DNA of 64,000 bases from Fibrobacteria bacterium (GCA_037447435.1 JBBIGR010000004.1:1-64000), one strand, 5' to 3'; shown: positions 1 to 64,000, counted from the stretch's first letter. Translations and numbers: made by a program. Notes: a model not told the origin generated them from the letters alone.

Positions 1-41
1 TGTTACTTAGCACAGAGCATTAAATGGTCTCATTAATATAG

Positions 42-245
42 TCAGAGAGGGATGACATTGATACTTGTATTGTTCAATTGAGGGCATTAGGCTTAATACA
101 AGAAAATGTTAAACAAAGAAGTGTCAAAGACACTGGAACCTATTGGAAATTAACTCCATATGGTGACCTTAAAATGGTTCAACTGAGAGCTCTTAGAAAA
201 CAAGCCGTTGATGACTCAATTCCATCAACGACAACGGGAGAGTAA
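42..245 (+). pseudogene. C-terminal fragment of a DUF4062-type protein, 5'-truncated
   Basis: Frame 3 reads SERDDIDTCIVQLRALGLIQENVKQRSVKDTGTYWKLTPYGDLKMVQLRALRK...GE* (TAA 243-245), resembling the C-terminus I recall for DUF4062 proteins. In-frame stops at 21-23 and 39-41 and stops in the other two + frames block any upstream continuation. Confidence 0.5.
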
Positions 246-488
246 TTTGTGAAAATGCGCGCAAACCAAGAAAGAGTCTGCCTTCAAAATTCTTACAACA
301 GCCCAAGTGATGCAATGGCGGGTTTGAGGCCTTCCGTCGGCGTCTTCGCTTCGCTCCGTCGCGCTGTCTATCGCTGGCAACTTCACAAAAGCTGTAATGT
401 TATTGGTTGCAATGTTTGCGCTAGGAGAAATTATGGGTTTGCGCCAAAGACAATAAAGGCAAAAGATATTTTAAAACCGAAGAGCCGC

Positions 489-504
489 GTACCCCTTCGG
501 GTAC
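489..504. repeat. Short hairpin GTACCC-CTTC-GGGTAC upstream of fic
   Basis: Perfect 6-bp inverted repeat; function unknown. Confidence 0.4.
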
Positions 505-554
505 TTCCAAGGGTCGCTCGAATATAAACAACATGAAATGAAGTTTAAACCGTC

Positions 555-1607
555 ATGCATACATTAAAACAAATTGCCGATAAATTACGGGAAATACCCG
601 CATCCGCAGCATGGTATCTGTCTGACATATCAGAATTTAAGGGTAAGCAAGAACTATATACCCGTCAATCGCCACAAAAATTAAAGGTTTTACGCGAACA
701 TGCCCTTATTGAAAGCGCTGTATCCTCAAACCGAATTGAAGGAGTTGAAATTGATCGCAAACGTATAGGTACCGTTGTCTTTGGAAAGCCTCTTCTAAAA
801 GACCGGGATGAAGAGGAAATTCAGGGATACCGCGATGCACTCGAATGGATTCATTCTCAAAGCAACGAAATTAAAACCAACGAAACTACAATCAAAAAAC
901 TGCATAAGCTGAGTAGAGGTAATATCTGGGATGCGGGAAAATATAAGGAAAAAGACGGTGACATTATAGAGCGGCTGCCTTCGGGTGATACGCATGTTCG
1001 ATTTTCAACGGTTAGCGCAGCTAAGACACCTTCCATGGTCAAGGAAATGATATCCGTTTATTCCGATTTAATCAAGCATCATGAAGTGCATCCTCTTATT
1101 GTAATAGCCGCTTTTAATCTCGATTTTCTTTGTATCCATCCATTCCGGGATGGAAATGGCCGTGTCTCCCGTTTGCTATTGCTTTTACAGCTTTACCATG
1201 TTGACTTTCAGGTCGGCAGGTATATCAGTCTTGAAAGATTGATTGAAGAACACAAGGAACGATATTATGAGTGTCTCCAACTTTCTTCTGAGAATTGGCA
1301 TGATGGAAAACATGATCCCTGGCACTATATTCAATTTTTTCTGTATCTCTTAAAAAAAGCATATCTTGAATTTTCCACACGCATTGATAAAATTGGATTA
1401 CCCAAAGGTGATAAAACCGCATTGGTGATTGAACAGATTCGTAAAATACCGAGTGGGTTTTCATTGTCACAATTACAGGATAAATGTCCGGACGTAAGTT
1501 ATGATATGATCCGTAAAATTCTAAAGGATTTGAAAAATGAAGGACGAGTTTTTGCTAAAGGCAGGGGTATAAGTGCACTTTGGCATAAAAAGGGTAATAC
1601 CCTTTAA
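555..1607 (+). CDS. Fic-family protein (class II AMP-transferase) with C-terminal HTH-like region
   Basis: Complete Fic motif HPFRDGNGRVSR; N-terminal inhibitory motif SNRIEG, matching (S/T)xxxE(G/N). Confidence 0.92.
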   Translation: MHTLKQIADKLREIPASAAWYLSDISEFKGKQELYTRQSPQKLKVLREHALIESAVSSNRIEGVEIDRKRIGTVVFGKPLLKDRDEEEIQGYRDALEWIHSQSNEIKTNETTIKKLHKLSRGNIWDAGKYKEKDGDIIERLPSGDTHVRFSTVSAAKTPSMVKEMISVYSDLIKHHEVHPLIVIAAFNLDFLCIHPFRDGNGRVSRLLLLLQLYHVDFQVGRYISLERLIEEHKERYYECLQLSSENWHDGKHDPWHYIQFFLYLLKKAYLEFSTRIDKIGLPKGDKTALVIEQIRKIPSGFSLSQLQDKCPDVSYDMIRKILKDLKNEGRVFAKGRGISALWHKKGNTL

Positions 1608-1630
1608 TTAGGGTAATAATAAGGGTAATA
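1589..1630. repeat. Three AGGGTAATA direct repeats at the fic 3' end
   Basis: Copies at 1591-1599, 1610-1618 and 1622-1630; the first lies within the palindrome AAAGGGTA-A-TACCCTTT (1589-1605). Confidence 0.8.
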
Positions 1631-1843
1631 TTAATTGAGAACAACTCTTTGCTAAAGTGTCTGGCGTTCTAGTAATGAAATCAATTGAGGGGCGCGGAAA
1701 GACAAAAGAAAAAAGGATGATTCCGGTAATTACCAGAAATCATCCACCGACCGGGAAGTCCCAATCCACTATTAATTATAAACTATTCAAGATATGAAAT
1801 CACATATTTCTTTTGAAGATAAGGTATTTCCACGTTTACGCCC

Positions 1844-2707
1844 CTATCCAAAGCTCTCGATCTTTTCTTTGCATTTTTTCTTCGTCAGCGTCTCCAGTTT
1901 CTTCACTTTATCGCCCAAATACTCAAGTTCTTTTCGAGTAATTTTGTAGCCTTTTTTGTATCGGGCATCGATGTAGGCTTTTTTGAGAAGGTCGAAGAGA
2001 CGCTTTTCTTCTGGTGTGGAATTGGGAATGACTTTTAAGAAATCAGGTTCAGCCGCGTTGACCTGTTTGCCCAGTTTTTCCAAATCATGAATCTTGGGTT
2101 TGTAATGCGTATAAACGAGAAGAACGGTCATATACATTCGCTCGGTAACTTGGTGCAAAAGAAACGCAGCTTCTTTTAAATGCTTTTTGTCCAATGAGAA
2201 TAAAAAATTTTCATAAAAATTCTTCGCGCTTTTAAACCAAATTTTAAAATCTTCTTCGGCAACGTTCTTTCGTTCTTCGGAGCTGAGTTTTCTTGGCTTG
2301 GCAAGTTTTGTTTCGCCGGAATCAAACAATATGATTCCCTGCTTGTAAATATCGGCAAAGAAATACTCGCCAAATTCAATTTTATTATTTAAAAAATCGA
2401 TATCGTGCAGAATGATATTGACCCATGTCTTGCTCGCATGGGCTTTGGTGATTTGGGATTCGAGTTTGTCTTCCGTTCCGCGCCGGTAGGCGTCTCGCGG
2501 ATCCTTGGGCACAACCAAAATATCGTAATCGCTTTTGTATTCGTAGATAACATGGTCTTCAACGTAAGAATCTTCAACCCAATCCCCTCTCGCATACGAA
2601 CCGAACAAAATCACCATATGCGTGTCTATGGTTTCGCAAATCACCTTTGTAATTGCGCGCAGCTCCGAGCGCTTATGAGCCGGAAGATGGGAAAGGGATT
2701 TTTTCAT
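1844..2707 (-). CDS. Nucleotidyltransferase (MNT) - HEPN fusion protein
   Basis: N-terminal ILFGSYARGD...SDYDILVV Pol-beta-type NTase motif; C-terminal HEPN-like AAFLLHQ...HDLEKL...LKKAYIDARY. Confidence 0.88.
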   Translation of the reverse strand: MKKSLSHLPAHKRSELRAITKVICETIDTHMVILFGSYARGDWVEDSYVEDHVIYEYKSDYDILVVPKDPRDAYRRGTEDKLESQITKAHASKTWVNIILHDIDFLNNKIEFGEYFFADIYKQGIILFDSGETKLAKPRKLSSEERKNVAEEDFKIWFKSAKNFYENFLFSLDKKHLKEAAFLLHQVTERMYMTVLLVYTHYKPKIHDLEKLGKQVNAAEPDFLKVIPNSTPEEKRLFDLLKKAYIDARYKKGYKITRKELEYLGDKVKKLETLTKKKCKEKIESFG

Positions 2708-2923
2708 GAAATACCTAGGTTAAAACTATAGACGGTCTAAAAGAAAAAACGATAAATGCAGATGGAATAAATATAATATTAAGGTTGCTTTTATCGTTTG
2801 AATTTTGAGTGATTAAAAATCAAGTAATCAAATTAATCAGGTAAATCCATGTTCAGACAACAGTAAGCTGCATTACATTAGCACAAAGCAATGCAGCCTG
2901 TTCCTTACCCATCTCATTCGTCT

Positions 2924-5088
<2,165 letters not shown>

Positions 5089-5211
5089 TCATGGTATAGA
5101 TTAGGTATCTTATACAATCCGTGAATTTTTGCACATAACAAAAATTTTGGCTAATTTGGTTCGTAGTACTGGTTTATACTTTTCATCTTTAATAAAATAC
5201 GTTGAACACAC

Positions 5212-7098
5212 ATGAAGCTCATAGAATCCATTAATAGTCCTTCCGATTTAAAAAAGATACCGCTCGAACAACTTCCGCAAGTTGCCGAAGAAATCCGCAA
5301 TGTTCTCATTGAAAACGTCAGCCGAAGCGGCGGCCATTTGGCCTCGAGCCTCGGCGCCGTGGACTTGACAATAGCATTGCATTATGTCTTCAATACGCCC
5401 GCGGACAAGCTTGTTTGGGATGTCGGACATCAGGCATATGCCCATAAAATCCTTACTGGTCGCCGGGATAATTTCAGTACCCTGCGGCAATTCAACGGCA
5501 TAAGCGGTTTCCCCCGCATATCCGAAAGTCCTTACGATACCGTTTCGGTCGGACATGCCTCTACTTCCATATCGGCAGCCCTGGGCCTTGCCATGGGACG
5601 CGACCTTAAAAAAGAAAATCATGCGGTTGTGGCAATAATCGGCGACGGATCTCTTTCAGGCGGCCTGGCCTTCGAAGGCCTCAATAATCTCGGCGCAGCC
5701 CAAACCAAAATGATCGTTGTCGTCAACGACAATAAAATGTCGATTTCCAAAAATGTCGGCGCATTGTCCCGATATCTTACCCGCGTCATCACCGATAAAC
5801 GATACAATAAACTCAAAGACGAAGTATGGGAACTTACCGGCAAACTCAACACGTTCGGCAAACGAATCCGTTCCCTCATGCGCAGCATCGACGAAACGGT
5901 CAAGCATTTCGTGATACCGGGCAAGCTGTTCGAAGACATGGGTATGCGTTATTTCGGCCCCATAGACGGACATAACATAAAAGAACTCGTCGAAATCTTA
6001 AAATTTGTCAACGAAAACACCGACGGTCCGGTATTGGTCCATACCATTACGACAAAAGGCAAGGGATATTCCTTTGCCGAAAACGATTCGACGAAATTCC
6101 ACGGCGTGTCCAAATTTTCCATAGACACCGGCGATGTGGTCAAAAACGCAAAAGCAAAGCAAAGCTACAGCGATTTGTTCGGTTCCACGCTTGTCGACAT
6201 AGCGAAAAAACGGTCCGACGTGGTTGCCATTACGGCAGCAATGCCCGACGGCACCGGACTCGCAAAATTCCGCGACGCTTTTCCCGACCGGCTTTTCGAT
6301 GTCGGCATTGCCGAACCGCACGCGGTGACTTTTGCCGCCGGATTGGCGCTTAAAGGTTTAAAACCCGTCGTGGCATTGTATTCGACCTTTTTACAACGCG
6401 CCTACGACCAGCTCATGCACGATGTCGCGCTCGACAATCTGAACGTGGTGTTCTGCATCGACCGCGCCGGAATAGTCGGCGAAGACGGGCCCACGCATCA
6501 CGGCATGTTCGATTTATCGTTTGTCCGGACGGTTCCGAACGCGCTTTTTATGGCGCCCCGAAACGGCACCGAACTCGTCGCCATGCTGCACACCGCAATG
6601 GAATACGCCAAAGGCCCGGTGTTCATCCGCTACGGACGCGGAAGCATTCCCGAAGAGTCAATCGCTTCCGATATCGGCGCTTTACCCTTATATGAACCCG
6701 AAATTATCAAGCAGGGAAAAAACACGGCCCTCATCGCGATCGGCGACATGGTAGCCCCCGCCGTTGCGGCTTCGGATATTCTTGAGGCGCAAGGAATAAG
6801 CCCGACCGTGATCAATGCCCGGTTTGTTAAGCCCTTGTCGCAGGATTTTTACAAAACCCTCTTTGCCTCGTATTCCCATATCGTCACCATGGAAAGCAAC
6901 TCCACGACCGGCGGATTCGGCAGCGGCGTTACGGAATTGGCAAATGCAAGCAATCTCGACAGTGTCCCGCGAATTTTGCAAATCGGCTACCCCGACGTAT
7001 TCATCGAGCACGGCAACAATACGGAACTTTTGAAAAAAATCCGTCTCGATCCCCCGGCCGTCGCACAACGTATCGCCGATTTTGCGTCAAAAAAATAA
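5212..7098 (+). CDS. dxs: 1-deoxy-D-xylulose-5-phosphate synthase
   Basis: GGHLASSLG, WDVGHQAY, GHASTSIS, GDGSLSGG...NDN (ThDP motif), DRAGIVGEDGPTHHG. Confidence 0.97.
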   Translation: MKLIESINSPSDLKKIPLEQLPQVAEEIRNVLIENVSRSGGHLASSLGAVDLTIALHYVFNTPADKLVWDVGHQAYAHKILTGRRDNFSTLRQFNGISGFPRISESPYDTVSVGHASTSISAALGLAMGRDLKKENHAVVAIIGDGSLSGGLAFEGLNNLGAAQTKMIVVVNDNKMSISKNVGALSRYLTRVITDKRYNKLKDEVWELTGKLNTFGKRIRSLMRSIDETVKHFVIPGKLFEDMGMRYFGPIDGHNIKELVEILKFVNENTDGPVLVHTITTKGKGYSFAENDSTKFHGVSKFSIDTGDVVKNAKAKQSYSDLFGSTLVDIAKKRSDVVAITAAMPDGTGLAKFRDAFPDRLFDVGIAEPHAVTFAAGLALKGLKPVVALYSTFLQRAYDQLMHDVALDNLNVVFCIDRAGIVGEDGPTHHGMFDLSFVRTVPNALFMAPRNGTELVAMLHTAMEYAKGPVFIRYGRGSIPEESIASDIGALPLYEPEIIKQGKNTALIAIGDMVAPAVAASDILEAQGISPTVINARFVKPLSQDFYKTLFASYSHIVTMESNSTTGGFGSGVTELANASNLDSVPRILQIGYPDVFIEHGNNTELLKKIRLDPPAVAQRIADFASKK

Positions 7099-7100
7099 TT

Positions 7101-7128
7101 GGAAGGGCGGTTCGCGAATCGCCCTTCC
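7101..7128. terminator. Inverted repeat between convergent dxs and flagellin-like gene (terminator or REP-like)
   Basis: GGAAGGGCGGTTC-GC-GAATCGCCCTTCC immediately after the dxs stop. Confidence 0.65.
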
Positions 7129-7174
7129 GTTTCTTAAAACATTCAATACTATACCCGGAATAACGCTGTCCTTG

Positions 7175-8047
7175 TCACTGGCTTTTTAACCCGTACAGCA
7201 CCAGAACGTTGCGCGCCGACATATTCGATTGCGCGAGCATAGCCAGGGCCGACTGCGACCGGATGTCCGCCGCGGTATACTTTGTCAATTCGTCTGCCTG
7301 GTTGATTTCCATGATGGACTGCTCCGCGCTCTTTTGGTTCGATATGGCCGTATCATTGATATTCGAAAATGCGGTGAGCTGGTCGGAATAACCCGATACG
7401 GTTGCCGTATACGTATTCAAGCTGGTTTGCGCCGCGCTGACCGCGTTTCTTGCCGCCGTGTACGCAAGCGCCGAACTAGCGTACCCCGATTGGTCCGACC
7501 CGATTTGAATGACCGCTGGATTGCTCAGACTTGTCAATTGCGCGGTGGTTACCGCGGGGCTCAGGTTCACCGCGATGCTTGCGCCGGTCGCTCCCGGGCT
7601 CACCGTGATCGTGGCCATGGGATTGGCGCCATTGTTAAGCGGCACGTAACTTCCCATTGTCGTATTGTTCCTGATGCTTTGAATTTCCGTCGCTTTCTGC
7701 AGAAATTCCGCCTGATAGCCGTCTTTCTGATTGTTGTCCGTCGACTGTTGGGACAAATTGATCAGTTCGTTCATCCGCTGCAAATCCGTGTTTATGGAAT
7801 CCGAGGCCGTTTGCGCGGTCGAAAGCACGCCTTTAAAATCGCTAATGTTCTGGTTGATGTTTTCATAACTGTCATAACTGGTTTTCAGGTTCATCGCATG
7901 AGTATAACCGCCCAAATCGTCTCCGGCGGTATTGATCCGCTTGCCCGAAGCAAGACGCAGCAACGAGTCCGACAGTTGCTGCTGAGACTTATTGTAAATA
8001 CCGCCGATGGCCGATGCATTCGCAAAAACAGCCGCGAGCATTCCCAT
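7175..8047 (-). CDS. Flagellin-like protein (second gene of pair)
   Basis: Flagellin N-domain RLASGKRINTAGDD and LQRMNEL; C-domain QSALAMLAQSN; RBS AAAGGAGG upstream. Confidence 0.88.
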   Translation of the reverse strand: MGMLAAVFANASAIGGIYNKSQQQLSDSLLRLASGKRINTAGDDLGGYTHAMNLKTSYDSYENINQNISDFKGVLSTAQTASDSINTDLQRMNELINLSQQSTDNNQKDGYQAEFLQKATEIQSIRNNTTMGSYVPLNNGANPMATITVSPGATGASIAVNLSPAVTTAQLTSLSNPAVIQIGSDQSGYASSALAYTAARNAVSAAQTSLNTYTATVSGYSDQLTAFSNINDTAISNQKSAEQSIMEINQADELTKYTAADIRSQSALAMLAQSNMSARNVLVLYGLKSQ

Positions 8048-8092
8048 TGTGTCCTCCTTTTAAAATTTTTACCTCTATTTTTTATCTCTCGG

Positions 8093-8950
8093 TTACATGC
8101 CGTTAAACAGGGCAAGAACGCTCCGGTTCGACAAATTCGCCTGCGCAAGCATTGCCATCGCAGCCTGCGACTGAATGCTTGCCGACGTATACGTCGCAAG
8201 TTCTTCGGCATCGTTTGTGTCCGAAACCGCCGATATCGCGCCTGCCAAATTCGTTTTTGCCGCGCTGCAAACATTGTAATACGAGTCAAGCGTCGATGAA
8301 AACGACCCTGCCGTCGATATATAGGTATTCGCATTGGTAAGCGCGGTTTGCACCGCGGTCCGGGCTGCCGTATAATCCGCGGCAACCGCGGTATGGTCAA
8401 GCAGCAGCGTTCCGCCGTTGCTCGTTGTTTTTAATGCGGTCAAATTTGCGGGCACTATGGCCTGTGCCGCGAATTGTATCGCAAATGCCGAACCTGCCGA
8501 ATAGCTCGGGTCCAAATAAACGGTACCCAATGTAGCCACCGAGTTGAGCATGTTTTGGCCGTTATAACTCGTATTTGTCACGAGTTGATTTACCTTCGTG
8601 TATAGCTGCGTAAACTCGCTTTGATATGCGTCTTTTGAGTTGTTGTCGGTCGACTGTTGCGACAAATTGATCAATTCGTTCATGCGTTGCAGCGAATTCG
8701 ACACTTCCGTTGCCGTGGATGATGCAACGCCCATGGCGCCTTTCCATTCGGCCAGGCTGCTCATGATATCGTCGTAGCCGTTCGATTGTATGGTCAGGTT
8801 TTGTGCGTGCATATACCCGCCGATATCGTCCGACGGTGATGTAAATTTGTTCCCCGTCGACAAACGCATCATGGATTTGCCCATAGCGATGTTGTTCTGA
8901 TAATAAAAATTGGAAATGTTCTGGGTTGCTGATGAAAGTGAAGAAACCAT
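8093..8950 (-). CDS. Flagellin-like protein (first gene of pair), 285 aa
   Basis: RLSTGNKFTSPSDD, LQRMNEL, TSYNGQNMLN, SQAAMAMLAQAN. Start reassigned to ATG 8950, 4 nt after GGGAGG. Confidence 0.88.
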   Translation of the reverse strand: MVSSLSSATQNISNFYYQNNIAMGKSMMRLSTGNKFTSPSDDIGGYMHAQNLTIQSNGYDDIMSSLAEWKGAMGVASSTATEVSNSLQRMNELINLSQQSTDNNSKDAYQSEFTQLYTKVNQLVTNTSYNGQNMLNSVATLGTVYLDPSYSAGSAFAIQFAAQAIVPANLTALKTTSNGGTLLLDHTAVAADYTAARTAVQTALTNANTYISTAGSFSSTLDSYYNVCSAAKTNLAGAISAVSDTNDAEELATYTSASIQSQAAMAMLAQANLSNRSVLALFNGM

Positions 8951-9181
8951 AAGACCTCCCTTGTGTGTGTGTGACTTCCCTGTCTTCCCGCTCGAGCTTC
9001 CCCGCAGAGCAGGCGACGAATATTGACAAATAAGAATTATCGACCGTGTTTTTCCGCTTCCCCTTTGCCCGCATTTTACAGGCGTTTTCGACATGGCGAT
9101 GGCCGTTACCGAAACCTTCTCCTCAGAGAAGCCCGGCATCCTTCAATGCCAAACCATGACGTTAGTTGTTATGTAATGAGA

Positions 9182-9211
9182 TCAAACGGAAGAATGTATA
9201 GTGGTATGCAT
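9182..9211 (-). other. Mini-ORF MHTTIHSSV* behind a strong RBS
   Basis: GGGAGG-5 nt-ATG(9211)...TGA(9182-9184). Confidence 0.5.
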
Positions 9212-9319
9212 AAAAACCTCCCTTGTGTGTGATAATGACGTCCCTATCGACGCAATAGCGCTTCCCCACGCAATTGCGCCCGTATCGAAAAAACTGCATT
9301 GACTGTTTTGTAAAGTACT

Positions 9320-9346
9320 TTACGGAGTATTACGAAGAATGTTCAT
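9320..9346 (-). other. Mini-ORF MNILRNTP* behind a strong RBS
   Basis: GGGAGG-5 nt-ATG(9346)...TAA(9320-9322). Confidence 0.5.
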
Positions 9347-9488
9347 GCGGACCTCCCTTGTGTGACAAAACTATTCAACCCCGTTTTTGGCAAAGCTTCC
9401 CCGAATTGCCGGAAACGGTCTATTTTCTTTTTTTTCAGCTGTAGGAGATTCGACTTGCGTCCGATCCTCTATAGCTTCCCCGTTTATT

Positions 9489-9515
9489 TTATCGGCAGAT
9501 ACGGCAATTACTTGA
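9489..9515 (-). promoter_or_regulatory. Sigma28 (FliA/SigD)-type promoter
   Basis: TCAAGTAA-N11-GCCGATAA versus consensus TAAAGTTT-N11-GCCGATAA; exact -10 box and spacing; points toward the flagellin-like genes. Confidence 0.8.
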
Positions 9516-9567
9516 GCGGAAAAAAAATAAAAAAGAAGAATTTATTAGCAGCCTTAAGTAGCGTGAG

Positions 9568-9669
9568 AAACAGAACTGTTCCCGTCTCAGCCTAAGGACG
9601 GGGATCCCTAACTCGTCCCATGAAATGGGACGAGTTAGGGATGGCCATGAGACGGGAATAGTTCTGTTT
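9568..9669. repeat. Nested long inverted repeat (MITE/REPIN-like)
   Basis: Outer 22-bp arms AAACAGAACT(G/A)TTCCCGTCTCA with one mismatch; inner perfect 18-bp stem at 9604-9642. Confidence 0.8.
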
Positions 9670-9713
9670 ATAAATTGCTTAGTAAAATGATTAGGCTTAG
9701 GATAATGCAGCCG

Positions 9714-10394
9714 TCACGGGCGATTGAGCCCGAAGAAGATAAAACCGTACGCGTAGGCGATCGATTCGGCGATAACGGCCCTCACGCCCGCACTGTACCG
9801 GTACCAATGATTTTTGTCGTAAGAATTATCGTTGCAGGCAATTTCACCGATGGAATACTGTTTTCCCAAAACCTTTGCAAAGAGCAAATGCGAGCGCCTC
9901 GTATGACAACCAATGGAAAACAAATTAAAAACAGTGTCCCTGCGGTTGTTTTTTTCCAGCCATTTTTGCACGGCAAGTGCAGAGGCAAAGGTCCGGTCCT
10001 TTTCAACATATCCGGCATCGACGGCATACACTTTGGAACTGTCGATACCGAGTTTTCGTAATGTCAAAGCGCCAAGCTCGGCGAAGTTTTTGTACCCGCA
10101 TAAATAACTGCCGATATCAAGCGGCCCGCCCGTGGAAAGGCAATAGGCGTACGAATGCGTTTTAAACTCTTGCGCAGCCTGTTCCAATGCGTAATCCGGC
10201 AACCATCCTTCGACGATCAGGACTTGCGCGTTTTTCGGGGTAACGGGTGATAAAAAGGAATGGATGTTTTTAAGAAACAAAAAGAATCCAGCGGTACAAA
10301 GCACAAAAATCATCAGCCAGGTCGCAATGCCGGGAACCCAAATTTCGCGTCGCTTAAAAAACGGATTACTTTTCAGCATGGTCGATTTGCGCAT
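9714..10394 (-). CDS. DUF218 / YdcF-ElyC-like membrane-anchored protein
   Basis: N-terminal TM; LIVEGW, STGG, DRTFASA, HTRRS, VIAE motifs. Confidence 0.75.
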   Translation of the reverse strand: MRKSTMLKSNPFFKRREIWVPGIATWLMIFVLCTAGFFLFLKNIHSFLSPVTPKNAQVLIVEGWLPDYALEQAAQEFKTHSYAYCLSTGGPLDIGSYLCGYKNFAELGALTLRKLGIDSSKVYAVDAGYVEKDRTFASALAVQKWLEKNNRRDTVFNLFSIGCHTRRSHLLFAKVLGKQYSIGEIACNDNSYDKNHWYRYSAGVRAVIAESIAYAYGFIFFGLNRP

Positions 10395-10412
10395 CGGTAT
10401 AAAGCGGTATGG

Positions 10413-10781
10413 TTACAAAAGATCGTCGGGATCCGCAGAACGGGAAATATAATCCCGGATCAGTTTGGTTTCGGCCAAACTGAGGTTTTTAAATTGAACG
10501 CCCACATATTGGGAAAGGTCGGTAACCCGCACGTGGATGGCGGTTGCATCGCTCCGAATGACGATGTTGTTGTCGGGCAAAACAAATGTCAATCGCAATA
10601 CGGAGCCCGATTGATATTGCGGCTCCTTGATATCCGATTTGAACAACAGGCCGTTTTCGCTGACATTGATGATAAAACAGAATTCCGGGCTGGTAAGTTG
10701 TCCTATTTCCGAATAGACCTCGACCGTCACATGATTGAGGCTTACGCGGGGATAACGGCGTCTTTCGATTCCTTGTGTCAT
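10413..10781 (-). CDS. Stand-alone PilZ-domain protein (c-di-GMP receptor)
   Basis: ERRRYPR (RxxxR) and NVSENG ((D/N)xSxxG), plus VGVQF. Confidence 0.85.
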   Translation of the reverse strand: MTQGIERRRYPRVSLNHVTVEVYSEIGQLTSPEFCFIINVSENGLLFKSDIKEPQYQSGSVLRLTFVLPDNNIVIRSDATAIHVRVTDLSQYVGVQFKNLSLAETKLIRDYISRSADPDDLL

Positions 10782-10951
10782 GTAAGTAAGATACTATATG
10801 GAACGCGGCGGTATGGCATTTGGGAAACATATTCGGCATTGCAAACTTTTTTGTCAACAGTTTCCCGATTTTTTCGTGGCAAATCGCCGTTGTCGGAAGT
10901 ATACTATTAATAATAAGTGTACGGCGATATTTTATATTATTTTGAAATACT

Positions 10952-12085
10952 ATGAACAAACTGACGGCAAAATCATTCACCCGAACGACCCTGGCGCTTG
11001 ACATCATCGGCAAAATCGCCGACGGGCCGTATGCCGGGTTCCACGAACTCGCAACAATCAAGCATATTATCAGTTTGCACGATATCATTACCATAGAACC
11101 GTCGCCTTTTTTACGTATCGTGTCCGATTCGCCGAATGTTCCCACCGGGCCCGACAACACCTGTTACAAGGCGTGCGAACTCATTCAGCAGCGATACGGC
11201 ATTACCGACAATGTTTGCGTCACGATTAAAAAGAATATTCCCCTCAAAGGCGGTTTGGCCGGCGGAAGTGCGAATGCGGCAACCGTTCTGGGCCTTTTGG
11301 CCGACTATTACAAGCTCGATATCGAAACGGCCGACATGATCGATATGGCACGGATTATCGGTCAAGACGTTCCTTTCTATTTTAAGGGGCCTACGGCATT
11401 CGATAGCGAAGCAGGACTTATGCTGTCGTCGATCCCCAACACCTTGCGTTTCGATATTATGCTGGTATTGCCCGATTTCGGCGTTTCCACAAAAGACGCG
11501 TATGCAAACATCGATTATTCGGCAATCGGCCGCAATAGAAACAAAACGCTCGCTATGCAGGAAGCATTTGCAAATAACGATAAATCGGGCGTGATACAAA
11601 ACATCCACAACGATTTCGAGCTTTCGGTTTTTACCAAATATCCAAAGCTCGAACAAATCAAATACAAGCTCCTCGAATACGGTTGCGCCGCAGCGGCATT
11701 GTCCGGATCGGGTTCTACGATAATGGGAATTTTACAGTCCTATAAGGATTTCGAACAAATCAAGGCAAAAATCAGTTATCCCTGCCTGCTTGTTTCGTCC
11801 GCACGCGCAAGGCGTTATGTGCCGTTATCAAAAAGAAATGCGCTTGCCGACGATGCGCCGTTTCGTGCGCGTACCGGTACGTTTCGCTGGAATTCGAAAC
11901 AGGAATTATGCGATTTTTTTAACCGCGAATACGGACTCAGCCGAAAAATCGTCGATTCCGAAATTAATGAAGTCATGAAAACGTTCAAACTGCGTCAGGG
12001 CGCGGCCGTTTCCACCCAGGAATTGTGGCAAAAAGTGGGTTTGGTTCTTGAAAAGAAAATAAAGGAATTGGAATTCGAGAGCTGA
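10952..12085 (+). CDS. ispE: 4-diphosphocytidyl-2-C-methyl-D-erythritol kinase with ~90-aa C-terminal extension
   Basis: GFHELAT, KNIPLKGGLAGGSANAA (GHMP motif), GQDVPF, HNDFE, LSGSGST. Confidence 0.88.
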   Translation: MNKLTAKSFTRTTLALDIIGKIADGPYAGFHELATIKHIISLHDIITIEPSPFLRIVSDSPNVPTGPDNTCYKACELIQQRYGITDNVCVTIKKNIPLKGGLAGGSANAATVLGLLADYYKLDIETADMIDMARIIGQDVPFYFKGPTAFDSEAGLMLSSIPNTLRFDIMLVLPDFGVSTKDAYANIDYSAIGRNRNKTLAMQEAFANNDKSGVIQNIHNDFELSVFTKYPKLEQIKYKLLEYGCAAAALSGSGSTIMGILQSYKDFEQIKAKISYPCLLVSSARARRYVPLSKRNALADDAPFRARTGTFRWNSKQELCDFFNREYGLSRKIVDSEINEVMKTFKLRQGAAVSTQELWQKVGLVLEKKIKELEFES

Positions 12086-12090
12086 TGTTC

Positions 12091-12627
12091 TTACTTTGTT
12101 CCTTGGTCTTTTTCAGCCCCTGCGCTTGGCCTGCTCGCAGCCCTGGGGAAATACGGCTCAAACGGATCATACCGGTCAAAGAATCCGTAACTGCCGGGAT
12201 AGCCGTACCCGTATCCTGAATTTTTCATAATACTCAAATTAAAAAACAAATTGTCCCGCGGTTGCCACGACAACGAAAAGTCTATGGGCATGCTTTTAAA
12301 GTAATCCATGGACTTGATGTTTTGCGCATTGAGATTCTGCGCCGGCGAATATGTTGACATTAAAGGAAAGCCGAAATTCAAATTCAAGGTGACGGGTTGC
12401 GAAAATTTATAGGTAAGCAGCGTGGAATAAAGCCCCTGCGACTGTACCGGGGAATTCGACATCGACGCCATGCCGTAACTAACGCTGTGATGCACGCTTA
12501 AATTTTTGGAATCAAAAATACCGCTTTTTGCCGACGAATCCTTGGACGAATAATCGGACACGCTTTGCGCAACGGTCAACGAAACCGAACTTGCAATCAC
12601 GATTAAAATCATTGTTATTCGTCGCAT
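12091..12627 (-). CDS. Exported hypothetical protein
   Basis: Signal-peptide-like N-terminus; beta-rich body; RBS AAAGGAG upstream. Confidence 0.7.
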   Translation of the reverse strand: MRRITMILIVIASSVSLTVAQSVSDYSSKDSSAKSGIFDSKNLSVHHSVSYGMASMSNSPVQSQGLYSTLLTYKFSQPVTLNLNFGFPLMSTYSPAQNLNAQNIKSMDYFKSMPIDFSLSWQPRDNLFFNLSIMKNSGYGYGYPGSYGFFDRYDPFEPYFPRAASRPSAGAEKDQGTK

Positions 12628-12708
12628 TTTCCCGCTCCTTTCATCCTAACCTGTCCGCTTCGCCGAAAAATTGCCTTTTCAAGGATTACGAGGCGATACA
12701 TTCTTTAT

Positions 12709-12993
12709 TTATTGTAATCCGAAGGGCCAAAGCCCTTTAAACAGCGATCTTCTTCTCCTGCTGGGCCTCCAAATAAATCGACAACTCGAACATTTGACCC
12801 GCCTGGTCCCCTTCAAACTCCGGACCGGACTAAAGAAAAACGGATCGTAATATTCAACGGTCGCACTTCCGCATTTGGGACAATTTAAATGAGGAGGGTT
12901 CCAAAACGAGTCCCAGAGCGAGGAAAGCAACGAATCGCTTTTCTCTTTGCCGTTATGGGCGAGTTGATATTTATGGGAATGGCGCGATTCCAT
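12709..12993 (-). CDS. Small zinc-ribbon protein
   Basis: CPKC...CSSC; RBS GAGAGG; directly follows the dGTPase gene. Confidence 0.7.
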   Translation of the reverse strand: MESRHSHKYQLAHNGKEKSDSLLSSLWDSFWNPPHLNCPKCGSATVEYYDPFFFSPVRSLKGTRRVKCSSCRFIWRPSRRRRSLFKGLWPFGLQ

Positions 12994-13005
12994 TTTTACC
13001 TCTCA

Positions 13006-14178
13006 TTATATAACCGGTGTCGGAACAAAGAGTTGAACATACGTGCGTTCGGCAAAATGATCAGTCATTCCTGCAATATAATCGGCCGCAATGCGGTAGG
13101 TGGGCGTACGTTCGTCATAATTCGTGTTTTTAATAAAATGAAAAAACACGTCCATGCACGGCGCTTCTTTGACAACCGAATGCACGACGCCCAGATTTCT
13201 TCCCCGTTCCGACCGTTCCAGAATCGAAAGCAGTTCGGCAAAGAGCAATCTGATGATATGCCCGGATTTTTTTGCTTTACTTTCCACTTCGGGATGGTTG
13301 TAAATCCGCGAGTAATTGAAATCCTTCAGCGAGCCCATCAGCCCGAGCACATCTTTACTCATAACAATAGCGTCCGTATCGATGCTGTTGGCGATGATAT
13401 CGTTGACAAATCGGCCGATTATGGCCCCGTTTTCAGTTCCGAGTTCCTTTGCAACGTCTGCCGGGATATCGGTTTTTCTGATAAGTCCCGCCTTGATGCC
13501 GTCTTCAAGATCCCTTCCCAGATAGGCGATGCGGTCGACCATCCTGACCAAACAGCCTTCAAGCGTGGAGGGAAAGCAACCGCGGTCCGAAATTGCTTCA
13601 AGATCCGAAAGGTCGCGCGTGCGGTCGGGCTTCAGTTCCCGGTCAAAACTTTCGCCGCAATGGGTTATGATGCCGTCTCTGACCTCATAGGTCAAATTCA
13701 GGCCCGCGCCGTAATTTGTCAACTTATCCACGACCCGCAGCCCGTGAATTTCATGTTTGAAACCTTCGGCAACGCCTTTATCGCGGAGCAAAGAGTCGAG
13801 TACCCGTTCGCCGGCGTGACCGAACGGCGGATGACCGAGGTCGTGGGCCTTGGCGATTGCGTTGATAAGGTCGATGTTCAGATTCAGGCATTTCCCTATG
13901 ACATAGGCAATGCTCGAAACGTGCAAAACATGTTCCATGCGCGTGCAAATATGATCGTTGTTCGGCGATAAAAAGACCTGCGTTTTATGTTTCAACCGCC
14001 GAAAAGGCGGACAGTGCAGAATACGCGTTTCGTCGCGGGAAAACTCCAATCGAAACGGATCGCGTTTCATGGGAAATCGCCGCCCAAGAGACTGGGTGCT
14101 TTTCTTCGCAAAGGGCGACAGCTTTTCCTCATTCTCTATAAGAAACTTAATGATGTCGAATTCGGTTTTCATACCCAT
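13006..14178 (-). CDS. dgt: Deoxyguanosinetriphosphate triphosphohydrolase-like HD protein
   Basis: FRRLKHKTQVF, TRMEH, AHDLGHPPFGHAGE, DRIAY, DYIAGMTD. Start reassigned to 14178 (or 14172) to avoid overlap with the upstream gene. Confidence 0.88.
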   Translation of the reverse strand: MGMKTEFDIIKFLIENEEKLSPFAKKSTQSLGRRFPMKRDPFRLEFSRDETRILHCPPFRRLKHKTQVFLSPNNDHICTRMEHVLHVSSIAYVIGKCLNLNIDLINAIAKAHDLGHPPFGHAGERVLDSLLRDKGVAEGFKHEIHGLRVVDKLTNYGAGLNLTYEVRDGIITHCGESFDRELKPDRTRDLSDLEAISDRGCFPSTLEGCLVRMVDRIAYLGRDLEDGIKAGLIRKTDIPADVAKELGTENGAIIGRFVNDIIANSIDTDAIVMSKDVLGLMGSLKDFNYSRIYNHPEVESKAKKSGHIIRLLFAELLSILERSERGRNLGVVHSVVKEAPCMDVFFHFIKNTNYDERTPTYRIAADYIAGMTDHFAERTYVQLFVPTPVI

Positions 14179-14224
14179 ATAAAATAATGCATCCCCGTGA
14201 ACACCACTATATAACTTATCTCGA

Positions 14225-15136
14225 TCAATTGAAACCGTTGATGCCGACAGCAAGCAAACCGTCCTTATTTTGCCGGGGAGCCAGCTGGTCCAGCACGACC
14301 CAATTGACAAATAAGTCCAAACCGAATACGCCCTGCGTCGACAGTAGTTCGACACCCATCTGCTGGTTCCATCGCATATCGTTGGTTCTCTCATAATATG
14401 CCCCGGTCGTTGCGTTAAAAACCGCGGCCCAGCCTTTATACCGGCAAGCGGCAAAACGGACCTGACCGATGCAATCTATCAAATACGGCTGATTCCACGA
14501 CAAAATCGACGTGTCCATTCCGAAAAAATCATGAAGGCTGTAGGTAATGCCCGCTTGCCAGCCGATGCGGCGTTTCCAGGTCAGTTTGTTGGAATCGGCA
14601 ATTGCATGCCTGAATTCTTCATGCCTGAATTGTTTCGACATGACGTTAAGCGTCAGTTTGTTCCAATACATCACCTTTTGGAATTGTTGCGCGGTTGAAG
14701 CGGTCGGGTCGCTGTCGATTTGATGAAAGCAATGATGATCAAGTCCGAAATTTACATTGACGGGAGAAAAACGGTACTCGAATTTCGGGCCGAACCCGAC
14801 GTCGACCTCGCGCGGATCGAACAAAATCGGTTTATCGGCTTGTGCCCATTTGCCAAGACCCACGGTCACGGTCATATCAATGAATAAAAAGAACTTCTTG
14901 TTGATCGAAACAAAGGCAAGTTCGGCACCGCTTGTCCATTCGATAAAATACCTGTTCTTAAATGTCGAATCCTTCTGCAGGTAAAAGGTGTGCAGGTCCT
15001 GATCGAAATGGAATTCCGGTGCGATTGCCGCTTCCCACGATTTCGATGCGGTCGAAGTCTGTTCGCAAAAAGCCATGAAAAAAAACGAGCTTGTGAAAAG
15101 CAGAATAAATCCTACTTTGGATCTTTGTTTGCTCAA
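14225..15136 (-). CDS. Exported hypothetical protein, probable outer-membrane beta-barrel
   Basis: Signal peptide, alternating amphipathic strands, aromatic residue near the C-terminus (GFN). Confidence 0.6.
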   Translation of the reverse strand: MSKQRSKVGFILLFTSSFFFMAFCEQTSTASKSWEAAIAPEFHFDQDLHTFYLQKDSTFKNRYFIEWTSGAELAFVSINKKFFLFIDMTVTVGLGKWAQADKPILFDPREVDVGFGPKFEYRFSPVNVNFGLDHHCFHQIDSDPTASTAQQFQKVMYWNKLTLNVMSKQFRHEEFRHAIADSNKLTWKRRIGWQAGITYSLHDFFGMDTSILSWNQPYLIDCIGQVRFAACRYKGWAAVFNATTGAYYERTNDMRWNQQMGVELLSTQGVFGLDLFVNWVVLDQLAPRQNKDGLLAVGINGFN

Positions 15137-15170
15137 GATTGTTTTCCTTAATTTAATGGATATGAATTAT

Positions 15171-15192
15171 GGCGTCCCTGTGACGCCCCTAT
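15171..15192 (-). repeat. REP-like hairpin
   Basis: Minus strand reads ATAGG-GGCGTC-ACAGG-GACGCC, similar to GTAG-footed REP units. Confidence 0.4.
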
Positions 15193-15304
15193 TTACCATG
15201 TAAACCCGGCATTACTTTTAAAATTACGTCGATTCTTCAATATTTACAATACCGCAACGTATTATTCAATCAAGAAATTATATTTCAAATCGTTTTCAAA
15301 GTAA

Positions 15305-16351
15305 TTGCCGTGGAATTATTTTTTGTGCGCAATTTTTTATAGCCCAACAACATCGGCACATTGTAAAATGGATTGTACTTTCTTCCAAAAAATTAAACGG
15401 ACCGCTTTTTCGCTGTTTACGGCAACGGCCGCTTATTGTCTGTTCGCAACCGCTTCCGCCGATGCCGCAATGATTTTTTCGTCCCTTAATCAAGACAGCC
15501 TGTCCGTCGGCGATAGAATTCACCTCACCGTATCGATGCTCGTTCCCAAAACCGGCCAGGTCGTTCCGCCTCCAACCGATAACGGATTCGGCCAGTTCAC
15601 GGTAAAAGAATGGACTTCCGATAAAACCGAAAAGAAAAGCGCCGACAGTCTTACGTTCAATTATGTCCTTACCACGTATTCCGCCGAACAATGTACGATA
15701 CCGTCCCAGCCGTTCCTTTTGACATACAATAAAAAAACCGACACCTTGCACTCCGACGCCTTTCCCATGCGCGTCGTTTTGGTACCGCCCGTCACTTCCA
15801 ACGACACGGCACAGATCCGAGACCTGAAAAAACTTGAAAATGCCGGCAAACCGTCGCTTCTCTGGTTATGGACAATTCTGTGCGCGGCGGCCATCGTTGC
15901 AATCGTTTTCCTCGCAAAACGATTCATAAAACAAAAATCAAAACCCGTTTATGTCCCGCCGCCCAAACCGCCTTATGAAGAAGCTATCGAGGCTATTTTA
16001 CTTTTGGAAGCAAAGCAATATGTTGTAAAAGGCATGGTCAGGGAATATGTTTTCGAACTGTCCGACATTGTCAAAAGATACATAGAACGCCGTTTCGAAA
16101 CCAATGCGGCCGAATTTACAACTGAAGAAATGCTCGACTGGGTCCGCGTTTCGCCGCTCGACTCTGAACAGCGCAGGGTTTTGGAATGGTTTTTCTCCGC
16201 TTCCGACCCGATCAAGTTTGCAAAAATGCTGCCGGAGCAGGAAACCATAGAACGGTTCGGGACCGAAGCCCGGGCATTTTTGGAAGCGACGAAACCTCAG
16301 CAGTCCCAGGGCGATAAGAAAGAAAAGGAGGCGGCCGGTGCATCTGCATAG
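15305..16351 (+). CDS. Bat-operon-associated membrane protein (BatD-like N-domain, TM, DUF4381-like C-domain)
   Basis: LSVGDRIHL, IRDLK, TM, PPYEEA, LSDIVKRYIERRF...AEFTTEE, DPIKFAK; overlaps the batA start. True start may be 15368 or later. Confidence 0.75.
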   Translation: MPWNYFLCAIFYSPTTSAHCKMDCTFFQKIKRTAFSLFTATAAYCLFATASADAAMIFSSLNQDSLSVGDRIHLTVSMLVPKTGQVVPPPTDNGFGQFTVKEWTSDKTEKKSADSLTFNYVLTTYSAEQCTIPSQPFLLTYNKKTDTLHSDAFPMRVVLVPPVTSNDTAQIRDLKKLENAGKPSLLWLWTILCAAAIVAIVFLAKRFIKQKSKPVYVPPPKPPYEEAIEAILLLEAKQYVVKGMVREYVFELSDIVKRYIERRFETNAAEFTTEEMLDWVRVSPLDSEQRRVLEWFFSASDPIKFAKMLPEQETIERFGTEARAFLEATKPQQSQGDKKEKEAAGASA

Positions 16352-17342
16352 CCCGTGGTTTCTCCTTCTTCTCGTTGTTATTATTCCTATGGTTTGGCTG
16401 TACCTGGGCAGGGAAAAAAAACGTCCCGCGATACGGTTTTCCGACTTGTCGTTCTTACGGAAAATCAAGCCCTCCCTGCTGATACGGTTCAGGCATGTAC
16501 CCTTTGCGCTGCGCGTTATCGGCATAGGTCTGCTCATCGTCGCGCTTGCCCGTCCGCAAAAAGGCACATCCGAAGAGGAAGTCACCACCGAAGGCGTCGA
16601 CATTATGCTCGTTCTCGATATTTCCTTCAGCATGAAATCGCTGGATTTTCAGCCTAAAAACAGGCTGTTCGTCGCCAAGGAAACCCTGAAGGAATTCATC
16701 AAGAAACGCAAAAACGACCGGATGGGTATTGTGGTATTCGCCAAGAGAAGCTATACGAAATGTCCCTTGACCCTCGATTACAATATACTCACGCAATTTG
16801 CCGACAAAATCGATTTCGAGGATTTCGGCGACGCCACGGCAATCGGCACCGCTCTGGCAACGGCGGCAAACCGCATCAAGGATTCGCCGGCAAAAAGCAA
16901 AGTGATAATCCTCCTTACCGACGGCGGAAATAATTTCGGCGATATCGCCCCGCTGGCCGCGGCAAAAGCCGCAGGCGAACTCGGTATAAAGATCTACACT
17001 ATCGGCGTCGGTAAAGAAGGCGATATTCCCTATCCGGTCGAAATGATGGATCCTTCTACGGGCAAAATCGTGGGAACGCAAATACAAATGGTCCATTCGG
17101 ATCTCGACGAACAGCTTCTGGCCGATATCGCCCAGGCCGCGCACGGCCAATTCTTCCGCGCGCAAAATGCCGAAAAACTCAGGGAGATCTATAATACCAT
17201 AGACAAAATGGAAAAAACCGAAATCAAGACAAAGCTGTACACGAGTTATTCCGACCGGTTCTTCATCTGGCTGTGCGCCGGATGCATGGTCCTTTTTCTC
17301 GAGTCGATTTTGTCGCATACCTGGTTCAGGCGGATACCGTAG
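16338..17342 (+). CDS. batA: BatA VWA-domain protein
   Basis: N-terminal F/HxxPWFLLLL TM, ALARPQ, MIDAS DISFSM, TAIG, ILLTDG, IYTIGVG. Confidence 0.9.
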   Translation: MHLHSPWFLLLLVVIIPMVWLYLGREKKRPAIRFSDLSFLRKIKPSLLIRFRHVPFALRVIGIGLLIVALARPQKGTSEEEVTTEGVDIMLVLDISFSMKSLDFQPKNRLFVAKETLKEFIKKRKNDRMGIVVFAKRSYTKCPLTLDYNILTQFADKIDFEDFGDATAIGTALATAANRIKDSPAKSKVIILLTDGGNNFGDIAPLAAAKAAGELGIKIYTIGVGKEGDIPYPVEMMDPSTGKIVGTQIQMVHSDLDEQLLADIAQAAHGQFFRAQNAEKLREIYNTIDKMEKTEIKTKLYTSYSDRFFIWLCAGCMVLFLESILSHTWFRRIP

Positions 17343-17447
17343 CGTTGATACTTCGGATATAGGTACTAACCCCATGATTCCCATGGGATAAGTTTATTTT
17401 ACAGAGTATCAACGCAAAAGCGTTGATACTTCAGATATAGGTACTAA
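17341..17447. repeat. Intergenic hairpin repeat element (1.4 tandem copies) between batA and batB
   Basis: 17341-17369 repeats 17419-17447 (28/29 nt); hairpin AGTATCAACGC-AAAA-GCGTTGATACT. Confidence 0.85.
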
Positions 17448-17449
17448 TC

Positions 17450-18472
17450 ATGACATTCGGCAGCCCACAATTCTTTTGGTTTCTTCTCTGTATCCCGCTA
17501 TTGATCGGGCTTTACATTTTTGTATATCAACAAAAACAGGCCGCGCTCAAAAAATTCGCGGCGCTCCCGCTTATCAAACGTCTTACGCCGCAAGGCATAG
17601 ACCAAAGACAAATTACCAAATGGGTTTTGTTCCTGTTGTTCGTGCTGTTCGCCACGCTTGCCCTCGTCCGGCCCCGTTTCGGCGTTAAAATGGAAATCGT
17701 CGAACGGAAAGGGGTCGACGTCATCGTGGGGCTCGATATTTCAAAAAGCATGCTCGCACAGGACATTGCGCCCAACCGCCTCGACCGTGCCAAATTCGAA
17801 ATCGGCAAATTCATCGACATGCTGAAAGGCGATCGCGTCGGCCTCATCGTTTTTGCCGGTGAAAGTTTCGTTCAATGTCCTTTGACATTAGATTACGGCG
17901 CGGCAAAGATGTTTTTGAACGTGGTCAACACCGATTGGGTGCAGGTCGGCGGTACCGCCATCGGCGACGCGATCACCCAGGCCATTACGGCTTTTTCGAC
18001 CCAAAAGAACAAATCGAAAGTGCTCATTATCCTGTCCGACGGCGAAGACCAAATGGGCAACGTCGAATCCGCCGCGCAAAAAGCGGCCGCGCTGGGGATT
18101 AAAATTTATACCGTTGGCGTGGGATCCGAGAGCGGGGTTCCCATTCCGATAAGCCAGGGCCAGGGAACGATCGTTTACAAAAAAGATGAAAACGGGAATC
18201 TGGTCATGACCCGTTTGAATTCCATGATGATGGAAAAAATCGCCATGGAAGGTCATGGAAAATATTTCCACGCCGGTACGAGCCTGGACATGGGGGCCAT
18301 TTATCAGGAAATCGCAAAAATGGAAAAGAACGAACTCGGAAGCGATCGGATGAATTTGTTCGAAGAACAATATCAATGGTTTTGCGCCATTGCCCTGTTT
18401 TTGCTGCTTCTGGAATTTTTCATTCCCCCGATTTCTGCCGCCGTTCAGCAATGGAAAGGCAGGATCGAATGA
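17450..18472 (+). CDS. batB: BatB VWA-domain protein
   Basis: LVRPRFG, DISKSMLAQDIAPNRL, PLTLDY, LSDGED. Confidence 0.88.
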   Translation: MTFGSPQFFWFLLCIPLLIGLYIFVYQQKQAALKKFAALPLIKRLTPQGIDQRQITKWVLFLLFVLFATLALVRPRFGVKMEIVERKGVDVIVGLDISKSMLAQDIAPNRLDRAKFEIGKFIDMLKGDRVGLIVFAGESFVQCPLTLDYGAAKMFLNVVNTDWVQVGGTAIGDAITQAITAFSTQKNKSKVLIILSDGEDQMGNVESAAQKAAALGIKIYTVGVGSESGVPIPISQGQGTIVYKKDENGNLVMTRLNSMMMEKIAMEGHGKYFHAGTSLDMGAIYQEIAKMEKNELGSDRMNLFEEQYQWFCAIALFLLLLEFFIPPISAAVQQWKGRIE

Positions 18473-19350
18473 GCTGCGGATTCAGGGGGCGTCTTTCAAT
18501 ACTCGCTTGCGTATCCGTCGTAACCGTGCTTGCTTTTTGCAGCATGGGGTTTGCCGATGAATTATATACGAAAAACAAAAAAGCTGCCAAACAATATGAA
18601 AAAGGGAATTACGAGGATGCCTTAAAGAGTTTCGACAATCTCATCCTCGAATATCCAAATGAACCGATATTGAAAATGAATAAAGGTTCGGTCCAGTATA
18701 AAATGGGCGATCTCGACAAGGCGGAAGAATCGTATACGTCCGCAACGGGAACCTCAAATAAAAAAGCGCTGGCCGACTTATATTACAACCTCGGCAATAC
18801 CCAGTATTTGAAGGCGGAAAAATTGGCCGGCCAGGGCGATACTAAATCTATGGATGCCTACAAGTCCGCGTTGCAAAATTATATTAAGGCATTGGACTTG
18901 CATCCGTCCGACAAAGACGCGAAATGGAACGTTCAATTGACCCAGAAACGCATTAAGCAAGTACAACAACAGCAGCAGCAACAACAGAACAATAAGGACA
19001 ACAAAGATCAGAAAAAGGATGATAAGCAGGAAAACAACAAAGACCGGAAGCAAAATCAGGACAAAAACAAACAGGACCAAAATAAAAAAGACGATAAAAA
19101 CCAGGACCAGAAAAAGGACGATAATAAAAATCAGCAGAAAAAAGACGATCAGCAACAAAGCAACAAGGACGACAAGCAAAACGACAAACAGCAAAAACCC
19201 GAACCGACGCCGCAACAACAAAAAGAAGACATGAAAAAGGATGAGGCAAGGCGTCTTTTGGAACAATTTTCCGACGATGAAAAAGACCTGAATAAAAAAC
19301 CGGAAAAAATGGGAATTATAAAAGAAAAAAACCAGCAAAAAGACTGGTAA
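18469..19350 (+). CDS. batC: BatC TPR protein with Q/N/D/K low-complexity linker
   Basis: TPRs (YYNLGN, DKDAKWN), poly-Q/KDD tract, terminal KDW. Start reassigned to the ATG overlapping the batB stop (ATGA). Confidence 0.85.
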   Translation: MSCGFRGRLSILACVSVVTVLAFCSMGFADELYTKNKKAAKQYEKGNYEDALKSFDNLILEYPNEPILKMNKGSVQYKMGDLDKAEESYTSATGTSNKKALADLYYNLGNTQYLKAEKLAGQGDTKSMDAYKSALQNYIKALDLHPSDKDAKWNVQLTQKRIKQVQQQQQQQQNNKDNKDQKKDDKQENNKDRKQNQDKNKQDQNKKDDKNQDQKKDDNKNQQKKDDQQQSNKDDKQNDKQQKPEPTPQQQKEDMKKDEARRLLEQFSDDEKDLNKKPEKMGIIKEKNQQKDW

Positions 19351-19358
19351 GCAGCTAA

Positions 19359-19427
19359 TCCCGTGGAATAAGTTTATTTTATAGAGTGTCTACGCAAAAG
19401 CGTCGATAATTCAGATACAGGCATTAA
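19359..19427. repeat. Second copy of the bat intergenic repeat element, between batC and batD
   Basis: 59/69 nt identical to 17379-17447 by manual alignment. Confidence 0.85.
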
Positions 19428-19437
19428 GGAGTTTTTT

Positions 19438-21258
19438 GTGCGTTCGGCTATTGTTTTATTTAGTTTTTTGTTCCTTTTTTCCACAGCATCGTTTGGGCAG
19501 GATGTCAATTTTTCCGTGACTGCCGACCGTACATCGGTTTCTTTGGGAGAACGGGTGGTTGTCACCGCCCAAATTACATCGAATAAAAAACTCTCGGGGA
19601 ATTTTGCCCCGCAAATCGGAAAAAACGACGAATTCGACGTGCTGTCCCAGAACCAGGACCAAAGCCAATCCACCTCTATCAACGTCATCAACGGAAAAAT
19701 GACCCAATCCGTTACAATTTCCTATATGTTTTACTATACGATACTGCCGAAAAAACCCGGAGAATTCACTTTTCCCGCCTTAACAAGCGTCATAGACGGC
19801 GCATCATACTCCTCTGCACCGTTTAAAATCAACGTGGGTAAAGAAGCCGCCCAGGCAGCATCGGATGTAAAGTTCACCATTTCGGCGAACAAACGGACTT
19901 TGTATGTGGGAGAACAGGGATTGCTCACGGTCCAAATCGCCATCAAGCCGAACGCACAGGTGACGCAGCAGGGTTTTGCTCAAAGCATGGACAGGATAAA
20001 CAAATCGTTGGGCGCCAATTTTTCAGTCATTCAATTGACCAATCAGGTCAAAGGCGTCAATCAAACGATCAACGGCGAAAACTTTGCCGTTTTTAAGGTG
20101 CAGTTTGCCGTTTTCCCCCTCAAGGCGGGCGGCTTTTCCATCCCGCCCCAATCGCTTGAATTCGTCACGCTTAAACGCGTACAAAGCCGCCGCGACCCGT
20201 TCGACGATTTTTTCGGCGGCGGATTTTTCAATAACAACGTACAGCAGGTCGCCAACAGCACGGTCTCCAACAGCCTTTCGTTCCAGGTCAATATTCTTCC
20301 TTCGCAACCCAAAGGGTTCGAGGGTGCCGTGGGAAATTTCAGCTTATCCGTAAATGCGGATCCGAAGGTTGTCCCCGCACAGGAAGCCCTTACCCTCTCT
20401 TTGGTATTAAAGGGCAATACGCGTCCCAACAGCATGCCCGACATTTCTTTGCCGACGCTGTCCGATTGCGAAGTATTTGCCCCGGAAAAACGGGCAACAA
20501 TGGATACGACTCAAAACGGCATATCCTGTGTAAAAAGTTTCAAATACCTGCTGATCCCAAAAAACGAGGGAACCCTGACCATTCCCCAAATTTCCTGGAC
20601 CTATTTTGACCCTGCGTCCCAGTCGTACAAAACGTTGAATTCCTCCCCCATCGCGATTACGGTGACAAAAGGGAAAGCCGGTCAGGCCGCGCAAACCAGA
20701 TATCTGACGCAAGAGGAAATCCGGCAAGTCGGGCAAGATATACGGTATATAAAAACCAACGAAAAATTAAAATCCCAATCCGACGAGCCGTATAAGAATC
20801 CCGTCCTGTTGCTGCTCTTCCCGATACCCTTTCTGACGGTATTGTTCGGGTTTCTTTACAAAGTTCAATCCGTGCGGTCCGGCAAGAATACGGCGCAGGT
20901 ATTACGCAAGCACGCCTACCGTAAAACAATGAAAAGCCTGTCGGCGCTTCAAAAAGTCCAACAAACCGTCGGCGGGTCCGATTTCCTGTCGCATCTCTAT
21001 GCCGCCGTCGAATCGTATCTGACGCATAAATTCGGGTTTATAGCGGCCGGAAAAACAATCGACGAAGTAAAAACCGAACTTCTCGCATCGGGCGTAACGT
21101 CCGATGCGGTCGAAGCGTGCGCGGCACTGCTTTCATCGATAGATGGCTTCCGGTTCGGCATGTCGGCCTTAGACAATGCCGCACGGTCCGCATTGCTGCA
21201 AAAAGCCGGGACGCTTATTGACGAAATGGATGCTATGAAAAAAGGGAAAAAAGCATGA
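19438..21258 (+). CDS. batD: BatD family protein
   Basis: Signal peptide, SINVINGK, PKKPGEFT, DPFDDFFG, GAVGNF, YFDP, QDIRYIK, C-terminal TM. Confidence 0.88.
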   Translation: MRSAIVLFSFLFLFSTASFGQDVNFSVTADRTSVSLGERVVVTAQITSNKKLSGNFAPQIGKNDEFDVLSQNQDQSQSTSINVINGKMTQSVTISYMFYYTILPKKPGEFTFPALTSVIDGASYSSAPFKINVGKEAAQAASDVKFTISANKRTLYVGEQGLLTVQIAIKPNAQVTQQGFAQSMDRINKSLGANFSVIQLTNQVKGVNQTINGENFAVFKVQFAVFPLKAGGFSIPPQSLEFVTLKRVQSRRDPFDDFFGGGFFNNNVQQVANSTVSNSLSFQVNILPSQPKGFEGAVGNFSLSVNADPKVVPAQEALTLSLVLKGNTRPNSMPDISLPTLSDCEVFAPEKRATMDTTQNGISCVKSFKYLLIPKNEGTLTIPQISWTYFDPASQSYKTLNSSPIAITVTKGKAGQAAQTRYLTQEEIRQVGQDIRYIKTNEKLKSQSDEPYKNPVLLLLFPIPFLTVLFGFLYKVQSVRSGKNTAQVLRKHAYRKTMKSLSALQKVQQTVGGSDFLSHLYAAVESYLTHKFGFIAAGKTIDEVKTELLASGVTSDAVEACAALLSSIDGFRFGMSALDNAARSALLQKAGTLIDEMDAMKKGKKA

Positions 21259-22019
21259 GAGTTCGTACGTTGCTGTTGGGTTGTTTGTTAGCCTGCTTGC
21301 CCCTTGTTCCGCAAACGGTTTGGGCGGCACCGGTCAATTTCTGGTTCGACAAAGCGAATGCATTGTATGAACAACAGGCATATGACAGTGCGGCATTGTA
21401 TTACGAAAAAATCATCGAATCGGGGACCAATAACAGCTCGGTATATTTCAATCTCGGCAATGCATATTTCCGGCTTAAAAAAATCGGGCCTGCCGTTTTA
21501 AATTTCGAGAAAGCGCGTCAACTTTCCCCCGACGATCAGGACATCATTGCGAATCTTCGGTTTGCAAATTCGTCGATTATCGACCGGCTTCCGCAGCAAG
21601 AAGAATCGTTTGTCGGCGCCATTCTGCATCGCGCCCATACCTTTTTGTCTCTCGCTGCGCAATTATGGGTGCTTTGGGCACTGCTGTTTATTTTATCCGG
21701 ATTAATCGTTGCGATACTGTACGTCCAATCGAATATCCGTCTCTGGCTCATATACCTGTCGACGCTTCTCTTTGTCATTTCGTCAAGTGTCGGGATATCT
21801 GCGGGAATAAAGATATACGCAAAAGAAAATATTTCCTATGCGATAGTCCTGTCGCCGACGCTCGATGCGAAAAACCAGCCCAACGGCAATAAAATTCTGT
21901 TCACGGTACACGAAGGCACAAAGTTCAGAATCCGGAAAACCATTAGCGACTGGTCTTTGGTCAGCCTGTCGACCGGCGTGAGCGGATGGGTGCAAACAAG
22001 TTCGCTCGGCCGCATCTGA
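21255..22019 (+). CDS. batE: BatE TPR + SH3-like protein
   Basis: YFNLGNAY TPR, two TMs, VHEGTK...GWV. Confidence 0.88.
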   Translation: MRVRTLLLGCLLACLPLVPQTVWAAPVNFWFDKANALYEQQAYDSAALYYEKIIESGTNNSSVYFNLGNAYFRLKKIGPAVLNFEKARQLSPDDQDIIANLRFANSSIIDRLPQQEESFVGAILHRAHTFLSLAAQLWVLWALLFILSGLIVAILYVQSNIRLWLIYLSTLLFVISSSVGISAGIKIYAKENISYAIVLSPTLDAKNQPNGNKILFTVHEGTKFRIRKTISDWSLVSLSTGVSGWVQTSSLGRI

Positions 22020-22108
22020 TTTTCCCCCTCGCTTTTCCCTGTTTTTTTTTATGCCCGTATTGGATCATTAAAGAGGAACCCATTTACCCGTTTTCTGTAG
22101 CGGTATCC

Positions 22109-23389
22109 ATGGACAGTAACCAAAACAATGTCGACACGTTCGCTCACGCGCGTGAGGAGATGTGGAAAAACGCGGCCGACAAATCCCTTTCCAAAGAGGA
22201 TTTGATCCGGTCTCTTTTGTCTATTACCGGAACGGTCATGAGCGCGAACCGGGCGAGTTATTTCGAATCCGATCAACAAACGGCCGATTTGACCTGTACG
22301 GTGCAATGGTGCATGGCCGATTTCGTCACCTACGCCGGTGCGACCTTTCCCAACTCCGGGTTTGTCAAACTTTTGCAGGGCATGTCCGATCAACCGGTAC
22401 AAACGACCATGACGGCGATCTCGCAAAATCCCGACTGCAGCGACCTTGCCGCCCATTTTCAAAAGCACTCGATCAATTCGCTTCTTCTTGTCCCGCTGTT
22501 GCCTTCACAATCCTGTTTTTTTTCGTTTGCCGATTGCCTTTCCGATCGGACTTGGAGCGAAGAAGAAATCGCCTTGGCAATGCTGATGAAAAACATCGTA
22601 TCCATGCGTATCGACCAGCTTAAAACGGAAGCCGAAAAGGTCATTCTCGAGAATCAACTCCGTCATGCGCAAACGCTCGAGGCCATCGGGCAATTGGCCG
22701 GGGGTGTGGCCCATGATTTCAACAATATCCTTGGAGCGATTTCCGGATATGCCGAAATGATAAAACAGAAATTTGCGCCGGGAAATCCCAAGCTCGATAA
22801 ATATGCAAGTGCAATCCTCTCGGGCGCGCACAAGGCTGCCGAGCTGACGGGGAAACTTTTGGCTTTTGCACGACGCGGCAGGTATCAGAAACTGGCTTTG
22901 GATATTCACGAATTGATTTCCAATACTATCCAGTTGTTGGAACATTCAACCGGGCCTTCGGTAAAAATTTCCCTGCAACTCAACGCCCCCTATCACGGGA
23001 TAATCGGCGATCCCACACAAATGCAGAATATTTTAGTCAGCATCACAAACAACGCGCTTGACGCAATGCCGCTGGGCGGCAGTATTGTCTTTACAACATC
23101 AAACGGCGATATTCCCGAACTATTGGCAAAGTCCCGTCCCGAAACCACCGTCGGCCCGTATGTCATTATTGCCGTTTCCGACACGGGAACCGGCATGGAC
23201 GAACGGACTAAAGAGAAACTGTTCGAGCCTTTTTTCACCACCAAAGACATAGGAAAAGGGGTCGGTCTCGGCCTTGCGAGCGTGTATGGGGCTATCACCA
23301 GTCACGAAGGATTTATTTCAGTGGATTCCAAGCCGGGCCGCGGTACGACCATCACCTTGTATTTGCCGGTAGACAAAACCTTACTATAG
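22109..23389 (+). CDS. Cytoplasmic GAF sensor histidine kinase
   Basis: H-box GQLAGGVAHDFNN, NALDAM, DTGTGM, FEPFFTTK, GVGLGL. Start reassigned to 22109. Confidence 0.9.
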   Translation: MDSNQNNVDTFAHAREEMWKNAADKSLSKEDLIRSLLSITGTVMSANRASYFESDQQTADLTCTVQWCMADFVTYAGATFPNSGFVKLLQGMSDQPVQTTMTAISQNPDCSDLAAHFQKHSINSLLLVPLLPSQSCFFSFADCLSDRTWSEEEIALAMLMKNIVSMRIDQLKTEAEKVILENQLRHAQTLEAIGQLAGGVAHDFNNILGAISGYAEMIKQKFAPGNPKLDKYASAILSGAHKAAELTGKLLAFARRGRYQKLALDIHELISNTIQLLEHSTGPSVKISLQLNAPYHGIIGDPTQMQNILVSITNNALDAMPLGGSIVFTTSNGDIPELLAKSRPETTVGPYVIIAVSDTGTGMDERTKEKLFEPFFTTKDIGKGVGLGLASVYGAITSHEGFISVDSKPGRGTTITLYLPVDKTLL

Positions 23390-24199
23390 CCTTTTTAAAC
23401 GTTGCCATTCCCGCGCGACCCCATCTTCGTCGTTGGTCCAGGGCGATACGTAGGGAGCGGCGCGCAGTGCGTCTTCCGATGAATTTTTCATGGCAACGGC
23501 ATAGCCGGCCTTTTCAAACATGGGAATATCGTTATTCGCATCGCCGAATACCGCGCAATCGGCGCAATCGATACCATAGGATTTTGCAAGCGCTTCGATG
23601 CCGATGCCTTTATTGGCCAACGGATTTAAAAATTCCAAATAATAGTTCCACGTACGCACGATATACACCTTCTCGCCCCATTCCTTCCGGTACGATTGTT
23701 CTTCTCCGTCTAATTCAGCGCTGTCGCCGACGAAAATGATTTTGCTTGGCGAACGCCCGAGAAAACGGTCGAACGTGGGAACGGTTTCGCAGGGTGTTGC
23801 GGTTTGAGAATAATACAGGTCCATCCATTTCGACGTGTTTTTATTGCGGACGGCGTACAAATTATCATCGATGTAATAATTGACCGCGTATTGTTTGTCG
23901 TACGAACGCGCGATGAGTTCGTCGGCAAAGGTACAATGAAGCGGAGCCGAATGCACCAGTTTCGAACCATGCGATTTGTCCATAAAAACCGCAGCACCGT
24001 TCAGGGTCAGCAAGGCAACATCCACGGGAATTTCATTCACGTATCGTCGCATGCTGGAACCGAGCCTTCCCGATGCGAGCGCAACGACGCACCCGCACGC
24101 GGCCATATCGATAAGCGCTTCTTTATTTGCCTGGGAAAGGGTTTTATTGGACGTGAGCAAGGTTCCATCGAGGTCGAATGCGAGTAATTTTGGGGCCAT
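23384..24199 (-). CDS. Cof-type HAD-IIB hydrolase
   Basis: DLDGTL, ASGR, NGA, NKG, FGDANNDIPM, NDEDGV. Confidence 0.92.
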   Translation of the reverse strand: MAPKLLAFDLDGTLLTSNKTLSQANKEALIDMAACGCVVALASGRLGSSMRRYVNEIPVDVALLTLNGAAVFMDKSHGSKLVHSAPLHCTFADELIARSYDKQYAVNYYIDDNLYAVRNKNTSKWMDLYYSQTATPCETVPTFDRFLGRSPSKIIFVGDSAELDGEEQSYRKEWGEKVYIVRTWNYYLEFLNPLANKGIGIEALAKSYGIDCADCAVFGDANNDIPMFEKAGYAVAMKNSSEDALRAAPYVSPWTNDEDGVAREWQRLKRL

Positions 24200-24259
24200 C
24201 CATAGTCCTTAAACGTTTTTTTTTCGCTGCGGATTTTTTTATATGTAAATTGTTTTTTA

Positions 24260-24823
24260 TCAGGGGCCGGCTGTTTTTTCGTCAACAAGAAGGTCCTTGA
24301 ACAATTCATCCGAAATAAAACTCTTGTCGGTTCCCCCGTTCTGCAAAGCCTGGGCCGATCCGTCCAATTGAGATATTTTATCCTCATCGACCGTGATGAC
24401 CCGGCCGGAATCCAAAGGCGCTTCGGGTCCCTGTTCTTCGATGAACGTCCGCAATTTATCGTTGGTTTCCCGCAAACGGGTCACCAGGATTTTTATCATG
24501 TTCACCATCCAAACGGGAATATGCTGTAATTGTTCTTCAAACACGTTCCGAGTAATGACCATGCAAACGGTCGGCACCAGGGCCTGGACGCTTGCCGAGC
24601 GCGGATTGTCATCGATCATCGCCATTTCACCGAACATGGCCTTGGGACCGAGCGTACATAATTCTATTTCCGTTTTTTCATCGCAGGAAGCGGTTTTAAA
24701 TACCCTGACCCGTCCCGATTGAATAATGTACATTCCATCGGCTTCGCTGTCTTCGGAAAAAATGATTTCCCCTCGGGAATATTTTTTTTTCTTTATCGGA
24801 TAATATCGCATCTCGTTCTCCAT
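24260..24823 (-). CDS. Cyclic-nucleotide-binding domain protein (no HTH seen)
   Basis: GEIIF, MYIIQSGRV, FGEMA...PRSASV, RLRETN. Confidence 0.88.
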   Translation of the reverse strand: MENEMRYYPIKKKKYSRGEIIFSEDSEADGMYIIQSGRVRVFKTASCDEKTEIELCTLGPKAMFGEMAMIDDNPRSASVQALVPTVCMVITRNVFEEQLQHIPVWMVNMIKILVTRLRETNDKLRTFIEEQGPEAPLDSGRVITVDEDKISQLDGSAQALQNGGTDKSFISDELFKDLLVDEKTAGP

Positions 24824-24899
24824 TTAAAATAACTCGGAGCGGCATACAGCGAGTATACCATTGGCACAAACGGTAATCCAAGAGATTTTATATCGAAAA

Positions 24900-26750
24900 T
24901 TATAAATGATCGGAATTAACGAGATAGCGTTCTCGGTAAAAAAACAATTTCGGGTCTGTAAATTTATAAAAGCTTTTTCCGAAATCTATACCGTCGCCCG
25001 GCTCGCTTTTGATTCCATAGGCGACATGGACATGCGGTCCGGTCGTTTGCCCGGTCAACCCGACGGTGCCGACGGCCGTCCCCTTTTTTATATACGTACC
25101 ATTTGTAAAGAACCGTTTATCCATGTGGGAAAAAGTCAGAATGGTTCCGTCCTTGACAACTCCTACAGAGTGGCCGCCCGACTGGCTGTCTTTATTGATG
25201 ACGATGCCGTCCAGGGGCGTAATGATTTTCGATCCCAATGCGGCAGCGACATCGATGCCGTAATGAGGCGTGCCGCCGCCGCTTCCCCGTTCGAGCCAAT
25301 CGCCGGTAATGTACGTGCATGAATCGTCGACCATGGTCATGAAAAACTCATAGACCGGAATCAATTCCTTTTCCCGGGGATTGACAATCTGGGAGGGCGG
25401 ATAAAAGGTAACGGTCGTGTTTTTGGGAATATCGTCGATGTTTTTTATTTTTGTTTCCCCCGCGATCCGCGTACGGTTGTAAATATCGACGGTTTCCTGG
25501 CAATAGGAATGTATTTCCGCAGGCCCGGGAACAAATGCCCGGTACCGGCAAATGACGAATTTGGCAAATTTGTAAATCGATTCCCCGGGAAAGAACGTAT
25601 GGGAAATCAGCTTTTTACTCGGATCGATGAGCTGTACCGGCGCAAGCGGCCGCGGCGAAACCGGATTGATTGCGGGCATGGTGGATCCTAAAATGACCGC
25701 CGCGATGATGCCCGCCGCGATTTTCGGTACGAATCCGGGAACCGAATATATCTGCCTCGCCCAGGATGCTTTTCCCTTTGGCAAGGGGCTGTTCAATACG
25801 TACTGCACTCGCCTGGCAAGTTCGTCGAATGCCCGTGTCGCTGCACTGTACTGATGGAATTGTTGAACTGGTTTTCCCTCGTCCTGCGCATCACGGATAG
25901 TCGCCGATTCGGGAATCTCGAGATCGAACATGACCGATTGGGGAATAATCGACAGGCCGGTTTCCGTTTTCACCTGTACCGATTCGCATAATCCGTCAAG
26001 GTATTTCCGGTTCTCGTTCATGGTCCGGGTTTTGCCCTTTATTTTTGATTCCTGGGATCCGAACACCTCGTTTTTCACGATGCGGACCCGGATCGCCGGA
26101 TTCTTGCGCGCCATGTTTTTTACATTGACAAAATAGTCTTTCAGGCTTTTGGTGGCAAGCGCATTAAGGGTCACGGGAATAAGGTTCAGACTGCTTTTTT
26201 TATACAGCGTTTTCGTCAAAGAATTCCAAACCGACGGCGTATCGACAACGATGTATTCGTAGTACTGGCGGCACAATTCGAGGTTATAGGTAAAATTTTG
26301 CAAATGAAAGAAGAAAACCGGCTTGAACAAATCGGAGTTCGCCGGTATTAGGTCCAATCCTTCATGGATCGGTTGCGTCAGGCACGGGATTTCCCCGCAC
26401 CCGATGAGTCCGGAAAACAAATGAGATTCGAGGGAATCGACAGCCGAACGTATTGTGCCGCGCTTGGATTCCGAGGCCGGCAAAGGGCCCTGTTTCGCAG
26501 CGCAAAACCGTTTACAAAACAGCTGCCATGAGGATTTTGAAACCGAACCGGTATCGACGCCGAGGGCGACCGTCGCGCTGCCCTGGACATCCAAATCGAT
26601 GAGGAGCGTACGGCCTTTTTTAGAAAACGCGGCAGCCAGGTTCGTGGCCACCGTCGACTTGCCGACGCCGCCCTTGATATTGGCGACATGAACAATGCCG
26701 CCATTGTCGCAATCTGCGAAAATCAACGTCTTGGGTTGGCGTACGGCCAT
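24900..26750 (-). CDS. ParA/Soj-type ATPase fused to TM, LysM-like and M23 peptidase domains
   Basis: KGGVGKST, DLDVQG, IVVDTP; TM IAAGIIAAVILG; HTFFPGESIYKFAK; M23 motifs HYGID and TTGPHVH. Confidence 0.85.
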   Translation of the reverse strand: MAVRQPKTLIFADCDNGGIVHVANIKGGVGKSTVATNLAAAFSKKGRTLLIDLDVQGSATVALGVDTGSVSKSSWQLFCKRFCAAKQGPLPASESKRGTIRSAVDSLESHLFSGLIGCGEIPCLTQPIHEGLDLIPANSDLFKPVFFFHLQNFTYNLELCRQYYEYIVVDTPSVWNSLTKTLYKKSSLNLIPVTLNALATKSLKDYFVNVKNMARKNPAIRVRIVKNEVFGSQESKIKGKTRTMNENRKYLDGLCESVQVKTETGLSIIPQSVMFDLEIPESATIRDAQDEGKPVQQFHQYSAATRAFDELARRVQYVLNSPLPKGKASWARQIYSVPGFVPKIAAGIIAAVILGSTMPAINPVSPRPLAPVQLIDPSKKLISHTFFPGESIYKFAKFVICRYRAFVPGPAEIHSYCQETVDIYNRTRIAGETKIKNIDDIPKNTTVTFYPPSQIVNPREKELIPVYEFFMTMVDDSCTYITGDWLERGSGGGTPHYGIDVAAALGSKIITPLDGIVINKDSQSGGHSVGVVKDGTILTFSHMDKRFFTNGTYIKKGTAVGTVGLTGQTTGPHVHVAYGIKSEPGDGIDFGKSFYKFTDPKLFFYRERYLVNSDHL

Positions 26751-26773
26751 AACACTCCAATGGACTTACTCTG

Positions 26774-27130
26774 CTATAGCGTATTGGACAATGCTTCCGC
26801 TATGGCTTCGACTTCCGTCGGTTTTGTCAATACATAATCTTTTTCATTTCTGGGCCTGTCGGGCAACGCCGTAAAATTCTGCGGTGCATTGTAAAAAACC
26901 ACCGGCACGGCTTCGAGTTTTTTGCCGATGTCAAAATACGAATACATTGCGCGCCCCTGATGCCACGACTCGACATCGACGCACACATGCGTCGGCGTCG
27001 ACGACGACACGGCGGTCATGAAATCGTTGCTCGATGAGCAGGATACAACCTTGTGCCTGTTCTTTTCCAAAAGCGCGGTCAATTCGTTCCGTCTTGTTTT
27101 TAAGCCGTCCAACACAATAATATCCATCAA
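26774..27130 (-). CDS. Atypical single-domain response-regulator receiver
   Basis: IIVLDG, CVD, VPVVF, LTKP; RBS AGGAGG. Confidence 0.65.
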   Translation of the reverse strand: MMDIIVLDGLKTRRNELTALLEKNRHKVVSCSSSNDFMTAVSSSTPTHVCVDVESWHQGRAMYSYFDIGKKLEAVPVVFYNAPQNFTALPDRPRNEKDYVLTKPTEVEAIAEALSNTL

Positions 27131-27244
27131 AGATCCTCCTTGTTTTCACAATTGTTAAGGGTACAAAAAAAACACTGCGGGTGATCAAGGTTGTAAAAAC
27201 CACCCGCAATATAGTTATGACCCGATTTCAGTATATCATTATGG

Positions 27245-27934
27245 TCAGGATTTTTCCAGAACCAAAATTTCAGTCAGAAAATTTTCAGCTTTTTGCTTAA
27301 ACGACGATGCCTGGGCAGTTGTGTCGCCAATTATTTGTTCGCAATATTTTTTCGCTTCTTCCACTTTACCCAGATCCTTGGCTATCAGGGCCGATTTCCA
27401 TTGTAATTGGGGAAAACGATAGCGGATACGGTCGTCTTTCATTGCTTTTTGCAAATATTCCAAGGATTCCTGTTTATTGCCCTTGGCTTCATAACATGCC
27501 GCGATGGCCTCCAAAGCATCGGCCCCGACAAATCCGGTTTGGGGGTCGTTGGACTGTGCCTCTTTAAACCAGTTTATGGCTTCATCGTATTTGTTCTGAC
27601 CAAGCAAAAGGTTCCCAAGAACAAAGGCACTGTACGACGCCTGTACCGAGTTTTTATGGGTTTCAATGACGGCCTTAAAAGCTTCGAAGGTTTTATTGAC
27701 ATCACCCGTCTGATAGGTGATCATTGCTTTCCCAAAGAGTTCCTGGGCCTTTTTTTCGCTTGACGTCTTAAAATAGCGGTATCCGAAACCGCCCAATAAT
27801 ACCGCGCAAACGACGATCGCGCCTATGAAGAAGGAGTTGCTGTTTTTAACGACGAAATCCTTGGCATCGTTCAAAAAATCCATAACCGGGTCTTGCCGCA
27901 TTTCCTGTTTTTTCTTGCTGTACTTAATTTCCAA
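27245..27934 (-). CDS. Membrane-anchored TPR protein (YfgM-like)
   Basis: KKQEMRQD N-terminus, single TM, TPR helices; RBS AGGAGG with TTG start. Confidence 0.8.
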   Translation of the reverse strand: MEIKYSKKKQEMRQDPVMDFLNDAKDFVVKNSNSFFIGAIVVCAVLLGGFGYRYFKTSSEKKAQELFGKAMITYQTGDVNKTFEAFKAVIETHKNSVQASYSAFVLGNLLLGQNKYDEAINWFKEAQSNDPQTGFVGADALEAIAACYEAKGNKQESLEYLQKAMKDDRIRYRFPQLQWKSALIAKDLGKVEEAKKYCEQIIGDTTAQASSFKQKAENFLTEILVLEKS

Positions 27935-28143
27935 GTATTCCTCCTTATAGACAGTCTGTTTTAATAATTATTTTAAAATACATTCCTGGCCCGCCTATAT
28001 TCAATAACGGGAAGCCTTGATTCCAAAGCCTCCCCAATACGTGAAATCCGTTCCGACAAATTCCTCTTTGAAAATACCGGTTTGGATTGTATACTATTAA
28101 AAAACGGCAATGCGGACAAAACGGAAAGAGCGACCATTCTACA

Positions 28144-29673
28144 ATGAACATTAACGATTTATCCGAAAAATACACCCAGCTTCAGGAGCAAAACGAGCAA
28201 CTCAAATCCCAGCTCATGAGCAATTCATTGATCTATGAATTGACAAAAGTAATGCATTCCTGCACCGACCTCGACGGCATCATCAAAACCGTTCTGTTGG
28301 GAATTCAGGAAATCATCAATTTTCAACGGGTCATTTTGTTTGAAATAGACCGCGAACATTTCAACCTCAAGCCCAAGTCCTGGGTCGGGCTCACCGATAC
28401 CAACGTGAAAGACCTCGTCGTACCGCTTGGATTCGAAGGCGGAGAAATTACGGACTCGATTTTTTTGAACCGTCACCTTATCGTTGATAATCCCGACTCG
28501 TCATTCGACCCTTTTGCCCAAAAACTGAATTCGCCGTCATACCTGGTCATACCGCTCATCAATAAGGCGACGCGCAAATGCTGGGAAGTTAAAAATTGCA
28601 ATAAGCTCACCTGCCCAGCCTACGGGAGTTACAACCCCTATTGCTGGAGCATTCCGAATTCGGGACAATTGCTCAATGCAACATCGGAAAACGAAAAACG
28701 CAAAGGGTGCAGTGCCTGTTCCTGTTTTAAAGTAGAGGGTGTTTTCTGGATGGACAGGTCCGACAAGGAAATCCCGATAACCAGCGACGACATCACCACG
28801 ATTTCGGCGGTTATCAATCAAGCGGGGTTGATTCTGGAAAACTTCAGGATTTTCAATGCGCTGGAAAAGGCCAATGACGACCTTCAAAACGCCAATTCGC
28901 AGCTTACCCTTGTCAACCACGATCTTCAGGTCGCGCAGGCAAAAATCAATACCGATCTCGAACACGCCCGGACCATTCAGCAAGGACTGCTGCCTCAAGG
29001 CAGTCTCAATATTCCCGGGTTTTCCATCGGCGCCCGATACATTCCCGCCGATGCGGTCGGCGGGGATTATTACGATGTTTTCGAAATTTCTCCGGGCACT
29101 TTCGGCATAATCGTGGCCGACGTTTCCGGACACGGCATTTCCTCGGCCCTCATCATGTCTATGGTCAAAGTATTGCTTAAAACCCACGCCACGATAGAGC
29201 GTTCGCCGCAAAAAACGTTGGAAGTCATTAATCAAACGTTTCTAAGCGAAATTAAAACGGACAACTTCGTGACGATTTTCTATGCGCTCGTGGATACGAA
29301 ATCGCATTTGATCACCTATACGTCAGCAGGGCATTGCCCGATTCTCCTTTTGAACAAAGATTCGCGCGAATGTTCGCTTATCAAAGCCGACGGGCTGTTT
29401 TTGGGTATTTTTCCCGATATGATGTTGAAAGAAACGAGCTATTCCTATACGCCGGGGCAGGAACGGATCGTCTTGTATACCGACGGTTTGACGGAAGCAA
29501 GAAACAAAAACGAGGATATGTTCGAATTGTCGAAATTGACCGATGCTTCGATGCAAACGCTCGCCTTTTCCCCATCCGAAACCGTGGAGAAAATCCTGGC
29601 GACTCAGAAAAATTTTTGCGGTTCCCAGCAAGTGCCCGAGGACGACATCACGCTGTTGGTCATCGACCTGTAA
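28144..29673 (+). CDS. GAF + SpoIIE/PP2C (RsbU-like) phosphatase with a Cys-rich two-CW-type insertion
   Basis: ARTIQQGLLP, VGGDYYD, ADVSGHG, SAGH, YTDGLTE, DDIT; insert CWEVKNC...CPAY...CW...CSACSC. Start reassigned to 28144. Confidence 0.9.
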   Translation: MNINDLSEKYTQLQEQNEQLKSQLMSNSLIYELTKVMHSCTDLDGIIKTVLLGIQEIINFQRVILFEIDREHFNLKPKSWVGLTDTNVKDLVVPLGFEGGEITDSIFLNRHLIVDNPDSSFDPFAQKLNSPSYLVIPLINKATRKCWEVKNCNKLTCPAYGSYNPYCWSIPNSGQLLNATSENEKRKGCSACSCFKVEGVFWMDRSDKEIPITSDDITTISAVINQAGLILENFRIFNALEKANDDLQNANSQLTLVNHDLQVAQAKINTDLEHARTIQQGLLPQGSLNIPGFSIGARYIPADAVGGDYYDVFEISPGTFGIIVADVSGHGISSALIMSMVKVLLKTHATIERSPQKTLEVINQTFLSEIKTDNFVTIFYALVDTKSHLITYTSAGHCPILLLNKDSRECSLIKADGLFLGIFPDMMLKETSYSYTPGQERIVLYTDGLTEARNKNEDMFELSKLTDASMQTLAFSPSETVEKILATQKNFCGSQQVPEDDITLLVIDL

Positions 29674-29675
29674 CC

Positions 29676-30491
29676 CTATCGTTTGGTCGTCGCAAAAGTA
29701 AAACATGCATATGTGCCGAAACGGCGTTCGGCCGCCGCGTCCGCGATATCGATTTCCACTTCATAGCCGATATCCCGCAGTACATCTTTCAAATCCTCGC
29801 CGAAATGGGTATAGGCGGGAATCATTCCCCGGACCGGGTCGCCGTGGAATTCGATTTCACCGATAGGAATTTCTTGGCCGTTTTTAAATTCAAACAGTCT
29901 TTTCGTTTTACTGCCGAAATAAAACGGTATGGAAAACACGTGGACGCCGCCTTTTTTAAGGACCCGATATACTTCCCTGAATCCTTTTTCGTAATCCTTA
30001 AGATGCTCGAAAACATCCTCCGAAATCACCAGGTCGAACGAGTCGTTTTCAAACGACAAGTTCTCGAAATTCTCGCATAAGATGCCGTTTTTATATTCGC
30101 CCGATGGTACCGAATCGAAATACTCCGAGCAAACGATATGGGGATGGCTGCCCATAGCTTTACAAATAGGGCCAAACGAAATCGAATTGAACACCGCCAA
30201 ATCGGTACGCATACCGAAATCCGACAGCTTCAGAATATTTTTGTCCCTGAATTTTTTCAGTATTGTCAAAGCAACATGCCGATGCCTAGATACGCTGCCG
30301 CAGCGCACGCAAATCGCATGGTTTCTGATTTTATCCATATCGTCGGTCAAAAGGAACAACGACGAGTGGCCGCATACCGGACAAAACCCGAACCTGTTTT
30401 TAATGAGATACTTGGGATTGAGAAATTTAAAAAAAGTGTCTATTTTCATCGGTTCCTTCAGTTGCACTGTAGAAAAAATTGGTATCGACAA
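29676..30491 (-). CDS. Class I SAM-dependent methyltransferase-like protein with N-terminal Zn ribbon
   Basis: CPVC/CVRC, LSFENDSFDLVISEDVFEH, RVLKKGG. Start may be 30449. Confidence 0.8.
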   Translation of the reverse strand: MSIPIFSTVQLKEPMKIDTFFKFLNPKYLIKNRFGFCPVCGHSSLFLLTDDMDKIRNHAICVRCGSVSRHRHVALTILKKFRDKNILKLSDFGMRTDLAVFNSISFGPICKAMGSHPHIVCSEYFDSVPSGEYKNGILCENFENLSFENDSFDLVISEDVFEHLKDYEKGFREVYRVLKKGGVHVFSIPFYFGSKTKRLFEFKNGQEIPIGEIEFHGDPVRGMIPAYTHFGEDLKDVLRDIGYEVEIDIADAAAERRFGTYACFTFATTKR

Positions 30492-33400
30492 TTAAAATAA
30501 AACAAAAAATGCGCAATAAAGCCAATTTTGTTATATTACTTTATATAAACGCCCTCCCCCCTTGGCGATTCAATACCGACGGTTGTTCTATGAATGCAAA
30601 AACAACGCTAAAAATGCAAGGTTTATGCCTGTGTTTTTATTGCGCTTTGCTTTTTTCCATTTTCTTTGTCCGCGGCGCGAATGCGGAAACCGTTTGTTGG
30701 AAAAACGGCCCGGATACGAGGTTCGAAAACCCTAAAAATTGGGATCAAAGCCGCGTGCCTTCCATTTCCGACACTGTTCTTTTCGACTCGATATCCCCCT
30801 TTACAAATCAATGCGTTCTCCACCGGGATATCGCTATCGGTGCGTTGAGATTTTCTCCGCGGTTTAATTCTTCGTTTGATTTTAACGGACACTTTTTAAA
30901 AATCACGGGTGAATTCGTCGATATACGGATCTCTCGAAACGTATTGGCTGCGACAAAGGGCGGTCTGGAATTCTGCGGTTCGCGTATTCAGCATTATTTT
31001 CCGGGCAAAAACGATGTCCCCGCAATCATTATCAATAGTCAATCACAATGCGTTTTTGAAAAAACGGTTTCACCGTATGTCGGAATCGATTCTCTCATCC
31101 TGCAATCGGGAATCCTCAGGCTTTCCGATTCCATCGCCGTGGTTTGCTCGTATGTCGGCTCTCACGGCGGCACGCTTATGGTTCCGCAAACGGCAACCGT
31201 GAATATCGGCAATTCGGCCGATTTTTCGGGATTGGAACATTCCGTATTCGACGGCATGCTTTGCTTTTCGGGTAAAACGATGGGCCTCACCCCGCATCCG
31301 GGCTTCATCATTAAAACCCTCTCGATCGCAAACGGTACCGTATCGATACGCGCAAACGGTTTGAATGCCGAAAATCTCATTCTGTCCCACGATATGTCGC
31401 CCTGTACGTTATCGCTGGGCGCAGGGCTCACGCATGAATTTAGGAAAATAGCAATACGATCCGGCGGATGCATCGCATTTGATTCCTCACTGATCCGTTT
31501 TTTAGGCGACACGCTCGATTTATCGCAAACTGCGGTATCCGTTTCTTCGTCGGACATAGGGGGCATTTCATTGAGCGGCACCTCTCCGCAATATTTCATT
31601 CCAAACCCGCAAGCAACCGTTCCAAGCCTTATAAGCGACAACAAGGCAGGAACATTTGTCCTTAAAAACGGTTTTTCCTGCTTAAACTTTTCGATTTTAT
31701 CCGGTACCGTGCATTTGGGAACAAACCGGACGTGTTCGGTTTTGTCCAAACTGATCGGCTATGCAGGCGGGCTCGACTTCGGCTCGTCGACGCTGCTTGC
31801 CGAAGCCGATACCGTGGATTTCTGCAGGCTTTCGGAGTTGACTTGCGGAAACGGGACGATCGTTTTTACTTCGGGCAGTACGAAACAATGTCTTATCCCG
31901 AAAGAAACTGCCCTTCATCCCAACATCGTCAAAATTCACGACGGCCCGCTGTTTGTAAACGGTCCGATAAAAGCGAAAAAATGTTCTCTGAGCAACGGTT
32001 CGCTGTATCTTGTAAACGGGACATGCGAGTTTGAAGGTTTTTCGGCAAAAAGCGGAATTCTGTGGTCTTTGGCCGACAGCCTTATCATTAACGGCAATGC
32101 GAATTTTTCCGATCTTACCGGCCTTGTTTGCGCCGAAGGCCCGGTTGTTGTCAGGGCCAACGATAAAAATCCCCTGGTAACGTTTTCCGCAACGAAATTT
32201 CCCGTATGCAATCTGGTTCTTTCGGCATTGCCGTCTTTGGAAGGATCGGCCCGCATCATCGCGGGACCGGGAATTCATTTAGCGAAAAACGTCTTGTTTC
32301 AATGGAAACGCTCTGCGGATGCGGCTCTATTCGATTTCCGACAAAACCGGGCCTCCATGACAATCGGCGGCAATGTTCGGACCGAGCAAATCAATTCCGG
32401 TATCGACAAGGGATGCATTCTCATGGGAAACGGCATCTGGACATTCGGCGGGGATATGAAAATACGCAATGTCGTTCGCGATAGCTCGGTTATGGTTTTC
32501 AATAAGGAATCGGGAAAGCAACTTTTAGAAAGCACCCAGTCGCTCGGCATTGTCCGCCATGTCGGTAAAGCAACGGTATCGCTTCTCTCGCCGCTTTCAT
32601 GCAAAGACTTTTACAACAGCGACGGCATTTTGGAATCTAACGGCAATGCGATACTCTCCGAAAACGACGTAACGATAACAAACGGTACTGCCGCAACGTT
32701 CTCCAATGCTTTCACGCCGCTACGGATCCGCGCGCAACGGAATATCACGCTTAAAGGAAATCAATTGTCGTTTCTGTCAATTACCGGTACTCCGGCGTGC
32801 ACGCTGTGGGCAAACGGGACTATTCTGGCGCGAAATGCATCGATTTCGAATTGCATTGCGCTGGCAGGCAAAAAAGCAAAAGCGGTGAACTGTTCGAACA
32901 GCGGCAATGCCGTCAATTGGCAATTTACAAGTACACCGCAACCGGTGTCGTTGTTGTACGGCCAACGAGGAAACAAATGCGCAAAAATCAAGTGGACGCA
33001 AAGCGTGGAGCCGGATTTTCTTTTTTATGCGATTTACGCGTTCACAAAAAACGGCAGCCCCGTCGCGATCGATTCGGTTTTTACCCAATCCGATACGTCG
33101 TTTACAATATACGACCTGCAGAACGACGTGCCGGCGACATTTGCAATTTCGGCGACCGACAGCAGCGGCCGTGAAAGCGCCTTGTCGAACAAATGCACGG
33201 TTGTTCCCGATTCCGGGCTTCTTAATTATTCTGCCCAGGATTTCGTCTTTGGCCCGGTAAAATTCGGATCCTTTCACGATACGGTATTGGTTGTTTCAAA
33301 TGACGGGACCGATACCATTTCAATACTATCGGTCGATAAAACAAGCAAATCGTTTTCCCAGACCCTGAAACCGATGCGAATTCCTCCCAAGGCGTTCGCG

Positions 33401-33832
33401 GCGGATACGATACGGTATTCTCCAAGCCGCAGCGGGAAAGATTCATGTTCGATTTTTATAGCAACCGATTCCAAATCCGTTCCCGATACGATACGAATCA
33501 ACGGCTCGGTAATCGCATCGGAAGCAATACAACCGGGCCAAAAGGATTTGCCGACCGAGTTTTCTTTCCAGGAACTTTCTACCTCCGAACGAACAGTAAT
33601 TTTTAAATACAGTCTGCCGGTTTCTTGTTTTGTCACAATGGAAATTTATAATGCGATAGGCAGAACACTGGAACGTCCGCTCGACACGTATCTCGAACCG
33701 TCCACGTTTGAATTTTCCTGGAATTCCCCGCAACTTTCCCGCGGTATCTATTTCTGCAGATTCAAAGCGTTCGACAAAAATTCCTCTGAAAACAAGTTTA
33801 TCAAGACGTTGCGCATCGTATTTTCCAAATGA
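30479..33832 (+). CDS. Large secreted protein: beta-helix-like repeats, FN3, Ig-like domain, C-terminal T9SS/FlgD-like sorting domain
   Basis: NW...VP...DTVLFD start of the mature part; FN3-like ATDSSGRESALS; VSNDG Ig-like; MEIYNAIGR...WN...LSRGIYFCR. True start probably 30590-30614. Confidence 0.75.
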   Translation: MVSTIKIKQKMRNKANFVILLYINALPPWRFNTDGCSMNAKTTLKMQGLCLCFYCALLFSIFFVRGANAETVCWKNGPDTRFENPKNWDQSRVPSISDTVLFDSISPFTNQCVLHRDIAIGALRFSPRFNSSFDFNGHFLKITGEFVDIRISRNVLAATKGGLEFCGSRIQHYFPGKNDVPAIIINSQSQCVFEKTVSPYVGIDSLILQSGILRLSDSIAVVCSYVGSHGGTLMVPQTATVNIGNSADFSGLEHSVFDGMLCFSGKTMGLTPHPGFIIKTLSIANGTVSIRANGLNAENLILSHDMSPCTLSLGAGLTHEFRKIAIRSGGCIAFDSSLIRFLGDTLDLSQTAVSVSSSDIGGISLSGTSPQYFIPNPQATVPSLISDNKAGTFVLKNGFSCLNFSILSGTVHLGTNRTCSVLSKLIGYAGGLDFGSSTLLAEADTVDFCRLSELTCGNGTIVFTSGSTKQCLIPKETALHPNIVKIHDGPLFVNGPIKAKKCSLSNGSLYLVNGTCEFEGFSAKSGILWSLADSLIINGNANFSDLTGLVCAEGPVVVRANDKNPLVTFSATKFPVCNLVLSALPSLEGSARIIAGPGIHLAKNVLFQWKRSADAALFDFRQNRASMTIGGNVRTEQINSGIDKGCILMGNGIWTFGGDMKIRNVVRDSSVMVFNKESGKQLLESTQSLGIVRHVGKATVSLLSPLSCKDFYNSDGILESNGNAILSENDVTITNGTAATFSNAFTPLRIRAQRNITLKGNQLSFLSITGTPACTLWANGTILARNASISNCIALAGKKAKAVNCSNSGNAVNWQFTSTPQPVSLLYGQRGNKCAKIKWTQSVEPDFLFYAIYAFTKNGSPVAIDSVFTQSDTSFTIYDLQNDVPATFAISATDSSGRESALSNKCTVVPDSGLLNYSAQDFVFGPVKFGSFHDTVLVVSNDGTDTISILSVDKTSKSFSQTLKPMRIPPKAFAADTIRYSPSRSGKDSCSIFIATDSKSVPDTIRINGSVIASEAIQPGQKDLPTEFSFQELSTSERTVIFKYSLPVSCFVTMEIYNAIGRTLERPLDTYLEPSTFEFSWNSPQLSRGIYFCRFKAFDKNSSENKFIKTLRIVFSK

Positions 33833-33892
33833 TATTGCGACGGGGCAAATCCCCATGTTGGCGCGGAACGGTACTTTGGCAAAAGAACAAAC

Positions 33893-34873
33893 ATGGTAAA
33901 CAAAAAAATCATCGGGCAGGTTGCAATAAGCCTGTTTTGCCTCGCTCAATTTTCATGCAGCGCACTGCATTGTTTTGATGCAAAAACCCGGTATCCCGAC
34001 CTGAGCGATTCGTTATCGCTTATCCAGTCATGCAAAAACATTTCGCATCATCTCATGCGCATTGCCCGGGAATCGGACAGTTCCGCTTTTAAAAACTTTT
34101 ACCGGGGAATTGATTCCGTTGGCATTGCCTTTAGCGCAAAAAGCGTTCCATCAACGGCAATTGCCGATTCAATTTGCAACAGAGTGTTCGGAACATGGAA
34201 TATCTCCTTTGATGCCGACGACAGTTCCTTTTCGTCGCTTTTGCCGCATCGGGTTTTTTCCCAAAAACACGGCGCATGCCTCGGCATATCGCTTATCATG
34301 CTCATGATGTCCGAAAAGTCAAACTGCCCCATGCGCGGCGTCATGGTGCCCGGCCATTTTTTCTGCCGCTTCGACAATGGTTCGGTACGCTATAATATCG
34401 AGCCGAACAAAGCCGGTTTTCGCCATCCCGATTCCTATTATGAAACCCGCTACGATACTCGATCAAAGCCCTGGTACGATCTGCATTCCCTGACAAAACA
34501 GGAAGTCGTCGGAATGCTGTGCTACAATGCGGGCACGATTTTATTGTCTCGAAAAGAAACGAGCGACGCCTTGTTTTATTGCAAACAGGCAATGCTTCGA
34601 TTGCCCCATATTCCCGAAGTAATCGGGAACTATGCCCTGTGTCTGGCGCAAAACAATGACGTGGATTCGGCGTTGTCCGTTTTCTCAGCGCTTTTTCAAG
34701 CGCATCCCGATTTTGGCAATTGCGCATTGAATTACGGCATTCTGCTGCTTTCGCAAAACCGCTATGAAACCGCGGCAGGCGTTTTCGCCAAAGGCCTGCT
34801 ATACTTCCCCAACGATACGGTTTTACAAAACAAACTTCTTACCGCAAAAACCGGTTCGGGAAAAATGCCGTGA
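33893..34873 (+). CDS. Transglutaminase-like (SirB1/Transglut_core2) + TPR putative lipoprotein
   Basis: GACLGISL, PGHFF, NIEP; C-terminal TPRs; FSC lipobox-like. Confidence 0.75.
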   Translation: MVNKKIIGQVAISLFCLAQFSCSALHCFDAKTRYPDLSDSLSLIQSCKNISHHLMRIARESDSSAFKNFYRGIDSVGIAFSAKSVPSTAIADSICNRVFGTWNISFDADDSSFSSLLPHRVFSQKHGACLGISLIMLMMSEKSNCPMRGVMVPGHFFCRFDNGSVRYNIEPNKAGFRHPDSYYETRYDTRSKPWYDLHSLTKQEVVGMLCYNAGTILLSRKETSDALFYCKQAMLRLPHIPEVIGNYALCLAQNNDVDSALSVFSALFQAHPDFGNCALNYGILLLSQNRYETAAGVFAKGLLYFPNDTVLQNKLLTAKTGSGKMP

Positions 34874-36531
34874 AACGTTTAGCCGTTACAAGTATTGCCC
34901 TTCCGTTTGCATGCGCCGTTGCGGCGGGGTTCTTCACCTATTTTCCTATAACCGATTCGGATATTTTTTGGCATTTGGCCAGCGGACGGGAAATAATCGC
35001 CCACGGGCATTTGTTGTTTTCCGATCCGTTCAGTTACACGCTTGTCAATCCGAAGTGGGTCGATTTGCACTGGTTGTTCCAATTGCTTACCTACGGAATA
35101 TATTGTATCGGTCAATTAACAGGCCTGCTTGTTTTCAAGGCGATACTGATCGCCTTAACCGCGATTGGCGTTACCGCCGCCCTTCCCAAACCCGTGTACC
35201 GCATAACCAGTGCGATTGCAATGACGATTTTACTCTACTATGCCCGCTATCTTATCTGCATACGCCCCGTTCTTTTGACCATGTTCTTCATGGCAACGTA
35301 TGTATTGCTGTTCGAAAGAATTAAAGCGGGCGCCCCAAAGCGCTGGCTTTGGCTTTGCGTTCCCGTGCAAATCGTTTGGACTAATTCTCAAGGGCTGTAC
35401 CCGATCGGTCTGTTCATCATCGGATCATATTGGTTTGAAAACGCGGTCGCTTATTATTTAAGGAAACCCGCAACCGAAGCGCGGGGGGAAAAACGTCCCG
35501 ATCATTTCTATACCTTGATTTTTACTATTAGCGGTGCGGCTTGTTTTGTCAACCCGTACGGCATTTCGGGCATCTTGTTGCCGCTAACGCTGCTTGGCAG
35601 AATTTCCCCGGACGCCAACAATATTTATTCCATGAACATTTCCGAAAACCTGCCTCTTTTGGCGGTATCCGGTTTTGAAGCCGTGTATCGCATCGTCGTG
35701 TTTACATGCGCCATCGCGTCCGCCCTGCTCTGCATTGTCAATTACAAAAGGCTGCGAATCGCCCACGTGTTTTTAATTGCCGGCTTCGGCTATCTCGCCT
35801 TCAATGCCGTACGGAACGTACCCTTATTCATTGTCGTCATCGTACCGGTTTTTTCCTATTACGCTTCGGCAACCGCCGATACCGCGGAACGGATTTTCCC
35901 CAAACTGTATCCTAAAATTCTGGCAGGAATAACCGCGGCGGGATTGTGCTGCATGGCCTTTTTGGGAACCCAGCAGTACGCCATTATTAAAACATACCCA
36001 TACAAGAGTCAATTGTCGCCGTTTCGCTTTCCCGATAACATTTGCAACTATCTTACGCAGCATCCGATTCGGGGAGAACTGTACAACGATTTGCGGTATG
36101 GCGGTTATTTCATTTGGAAATTCTATCCGCCTAAAAAGGTATTTGCCGATACGAGGCTCATCATCCGCACCCCGCAATTCTTCGCGGAATATCTTGCGAT
36201 CGGAAACAATCCGGATTTGTTTTTCGCGGTTGCGGAAAAATTCCATATCACCCATGCCGCAATGCCTTCCGCGATATTCAATGAACAACGGCAATTGATC
36301 AAGGCACTGTACCGTTCTACGCAATGGCATCTGGAGTTCTGCGACGGCACTTCGTTTTTATTCGTGAAAAACGATGTCGCGCAACGAAAAGGCATCAACC
36401 TGTCGGACACAAATGACGTGAATCGGATAGAAAAGTCGATCGAAAAGGAATGGGAAAAATCAGAGTATATCCGCAATGAAGCGCTCGGGCATTTCAATGA
36501 GATGCTTGCGTATCTACGGTCGCCCTCATAA
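34870..36531 (+). CDS. Polytopic membrane protein, probable GT-C glycosyltransferase
   Basis: DSDIFWHLASGR, DPFSY, WLFQ, RP, WTNSQG, NPYG, YGGY, many TMs. Confidence 0.7.
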   Translation: MKRLAVTSIALPFACAVAAGFFTYFPITDSDIFWHLASGREIIAHGHLLFSDPFSYTLVNPKWVDLHWLFQLLTYGIYCIGQLTGLLVFKAILIALTAIGVTAALPKPVYRITSAIAMTILLYYARYLICIRPVLLTMFFMATYVLLFERIKAGAPKRWLWLCVPVQIVWTNSQGLYPIGLFIIGSYWFENAVAYYLRKPATEARGEKRPDHFYTLIFTISGAACFVNPYGISGILLPLTLLGRISPDANNIYSMNISENLPLLAVSGFEAVYRIVVFTCAIASALLCIVNYKRLRIAHVFLIAGFGYLAFNAVRNVPLFIVVIVPVFSYYASATADTAERIFPKLYPKILAGITAAGLCCMAFLGTQQYAIIKTYPYKSQLSPFRFPDNICNYLTQHPIRGELYNDLRYGGYFIWKFYPPKKVFADTRLIIRTPQFFAEYLAIGNNPDLFFAVAEKFHITHAAMPSAIFNEQRQLIKALYRSTQWHLEFCDGTSFLFVKNDVAQRKGINLSDTNDVNRIEKSIEKEWEKSEYIRNEALGHFNEMLAYLRSPS

Positions 36532-37311
36532 TTTGTTGCGAAACCGCACCTCGATGCTCATCGGGACCCGCCTGTACCCGTCGTTTATCCCCGGATATTT
36601 ATACCGCGGATCCGCGACGGACGTTCTGGCGCGTATGTAAATAAGGACCGAATAATATTGCGACCAGGTCGTGGTCGCTGCATGCGTTTTCGTATAATAC
36701 GTTAAATTCAACGAATCGATGTTCTCGGCCAGCACGACGGGAGTTCCCGAATTGATATTGTATAATAAATTGGTGCCGGATTTGTAATAATACAATTTAT
36801 TTGCCGCATAAATCGTCGTGCCGACGGTAAACGTACCGCTGGTGGAAAGATGAATCGTGTCTTGAACCGAATTGGTATCGACCGTCGTAATGGTATATTG
36901 GGTTACCGACGAATCCAGGGGCGATTGCGCCAACAAATAATTTTGCCCTTTAAATCCGGCTCCGTTGGTCAAGGCAATGAAGTTTACCGAAGTAAGCGTC
37001 GCAGGCACCGTGTACGTTCCGCCTCCCTGGTTCGCAAAGAAACAAACGCTGTCCACATCGCTGAAAATCAATTGGCAATTATACGGCGGTAAATCGGATC
37101 CGGCCTGCATGAGGCCTTCGCTGATTTTCTTGATCGCATACGTCGCGTCCTGATGCATCTGGGTCACTTGCGTCTGTAAATTATAACTCCGTAAGCCGGT
37201 CGAAAACATCTTGTAGGCTCCCAAGATAGCGACAAAACTTATCGTAATGGCTATGAGCAGCTCGACAAGCGTAAAACCGTTTTCGTTGCGAAGAGTTTGT
37301 CCTGCGTCCAC
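36526..37311 (-). CDS. Type IV minor pilin (PilW-like)
   Basis: Class III signal NENG|FTLVELLIA. Start reassigned to GTG 37311. Confidence 0.82.
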   Translation of the reverse strand: MDAGQTLRNENGFTLVELLIAITISFVAILGAYKMFSTGLRSYNLQTQVTQMHQDATYAIKKISEGLMQAGSDLPPYNCQLIFSDVDSVCFFANQGGGTYTVPATLTSVNFIALTNGAGFKGQNYLLAQSPLDSSVTQYTITTVDTNSVQDTIHLSTSGTFTVGTTIYAANKLYYYKSGTNLLYNINSGTPVVLAENIDSLNLTYYTKTHAATTTWSQYYSVLIYIRARTSVADPRYKYPGINDGYRRVPMSIEVRFRNKL

Positions 37312-37325
37312 GATGCCGGCCTCGG

Positions 37326-37766
37326 TTAAAAATTTTGGGAAATATTGGTCCACAATTTTAAGGAATCGAATTTGCCGGAGCCCCAACTCGCGACAAGCTT
37401 CACGCTCACGACATTTTTGATCGCGTCGCCGTTCGGCGCTTTCAAGGTATCGTAAATTTTCCATTCCACTTTTATCGGAGGCGACGTGGTATTGTCCGTG
37501 ATTATCGTATCTTTTCCGGAAATCGTTTTAAATGCATTGAAATTTGCCGTCGGATCGAGCGCGATGACCATCCGGCGCGCTTCAATTTGCTTTTCAAGAA
37601 CCTGCGAGGCAATCATCCGCCGGTTCGTCAGCTTTGTTTGAGTCCATGTCGTTTTTTGCCACATGAGAAAAGCCACGGCGACAAAGGTGACGATAAGCGC
37701 CGAGATGATCACTTCGGTCATGGTGAATCCGCGTTCGCCAAGGCTTCTATTGAAACATGCGTTCAT
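37326..37766 (-). CDS. Type IV minor pilin (PilV-like)
   Basis: ERG|FTMTEVII; C-terminal VKLVASW. Confidence 0.82.
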   Translation of the reverse strand: MNACFNRSLGERGFTMTEVIISALIVTFVAVAFLMWQKTTWTQTKLTNRRMIASQVLEKQIEARRMVIALDPTANFNAFKTISGKDTIITDNTTSPPIKVEWKIYDTLKAPNGDAIKNVVSVKLVASWGSGKFDSLKLWTNISQNF

Positions 37767-37767
37767 G

Positions 37768-38262
37768 TTACTGCACCTTTACCCTTCCGGTGGCAGCCAA
37801 TACATTTATCGTTTTCGTTTTATTGAATTTATTGGTAACCTGTATGTCGCCGCCGTTTTTCGCAGAACCGTCGCCTCTGAAAACCACACTCTTATTTGTA
37901 ATTCCGGTCGAAGTAGGAATCACGATTTTTATATTTTTCGGCATGATATAGGTGCCGAGATATTTGGTCGCGGTATCTCCGCTGGAAATGGTGTAGGGAG
38001 TTCCCGAAGAATCGGAATATATATATATTCTCGATCCTGTCGCGGTCGTGTCGAAAAAAACGCCGCAATGGACATTGGGGTCTGCTATTGCCCGTGTACG
38101 TGCGGCAACCAAGGTCCTATGGATATTCATTGCAGCCGTGCGTAATTTCATTCCCTCAACCATCTGACCGTATTTGGGAATCGCGGCAGCGGTCAATATT
38201 CCCACAATGCCGATCAATACGAGCGTTTCCATCATGGTCCAACCGGAATTGCGGTTTTTCAT
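37768..38262 (-). CDS. FimT/GspH-like minor pilin
   Basis: NSG|WTMMETL, ARTRAI, FRGDG, TGRVK. Start reassigned to 38262. Confidence 0.82.
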   Translation of the reverse strand: MKNRNSGWTMMETLVLIGIVGILTAAAIPKYGQMVEGMKLRTAAMNIHRTLVAARTRAIADPNVHCGVFFDTTATGSRIYIYSDSSGTPYTISSGDTATKYLGTYIMPKNIKIVIPTSTGITNKSVVFRGDGSAKNGGDIQVTNKFNKTKTINVLAATGRVKVQ

Positions 38263-38273
38263 ACTAACCTGTA

Positions 38274-40463
38274 TCAATCTATTTTTCCGTAATCGCGTTT
38301 CCATTGCACACGCTTGGAGGTAAACTGGTGATAGGTTAAAAGATTTGTCATGAGTTCCAATTCGGCATTGTCCGAATGACGTTCGCAATAGAAAAAATCA
38401 AAATTATATGTATTTCCGGTAATGAGCCCTCCGATTGTATCAACGTTCAGCGATTGAGTTGCTTTTAAGTGGATTCCGCCAAGATCCATTACTAGTTTAT
38501 TATTAATAAAAACCCAGACATCATCATCACCGCTGAAATAAAAAACCTGGCCGGGCATTTTGGTAAAAGTGGATTTAATCTCCATTGTAAATGAAAAATT
38601 ATGGTTTGAGCCCTTCTCATTCCATTCGTTTCCGAATCCGCGTCCGTCAAGAGGAAAAAAATTATCATTAATGTACTGATACATGCCATTTCCGATATGC
38701 GTCAATGAAAGCGAATCCTGAATCACTATGTTAATAAAGGACGTATCATTTGCCGCGCCGGTACTCCCATCAGGGTTTAGCGGGGTATTCGGGCATCGGG
38801 TAAATTCATTTCCATCGTACTGTCCTGATCTTAATGACCAATTGTATTGATATCGCGGATAGGTGTGGACGCCGGGTGCCCATGCCTTGAACCAACTTCC
38901 GATATATTTATTTAATTCAAGATTGCTTAAAAGAACGGGCTTTCTTTGGCCATCCAATAAGTTTTGAACCATTCCGGTCGTTACCCCCGCACCACCGCAA
39001 TTGGGCTGTTCAAATTCAGGATTCGATCTATCGGAATGATAATCATAATACGTAACCGGCACTTTTGCAATTGCGCCATACGGATTTACCAAACCACCGG
39101 TCGGAATTTCCACATATTGCGACAAATGCGTATTGAATGTCCGTTTAGTTCCTCCGAATTTACTGAAAGCCGAATCCGAAATACTAAAACCGGCAGAAGG
39201 AATTATTTCGCTTAATTGCCAAGAAAGGCTATCGCCGCCAATAAGCGCTTTGCCGTTTGATGTTCTGCCGCCTTTGCCGCCGTATACTTCAAATTCATAA
39301 ATCGAATATCCCCAGGAGGTTCCGCGCTGAATGCCTTTCATTCGTATATATCGAATGTCCTGGGGTGAAAAAGTAATTGAGCGGCTTTCCTGCGCACCGT
39401 CGGAAATTTGTGCTACCTGATACCATGTGCTGTTATCGGTGCTCACATCTATTTCATATTGTTGTGCAAATGCGGCTTCCCATTTTATTAGAACTTCACT
39501 AACAATACAGATTTGGCCAAGATCGATAGCAAGCCATTCCGCATCGGCAACGGCCGCGGTAACGCTCGGCGAACCGCCGGGATAAGGACTACCCCATCGG
39601 GTCGTTCTGGCATTCCCGTCTATGGCATCTGCCGGGGAATGTCCCGATTCTGTACCGGATGCATAGGCCGTTGCGCCGAGCGCCAGGTTATAATTGGTGT
39701 TGCTTATGGGTTTTACCGAAACATTGTCTACGTATAAATCAAGCGGCCCTTGGGAACCGCATTGAAAATCCAATGATGCCCTCGTTGTTGTCGCCGAATC
39801 CATTTTGAAGTCATAGGAAATCGTTTTCATGGAGCCGCTCGGATAAAAAAAGCGGTTTCCGGTAAATAGCGGCCAGGGGCTATCCATGCTCTGTATATTG
39901 ACATCTGCAAAATCCAGGCTTTCCGGCGTCGAAATGTCGAAGCTTACGCGATACGTCGTATCCTGTTTAATGGTTAAATTGTCCTGGCATAGTTCTGCGG
40001 AATAAATGTCGTCTCCGCCATTGGTTACCGATAAATGCCCCACTGTTTTTCCGTTAAGAGTTGTCGTATTGAACGAACAGCCGCCGCAAGCCCATCCGCA
40101 GGCGCCGACATTTTGCGAAATAGAATACCAAATCGAATTGCTCGAAAAATCGCAATTCTGGATTATATTGCCGCCCGAGCCGCAACTTGCCGAAGCGCCG
40201 AAATATTTGTCCGCGTTTCCGTCAAAGCATTCCTGTGCAAGCAAGGTGACCTGGGCGTCTGCCGCATAAAAAGACTGCATTTTGCCTATGTAGTTTTTCA
40301 CGATCGACGAATTCAGGGAAGAGTTTACAATTGCACCAATACCCAGCACGCCTATCGCGATCATAAAAATGAGGGTAATAAGAAGGACCACGCCTTTTTC
40401 ATTCTTTAACCGAAGGTATTTTTTTAAAATTGTTGCAAGCCGCATTTTATTTGTGCTATTCAT
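38274..40463 (-). CDS. PilX-like pilin carrying CBM4/9-like, F5/8-type-C (CBM32) and fibro-slime domains
   Basis: NEKG|VVLLITL (no Glu5), SFYAAD; NIIQNCDF...YVDNVSV; NLALG...AIDG...WLAIDLG...RYIRM...YEFEVYG; FFPLD...HNFSFT...GDDDVWVFIN...DLGGIH...FYCER. Confidence 0.88.
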   Translation of the reverse strand: MNSTNKMRLATILKKYLRLKNEKGVVLLITLIFMIAIGVLGIGAIVNSSLNSSIVKNYIGKMQSFYAADAQVTLLAQECFDGNADKYFGASASCGSGGNIIQNCDFSSNSIWYSISQNVGACGWACGGCSFNTTTLNGKTVGHLSVTNGGDDIYSAELCQDNLTIKQDTTYRVSFDISTPESLDFADVNIQSMDSPWPLFTGNRFFYPSGSMKTISYDFKMDSATTTRASLDFQCGSQGPLDLYVDNVSVKPISNTNYNLALGATAYASGTESGHSPADAIDGNARTTRWGSPYPGGSPSVTAAVADAEWLAIDLGQICIVSEVLIKWEAAFAQQYEIDVSTDNSTWYQVAQISDGAQESRSITFSPQDIRYIRMKGIQRGTSWGYSIYEFEVYGGKGGRTSNGKALIGGDSLSWQLSEIIPSAGFSISDSAFSKFGGTKRTFNTHLSQYVEIPTGGLVNPYGAIAKVPVTYYDYHSDRSNPEFEQPNCGGAGVTTGMVQNLLDGQRKPVLLSNLELNKYIGSWFKAWAPGVHTYPRYQYNWSLRSGQYDGNEFTRCPNTPLNPDGSTGAANDTSFINIVIQDSLSLTHIGNGMYQYINDNFFPLDGRGFGNEWNEKGSNHNFSFTMEIKSTFTKMPGQVFYFSGDDDVWVFINNKLVMDLGGIHLKATQSLNVDTIGGLITGNTYNFDFFYCERHSDNAELELMTNLLTYHQFTSKRVQWKRDYGKID

Positions 40464-40668
40464 ATCAATCCCCGCTTTGCCTCTGCCAGGATTGAAGGCA
40501 ATAAAAATTACTGGAATGGATGTTAGTTCTTATACCCATATTGTACTATAATATACATCATTTGAGTATATATTTATTTAAGCGATTAGATTGGCGGGGT
40601 TGAAATTTGGTTTTTTGGTATGGATTTTAATTGATTCGGTATTGGTATTGATTTTGGTATTGATTTTT

Positions 40669-40735
40669 CGTAGAGACGCACTATGTAGAGACGCACTATA
40701 GTGCGTCTCTACTACCATCACCGTGCGTCTCTACG
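40669..40735. repeat. Nested GTAG-type REP palindromes
   Basis: Perfect 28-nt palindrome GTAGAGACGCACTATAGTGCGTCTCTAC (40685-40712) inside outer arms CGTAGAGACGCAC / GTGCGTCTCTACG. Confidence 0.85.
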
Positions 40736-40744
40736 ACGGGGATT

Positions 40745-42424
40745 TTATTGCATTTGGTTTTTCCCGACCGCCAGGCGCCGTACGATCGCGGAACCTTTAC
40801 AAACAATGAACACACCCTGCGGTAAATTCAACCGTTTTACATCGGCAAGGTCCGAAATCGTTCCCATATATTTTCCATTTAACGAAAATATTCTTTTCAT
40901 GCTCTTATCGACGGCTGGGGTTGCGGTTCCGCGGGCCGGATGCGAAACATCGAGCGCGGTGCAATTCTGCGCATTGGTTATCGCGACCGGAATAGACGCA
41001 TTTATCAATTCCTGGTTCTGGTCGCTTGTGGCTTTCAACGTTATTTTGTTCAAGTTGTTGCACACGTTATCCATTGTCACGGATTTCGACAAAACCATAC
41101 CCAGCGGATCGGCAACGACCGTCGTATCGAATACGCCGACCTTCTGGCTTCCGTCGAATCCCAGGGAAAGTTTCACCTGTTTTCCGGGCCTGGTGAAAAA
41201 CAGTTGTGCGGTAATCGATATTTTCGAATCGCTGGAAGCGTTGTAACTTGACTTGTCGGATTTAAAATTGCATACGACATTCTCGTTTGCATGCGTTACG
41301 TTCTGCAATTTGACGGTGGGCACGAAATATTCCTTCCATGTTTTGGTCTGGTTCGCGCCGATATTGTCGGGCGTAAAAAACATTTTCGAAACGCCGGCCC
41401 ATAATTCCAAATACGGCAGATTCGTACCGGAATTGCTGTTGACGCTTGCCGGATAGCTCCACGACCAAATTTTAAGTCCGACGGTTTTATCGTTATCGCA
41501 AACCCTGATTATCCCTTCCTCATTGTCATGGTTGATCACGCCCCAAAACGTATTCATGGGCGTTGTCGCATCGGGCCACGCGTAGGCAATTCCCATGTCG
41601 GCCCAATTTTTCCACATTCTCAATTTGTTGAAAACGAAAATATCGCCCGACACATTTTGCTCCTGCGCTCTGATCGCGCCCCACGCACTCGGGATATTAA
41701 CGTTTTTTACGGCAGAAATGACTTCGGCTCCGGCGGTCGTACGCGGATCCGTGCGGGAAGAACCCGGAGCAAGGGTTGTCATTGTCCAATATTCATAATT
41801 TTTCGATTGCGACGCCGGATTTGTGAGGGCGACATCGACATCTACGGAACTTTTACCGGTAATCAATGTGACGGAAAATGTGCATTCTATTCCGGTTGCG
41901 CCGTAATTGAATTTCCCCGGTCTGTTTCCGAAATTGATCGTGTCTTTTTGACTCGCCGATATGGTGACCGTGTCGGGGGTTTGTTTGACAAGTTGATATT
42001 TCCAGGGCCGTATCCAGAATTTCCCGTGTTCGGGCTCCGAAAAGGTAGGCATGATTCCGCCGTATACCATCAGCCAATCGTAGTAAAAACTTCCGCCGTT
42101 TATCCCATACGGCACACCGCACGGTGAATCATACAGTTCTTCATGATTGGTTGGTTTGTACAGCATGGAAACGATTCTGCAGCCGAAATCGGTTACAACG
42201 ATAATTTTAAGGTATTCATTTTCTATAACTTTGCAATTAAAGGTTTTGGCAACGCTCGTATTTGCTTGAGCCGAAATTAACCCGTAATCCGATCGTATTG
42301 AATAATTATTCGTATGCCAAGTGGTGGTCGAATCTTTAATAGTAACGGTTGAAAAACCGTTGAATATTAAAGCGGTTAAAATGAAACCAAAAAAGGCAGG
42401 TAACACCTTGAAATTGGCTTTCAT
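40745..42424 (-). CDS. Secreted DUF5107 / galactose-mutarotase-like protein with short C-terminal sorting-like domain
   Basis: IENEYLKI...GCRI, YGG...PEHG...W, YLELWAG, WKEY; C-terminal FSLNGK...QGVFIV. Confidence 0.7.
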   Translation of the reverse strand: MKANFKVLPAFFGFILTALIFNGFSTVTIKDSTTTWHTNNYSIRSDYGLISAQANTSVAKTFNCKVIENEYLKIIVVTDFGCRIVSMLYKPTNHEELYDSPCGVPYGINGGSFYYDWLMVYGGIMPTFSEPEHGKFWIRPWKYQLVKQTPDTVTISASQKDTINFGNRPGKFNYGATGIECTFSVTLITGKSSVDVDVALTNPASQSKNYEYWTMTTLAPGSSRTDPRTTAGAEVISAVKNVNIPSAWGAIRAQEQNVSGDIFVFNKLRMWKNWADMGIAYAWPDATTPMNTFWGVINHDNEEGIIRVCDNDKTVGLKIWSWSYPASVNSNSGTNLPYLELWAGVSKMFFTPDNIGANQTKTWKEYFVPTVKLQNVTHANENVVCNFKSDKSSYNASSDSKISITAQLFFTRPGKQVKLSLGFDGSQKVGVFDTTVVADPLGMVLSKSVTMDNVCNNLNKITLKATSDQNQELINASIPVAITNAQNCTALDVSHPARGTATPAVDKSMKRIFSLNGKYMGTISDLADVKRLNLPQGVFIVCKGSAIVRRLAVGKNQMQ

Positions 42425-42566
42425 ATACGCTCCTTAAGTGATAAAAATATATATCGAGCAAAAACGACATTTTACCCAATTTTAAGAAATATACTAAATT
42501 GCTACAAAGCCCCAACAATATAATGATAACAAAATCATAACCGAAAGTTAATAAAATTTTATGCCC

Positions 42567-42607
42567 CCCGGTTTTTTCGTATCCGCGAAGGATACGAAAA
42601 AACCGGG
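42567..42607. repeat. Perfect 18-bp inverted repeat in a divergent intergenic region
   Basis: CCCGGTTTTTTCGTATCC-GCGAA-GGATACGAAAAAACCGGG. Confidence 0.85.
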
Positions 42608-42774
42608 CTATATTCATAAGAAAATCATACTTTTTTTTTAAATGCTTATATTATTCAAGGTGAACCAGTTATAGCGATGCTCAGTATGGTTTAAATACTA
42701 TGGTTACTTAAGCGATAAAGTCGTTAATAATTCGAATTGTGTGTTTTTTTTGAAAAATAGAAAAAGGGGGTCAA

Positions 42775-45063
42775 ATGAAAACGATTCGGCTTTTTTTGGT
42801 AGGACTTACGGCCTTATGTGCCACTACCATTGTTTCTGCTCAAAGTGGTGACTTTACAACAAAAGGTAGGGTTTTAGTAGCTGGACAACCGCTCGGAATG
42901 GCCACGTTGACCTACTTAAACGTCAATAAGCGTTTGTCGTGGGATTTTTCCAAAGCCGATGGAACCTTTGGTGGCGCTTCGGTTTCCACAGCAAACCCAA
43001 TGCAGCAAAACGCAAAGATTTCATTGCCTGCAGATGGACTTGTCACTATTGACATATTTGAAATAAGCGGAAAGTTTGTAGGCACCGTGAGCGGCAAACT
43101 TGACAAAGGTACATACCTCTTACAGCCGCTCACCGCGAAACTTGCTCAGTCCATGTATACGTTAAAAATCAAGGCCGGGAACACGGTGTCTTATCAAAAA
43201 TTGTTGAATACCGGGTTCAAGAACCAGGGGTACACGATTTCTCTTGCCTCTTCAACCGAACCGCTTGTTCTGGCAAAAAAGCTAGCGGCAATTGATTCTG
43301 TCAGAATTGGGAAAACAGGCTATACTCCGGTAGTGAAACCGATTACTTCATATACCGACGATATCGGGGATGTAACCTTGACTCCCATAGACATTGAGGG
43401 GCAGGTCAATGCGGTTTTCGGTCAAATGAGCACTGCTGAAAAATGCGGTCAGATGTGCATGCCGCCATCCCTAAATGGCGTTACGAGCGGTCCTGTCGGA
43501 AATGTTTTCGGCGGTGGAGGTGCATTGTCCGGATTGAACGCTTCATCGTGTGCGGGAAACATCGATAATGCCCAAAGACAAATGGCCGGTACCCCACGAA
43601 AAATACCACTCTTGGTTGCCTACGATTTCGTCCATGGCGCCAGTGCGTTGCCCGGGGCGGTCATTTTTCCGCATAACATGGGTATGGGCGCAATCCAGGA
43701 TACTTTGCTTATACAAAAGGCATTCCGCGTTACTGCATTAGAAGTCCGCGGTTGCGGGTGCAATTGGGGATTCGGCCCTTGCATTGCCGTTATTCGAGAC
43801 GATCGTTGGGGACGCTCCTATGAAGGCTTCTGCGAAACACCTGAACGTACCCAGATTATGGCCAGACACGCTGTTCTCGGAATCCAAACCAGTGATTTGT
43901 CGCTGCCATCTTCATATGCTGCATGTGCAAAACATTTCGCAGGCGATGGCGGAACCGCAAACGGCACGGATCGAGGACAAACGACAGGTACTGATGCTGC
44001 TGCGCGCGCAATTCATCTGCCCGGATATACTTCGGCAGTTGCAGCAGGTGTGGCAACGATTATGCCTTCCTTTTCAAGCTGGGTAGACGGCACTCCGATG
44101 CATTTGAATAGCACGCTTATGACGGGATGGCTAAAAGGCACGACAGGTTTCAATGGTTTTCTGGTCGGAGATTATGATGCTGCTCCAATACCGAGCGGTC
44201 TCGATGCTGGTGTTGATGTGGCCATGAATTCCGCCGGCTCATTGCTTAATACGTTAACAGGTCTTTACTCTGCACACCAGGCGAGATTCGATGACGCATG
44301 CAAACGCGTCCTTCGCGTAAAAGCAGAGATGGGCATGCTTGATCCGAATAAATCCTATTTGTCAGATTCCAGGCTTACGCAACTTGTCGGGTGCGCAGCA
44401 CATAGAGACGTAGCTAGAGCTTGCGTACGGGCTTCCATGGTTCTTCTCAAGAACGCCGGCAATGTTGTTCCGATTCCCAAGACCTCTTCCGTTGCGATAT
44501 GGGGTACAGCAGGAGATGACGTTGGTTTGGAGTGCGGCGGTTGGACAGTGAGCTGGCAAGGGTCCGCAGGCACGCCGACATCTGGGGGTACTACGATCAA
44601 GGCGGGAATGCAGGCTTTGGGCGGCAATGTTTCATTTACTGCTAACCCCAGCGGAGCTGGCAATTCCGACTATGTCGTTGCTGTCTGGAGCGAAGAACCA
44701 TATGCTGAAACAACTCTACCCAGCATCTCTCTTACCGGCAGCGGCAAAGCAAGCGGCTCAAACGCTGCGGTAACCGCAGCGGTAGCTGCGGCTCATTCCG
44801 CTGGAAAAAAGGTTATCGGCATTCTGATTGCCGGACGTCCAATGGACATTACTTCGGTTATCGCCAACTGTGATGCATTCATTTGGGCAAGCCTCCCCGG
44901 TACGGAAGGAAAAGGCGTAGGAGAGTTGCTGTATGCAGACCAAGGGTACAAATTTACGGGCAAGTTGCCTGTGACATGGCCCAACAGCGTCAATGACGAA
45001 CCCATCAACCAAGGCGATGGAAAAACAGGTCTGTTTCCCTATGGCTTCGGCTTGACCGATTAA
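42775..45063 (+). CDS. Secreted glycoside hydrolase family 3 (beta-glucosidase / exo-glucanase-like)
   Basis: DFVHG, FPHNMGMGA, RDDRWGRSYEG, KHF, IMPSFS, GFLVGDY (nucleophile Asp), VLLKN, EEPYAE, LPGTEG, LFPYGFGL. Confidence 0.93.
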   Translation: MKTIRLFLVGLTALCATTIVSAQSGDFTTKGRVLVAGQPLGMATLTYLNVNKRLSWDFSKADGTFGGASVSTANPMQQNAKISLPADGLVTIDIFEISGKFVGTVSGKLDKGTYLLQPLTAKLAQSMYTLKIKAGNTVSYQKLLNTGFKNQGYTISLASSTEPLVLAKKLAAIDSVRIGKTGYTPVVKPITSYTDDIGDVTLTPIDIEGQVNAVFGQMSTAEKCGQMCMPPSLNGVTSGPVGNVFGGGGALSGLNASSCAGNIDNAQRQMAGTPRKIPLLVAYDFVHGASALPGAVIFPHNMGMGAIQDTLLIQKAFRVTALEVRGCGCNWGFGPCIAVIRDDRWGRSYEGFCETPERTQIMARHAVLGIQTSDLSLPSSYAACAKHFAGDGGTANGTDRGQTTGTDAAARAIHLPGYTSAVAAGVATIMPSFSSWVDGTPMHLNSTLMTGWLKGTTGFNGFLVGDYDAAPIPSGLDAGVDVAMNSAGSLLNTLTGLYSAHQARFDDACKRVLRVKAEMGMLDPNKSYLSDSRLTQLVGCAAHRDVARACVRASMVLLKNAGNVVPIPKTSSVAIWGTAGDDVGLECGGWTVSWQGSAGTPTSGGTTIKAGMQALGGNVSFTANPSGAGNSDYVVAVWSEEPYAETTLPSISLTGSGKASGSNAAVTAAVAAAHSAGKKVIGILIAGRPMDITSVIANCDAFIWASLPGTEGKGVGELLYADQGYKFTGKLPVTWPNSVNDEPINQGDGKTGLFPYGFGLTD

Positions 45064-45088
45064 TTGTATACTCTTTTATTTTTATTGT

Positions 45089-45121
45089 AAAGCAGCCTTA
45101 TTTTTTAAGGCTGCTTTTTTT
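45089..45121 (+). terminator. Intrinsic terminator after the GH3 gene
   Basis: AAAGCAGCCTTA-loop-TAAGGCTGCTTT followed by a T-run. Confidence 0.85.
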
Positions 45122-45204
45122 ATACAAAGTAAATTATTAAAAGATTACTTTATAAGAATCAGCATTTATTACTTAAACAGTAATGCTTTTCATGCCGAAT
45201 CATT

Positions 45205-45846
45205 ATGCGCGATTCTCATAGGGAGTTTAACCGCATAATATATTTTATTAATAGATCGAATACTATTAAAGTGAGGGATATCTTGAAGTTATTAATAAAA
45301 TATCTTATTGCTTTTCGATATTATTTTTACAATAATTTCATTTCGCATGTCCCTGTTTATTCCATCCGCCATCTCTACCTTCGGGCGATATTACATATTC
45401 AAATCGGCAAAAACTCCTGCGTTCACATGGGCTGTTTTATCACCGGCCGCAACATCCGTATCGGCAACAACTCGGTTATCAACCGGAACTGTTTTCTCGA
45501 CGGCCGCATCGGTATCGATATCGGTAATAATGTGAGCATTTCTCCCCATACGTTTCTCGTATCGCTTGGTCATGACGCCCAATCGCCGCAATTTACAACA
45601 AAAGGCGGTCCGGTCGCCATAGCCGATTATGTCTGGATCGGGATTCGGGCAACGATATTACCTAATGTTAATTTAGGCAAAGGATGCGTCGTCGGTGCGG
45701 GATCGACGGTCACTAAAAGTTTCGAAGATTTTTCCATCGTTGCCGGAAACCCTGCAAAAATCATCGGCAAACGAACAACCGATTTACAATACGAACCGAC
45801 GTATTTTCCCTTATTCAATTCCGACATTCTTTCAAAAGACTCATGA
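45205..45846 (+). CDS. Left-handed beta-helix O-acyltransferase
   Basis: Hexapeptide repeats, VWIG, VVGAGSTV, AGNPAK. Start uncertain. Confidence 0.88.
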   Translation: MRDSHREFNRIIYFINRSNTIKVRDILKLLIKYLIAFRYYFYNNFISHVPVYSIRHLYLRAILHIQIGKNSCVHMGCFITGRNIRIGNNSVINRNCFLDGRIGIDIGNNVSISPHTFLVSLGHDAQSPQFTTKGGPVAIADYVWIGIRATILPNVNLGKGCVVGAGSTVTKSFEDFSIVAGNPAKIIGKRTTDLQYEPTYFPLFNSDILSKDS

Positions 45847-47027
45847 ATATTCTTTTTATCTCTTCTTACTATTTGTTCGACAAAACGCGTTTCGGCGGTT
45901 CCAAACGATTGTATCTGCTCGCCAAGGAATTGCAAAAACACGCAAACGTCACGGTCGTTGCAATCGACGGATGCGAAGAGTTGCAGGCACCTCCTGTTTC
46001 GAACCGCGTACATCCCGATTTTAAACGGTTCCTTTTTGTCCCCTGGCTCGACAATAGATCGCTTATACATAAATTTTTCTCTTCGGGCATAATCATAGAA
46101 AAAGAGCTCTTGTCGCTGCATGGTTCCATTTCAGGATTTCTTGCGGAAGAATCGTACGACGCCGCGGTTCTGGCATACCCGCTCGCACTTTCCTTTATCA
46201 ACACTTTCATAAAGCCGGGAAAATTCCCTATCGTTTATATGGAAGACGATCTCTTCCTCGAAAAGGTGCAATTCGAAAGGAAATTTTCTTTTCTTGCTCC
46301 CGTATACCGTTTTTTCAGATATCGCCAATTACATGCGTACTATCAAAAGAAAACCGGGTGTTGCGATACGCTACTTGCGATTTCGAATCAGGAAAAAGCG
46401 ATTTTAAAAAAGCATTTTCCCGCATCAACTATCAATGTGCTCGGCTATGGAATTCCTCTCAAAGAATATCCGTTCATTTCGTCTTTTCCGCAGCGATTTT
46501 GCATCGGATTCATCGGAAATTACAATCATACTCCCAATATCGAGGCTTTACGCTGGTTTTTGCAGTCGGTTTATCCGACATTGCATGCGGCAATTCCTTC
46601 ACTGTCGTTTCTGGTGTCGGGCCGCGGCATCCCATCGGACATACGGCACGACTACGCGCACGACACGTCCGTTCAGTGGCTCGGCGACATCGACGATCTT
46701 GCGGATTTTTATTCTAAAATTTCCGTTTTCGTCAACCCGATCATTTCCGGTCGCGGCATGAGAACAAAATTGATCGAATGCGCCGCATTCGGCCGCCCGA
46801 TCATTTCAACCCGTTTGGGATGCGAAGGTTTCGAGGAATTCAAAGTCGAGCCGGCCGAAAACGCGGAGGAGTTTACCGCACAGTGCAAAAAACTTATGTC
46901 GGACATTTCTATATTGCAGACAACGGCGCAAACCAATCGGACAATTATTGACGAGCGCTATGCAATTGAGAAAGTCGGTCTTAAACTGCTTTCGGAATTA
47001 CAACCAATCAATCGGACAAACCCATGA
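45843..47027 (+). CDS. Glycosyltransferase family 4-like
   Basis: GGSKR, FIGNYNHTPN, GRGMRTKLIECAAFGRPIIST. Confidence 0.88.
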   Translation: MNILFISSYYLFDKTRFGGSKRLYLLAKELQKHANVTVVAIDGCEELQAPPVSNRVHPDFKRFLFVPWLDNRSLIHKFFSSGIIIEKELLSLHGSISGFLAEESYDAAVLAYPLALSFINTFIKPGKFPIVYMEDDLFLEKVQFERKFSFLAPVYRFFRYRQLHAYYQKKTGCCDTLLAISNQEKAILKKHFPASTINVLGYGIPLKEYPFISSFPQRFCIGFIGNYNHTPNIEALRWFLQSVYPTLHAAIPSLSFLVSGRGIPSDIRHDYAHDTSVQWLGDIDDLADFYSKISVFVNPIISGRGMRTKLIECAAFGRPIISTRLGCEGFEEFKVEPAENAEEFTAQCKKLMSDISILQTTAQTNRTIIDERYAIEKVGLKLLSELQPINRTNP

Positions 47028-47992
47028 ACAATCCCCTCGTTTCACTCATTGTCCTTAATTGGAACGGCGAAGCCATTATCCGGGAATGCATCGACTCATT
47101 GAAAAATTTGAACTACAAAAACATTGAAATCATCGTTGTCGACAACGCATCAACCGATGCGTCTCTGGAGCTGCTCGCCTCGATACAAAACATTATCGTC
47201 ATCAAAAACGCAACCAATGCTGGATATGCGGGAGGAAACAACAGAGGCTTTACAGTTGCGAACGGGGATTTTGTCGCAACGATCAATAACGATATCATCG
47301 TGGAACCATCCTGGCTGGACACGATCGTGCCCTTATTGAAAAAAGATCCTACGATCGGGATCGTCGGCGGCAGGCAGATGAATTATTTCGACAGGACCAA
47401 AATCGACGCGTTATATTCATTTCTGCATCACAGCATGATTTTTTTCCAGGAAGCGTTTCGCGAAACGTACAATCCCGACCGATTCGGGGAAAAGCCGCTC
47501 AGGGTTTTGTCCGTAAGCGGTGCGGCAACGGTGTACCGAAAGACACTTTTAGACGAAATGAAAGGGTTCGACGAATCCTTGTATGCGTATCATGAAGAAT
47601 CCGATTTGTGTATGAGAGCGTTTTTGAAGGGGTGGAAATGCATATTCGTCCCCACGGCGGTTGCCTATCATCGCCGCAGCGTCAGTTTCAACCGGATTAA
47701 GCCGACGATGATTTACTATCAAACCCGAAACAGGATCTGGTTTATTTACAAATATTCATCGGCCGGTTCGATTATCAGGAACTGGTTTTGGTTGATCGTC
47801 ACCGAACTCCGGATCCTGCGGGTATTCACGTTCCGCGATCGAGCATTTTTTCCATACGTCAAAGGACTTACCGACGGTTTTTCAGCGTTGGGAAGATTCA
47901 AAGGCGTTCGAAAGGAAAACATGGAAAACCTGTTGCGGAAAAAAGCGGAGTACGATGTTTTGGTACAACGACGTTTTTTGCCGTTCCAATGA
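47024..47992 (+). CDS. Glycosyltransferase family 2
   Basis: VLNWNG, VVDNASTD, GYAGGNN, NND, GFDE, EESDL. Confidence 0.92.
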   Translation: MNNPLVSLIVLNWNGEAIIRECIDSLKNLNYKNIEIIVVDNASTDASLELLASIQNIIVIKNATNAGYAGGNNRGFTVANGDFVATINNDIIVEPSWLDTIVPLLKKDPTIGIVGGRQMNYFDRTKIDALYSFLHHSMIFFQEAFRETYNPDRFGEKPLRVLSVSGAATVYRKTLLDEMKGFDESLYAYHEESDLCMRAFLKGWKCIFVPTAVAYHRRSVSFNRIKPTMIYYQTRNRIWFIYKYSSAGSIIRNWFWLIVTELRILRVFTFRDRAFFPYVKGLTDGFSALGRFKGVRKENMENLLRKKAEYDVLVQRRFLPFQ

Positions 47993-48005
47993 TTTATCCC
48001 GATTA

Positions 48006-49100
48006 TTATCCTTCTAAATTTGTCAACACGGGAAGTATTTGAGAAGCGGTTTTTCTCCAGGAAAACCTTTTCAATAGTTCGCCATACCGTACGACCTTCG
48101 CCCGGCTTTCGCTATCTGCGGTATAAAACGCCAGCAGTTTATCGGCAATGTCCTGCGGATCCGACGGATTAAAAAAAATTGCCGCGTCCGAAGCAAATTC
48201 CTCCATCGAGGTCCCTTTCGAGGTAAAAACAGGTGCCGCCGCCGTCATGGCTTCCAATATGGGCAATCCGAATCCTTCATATATGGAGGGATAGACAAAA
48301 GCCTTACAGGTTTTAAACTCTTGGAATAATCGCTCGTGGTCGAGAAAGCCGACAAAGGTCACTTGGGACGACAGATCATTATCATTAATAAATTTGTACA
48401 TCGCATTATTCTTCCACCCGCTCGGCCCGACGATACGCAGCGGGATCGATTGCGACCGTGCTTTTTTGCATATCAATAACGCTTGTAAAAGCGCCATCAG
48501 GTTTTTTCTCGGCTCAAAACTGCCGACAAACAGCAAATTGTCGTTTCGAACGCTTTTTTCACTGTCGGAAACAATCCAGTCCGGCTTCCCTAAATAGGTA
48601 ACGATTATATTCTCCGGCACAATAGATTTGGGATAAAATTCACAGATTTCCTTTTTAATGCAATGCGATACGGTCAAGACTTTTGCCGATTTTCGGATAC
48701 TTGCCTTAAGAAACAGCACGTTTATCCAGTAATTGGATGTTTGCATTGTGTGCGGACATCGTTTCACGGCAACGTCGTGTATCGTTGAAATCATTTTTAC
48801 TTTTGCGGGATTTATTAGACAGGCGGTTATTTGTTCGGGCCCCCAAAAAACGTCAAGACCGTATTTTGAAAAATAAAAAGGCAGTTTGCATAAAAGCCAG
48901 ACGGTTCCCGGTAACTTCGAACCAACGACGATTTTTTTCCATCGTTTATTGACAATTTTGTACGATGAAGGATTTTTCTCGAACAAATAATAGTTATTGT
49001 CAACATCTATCTCTTGCAAAGCGTCCAAAATCCGGGCTATATAGGTTGCGATGCCGCCTTGGCCTGCATACAATGCTTTTATGTCTATGCCGATATTCAT
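48006..49100 (-). CDS. Glycosyltransferase family 4 (mannosyltransferase-like)
   Basis: TIHD, VGSFEPRKN, YPSIYEGFGLPILEAM, FSW. Confidence 0.92.
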   Translation of the reverse strand: MNIGIDIKALYAGQGGIATYIARILDALQEIDVDNNYYLFEKNPSSYKIVNKRWKKIVVGSKLPGTVWLLCKLPFYFSKYGLDVFWGPEQITACLINPAKVKMISTIHDVAVKRCPHTMQTSNYWINVLFLKASIRKSAKVLTVSHCIKKEICEFYPKSIVPENIIVTYLGKPDWIVSDSEKSVRNDNLLFVGSFEPRKNLMALLQALLICKKARSQSIPLRIVGPSGWKNNAMYKFINDNDLSSQVTFVGFLDHERLFQEFKTCKAFVYPSIYEGFGLPILEAMTAAAPVFTSKGTSMEEFASDAAIFFNPSDPQDIADKLLAFYTADSESRAKVVRYGELLKRFSWRKTASQILPVLTNLEG

Positions 49101-49168
49101 GAATGTATAAATACTTCAAGGAAATAATCGGTGTCTATGCAAAACCTATCCGAGCGCAAGAGGAAACA

Positions 49169-49214
49169 ACGGCTCGTATCCCCTCTCCGCCGACGGAGAG
49201 GGGATACGAGCCGT
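49169..49214. repeat. Perfect 21-bp hairpin (repeat element or terminator)
   Basis: ACGGCTCGTATCCCCTCTCCG-CCGA-CGGAGAGGGGATACGAGCCGT. Confidence 0.85.
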
Positions 49215-49228
49215 GAGGCGACAATTAC

Positions 49229-50800
49229 TTAGAACCCGATTCTGAACGAAACATTGGCAACAGGGAAAAGTTCGAGCGTATTGTACTCATAAGATCCGTC
49301 CAGGATAAAATATTTTCCCACGACCGATTCCGTATTGAATTTTGTTCCAAATCCGCCGGTAATAAGCCAGGGCGTATCAAAGGAAGCTTCTTTTCTAAGC
49401 CCTATCCGTGCCCTGAAAACCTGGAAAAACTCCTGCTCGATTGCGCCGCCGAATTTCCATTGTTGGTCGGCATTGAGAGGAATATCACCTTCACATATTA
49501 GAAACGTGGAATACCCGACTTTATAGGTTCCGCCAGCTTTAAAGGTGGTCGGATCGGTTTGAATGTCCTGCTGCGCGCCGTCGTCTTTGCTCACCTTGCG
49601 GTAAGTCGGGCAATCTTTCAATACGAGTCCGAAACGGATGTTTTCGGAAAACTCCGTCATTAAACCAATGTCAAGTCCCGCACCGACGGTTTTTTGATTC
49701 ACGGTGCCCATGTCGCTTTTCGGCGTATTGATGTTCAATATTTTTACCGCGGCACCAATGGAAATCGGCTTTAAAAACGGCAGCAACTGTTGGAATTTAT
49801 ACGCATATGCAGAAATGAAATACAATTCATTTTGCAATTTCGTATAATCGCTGTTGTAATAAATCGCCTGACCGAATCCGATTTCCCGCGTTGCTTTTGC
49901 CGCATAGGAAACCGCAAAATTGTTGATAAGATCATAACGATACTGATATCCCACCGCAACATCGAGATTATTTACCCAGGCCATTCCCGCGGGATTATAC
50001 ATCACTCCGTACGCGTCGTCCGAAGCGGCAACATAATTGTCCGCCAGAGCAGCAGGGCGACCGAACAAAGGAATCTGCAAGGAACTCGCCGACTTTCCGT
50101 AAAAGGTTTCGTTATCGTACGTATGGTCATTATGAAAATCCTTTAATTCGCCGTTGGCCGCAGCCCAGAGCGCACTGACAACGACAAACGCGGCAGACGA
50201 ATACAGTAATTGCTTTTTGTTGTTGAATTGCGGACCAAAATAGGTATGCGTTTTGATCGGTTCTTTGCCGTCGGATAATCCATGGACCTTATAGACGGCA
50301 ACTTTGACCAAATCATTCGCCGTCGCCGCGCCGTCGGATTCCAGTGTTACATGCTGCGAAACCTGCGTCGATTGGACATCGAGCAACGATAATGTGATCC
50401 CATATTTATCATTGTTTTTATCCAAGGTACCGTATAGCATCCTGTCAAGTCCCAATGCCGAGCCGATTGCCGCGACGCATCGGGGGTCCTTGCAATGACG
50501 CGGGAAACTTTGCTTGATCCCGGCAAAAGCTTTCTCCAAATCGGCTTGACTGTATACTTTGTAAAAGCCCATTCCGTTTAAAACAGCCGCTATTTGTTCC
50601 TGGGTCCCCGCCGACGTATTGGCATCGACGCCGATCGTTTCCAAATTCAAAACACCGATACGGATTTTAGATTGTCCTTCCCCGGCGTCTGTCTCACACA
50701 GTCCCAGGCAATACATGACAGCCATTAAAATCATGCATTTTGTTACGATTGATTTCACAGCTTCCTCCGTGTTAATTTTCTTTCGCATTAATGACGACAA
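49229..50800 (-). CDS. PorV/FadL-like beta-barrel with N-terminal CsgG/TolB_N-like domain
   Basis: GRPAALADNYVAASDDAYGVMYNPAG, GLDIG, terminal FRIGF; N-terminal CKDPRCVAAIG...LYGTL. Confidence 0.72.
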   Translation of the reverse strand: MSSLMRKKINTEEAVKSIVTKCMILMAVMYCLGLCETDAGEGQSKIRIGVLNLETIGVDANTSAGTQEQIAAVLNGMGFYKVYSQADLEKAFAGIKQSFPRHCKDPRCVAAIGSALGLDRMLYGTLDKNNDKYGITLSLLDVQSTQVSQHVTLESDGAATANDLVKVAVYKVHGLSDGKEPIKTHTYFGPQFNNKKQLLYSSAAFVVVSALWAAANGELKDFHNDHTYDNETFYGKSASSLQIPLFGRPAALADNYVAASDDAYGVMYNPAGMAWVNNLDVAVGYQYRYDLINNFAVSYAAKATREIGFGQAIYYNSDYTKLQNELYFISAYAYKFQQLLPFLKPISIGAAVKILNINTPKSDMGTVNQKTVGAGLDIGLMTEFSENIRFGLVLKDCPTYRKVSKDDGAQQDIQTDPTTFKAGGTYKVGYSTFLICEGDIPLNADQQWKFGGAIEQEFFQVFRARIGLRKEASFDTPWLITGGFGTKFNTESVVGKYFILDGSYEYNTLELFPVANVSFRIGF

Positions 50801-50801
50801 A

Positions 50802-53800
50802 TTAGTTTACAAGTACAATCTGGTTCATGAAACTTTTCTTTTTACCCGATTCGTCTTCGACCACCAGAACCACGAAATAGCGTCCGCTTCTGCACAATTT
50901 TCTGCTTGACGGAGGAAACACGCGCGAATAAGAATCGGAGCCCACGGTCAAATCGTCCCACAGCGTTTCCCGGTCGGTCGCGCGCCCGTCCCACCAGAGG
51001 TTGTACTTTACAAGTTTCGTCGCATTTTGCATGACTACCGAGCACACCAAATCATTGACTACGGTATAAATTTTGAGGGAAACTTTCGTTATCTTTTGCC
51101 CGGGAACATCGGGAACGAAGGAAATACACGTTCCTTTCGGTGCATTTAATCCGAACATGGTACGCAAAGGCGTGTTGGCGAACTCATTGTCGGACGCACT
51201 CTTTAGCGGACAGAACGGATTTGGAAATACCGTCAAAGAGCTTTGCAGTTCTTTTGAAATCGCCAGTATTGCCCACCGTGAAAAGTGAGTGATATTCGCA
51301 CCGACGGCACTCTTGTCAAGCGACGTAACGGCATTGGCCACGGAAACCCATTTTAAGCTGTCTTCGTTCCAGTAGCCGAGTGTCAGCGTATTGCCCGTAT
51401 TGATTCCCTGCGGAACCGATAACGTCAAATGGATACTGTCCCCTGTTTGCAATTGAAACGGCGATCCGTTTAATTCCTTAATATCAAACAGGGTTCCGAC
51501 GGCCGTCATGTTTTTAGTCATCCTGGCCCGTTGGTTCTCTATGACCGGATTGAGTATCTGCAAAAGCGCCGGTTTGCCGTCGGCAACGACGCTGTCCGGG
51601 AATACGATCGTGCACCCGGTACCGGTTACGACCGTATCGGGATCCGGACTTGCCATAATCAAATGTTGAACTTCAAGACCGACCTGGGTTTTGCTTCCGA
51701 CGATATTCAAGTATTCTCCCGAAGAACTTCCGCTCGACGAAAGTATCCTGACAATACCGGCAAACTTTTTAGCAGGTTTAAATACTCCCGATGCGCTTAT
51801 CGTGCCCGCCATGTCTGGAATCACGCTCCACGTAGAACTGATCGCCAAAACACTGGAATCGATCGAAACTCCTTCGGCGCTGAATTCCGCTTTCGACAGC
51901 GACGATGTCGAGATGGCAAACCCGGCCTGCGGGTCTATCCGTTTCACGCGGATTCGCGCCATTTTCTTTCCGGAGCCCTTGACAAAGACGGAACCGTCGC
52001 TGTTCGGTATGCGGTTCAAATCGACAAGCACTTTCGAATTATCGACAACAGCGCGTACTTTTACCGGCTTTGGCGTTGCGAAGCTTGGCGTCGTCAATAG
52101 TGCCGTATTCCCTTTCGACTCCAATTTGCAACCATAGGAAGAGTCGGCAAATCGCCAGGTGACCGCCGTGCTGTCGAGACCCGACGGCGCAAACTGCGAA
52201 CCATAATACCCTTTGACCGTAAAAGTCATACTGTATTCCGACGGTAAAATCATTGTATCGGACGATGCCGGCAGAATTTCTATTTTTGTCAACTTCGTCA
52301 TATCCGGCGGAACATACGCGGTAAACGTTTCCTGGGTATAGCCGTAGATATCGGCATTTTTAAATGCCTTGAAATAATAGGCAAGCGTACTGCCGTCTTT
52401 GGGCGCTTTAATTTTAAACGTATATGCCGTCAACGAATTCTTGATCTTTACCGAATCAAAACCCAATGCGCCGATGTCGCGGTAATAGCAAACGGCCGAA
52501 TCAAGAACATAGTCCGCCCGCATCGTAAGCGTCAAGGTATCATGCGAAATGCGAATCGTATCTTTAGTCGTATTGAATACCGCGCTTACGACCGAATCGA
52601 TGCGGAACGTATCGGAATTCAACACCGTAAAAGAATGATGCGAAAGATCGATAATGGAATCCGCGACGCCGTCAACGGCAACGATATAGGTTCCTGCGCC
52701 GGCATTTTTAAGGGTGTCGGTCACGACGAGGTTTTTCTGCAACGGCGATTGGACTTTTACCGTGGCGGTTTTGTCGGCACCTTTGTTAATGACCCATTGT
52801 ATCGATTTTTTACCGGGACTCATGTATACCACGAGATTTTCGGCATCGCTTCTGCCTTCGATCGTCGTTTTTCCGCTCGAAACGAATATCGTATCGCTTT
52901 TGACAATAGAATCGGTAACATAGCCGTCCGCACCCGCCGTCAGGCGAAAGCTTCCATTGAGTAAATTCCGCATTTCGAAATAACCGTTGCCCTGGCTTTT
53001 TGCAAATGCAACAACCTGATTGCCCGCAGATGAAACCAAACTGACCGTGGCGTTGGGAATCGGCGTAGCATTGGAACTTACCAGAACATTTCCATATAAC
53101 ATGCCCAATCCCGTCAAGGTATCATACACGTTGACCGTGCTCCCGCCCTTAATCGTATCGGCGAGAAACTTGCCGTGAGAAACATATCCCTGGCAATTCG
53201 AAATCATTTTATACATTTTGCCGCCCGGAACGCTTATCCTGAAATCGCCGTACGTTGCTCCTGAAATCGCGGAGAACGTATCCGCGTTTGCGATGGTAGT
53301 ATCGGTAAACTTAACCGTGGCATTGATGATCGGACCGAATGTTTGCTTGCTGCCGATCCACGATCGGCCATAAACATATCCGGTTATCAATGCTGCGCCG
53401 GCCGACATCGTCACGGTCTGCTGCATGGAGCCCGATACGTTTATCACTTTTGTATAGGTGGCAAAACCGACCTTGGTCGCATACAACGTATAGGTACCGG
53501 GGCTCACGGAAAACGAAAATGTGCCGTCCTGCGACGTCGAGGGATTTTCTCCGATAACGACGCCGCCGTTAAGAATTTGCACATCCGCTCCAATCAGCGG
53601 ATCGTTCGTGGCATTCTTTACGACGCCGGAAACGGTAAACGGTTGAGTGGCGAGAACGGTCACCGGCAGGTTTTTATTCTCTCCAAACGCAACTGTTACC
53701 TTTGTCGGCAACGATGAAACATAGCCCGTCTTTTGGGCGGATAAAACCCAGTCTGCGGCATAACAGTTGACAATGTAACTTCCCTGGGCGTCGGTGTGGC

Positions 53801-55451
53801 TTATGACGGTATCGTTTCGTTCCGACACCGCGGTTATCGTTGCGTAATTGATGCCGACAGTGGCCTGATCGGTAATTTTCCCGAACATTGTAGACGATGG
53901 GCGCGTGAGAAAAAAGGTTTCCTCATCGGTTTTAGCCGAATCGAGCGTAATGGTGCGCACGAGTTGGTCGAACCCGTCTTTGATGGCCGTCACCCTATAG
54001 GTACCTTTTGGTCTGTCGCGGGAAAGGTTTCCTGCAGTGTCCGTATAAAACAATAACGGGGCTTCTTTCGATCCGCTCAGAACTTCGACCTGCATTTTGA
54101 CCAGCGGCACCCGTGTTACAATTGTGTCAAGATGCGAGCCGTTGACGGTTTGCGTGGTCGTAATGATTTTTTCATTAGTATAAAGCACCATGGTTCCCAT
54201 TGCCGGCGCATTATAATGGAAGCCTGCAGTATCCGAAGCCGTACTTGCGCCTTTGTCGTCTACGGCGAATACTTTCCACGAGTAATCGTTATTGGTCAGA
54301 ATCGAGCGGGCGTTGATTGAAACGAATCCGGTATCCGAGGCTTCGACGATTCCGTTTTTACCGCCGAAGTTGCCCGCAGTCACTTCGTTTTGCCAAACCA
54401 CCAGTTTTGCCTGGGTGCCTCCGGACGAATACGACATGTAAACATACACCTGATACGTGTTTGCTTTGGGGTCAAGGTTGCTCCATTTGAACGTGATAAC
54501 GCTGTCATTTTGATACGACAAGGTGTCCCGTTTCGGTGAAAGCGGGACTGGTTTCGCAAGAGGAGTACCTTGAATGGTGAACTGTTGCGGCAAACCGACT
54601 TTCGTTGACGTATAAGCCGGTTGATTTCCATAATTATTGAGAACCATCCACGAATACGTCTGTTTCGGAGATAGCGGCGGCGGGCTGGCCGTTATGGTTC
54701 CCGACGGGTCGGGCGCTCCGTAAACGATTTGCGTGTTCGGTGTAATTGCTTGCCAAATAATGCTGAGTCCTGAAATGCTCGTTCCGCCGGTGGTATCGAT
54801 TTTTAAAGGTTCATCCGAGAGGATAATGTGATAATATGGAACCCCGGGATTGGTTTGCCAGTTGAATGTCGGCGTCAATTGCGTAATGTCGCCGGTAGGA
54901 CCTATCGGCTTGGTGGCATTCGGAGATTCCACTATCATTTGCAATTCATTTGAGAACAAGGTGGTATCTTTACCGAGCAATCGCGTTTTAAATCCAACCA
55001 TATAATAAAACACGCCTGCATCCATTCCTGTCTGGTCCATAGGCCTGAATCGAATGCCGCGCATCGGAGGCGTACCGCCCAGAAAAACATTGTCCTGCAC
55101 TTGGATTGTTCCGTTGGCCTGGGAGTCTATACAAAATTTTGTGACCTTATAATGATAGTTTTCTATTTTCGAGCCGCCCGGCGACTTGTCAAAATATAAA
55201 ACTCCGGAATCAGGCGCATTATACGTCGGCCCGGTAATCGGGATGCTCGGTCTGGCTATGCCGGTCCATTTAATCCAGATTTTGCTGTCCGGCGATGACG
55301 CTGCCAGTGGAAATTCCGTCAGTACATATGGCGTAGATTGCCCCATTACAGTCAATGCCGCAACGAGCAGAATGAAAAGCGCACAAAACCGTTTGCTTGT
55401 CATTGCCTTGTCCTTTCGAAAGCCATCGTTATATTTCATATATTTCCTCAT
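50802..55451 (-). CDS. Large secreted beta-sandwich protein with carboxypeptidase-regulatory-like repeats and C-terminal FlgD/T9SS-like sorting domain
   Basis: Repeated G-x-V...A-x-V...T/D-x-x-G-x-Y/F...K-x-GY units; ITHFSRWA; VFPNPF...WDGR...SGRYFVVL. Start probably 55403. Confidence 0.8.
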   Translation of the reverse strand: MRKYMKYNDGFRKDKAMTSKRFCALFILLVAALTVMGQSTPYVLTEFPLAASSPDSKIWIKWTGIARPSIPITGPTYNAPDSGVLYFDKSPGGSKIENYHYKVTKFCIDSQANGTIQVQDNVFLGGTPPMRGIRFRPMDQTGMDAGVFYYMVGFKTRLLGKDTTLFSNELQMIVESPNATKPIGPTGDITQLTPTFNWQTNPGVPYYHIILSDEPLKIDTTGGTSISGLSIIWQAITPNTQIVYGAPDPSGTITASPPPLSPKQTYSWMVLNNYGNQPAYTSTKVGLPQQFTIQGTPLAKPVPLSPKRDTLSYQNDSVITFKWSNLDPKANTYQVYVYMSYSSGGTQAKLVVWQNEVTAGNFGGKNGIVEASDTGFVSINARSILTNNDYSWKVFAVDDKGASTASDTAGFHYNAPAMGTMVLYTNEKIITTTQTVNGSHLDTIVTRVPLVKMQVEVLSGSKEAPLLFYTDTAGNLSRDRPKGTYRVTAIKDGFDQLVRTITLDSAKTDEETFFLTRPSSTMFGKITDQATVGINYATITAVSERNDTVISHTDAQGSYIVNCYAADWVLSAQKTGYVSSLPTKVTVAFGENKNLPVTVLATQPFTVSGVVKNATNDPLIGADVQILNGGVVIGENPSTSQDGTFSFSVSPGTYTLYATKVGFATYTKVINVSGSMQQTVTMSAGAALITGYVYGRSWIGSKQTFGPIINATVKFTDTTIANADTFSAISGATYGDFRISVPGGKMYKMISNCQGYVSHGKFLADTIKGGSTVNVYDTLTGLGMLYGNVLVSSNATPIPNATVSLVSSAGNQVVAFAKSQGNGYFEMRNLLNGSFRLTAGADGYVTDSIVKSDTIFVSSGKTTIEGRSDAENLVVYMSPGKKSIQWVINKGADKTATVKVQSPLQKNLVVTDTLKNAGAGTYIVAVDGVADSIIDLSHHSFTVLNSDTFRIDSVVSAVFNTTKDTIRISHDTLTLTMRADYVLDSAVCYYRDIGALGFDSVKIKNSLTAYTFKIKAPKDGSTLAYYFKAFKNADIYGYTQETFTAYVPPDMTKLTKIEILPASSDTMILPSEYSMTFTVKGYYGSQFAPSGLDSTAVTWRFADSSYGCKLESKGNTALLTTPSFATPKPVKVRAVVDNSKVLVDLNRIPNSDGSVFVKGSGKKMARIRVKRIDPQAGFAISTSSLSKAEFSAEGVSIDSSVLAISSTWSVIPDMAGTISASGVFKPAKKFAGIVRILSSSGSSSGEYLNIVGSKTQVGLEVQHLIMASPDPDTVVTGTGCTIVFPDSVVADGKPALLQILNPVIENQRARMTKNMTAVGTLFDIKELNGSPFQLQTGDSIHLTLSVPQGINTGNTLTLGYWNEDSLKWVSVANAVTSLDKSAVGANITHFSRWAILAISKELQSSLTVFPNPFCPLKSASDNEFANTPLRTMFGLNAPKGTCISFVPDVPGQKITKVSLKIYTVVNDLVCSVVMQNATKLVKYNLWWDGRATDRETLWDDLTVGSDSYSRVFPPSSRKLCRSGRYFVVLVVEDESGKKKSFMNQIVLVN

Positions 55452-55489
55452 AATCCTGTTTTCAAGTTTGTTGAGTTATTTATGTACCT

Positions 55490-56980
55490 TTAAAAATGAT
55501 AAATCATACCGACTTTAAATGCGGGAAGCGGCAATAAATCAAGATCAAATCCGAGTTGCGTTTTCGAACCCAGCATTGCGCCGAGGTTTAAAATCGGAAG
55601 CATCGCGTTTTCTCCCATGGTCATCCAGGACAATGTTTTGTTCTGTTTAATGGCCTTGCCGATAATATGTGACTCATCGTTTATCCTCATGTCAAAGGCA
55701 AAAACTCCCAGATTCAGAAATGCATTATAAAAATTGCAGTTCAACATCATTATATTGTCGACCGTAATCGCCGCATCAAGATCAACGATCCGTTTGTCGG
55801 GATTGTTCGGATCGTGCGGATTTGCCGCATGATAGGCCTCTATATCGCCGAATATTTTCGTGTATGACAACGATACCTTGTCGCGTATGAGGTCTAACGA
55901 GATTGTGTGGGCTTGCGGTAATTTCCAGCGTGCGTCATCGTTGGAACTATAAATGACGCTGTCCACCTTTTGCTGCTGAAAATTGTCCAGCATCGACAGC
56001 AGTTTCGTGGGATCATTGACATCCAGGGATGGTTGGAACGTTTTTTTATCGATAAAAAACGGCAGGTAATATTTAGCAACCATGCTCCCTTTTGCTTTGG
56101 TATCGACTCCGAAACGGGATGTCAACGTCAACAGCCAAAATTTAATGCCTGCGGAACCGGACCATGCCTCCGCTTCAAAATGACCGTTGGCCTGGCCGTA
56201 TGCTTTCGACGACGGGTAATCGATCGGCTGGTTCTTAATATCCGCGGATCCGCCGATCCCTCCTCCGCCGCCGCTTGCGCCGGAATTTTGCGACACGCTG
56301 AATTGCCCGAGCATGTCCACATCTACTTTCGCAAGTAAATCGAACCGGAAAACATGACGCATGAGATTTACGGCAAGCACCAGATCCTTATTGACTTTAT
56401 AGGCGTATCCGAAAGTCATGGTTTCCCAGCCCAAATTCGCTTCAATCGGCACGTTAACGGCTCCCAGCAAAAGAAGCGACACGTCCGACTTGCTGCCGTT
56501 GCTCGAAATGGTCGTATCATATCCTAAACGTAAATCAGTATTGCCGAGCGTGGTGAGATAATTCAAATACACGTTTTGCACATAGGCAAAGGAGGCAACG
56601 CCGCCAAGCATGGGAACATCGACACGTATGGTCGTGTTCGGCGATTGGGCCGCACTTGCCTGGGGCTGAAACGCCTGGCCTTGAGAAGGGTCCTGGTTCA
56701 TTTGTTTTGAAATTTGTTGCCAAAGGTCGTCGCCGGTACTTTTCGGAATCAAGCTTCCGGATTCAAGCGGAAAATTAAACGCGCCATACCCCTTTGCATA
56801 ATCGAAAGACACGTCGGTGGGCGGCCGTAGGATATCGTAATTAAATCCTATCGTTAATTTGGCATTGAAACTGGGAGGAGTGAGACTCGGCGACATTCCG
56901 GCCGGCAAATTGCTGTCTGCCGCGTTCAGTGAACAGACAAACATAACGGCCAAAATTCCTGCAACTATCTTTGTTCTCAT
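55490..56980 (-). CDS. Outer-membrane beta-barrel protein
   Basis: Signal peptide ending LNA, amphipathic strands, C-terminal YHF. Confidence 0.7.
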   Translation of the reverse strand: MRTKIVAGILAVMFVCSLNAADSNLPAGMSPSLTPPSFNAKLTIGFNYDILRPPTDVSFDYAKGYGAFNFPLESGSLIPKSTGDDLWQQISKQMNQDPSQGQAFQPQASAAQSPNTTIRVDVPMLGGVASFAYVQNVYLNYLTTLGNTDLRLGYDTTISSNGSKSDVSLLLLGAVNVPIEANLGWETMTFGYAYKVNKDLVLAVNLMRHVFRFDLLAKVDVDMLGQFSVSQNSGASGGGGGIGGSADIKNQPIDYPSSKAYGQANGHFEAEAWSGSAGIKFWLLTLTSRFGVDTKAKGSMVAKYYLPFFIDKKTFQPSLDVNDPTKLLSMLDNFQQQKVDSVIYSSNDDARWKLPQAHTISLDLIRDKVSLSYTKIFGDIEAYHAANPHDPNNPDKRIVDLDAAITVDNIMMLNCNFYNAFLNLGVFAFDMRINDESHIIGKAIKQNKTLSWMTMGENAMLPILNLGAMLGSKTQLGFDLDLLPLPAFKVGMIYHF

Positions 56981-57162
56981 TGATAACCACCTTCTGAGGA
57001 ATGGCTATACTTTTAGGAAATGTATCATCCATTGCAAAAAAAGCCAATGAACGATGGTAAAATTTTATCGACAAAGTTATTATATCCACCACGGAATATT
57101 TAAGTCAAGGTAAAAAGTCTGGGTATTTCATCGGCGCGATACGACCAAAGCGGATTTGCCTA

Positions 57163-58605
57163 TTAAAATGAGTAGGAAATAGCGGCCATACATTCATTAT
57201 TCTTGGTCGAAACGGCATTAAGCCGGGACGACGCCTTCGCATAGAGCAAACAAACGCCGATGGACACTTTTGCCCTCTCGAAAGCAAGCCAGGAAATCTG
57301 GGGTCGCCCCCAAACACAGAATGAATTTTTTATATCCCTGAAATTGCCGAGGCCGCAATACAGCCCAAGCGGAGAAAACACGACTTTTTTATCATATAGA
57401 AACCAGTCCAGTGATGTCGAGAAATAATTCCCGACATTCCCGTCGCGCTCATTGTCCAGACCGTGAATAAACTGTAATGTGCAATAGAGGTCCTGATAAA
57501 AAAGGTAATCCAATCCAGCAACGAACTTGCAATAAGGCACTGTACGCTGTGCCGAGGTCGTGCCGAATAACTCGTTTATTAGGGAGCCCTTATCAACGTT
57601 GCCGGTATATTGCGGGCTTAAATCCAAATCGTACAAAACGTTTTGTTCGGGAATTAATAGCGCCGCTTCCGCCCATATTCCAAGTTTCCCGATCGCGGAA
57701 GCGCAATCGAAACCAAGCAGGTGTAACCGGGGAAAAACCTCCCCTATTTTTTTTATTCGAACCAGGGAATCGTTGCTCTGCACAATGGTGGAAACCAGCA
57801 TTCGATTTGGAACGCCGTTATTCTCGATAAATACGCTTTTTATCAACGGAAAATGGTCTTTACAATAGGCATAGCTGAGGGAAAACTGAACATCGTAAAT
57901 TCTGCCGTGAAATCGAAGACCGGCGGAACAGTCGTTTTGGAGAGAATAATCCGCTTCAAGATTCGTGTCGGGGATATTTTCGACAACCGTTGCCCCCACA
58001 GCTCCCAATTCAGGTAAAAACGCGGGTGCGAATTTCCCAAACGGCACGATTGCTTTTTGATTATCGATAGCCACAATCAGCGATAACCCGTATCTACCGA
58101 AACTATAATCAAATTTCAGGCAATCGGCGCCGATTCGGGGCCCATAATTAAAAAAATCCTGCCAATCGGGCACGTCCCAAACATCCGTCGGATTGCACGA
58201 AATCGCCGTACCCCAATTTATTTGCTGGCGCCCAAAGCTCAGCGTAAGCCCGGGACGTACGAAATCGTTTATTTCTACGGCAGCCTCGGCCACCGTGCAT
58301 TGGTTTACATATTCCGTGGGCAACGATCCGCTTTTTATCTTTTGACTATCATTTGCAAAAGATAGCATCCTCAAGGTGCCCGTCGCATAGGCGCGGGCTT
58401 TTTCAAACATAAACATTTCAACCGACGCATCGAGCCCATACTCCTGCCAGGACCAGTCATATTCTTTTTGCAAGGCAACTCTGTCGTTCAGGAATACGCC
58501 CCCCTCCCATTTCACCGAAATCGGGGGTTGTAACGAAACGCAAGGTACCGATTTCAAAAGGACCGCCAGGACCAGCGCCGAGGAGATTAGGATTTTTTTT
58601 TGCAT
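57163..58605 (-). CDS. Outer-membrane beta-barrel protein (DUF1302-like)
   Basis: GRQQINWG...NPTD, IWAE, GLDY, terminal YSF. Start reassigned to 58605. Confidence 0.72.
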   Translation of the reverse strand: MQKKILISSALVLAVLLKSVPCVSLQPPISVKWEGGVFLNDRVALQKEYDWSWQEYGLDASVEMFMFEKARAYATGTLRMLSFANDSQKIKSGSLPTEYVNQCTVAEAAVEINDFVRPGLTLSFGRQQINWGTAISCNPTDVWDVPDWQDFFNYGPRIGADCLKFDYSFGRYGLSLIVAIDNQKAIVPFGKFAPAFLPELGAVGATVVENIPDTNLEADYSLQNDCSAGLRFHGRIYDVQFSLSYAYCKDHFPLIKSVFIENNGVPNRMLVSTIVQSNDSLVRIKKIGEVFPRLHLLGFDCASAIGKLGIWAEAALLIPEQNVLYDLDLSPQYTGNVDKGSLINELFGTTSAQRTVPYCKFVAGLDYLFYQDLYCTLQFIHGLDNERDGNVGNYFSTSLDWFLYDKKVVFSPLGLYCGLGNFRDIKNSFCVWGRPQISWLAFERAKVSIGVCLLYAKASSRLNAVSTKNNECMAAISYSF

Positions 58606-58664
58606 GAGCGATAATATAATAATATTTGCAGCACCGGATTTTACATTTGAATTATTTTTTATCC

Positions 58665-59162
58665 ATGTTTGATTACGATAAAAACGAGCATTTGCGGGAA
58701 ATTTTTGCAAAAACCAATATAGTAAGAAAACCGATATCGGGAATTGTATCCGGGTATCACGAACTTCCTTATATTCTGGTTGCACCAAGCGAAGAAAATG
58801 AACAAACCACCGTTGAAATAAACGGTAAAATAAATGTCTCGCCGAAATTCATTATTTCCGCAAATATGCTTTCCGAATCATTCGGCGACGTCTTTGATCC
58901 CGAAACATTCGACCAGGAAATTCAAGGCCGTTTTTTTTCTTTTGCCTATGGGCAGAGGAAAAATTTAAAAGTGGAAAATGAATATTTCACTATAAAGAAT
59001 TATGATGAAGGTCCCGAAGAACATATTAATAGGGTCAACGACGAACTCAGCATGCAGGAAAACATAAAGACCGGGCTGATTTTTGGGCCAAGATTCAAAT
59101 TTTATCCTGTTTCGATAGATAAATTTATTAACGAAATAATCGAACGGGAATTTCGCATCTGA
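58665..59162 (+). CDS. Hypothetical protein
   Basis: 165-aa ORF with plausible composition; start reassigned to ATG 58665. Confidence 0.75.
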   Translation: MFDYDKNEHLREIFAKTNIVRKPISGIVSGYHELPYILVAPSEENEQTTVEINGKINVSPKFIISANMLSESFGDVFDPETFDQEIQGRFFSFAYGQRKNLKVENEYFTIKNYDEGPEEHINRVNDELSMQENIKTGLIFGPRFKFYPVSIDKFINEIIEREFRI

Positions 59163-59237
59163 GATAGTTAAACCTGGCAAAAAGTACTGCTCTCATTGTA
59201 TACTGGAATTACAATCGGTATTAAAAAGGCGGCATCT

Positions 59238-59444
59238 ATGTACGAAAAGCCACAATATCTGACAGGTGACGGATTTAAACGCCTGGATAAAAACCCTCAT
59301 AAAGATCGTTCCATCACCTATAAACTGATTCCAAAAAAAACGTCGGTACCGGCAATCAGTGCGCAACGCCCTCAAAAAGGTATTCATCTTTCCGAGGAAG
59401 CAGCCAAAGCAATTGCAATGGCAATAAAAGGCATGCTTAAATAA
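59238..59444 (+). CDS. Small basic hypothetical protein
   Basis: AAGGCGG upstream of ATG; C-terminal helix SEEAAKAIAMAIKGMLK; 3 nt before the next gene. Confidence 0.6.
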   Translation: MYEKPQYLTGDGFKRLDKNPHKDRSITYKLIPKKTSVPAISAQRPQKGIHLSEEAAKAIAMAIKGMLK

Positions 59445-59447
59445 GCC

Positions 59448-59903
59448 ATGTGGATATTGGGATTTTATCGGGCCTACCTGTCTTTCTGCATCGGCATCAT
59501 TCTGTATATTCTCGTTTTAAAGTCAATCTGGTTGCTTTTAGCAAGCATGATTCTTGCCCGTATCGGATGGTATTGTATCGAGCGACAAATAAATCACTTC
59601 GCCATAAATCGGGATTTTCGCACTCACATCTATCGTTTCAAACAAAACCTTGGCCCCTATGGAATTCGTCTTGCCAATAAAGCGGAAACCGATTGGCAGG
59701 TAAAAAAAAGCCTTTCCGAAGTTTTCACGGCAAATCGCAACAAACTTAAAAAACATGTCGAGCAATTGCAAATGATGGACACGTTGTTTAAGGCCGGCAT
59801 ACAACCCGACGGCGATGCCTATCAACTGCACGATTGTAAACTTGCATACGGGAAATTCAGGTTGGAGAACCCCGAACGACCCGAATCAGATAGGGGCTGC
59901 TGA
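59448..59903 (+). CDS. Hypothetical membrane protein
   Basis: N-terminal hydrophobic segments followed by a helical soluble tail. Confidence 0.7.
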   Translation: MWILGFYRAYLSFCIGIILYILVLKSIWLLLASMILARIGWYCIERQINHFAINRDFRTHIYRFKQNLGPYGIRLANKAETDWQVKKSLSEVFTANRNKLKKHVEQLQMMDTLFKAGIQPDGDAYQLHDCKLAYGKFRLENPERPESDRGC

Positions 59904-59915
59904 GGGTACATTGGA

Positions 59916-59945
59916 AAAGGCCCCCGATTTTCATCGGAGGCCTTT
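59916..59945. terminator. Probable bidirectional terminator
   Basis: AAAGGCCcCCGAT-TTTC-ATCGGaGGCCTTT between convergent genes. Confidence 0.7.
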
Positions 59946-59972
59946 GCGGCAATTCAAGCTTGGAAGGTATTA

Positions 59973-60971
59973 TTATTTTCCGGGCACGGGCGCAAAATCG
60001 AACGGCGCCTTTAGTGTGGTATCGGCATAAAAAATCTTTGCATTCGCAATAAGCCCGTCTACGAATTTCTTCACCACGTCATTTTGCTTCTTAAGGCCGA
60101 GCATGTTTTTAATCTGACCTTCTACTTTATCAAAAGTCTGCGGCGGTTGTTGTTCTTCGCCCGTTTTTTTGATGATATGGTAACCGACCTTCGATTGGAA
60201 AACATCGCTCACCTGATTCAACGCAAGAGGCATGACCGCAGCGTCGAATTCGGGCATCAAATCGCCCCGTTTGAACCATCCGATGTCCCCGCCGCTGGTT
60301 GCGGCGGCCGGGTCTTGGGAGTTTTTCTTTGCCAGAGCGGCAAAGTCTTTTCCGGCTTTGGCTTCAGCCAGCACTTTTTGCGCCTTGTCCAGTACCGCTT
60401 TTTTCTGATCGGCGGTGGCATCGGGCTTCACAATAAATAAAATTTGACTAGCACGGAATTTCTTTTCGGAAACGAATTTGGTGCTGTTGCTGTCGTAATA
60501 CGCTTTGCATTCCTTCTGCGTCACGGAATCACCCGGTTTTACCAGGGTTTTAATGAGGGAATCGACCATCAGGCCTTCCCTGATTTGGTTTTTCATGTCG
60601 TTTTCCGTTTGTCCCATTTTAGCAAGTTCTTTGGCCAAAGTTGCGGAATCGGGAAATTGCTTCTTAATATTCTCAAAAGTCATTTTAAACTTTTCCTCGG
60701 AATACCCGGTTTTCCGTTTTTTCGCTTCCTGTAAAACCACTTCGTTCGCGATGAGTTGTTTGGCTATGTTTTGCTTGATATCCGGAGGCAACCCCTGTAA
60801 CGCTTTATCGGGATACGCCCGTGACATTTGCTCCCGGTACATGTCCATGATCCGGTCGATTTGCGTTGCTTTAATCCAATTCCCGTTGACCCGGATAGCC
60901 CCGTCTTTCGGCACGTTTTCCTTGGCACAACACACCATAAGAAGCAGAAGAACCATTACCGCCTTTTTCAT
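59973..60971 (-). CDS. Parvulin-type peptidyl-prolyl isomerase (SurA/PrsA-like)
   Basis: SurA_N-like helices; ASQIL, FAALAKKNSQD, GGDIGWF, GYHII. Confidence 0.92.
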   Translation of the reverse strand: MKKAVMVLLLLMVCCAKENVPKDGAIRVNGNWIKATQIDRIMDMYREQMSRAYPDKALQGLPPDIKQNIAKQLIANEVVLQEAKKRKTGYSEEKFKMTFENIKKQFPDSATLAKELAKMGQTENDMKNQIREGLMVDSLIKTLVKPGDSVTQKECKAYYDSNSTKFVSEKKFRASQILFIVKPDATADQKKAVLDKAQKVLAEAKAGKDFAALAKKNSQDPAAATSGGDIGWFKRGDLMPEFDAAVMPLALNQVSDVFQSKVGYHIIKKTGEEQQPPQTFDKVEGQIKNMLGLKKQNDVVKKFVDGLIANAKIFYADTTLKAPFDFAPVPGK

Positions 60972-61134
60972 AGCAAAACCTTTCCTGTTTAATGCACAAA
61001 TTTGACAATAAATAATTTACACGATTATAATACGGCCCGTCGGCGCATTGCCAATATATATCATTCCACTAAAGCATCCTCTTAAATTATCGCTTTTGCG
61101 GATAAAAACCGGGGAGAAACGACAGTGCGGGCGA

Positions 61135-63120
61135 TTAGGCCAGCTCACCTTCTTCAAGCCATTTTTTGCGTTTGGCAACACGAAGAAATGCATCGACGAT
61201 TCCCGGATCGAACATAGACCCTTTGGCTTCAATAAGGCGTTTGACTGCCTCTTTTTTGCCAAGACTGTCCCGGTAGGGGCGATTCGAAGTCATCGCTTCG
61301 AACGCATCGGCGACGCGAATGATCCGCGCGCCGATCGGTATCGCTTCGGCTTTCAAACCGTCGGGATAGCCGGTTCCGTCGAAATTTTCATGATGGTATA
61401 AAATCAACTTGTAGAGGTCCTGTAAAAACGGAACGTCCTTTACGATGTTCGCACCCAGCGAGGAGTGGGTTTTCATGATGCCGTTGAATTCATCGTAAGT
61501 CAACGAGCCTTGCTTGTTAAGTATATTCCCGGGAATTCCGATCTTCCCGATGTCGTGCAAGAGCCCCGCGTCCCTGATGCTGCTCCCTTTTTTGCCTTCC
61601 ACGCCGATTTCGCGCGAAATTTCCTCGGCGATATTCATGACATTTTCCGAATGTCCGTGCGTATACGTATCTTTCGCATCAACGGCAATCGCAAGCGCCT
61701 TGATGGTGCGGATGTAATTTTCCTTCATGTCGTTGTACAATTTCGAATTAGTCAATGCAATACGCGTCTGACTGACGATGCTCGACAAAAGCGTCAGTTT
61801 TTCCTGTTTGTTCGAAATGTCTTTCATGGCCCCGAAATACATGGCGCCGTAATCGAAGGCCTCGCCTACCACGGGAACGATATAGGTAAAACCGAGGGGC
61901 AGCATGGTTTCGGGTGCGAATTCGGTCGAAGGCATCAATTGACGGAACGAGATCCGTTTCTGTTGAACCCTGCTGTGGGTCGCATGGTTGTATTCGACCA
62001 CTATTTCCGAACACACGGCCGCTATGTTTTGGGGCGAAAGGTCCCCGCGCGACCAATACAACAGCTCATGGCTCCGTTTCTGGACAATTAAAAAAGCGAT
62101 GACGTCTATATCGAAATGCTTCTGCACCGTCGAAAACAAACATTTTATCACGTCGCTTTCGTCAACCAATCCCATCAACTGTTCGGAATAATTGCTGATC
62201 AAAGACAATTCGTCGAGTTTTTGGCGGATGGACGACAATAAATTCGCGTTATTGATCGCGATGCCGGCTTGAGACGCGAGCATATTGACAATATTTAAAT
62301 CGACCGCAGAAAACACGTCTTTATTCGTACCGCGGTTCAAGTTGATGATGCCGATCACCTCGTCCGACACTTTCAACGGCACGCACAGGGACGACCCGAT
62401 TTCTTCCCGCAAAAGATCGATAGCGGCGTCCGCGAGCGCCTTGGGGTCCGACAACAACAAGGATTTCCCGTTTTTTACGACCCATTTTGAAATCGGCCAT
62501 TGGTCCGGATTGTTACACGAGGAGCGGATTTCCGAAATGCTTATTCCTTTTTTCCGGACGATTTCCAATTCGTTCGATTCTTTTCGAACAAGAATGATCG
62601 AACCGGTATCGGCCCTGGAAACCATCAAACAGTACTGAAACGTGACGTCAAGAAGCTCTTCGAGTTCATGCGTACTTGTCAATTTATGCGTGATATCGTG
62701 CAGCGAAACGAGTTGGGAAAGAAGCATGTTCTCCCGCACCAATTTCGTATTCTGCAAGGCCCTGCTCACTTTTTGCTGCAGCACGTCGAGACCGAATGGT
62801 TTTACTATATAGTCGAATGCGCCGCTTTGAATGGCTTCTATCGCCGTATTGATATCGGGATGGGCGGTCGTGACGATTACGGGCGTATTTGTCCCGTTTT
62901 TGCACGTTTGATTGAGGAATTGAATTCCATCCATCACCGGCATATGAATATCCAATATCACGCAATGCGGATGCAACTCATTGAATAGTTCGACCGCCTG
63001 GAGTCCGTTATATGCAAGAACGGTTTTATATCCGGAGTCGGAGAAAAATTTCGACAATGCATTGCAAAGCATTTGATCGTCATCAACGATCAATATTAAA
63101 TATTCTTCGTTACTGTCCAT
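61135..63120 (-). CDS. Receiver-GAF-HD-GYP cyclic di-GMP phosphodiesterase
   Basis: ILIVDDD, LDIHMP, YIVKP; GAF; DAKDTYTHGHS, LHDIGK, HHENFDGTGYP, VADAFEAM. Start 63120. Confidence 0.92.
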   Translation of the reverse strand: MDSNEEYLILIVDDDQMLCNALSKFFSDSGYKTVLAYNGLQAVELFNELHPHCVILDIHMPVMDGIQFLNQTCKNGTNTPVIVTTAHPDINTAIEAIQSGAFDYIVKPFGLDVLQQKVSRALQNTKLVRENMLLSQLVSLHDITHKLTSTHELEELLDVTFQYCLMVSRADTGSIILVRKESNELEIVRKKGISISEIRSSCNNPDQWPISKWVVKNGKSLLLSDPKALADAAIDLLREEIGSSLCVPLKVSDEVIGIINLNRGTNKDVFSAVDLNIVNMLASQAGIAINNANLLSSIRQKLDELSLISNYSEQLMGLVDESDVIKCLFSTVQKHFDIDVIAFLIVQKRSHELLYWSRGDLSPQNIAAVCSEIVVEYNHATHSRVQQKRISFRQLMPSTEFAPETMLPLGFTYIVPVVGEAFDYGAMYFGAMKDISNKQEKLTLLSSIVSQTRIALTNSKLYNDMKENYIRTIKALAIAVDAKDTYTHGHSENVMNIAEEISREIGVEGKKGSSIRDAGLLHDIGKIGIPGNILNKQGSLTYDEFNGIMKTHSSLGANIVKDVPFLQDLYKLILYHHENFDGTGYPDGLKAEAIPIGARIIRVADAFEAMTSNRPYRDSLGKKEAVKRLIEAKGSMFDPGIVDAFLRVAKRKKWLEEGELA

Positions 63121-63161
63121 TAGCCAACTAATTCTTTCGGGCAAAAGAAAAATCAGGGCTG

Positions 63162-64000
63162 TTATCGACGATACGTCAGGCCTATTTGATACGTTGCCGC
63201 CAACTCATGCAATGCATAGGAAGCATCGATACTTAAGGCATTTCGAAACAAGTTCACTCCGCAACCAAATGCAAATTTTTGTTCGGCACTCGATGCAGGG
63301 TTTTGAAAATTTCCCCCAACCCTGATTGCAAATATTTCCTTGATCAAATATTCTATCCCGATGCAACCAAGCAATGCCGATAGCGTCGAATTGCTCATCG
63401 ACGGCTTTTCACCGGGCATTTGGTTTGCCGTGGAGGAACTATTCGGACCATCGGTCTGATTATTGGATACCGTTGTCAAAAACGTTGCCGCATCTATGGC
63501 GTCGGCACCTTCATTACCGAGCAGATCCAGAGTCTTATATTGAATCTGAACCCTGCCGTAAATATACGGAAGATCTTTTTGCCAACCTGCGCCGAATCGA
63601 AGATGCGGATACGCGGTTTCGGAATAACTTGCCGACCATTTCGTGTATTGGGTTGTTATATTATCGCAAGCAAGGGATAACCGTATTCCGCTTGCGGGAA
63701 AATTTACCACCGCACCGGCGTCAAAGCCGATACTGTAGCCGCGATATTCATCAAAAGCGAGTCGTTGCCGCTGCGCATTGACGCTTATCCCGCCGGCAAG
63801 TTCGAGCAATTTTGACCGGTACAGTTTTCTCCCATAGCCGACGTGGAAATAAATATCAGAGTACGAAGAATTAAGCATTCTGGATTCGTCATATATCGGA
63901 ACTCCGTCCTGATCGACTAAAAGGTTTTGCGTTCCGAGAATATCCGGTACGTAAAGATAGCTCAACGAAACGCCGTAACCCGACAACGAATCGATGGGAC
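63162..64000 (-). CDS. PorV/PorQ-like beta-barrel, C-terminal part (5' end beyond window)
   Basis: GIEY...FAIRVG, FGCG, IDASY...HELAATYQIGL; the frame stays open to the window edge. Confidence 0.65.
   Translation of the reverse strand, partial: PIDSLSGYGVSLSYLYVPDILGTQNLLVDQDGVPIYDESRMLNSSYSDIYFHVGYGRKLYRSKLLELAGGISVNAQRQRLAFDEYRGYSIGFDAGAVVNFPASGIRLSLACDNITTQYTKWSASYSETAYPHLRFGAGWQKDLPYIYGRVQIQYKTLDLLGNEGADAIDAATFLTTVSNNQTDGPNSSSTANQMPGEKPSMSNSTLSALLGCIGIEYLIKEIFAIRVGGNFQNPASSAEQKFAFGCGVNLFRNALSIDASYALHELAATYQIGLTYRR

Follow-up and report, generated by a model that had tools for sequence, protein, structure and literature searches.

The leader of a flagellin-like gene in a Fibrobacteria bacterium consists of three copies of one control cassette. 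It probably belongs to a sigma28 operon that comprises two divergent flagellin-like genes, and a trans-encoded small RNA (sRNA), which has a sigma28 promoter of its own, would pair with it. The window analysed is a stretch of 64,000 nt (GCA_037447435.1 JBBIGR010000004.1:1-64000; source genome G000, 99.57% complete), in which the leader occupies the minus strand at 8951-9515 and precedes the flagellin-like ATG at 8950. The anatomy of the sRNA, its conservation, complementarity and co-occurrence, and its specificity for divergent flagellin paralogues were shown computationally. An earlier note had read the leader as an array of looped GGA sites forming a CsrB-like sponge within a flagellin transcript. 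Since the repeated G-rich words are complementary to a separate sRNA, the leader looks like an sRNA target with extra CsrA sites, and not like a CsrB-like sponge.

Promoter and composition of the leader

The sigma28 promoter that the earlier note had placed at 9515-9489 (TCAAGTAA-N11-GCCGATAA) is present, and its consensus and spacing were also found before orthologues. The promoter motif followed by a gap of 7-9 nt to GGGGAAG is repeated before both orthologues and paralogues. The flagellin-like start at 8950 was likewise supported by Pfam Flagellin_N and Flagellin_C matches. Both operon genes have weak Flagellin_N matches in Pfam and fall below every NCBIfam cut-off, and the second probably shares its transcript with the first.

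The minus strand of 8951-9515 does contain 16 GGA, as well as five GGGGAAGC (9003-8996, 9063-9056, 9267-9260, 9402-9395 and 9481-9474). However, when chance levels were drawn from 2000 dinucleotide shuffles of the leader, GGA was not enriched (16 vs 11.97±2.45, with 8% of the shuffles reaching 16), and at least 16 GGA occurred in 3% of genomic 565-nt windows. ANGGA, which accounts for 6 of the 16 GGA, was not significantly enriched by the same shuffles (6 vs 3.4 expected, p 0.11), and only one of the 16 is CANGGANG. Specific longer words did stand out: five GGGGAAGC were present vs 0.03 expected and three AGGGAGG vs 0.06 expected, numbers reached in 0/2000 shuffles. In addition, CACACAAGGGAGG, which the earlier note did not mention, occurs three times and is followed each time by an ATG. 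A search of 7000-10000 against Rfam gave no match up to E 5.

That many GGA sit in hairpin loops was upheld in part: 8 of the 16 have a predicted unpaired probability of at least 0.5, but the entire leader folds much like its shuffles (z -1.29; 11/100 shuffles equally stable). Among the four hairpins quoted in the earlier note, GAC-AGGGAA-GTC and GGCAA..TTGCC are kept in L222, a metagenome locus from a relative with 64% protein identity, whereas GGCAT-TGAAGG-ATGCC is not. For CGTC-GATAGG-GACG the better register is GAT-AGGGAC-GTC, as kept in relatives. Upstream of the promoter, at 9568-9669, lies a nested inverted repeat with 22-nt outer arms and perfect 18-nt inner arms, which has four copies of 78-85% elsewhere in the genome and resembles a REP- or MITE-like element.

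Three tandem cassettes and their conservation

In each cassette a hairpin with GGGGAA in its loop comes first, then as a rule a CsrA-type hexaloop, and last ACACAAGGGAGG as the ribosome site, which lies about 45 nt from the GGGGAAG loop (Table 1). Cassettes 1 and 2 precede mini-ORFs of 8-9 codons, whereas cassette 3 precedes the divergent flagellin. Cassette 1 has no middle CsrA hexaloop, and GATAGGGATATC is found at the corresponding place in L222; the duplex of its CACACAAGGGAGG with the sRNA is predicted at -28.5 kcal/mol. In the L222 leader the spacers have diverged, but the promoter and the three cassettes are retained, as are both CsrA hexaloops and a pair of 9-codon ORFs; the GGCAT..ATGCC hairpin and the 9063 repeat are lost. 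The conserved 16-nt block listed in the table reads TTGACA on the plus strand and has no exact copy elsewhere in the genome.

Table 1. Features of the leader and operon in the window
Feature	Position	Strand	Basis or remark
sigma28 (FliA) promoter, CTCAAGT ... GCCGATAA	9489..9516	-	Sequence; predicted start near 9482-9481
GGGGAAGC at predicted 5' end, putative pairing site for sRNA loop 2	9474..9481	-	Kept in L222
5' hairpin after first seed	9437..9476	-	Fold; partly kept in L222
Cassette 1 hairpin, GGGGAAGC (9402-9395) at tip	9381..9418	-	Inverted repeat I10; kept in L222
Cassette 1 CACACAAGGGAGG, ribosome site, ANGGA site and putative sRNA loop 1 pairing site	9352..9364	-
Predicted mini-ORF 1, MNILRNTP, 8 codons	9320..9346	-	9-codon ORF at same place in L222
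Cassette 2 hairpin, GGGGAA loop 9267-9262	9249..9280	-	Inverted repeat I22; loop unpaired probability 1.00
Cassette 2 CsrA-type hexaloop GAT-AGGGAC-GTC	9237..9248	-	22 nt before ribosome-site GGA; L222 version GATAGGGATGTC
Cassette 2 CACACAAGGGAGG, ribosome site, CsrA site and putative sRNA loop 1 site	9217..9229	-
Predicted mini-ORF 2, MHTTIHSSV, 9 codons	9182..9211	-	G-poor; TTCTTC (Ser-Ser); L222 equivalent MKAPFISSQ
GGCAT-TGAAGG-ATGCC hairpin	9135..9150	-	Absent from L222, not conserved
Lone GGGGAAGC without ribosome site	9056..9063	-	Gap in L222, not conserved
16-nt block TTCTTATTTGTCAATA	9021..9036	-	Identical in L222 amid diverged spacer
Cassette 3 hairpin, GGGGAA loop 9003-8998	8988..9012	-	Loop unpaired probability 0.97; arms covary across relatives
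Cassette 3 CsrA hexaloop GAC-AGGGAA-GTC, sole CANGGANG	8973..8984	-	20 nt before ribosome-site GGA; identical in L222
Cassette 3 CACACAAGGGAGG, ribosome site of flagellin-like gene and putative sRNA loop 1 site	8955..8967	-
Divergent flagellin-like gene 1, 285 aa	8093..8950	-	Pfam PF00669 E 3.5e-17, PF00700 E 2.6e-8
Divergent flagellin-like gene 2, 290 aa, plain ribosome site	7175..8047	-	Weak sRNA pairing score, -20.5
Terminator-like hairpin closing operon	7100..7129		Predicted on + strand; T-run also after it on minus strand

The same cassette stands before this flagellin clade across the Chitinivibrionia, for which a set of 81 genomes was used (72 flagellated and nine non-flagellated); related genomes in this set do not count as independent. 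The orthologous leaders read GGGGAAG hairpin loop, often ANGGAN hexaloop, ACAAGGGAGG and ATG in that order, and the pattern GGGGAAG-N12..42-ACAAGGGAGG was found in 49 of the 81 genomes, vs four hits in four genomes for a reversed control. An alignment-free test of the hairpin arms gave -15.7 kcal/mol for cognate vs -7.5 for non-cognate pairs (n=55), an arm's own partner being the best in 23/55 and among the top three in 40/55; these 55 rows include three that are not cassettes (L090, L099 and L120), which were dropped for the CsrA-site statistics (n=52). The cassette loop has a predicted unpaired probability of 0.86.

A predicted sigma28-dependent small RNA complementary to the cassette

The cassette search revealed a stand-alone antisense copy at G000:C25:31769-31913 (+), predicted to give an RNA of about 145 nt. 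About one pattern match per genome has no gene downstream, and there a sigma28 promoter on the opposite side points into the element, which a terminator closes. In G000 the sRNA gene lies between a DEAD-box-type helicase gene, upstream, and an unrelated gene. The sRNA region (G000:C25:31735-31913 (+), L087:736-914) is placed in many relatives between a conserved gene of about 255 aa and a long conserved gene on the same strand.

A sigma28 promoter on the C-rich strand was found for 48 of 50 copies; of the other two, one is cut by a contig end and one escaped the pattern. By a crude terminator test, 43 of 50 have a terminator-like hairpin followed by a U-run. Two near-invariant loops, CACCUCCCUUGUGUG and CUUCCCC, are complementary to the ribosome site and the loop of the cassette. 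Only CACCTCCCTTGTGTG and CTTCCCC form invariant columns among 36 aligned copies, and they are colinear with their complements in the cassette; loop 1 variants occur among later-found copies (G057, G060, G073 and G074). Both loops are predicted to be unpaired (0.98 and 0.94).

Of the stems, RNAalifold run on a MAFFT alignment picked up those of the loop-1 hairpin and the terminator, the others having been misaligned, and an alignment-free arm test was used instead. It shows covariation in the stem beneath loop 2 (cognate -14.3 vs non-cognate -7.9 kcal/mol; top three in 24/32; n=32), whereas the outer arms P1/P2 discriminate poorly (cognate best in 7/32). Two-sided changes were seen at 27/30 pairs in a model-fitted alignment, which is biased towards structure. 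Alignment A3 has 46 rows, three of which cover the terminator alone.

With a covariance model (E<1e-6) the sRNA was found in 50 of the 81 genomes, to which a divergent copy in G073 was added by eye. It is thus present in 51 of the 72 flagellated and in none of the nine non-flagellated genomes of the class, and a further copy was found in a genome from outside it (G293). When all species genomes were scanned for the exact pattern, 45 stretches were returned, 43 titled as Fibrobacterota lineages and two only as 'bacterium'. In Rfam, seven loci (six with an sRNA copy, and leader L080) and the window genome's own copy had only matches at chance level, with scores far below the gathering cut-offs, and a search of a phage collection with the sRNA gave no match. 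Searches with variant sRNA patterns in G053-55, G075, G079, G025, G026, G041, G052 and G024 yielded matches only at control level. The class genomes G017-G024, G051 and G052 are flagellated and have very long flagellin frames (630-870 aa); with these queries neither the sRNA, the cassette nor a C7-type paralogue (described below) was found in them.

Upstream cassettes and mini-ORFs

Gene-less upstream cassettes occur in eight genomes from three families (G000, G067, G068-G071, G044 and G045) and at L222, and many other loci have one cassette per gene. For this comparison L043 was removed from the list of upstream cassettes, and ORFs truncated by contig ends were scored as genes. Twelve of the 16 upstream cassettes have an ATG, which in 10/12 opens an ORF of 7-9 codons, and four have none. 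The RNA that follows them is G-poor and unstructured compared with that after 46 gene cassettes (G 7.6 vs 12.0; MFE -3.7 vs -9.8 per 60 nt). The same stretches show no enrichment in C (12.9 vs 14.3, same 16 and 46 cassettes), so that composition gives weak support for putative Rho sites. The genomes that contribute these cassettes are related, and the rows are thus not independent. The motif TTCYTC was found with 9/16 upstream vs 2/46 gene cassettes, in 8/9 as in-frame Ser-Ser; it could pair weakly with the GGGGAA loop or the ribosome site, or serve as codons. In G044 the upstream ORF (L060:1539-1980) is 141 codons long because of the expansion of a CCGATA/CCGACA hexamer (Asp-Thr repeat); it begins with an RIYSS motif, like the mini-ORF of G067.

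The upstream cassettes might be leftovers of deleted flagellin paralogues, with cassette 3 alone regulatory, a reading that is compatible with an sRNA acting there. In many relatives the cassettes do belong to tandem arrays in which each precedes a complete flagellin-like gene, some mini-ORFs start with M-x-S-S like the flagellin-like N-terminus, and the orthologous loci of G061, G066, G072, G074 and G078 have a single cassette. However, the cassettes, the seeds and the ORF lengths are kept while the spacers diverge, 10/12 ORFs have 7-9 codons, and TTCYTC marks the upstream copies and hardly the gene cassettes. Furthermore, the first flagellin-like gene start of G068-G070 has CsrA-type sites only, and sRNA sites were thus found only on the upstream cassettes. 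We regard leftovers as an unlikely explanation of the upstream cassettes. With regard to function, translation-coupled attenuation or a decay relay for the downstream genes is a serious possibility, although it falls short of being probable, and a role as decoy, by which a threshold would be set for the sRNA and CsrA, is only slightly less likely; it is unlikely that the upstream cassettes are relics, and some other role seems improbable.

Predicted targets and specificity

When both loops were scored for pairing, the window gene ranked 1 of 7816 crude start regions in G000 (-45.6 vs a mean of -18.1, sd 5.1). With the whole core, a flagellin-like leader on contig C7 ranked 1 and the window leader 2 of the same 7816. 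Canonical flagellins scored -16 to -29 vs -46. As the sRNA had been found via the cassette pattern, the complementarity and the genome-wide rank are partly circular. Two sites per cassette are predicted, giving multi-site pairing over the ribosome site of the minor flagellin; in equilibrium co-folding with cassette 2, loop 2 stays closed.

The C7 gene, a second target by prediction (G000:C7:23249-24620 (+), L009), encodes a divergent flagellin-like protein, has GGGGAAG at +1 of its leader and is followed by a 117-aa gene; the leader matches the loop-2 arm of the sRNA at 21/22 positions. Exact GGGGAAG directly after the -10 box was found in 43/50 C7-type leaders. Moreover, when each genus was represented by one genome (n=22), the five variable bases that flank the loop-2 seed fitted the C7-type leader of their own genome better than those of other genomes (3.14 matches vs about 2.0; overall p<1e-4, within-family p 0.005; six variants having been tested). 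This co-variation is weaker over flanks of 10-16 nt (within-family p 0.02-0.26), and in an ungapped-free duplex version the difference was no more than -10.5 vs -7.9. The C7-type leaders offer support for the predicted pairing that is independent of the motif search.

A third sigma28 gene (G000:C52:20613-21511 (+), L201) has (A/G)GGGAAG at +1 and CAGGGAGGTGC before a 261-aa protein, and is likely, from these motifs, to be a third target. Leaders of this kind were found in G000 and G061 (L192); the 261-aa protein matched no Pfam family and gave a low-score Atlas lead only.

In favour of the pairing, G025 and G026 have neither the sRNA nor the leader motif. Against it, the C7-type leaders of G053 and G054 (genomes 95-96% complete) have retained GGGGAAG at +1, but the sRNA was not found there; in G075 and G079, assemblies of 550 and 940 contigs, cassettes are present and the sRNA was not found. 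Such GGGGAAG leaders in G053 and G054 would fit an element that mimics a leader by acting from its G-rich strand. They would also fit the recognition of GGGGAAG and ACAAGGGAGG, in element and leaders alike, by some RNA- or DNA-binding protein; the complementarity would then result from inverted duplication only. The G-rich strand also folds nearly as well, the C-rich strand being barely favoured for the core (-29.9 vs -28.7; 28/39 copies). Nevertheless, this is improbable: the promoters and terminators counted above face the C-rich strand, G-U exceeds A-C there by 73 to 26 (in the fitted alignment), the seed flanks co-vary, and FlbT, Hfq and ProQ were not found in the genome.

CsrA sites and FliW

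The genome was searched for csrA, fliW and fliA, as the earlier note had suggested, and all are present. There is one csrA (79 aa), located after fliW, and flagellin, fliW and csrA are adjacent on C38, so that a FliW-CsrA-flagellin partner switch appears to be encoded. G000 also has rho, whereas Hfq, ProQ (PF04352) and FlbT were not found in this 99.57% complete assembly; FlbT was accordingly rejected as a candidate binding protein. One of its 11 Flagellin_N matches is read as FlgL from sequence and position.

The involvement of CsrA, as opposed to a CsrB-like array, is supported by the cassettes themselves. YANGGANG lies between hairpin and ribosome site in 30/52 cassettes vs 0.8 expected, and ANGGA at the middle element in 35/52 vs 7.0 expected. 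The spacing from the middle site to the ribosome-site GGA is 20 nt in 19/35 and 20-22 nt in 28/35. The middle site and this spacing of about 20 nt indicate that the typical cassette contains a two-site CsrA operator, and cassettes 2 and 3 qualify by sites and spacing as operators of the hag/flaA type. In C. jejuni flaA, a spacing of 18-21 nt has been discussed for the CsrA dimer (PMC4894983). The CsrA consensus includes a conserved A (PMC7652899), in place of which GGGGAAGC has a G, and GGGGAAGC is the exact complement of sRNA loop 2. The canonical flagellin leaders of G000 have better CsrA sites (GCAAGGATGC ... ACAAGGAGGT): four canonical flagellins carry GCAAGGAYGC ... ACAAGGAGGT, which is near the CsrA consensus, and no GGGGAAG. 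An ORF-less two-site operator, GACAGGGATGT ... ACAAGGAGG with no ATG, was observed at the 5' end of a flagellin-like operon leader in G077 (L102:700-830) and G076 (L030:165-290).

These data bear on the sponge proposed in the earlier note, by which the leader would titrate CsrA upon sigma28 activation and all GGA, GGGGAAGC included, would be CsrA sites. In its favour, csrA and fliW are present, two cassettes have true two-site operators, so that there would be room on the leader for two or three CsrA dimers, the four upstream cassettes without ATG in relatives keep a CsrA-type site, and the C. jejuni flaA leader titrates CsrA, a CsrA-titrating flagellin leader having thus already been described in Campylobacter (PMC4894983). 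On the other hand, the GGA count is ordinary, ANGGA is a minority among them, GGGGA lacks the conserved A, better CsrA sites lie in the canonical leaders, a terminator search of 8951-9515 found none between leader and gene, and a sponge leaves unexplained an antisense RNA gene whose invariant loops are complementary to the leader. We regard a CsrB-like sponge as improbable.

Proposed mechanism

We prefer the reading in which the leader is an sRNA target. Sigma28 would transcribe both the operon and the sRNA, repressor included, so that sigma28 would activate the minor flagellin-like genes together with their repressor. The sRNA, which we infer to be expressed, would seed by a loop-loop contact on the exposed G-rich loop or on the 5' end, and pairing would then extend across the ribosome site and block initiation without Hfq or ProQ. 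The minor flagellin-like genes would be repressed while the canonical flagellins escape. CsrA, gated by FliW, would work on the same ribosome site, most cassettes carrying a two-site operator. The upstream cassettes with their 8-9-codon ORFs over G-poor, unstructured RNA appear to be maintained by selection. In the relay version, which we slightly prefer over the decoy, a blocked mini-ORF would expose the RNA to Rho or to decay; relics appear less likely.

More broadly, and only tentatively, the class may have a chaperone-free sigma28 sRNA with two loop contacts, and in some lineages duplicated cassettes with 7-9-codon mini-ORFs may act as serial translation-coupled attenuators that control operon transcription under the sRNA and CsrA/FliW. 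If so, the serial attenuators would be copies of the gene's own ribosome site, and in G068-G070 the upstream cassettes would be the last remaining sRNA sites.

Comparison with known systems

The closest counterpart in action is FlaX of Vibrio cholerae, a multi-site sRNA on the leader of the minor flagellin flaB that covers the ribosome site and shapes filament composition, and which is an RNase E product of the flaA 3' UTR and depends on ProQ (PMC11879080). Like FlaX on flaB, the present sRNA is predicted to pair at several sites over the ribosome site of a minor flagellin leader. Unlike FlaX, as described there, it comes with a sigma28 promoter and a terminator of its own at a site away from flagellin genes, occurs where ProQ and Hfq were not found, and presents two C-rich loops to repeated cassettes that overlap CsrA operators. 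With its own promoter, no ProQ found and no Rfam match, it does not appear to belong to the FlaX family.

Sigma28-dependent pairing sRNAs that tune flagellin level or filament length are UhpU, MotR, FliX and FlgO of E. coli (PMC10578931) and CJnc170/FlmR of C. jejuni (PMC11187230), with which our sRNA shares a FliA-type promoter. The E. coli set is UTR-derived and Hfq is a keyword of PMC10578931; the abstracts mention no repeated target cassette with mini-ORFs. By its promoter, its terminator and its conserved structure, the sRNA would be of the sigma28-dependent, trans-acting base-pairing kind.

The cassettes resemble B. subtilis hag and C. jejuni flaA in having an ANGGAN hexaloop and a ribosome-site copy about 20 nt apart, together with csrA and fliW (PMC7652899, PMC4894983). 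They differ from these, as described in the same two papers, in that the operator is repeated, is preceded by a GGGGAA-loop hairpin and lies on divergent and not on major flagellins, and in an extra ribosome-site G (ACAAGGGAGG) that matches the sRNA. Like CsrB/CsrC and RsmY/RsmZ, the leader has several looped GGA in one RNA; unlike those RNAs, as described (PMC4894983, PMC7652899), it has few ANGGA, three ribosome sites with ATG, no terminator of its own and no Rfam match. Judged by ANGGA density, by Rfam and by the want of a non-coding transcript with its own terminator, it would not belong to the CsrB/RsmZ-type sponges, although csrA is present and processing is possible. Finally, a Rho site can become accessible when an sRNA or CsrA stops ribosomes from translating a leader or uORF, as in ChiX-chiPQ, CsrA-pgaA and the tnaC, speFL and cruR uORFs (PMC12360218). 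As in such conditional Rho termination, rho is present and the sRNA or CsrA could block leader translation; unlike in the systems treated in that source, duplicated cassettes, each with a ribosome site and an ORF of 7-9 codons, are the candidate sensors, and the Rho site is putative.

A search of mainly open-access literature on Chitinivibrionia (Fibrobacterota) found no study of an sRNA or of flagellin regulation, and the flagellar sRNA of this class is apparently undescribed. Sponges for sRNAs derived from mRNAs are known; in the same mainly open-access literature, no flagellin leader acting as an sRNA sponge or decoy, and no loop-loop counterpart, was found. If the proposal holds, the Chitinivibrionia would gain a conserved base-pairing sRNA with predicted targets. 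It suggests how ten flagellin paralogues sort into divergent and canonical ones, by one extra ribosome-site G and a GGGGAAG loop. sRNA pairing and CsrA/FliW control would fall on identical nucleotides in a genome in which Hfq and ProQ were not detected, and the tandem mini-ORF cassettes would offer a testable case of decoy vs attenuator arising from a duplicated ribosome site. Elsewhere in G000, at C20:9950-10228, two convergent sigma28-like promoters lie about 280 nt apart with no long ORF and several hairpins between them, and this region possibly encodes further sRNAs.
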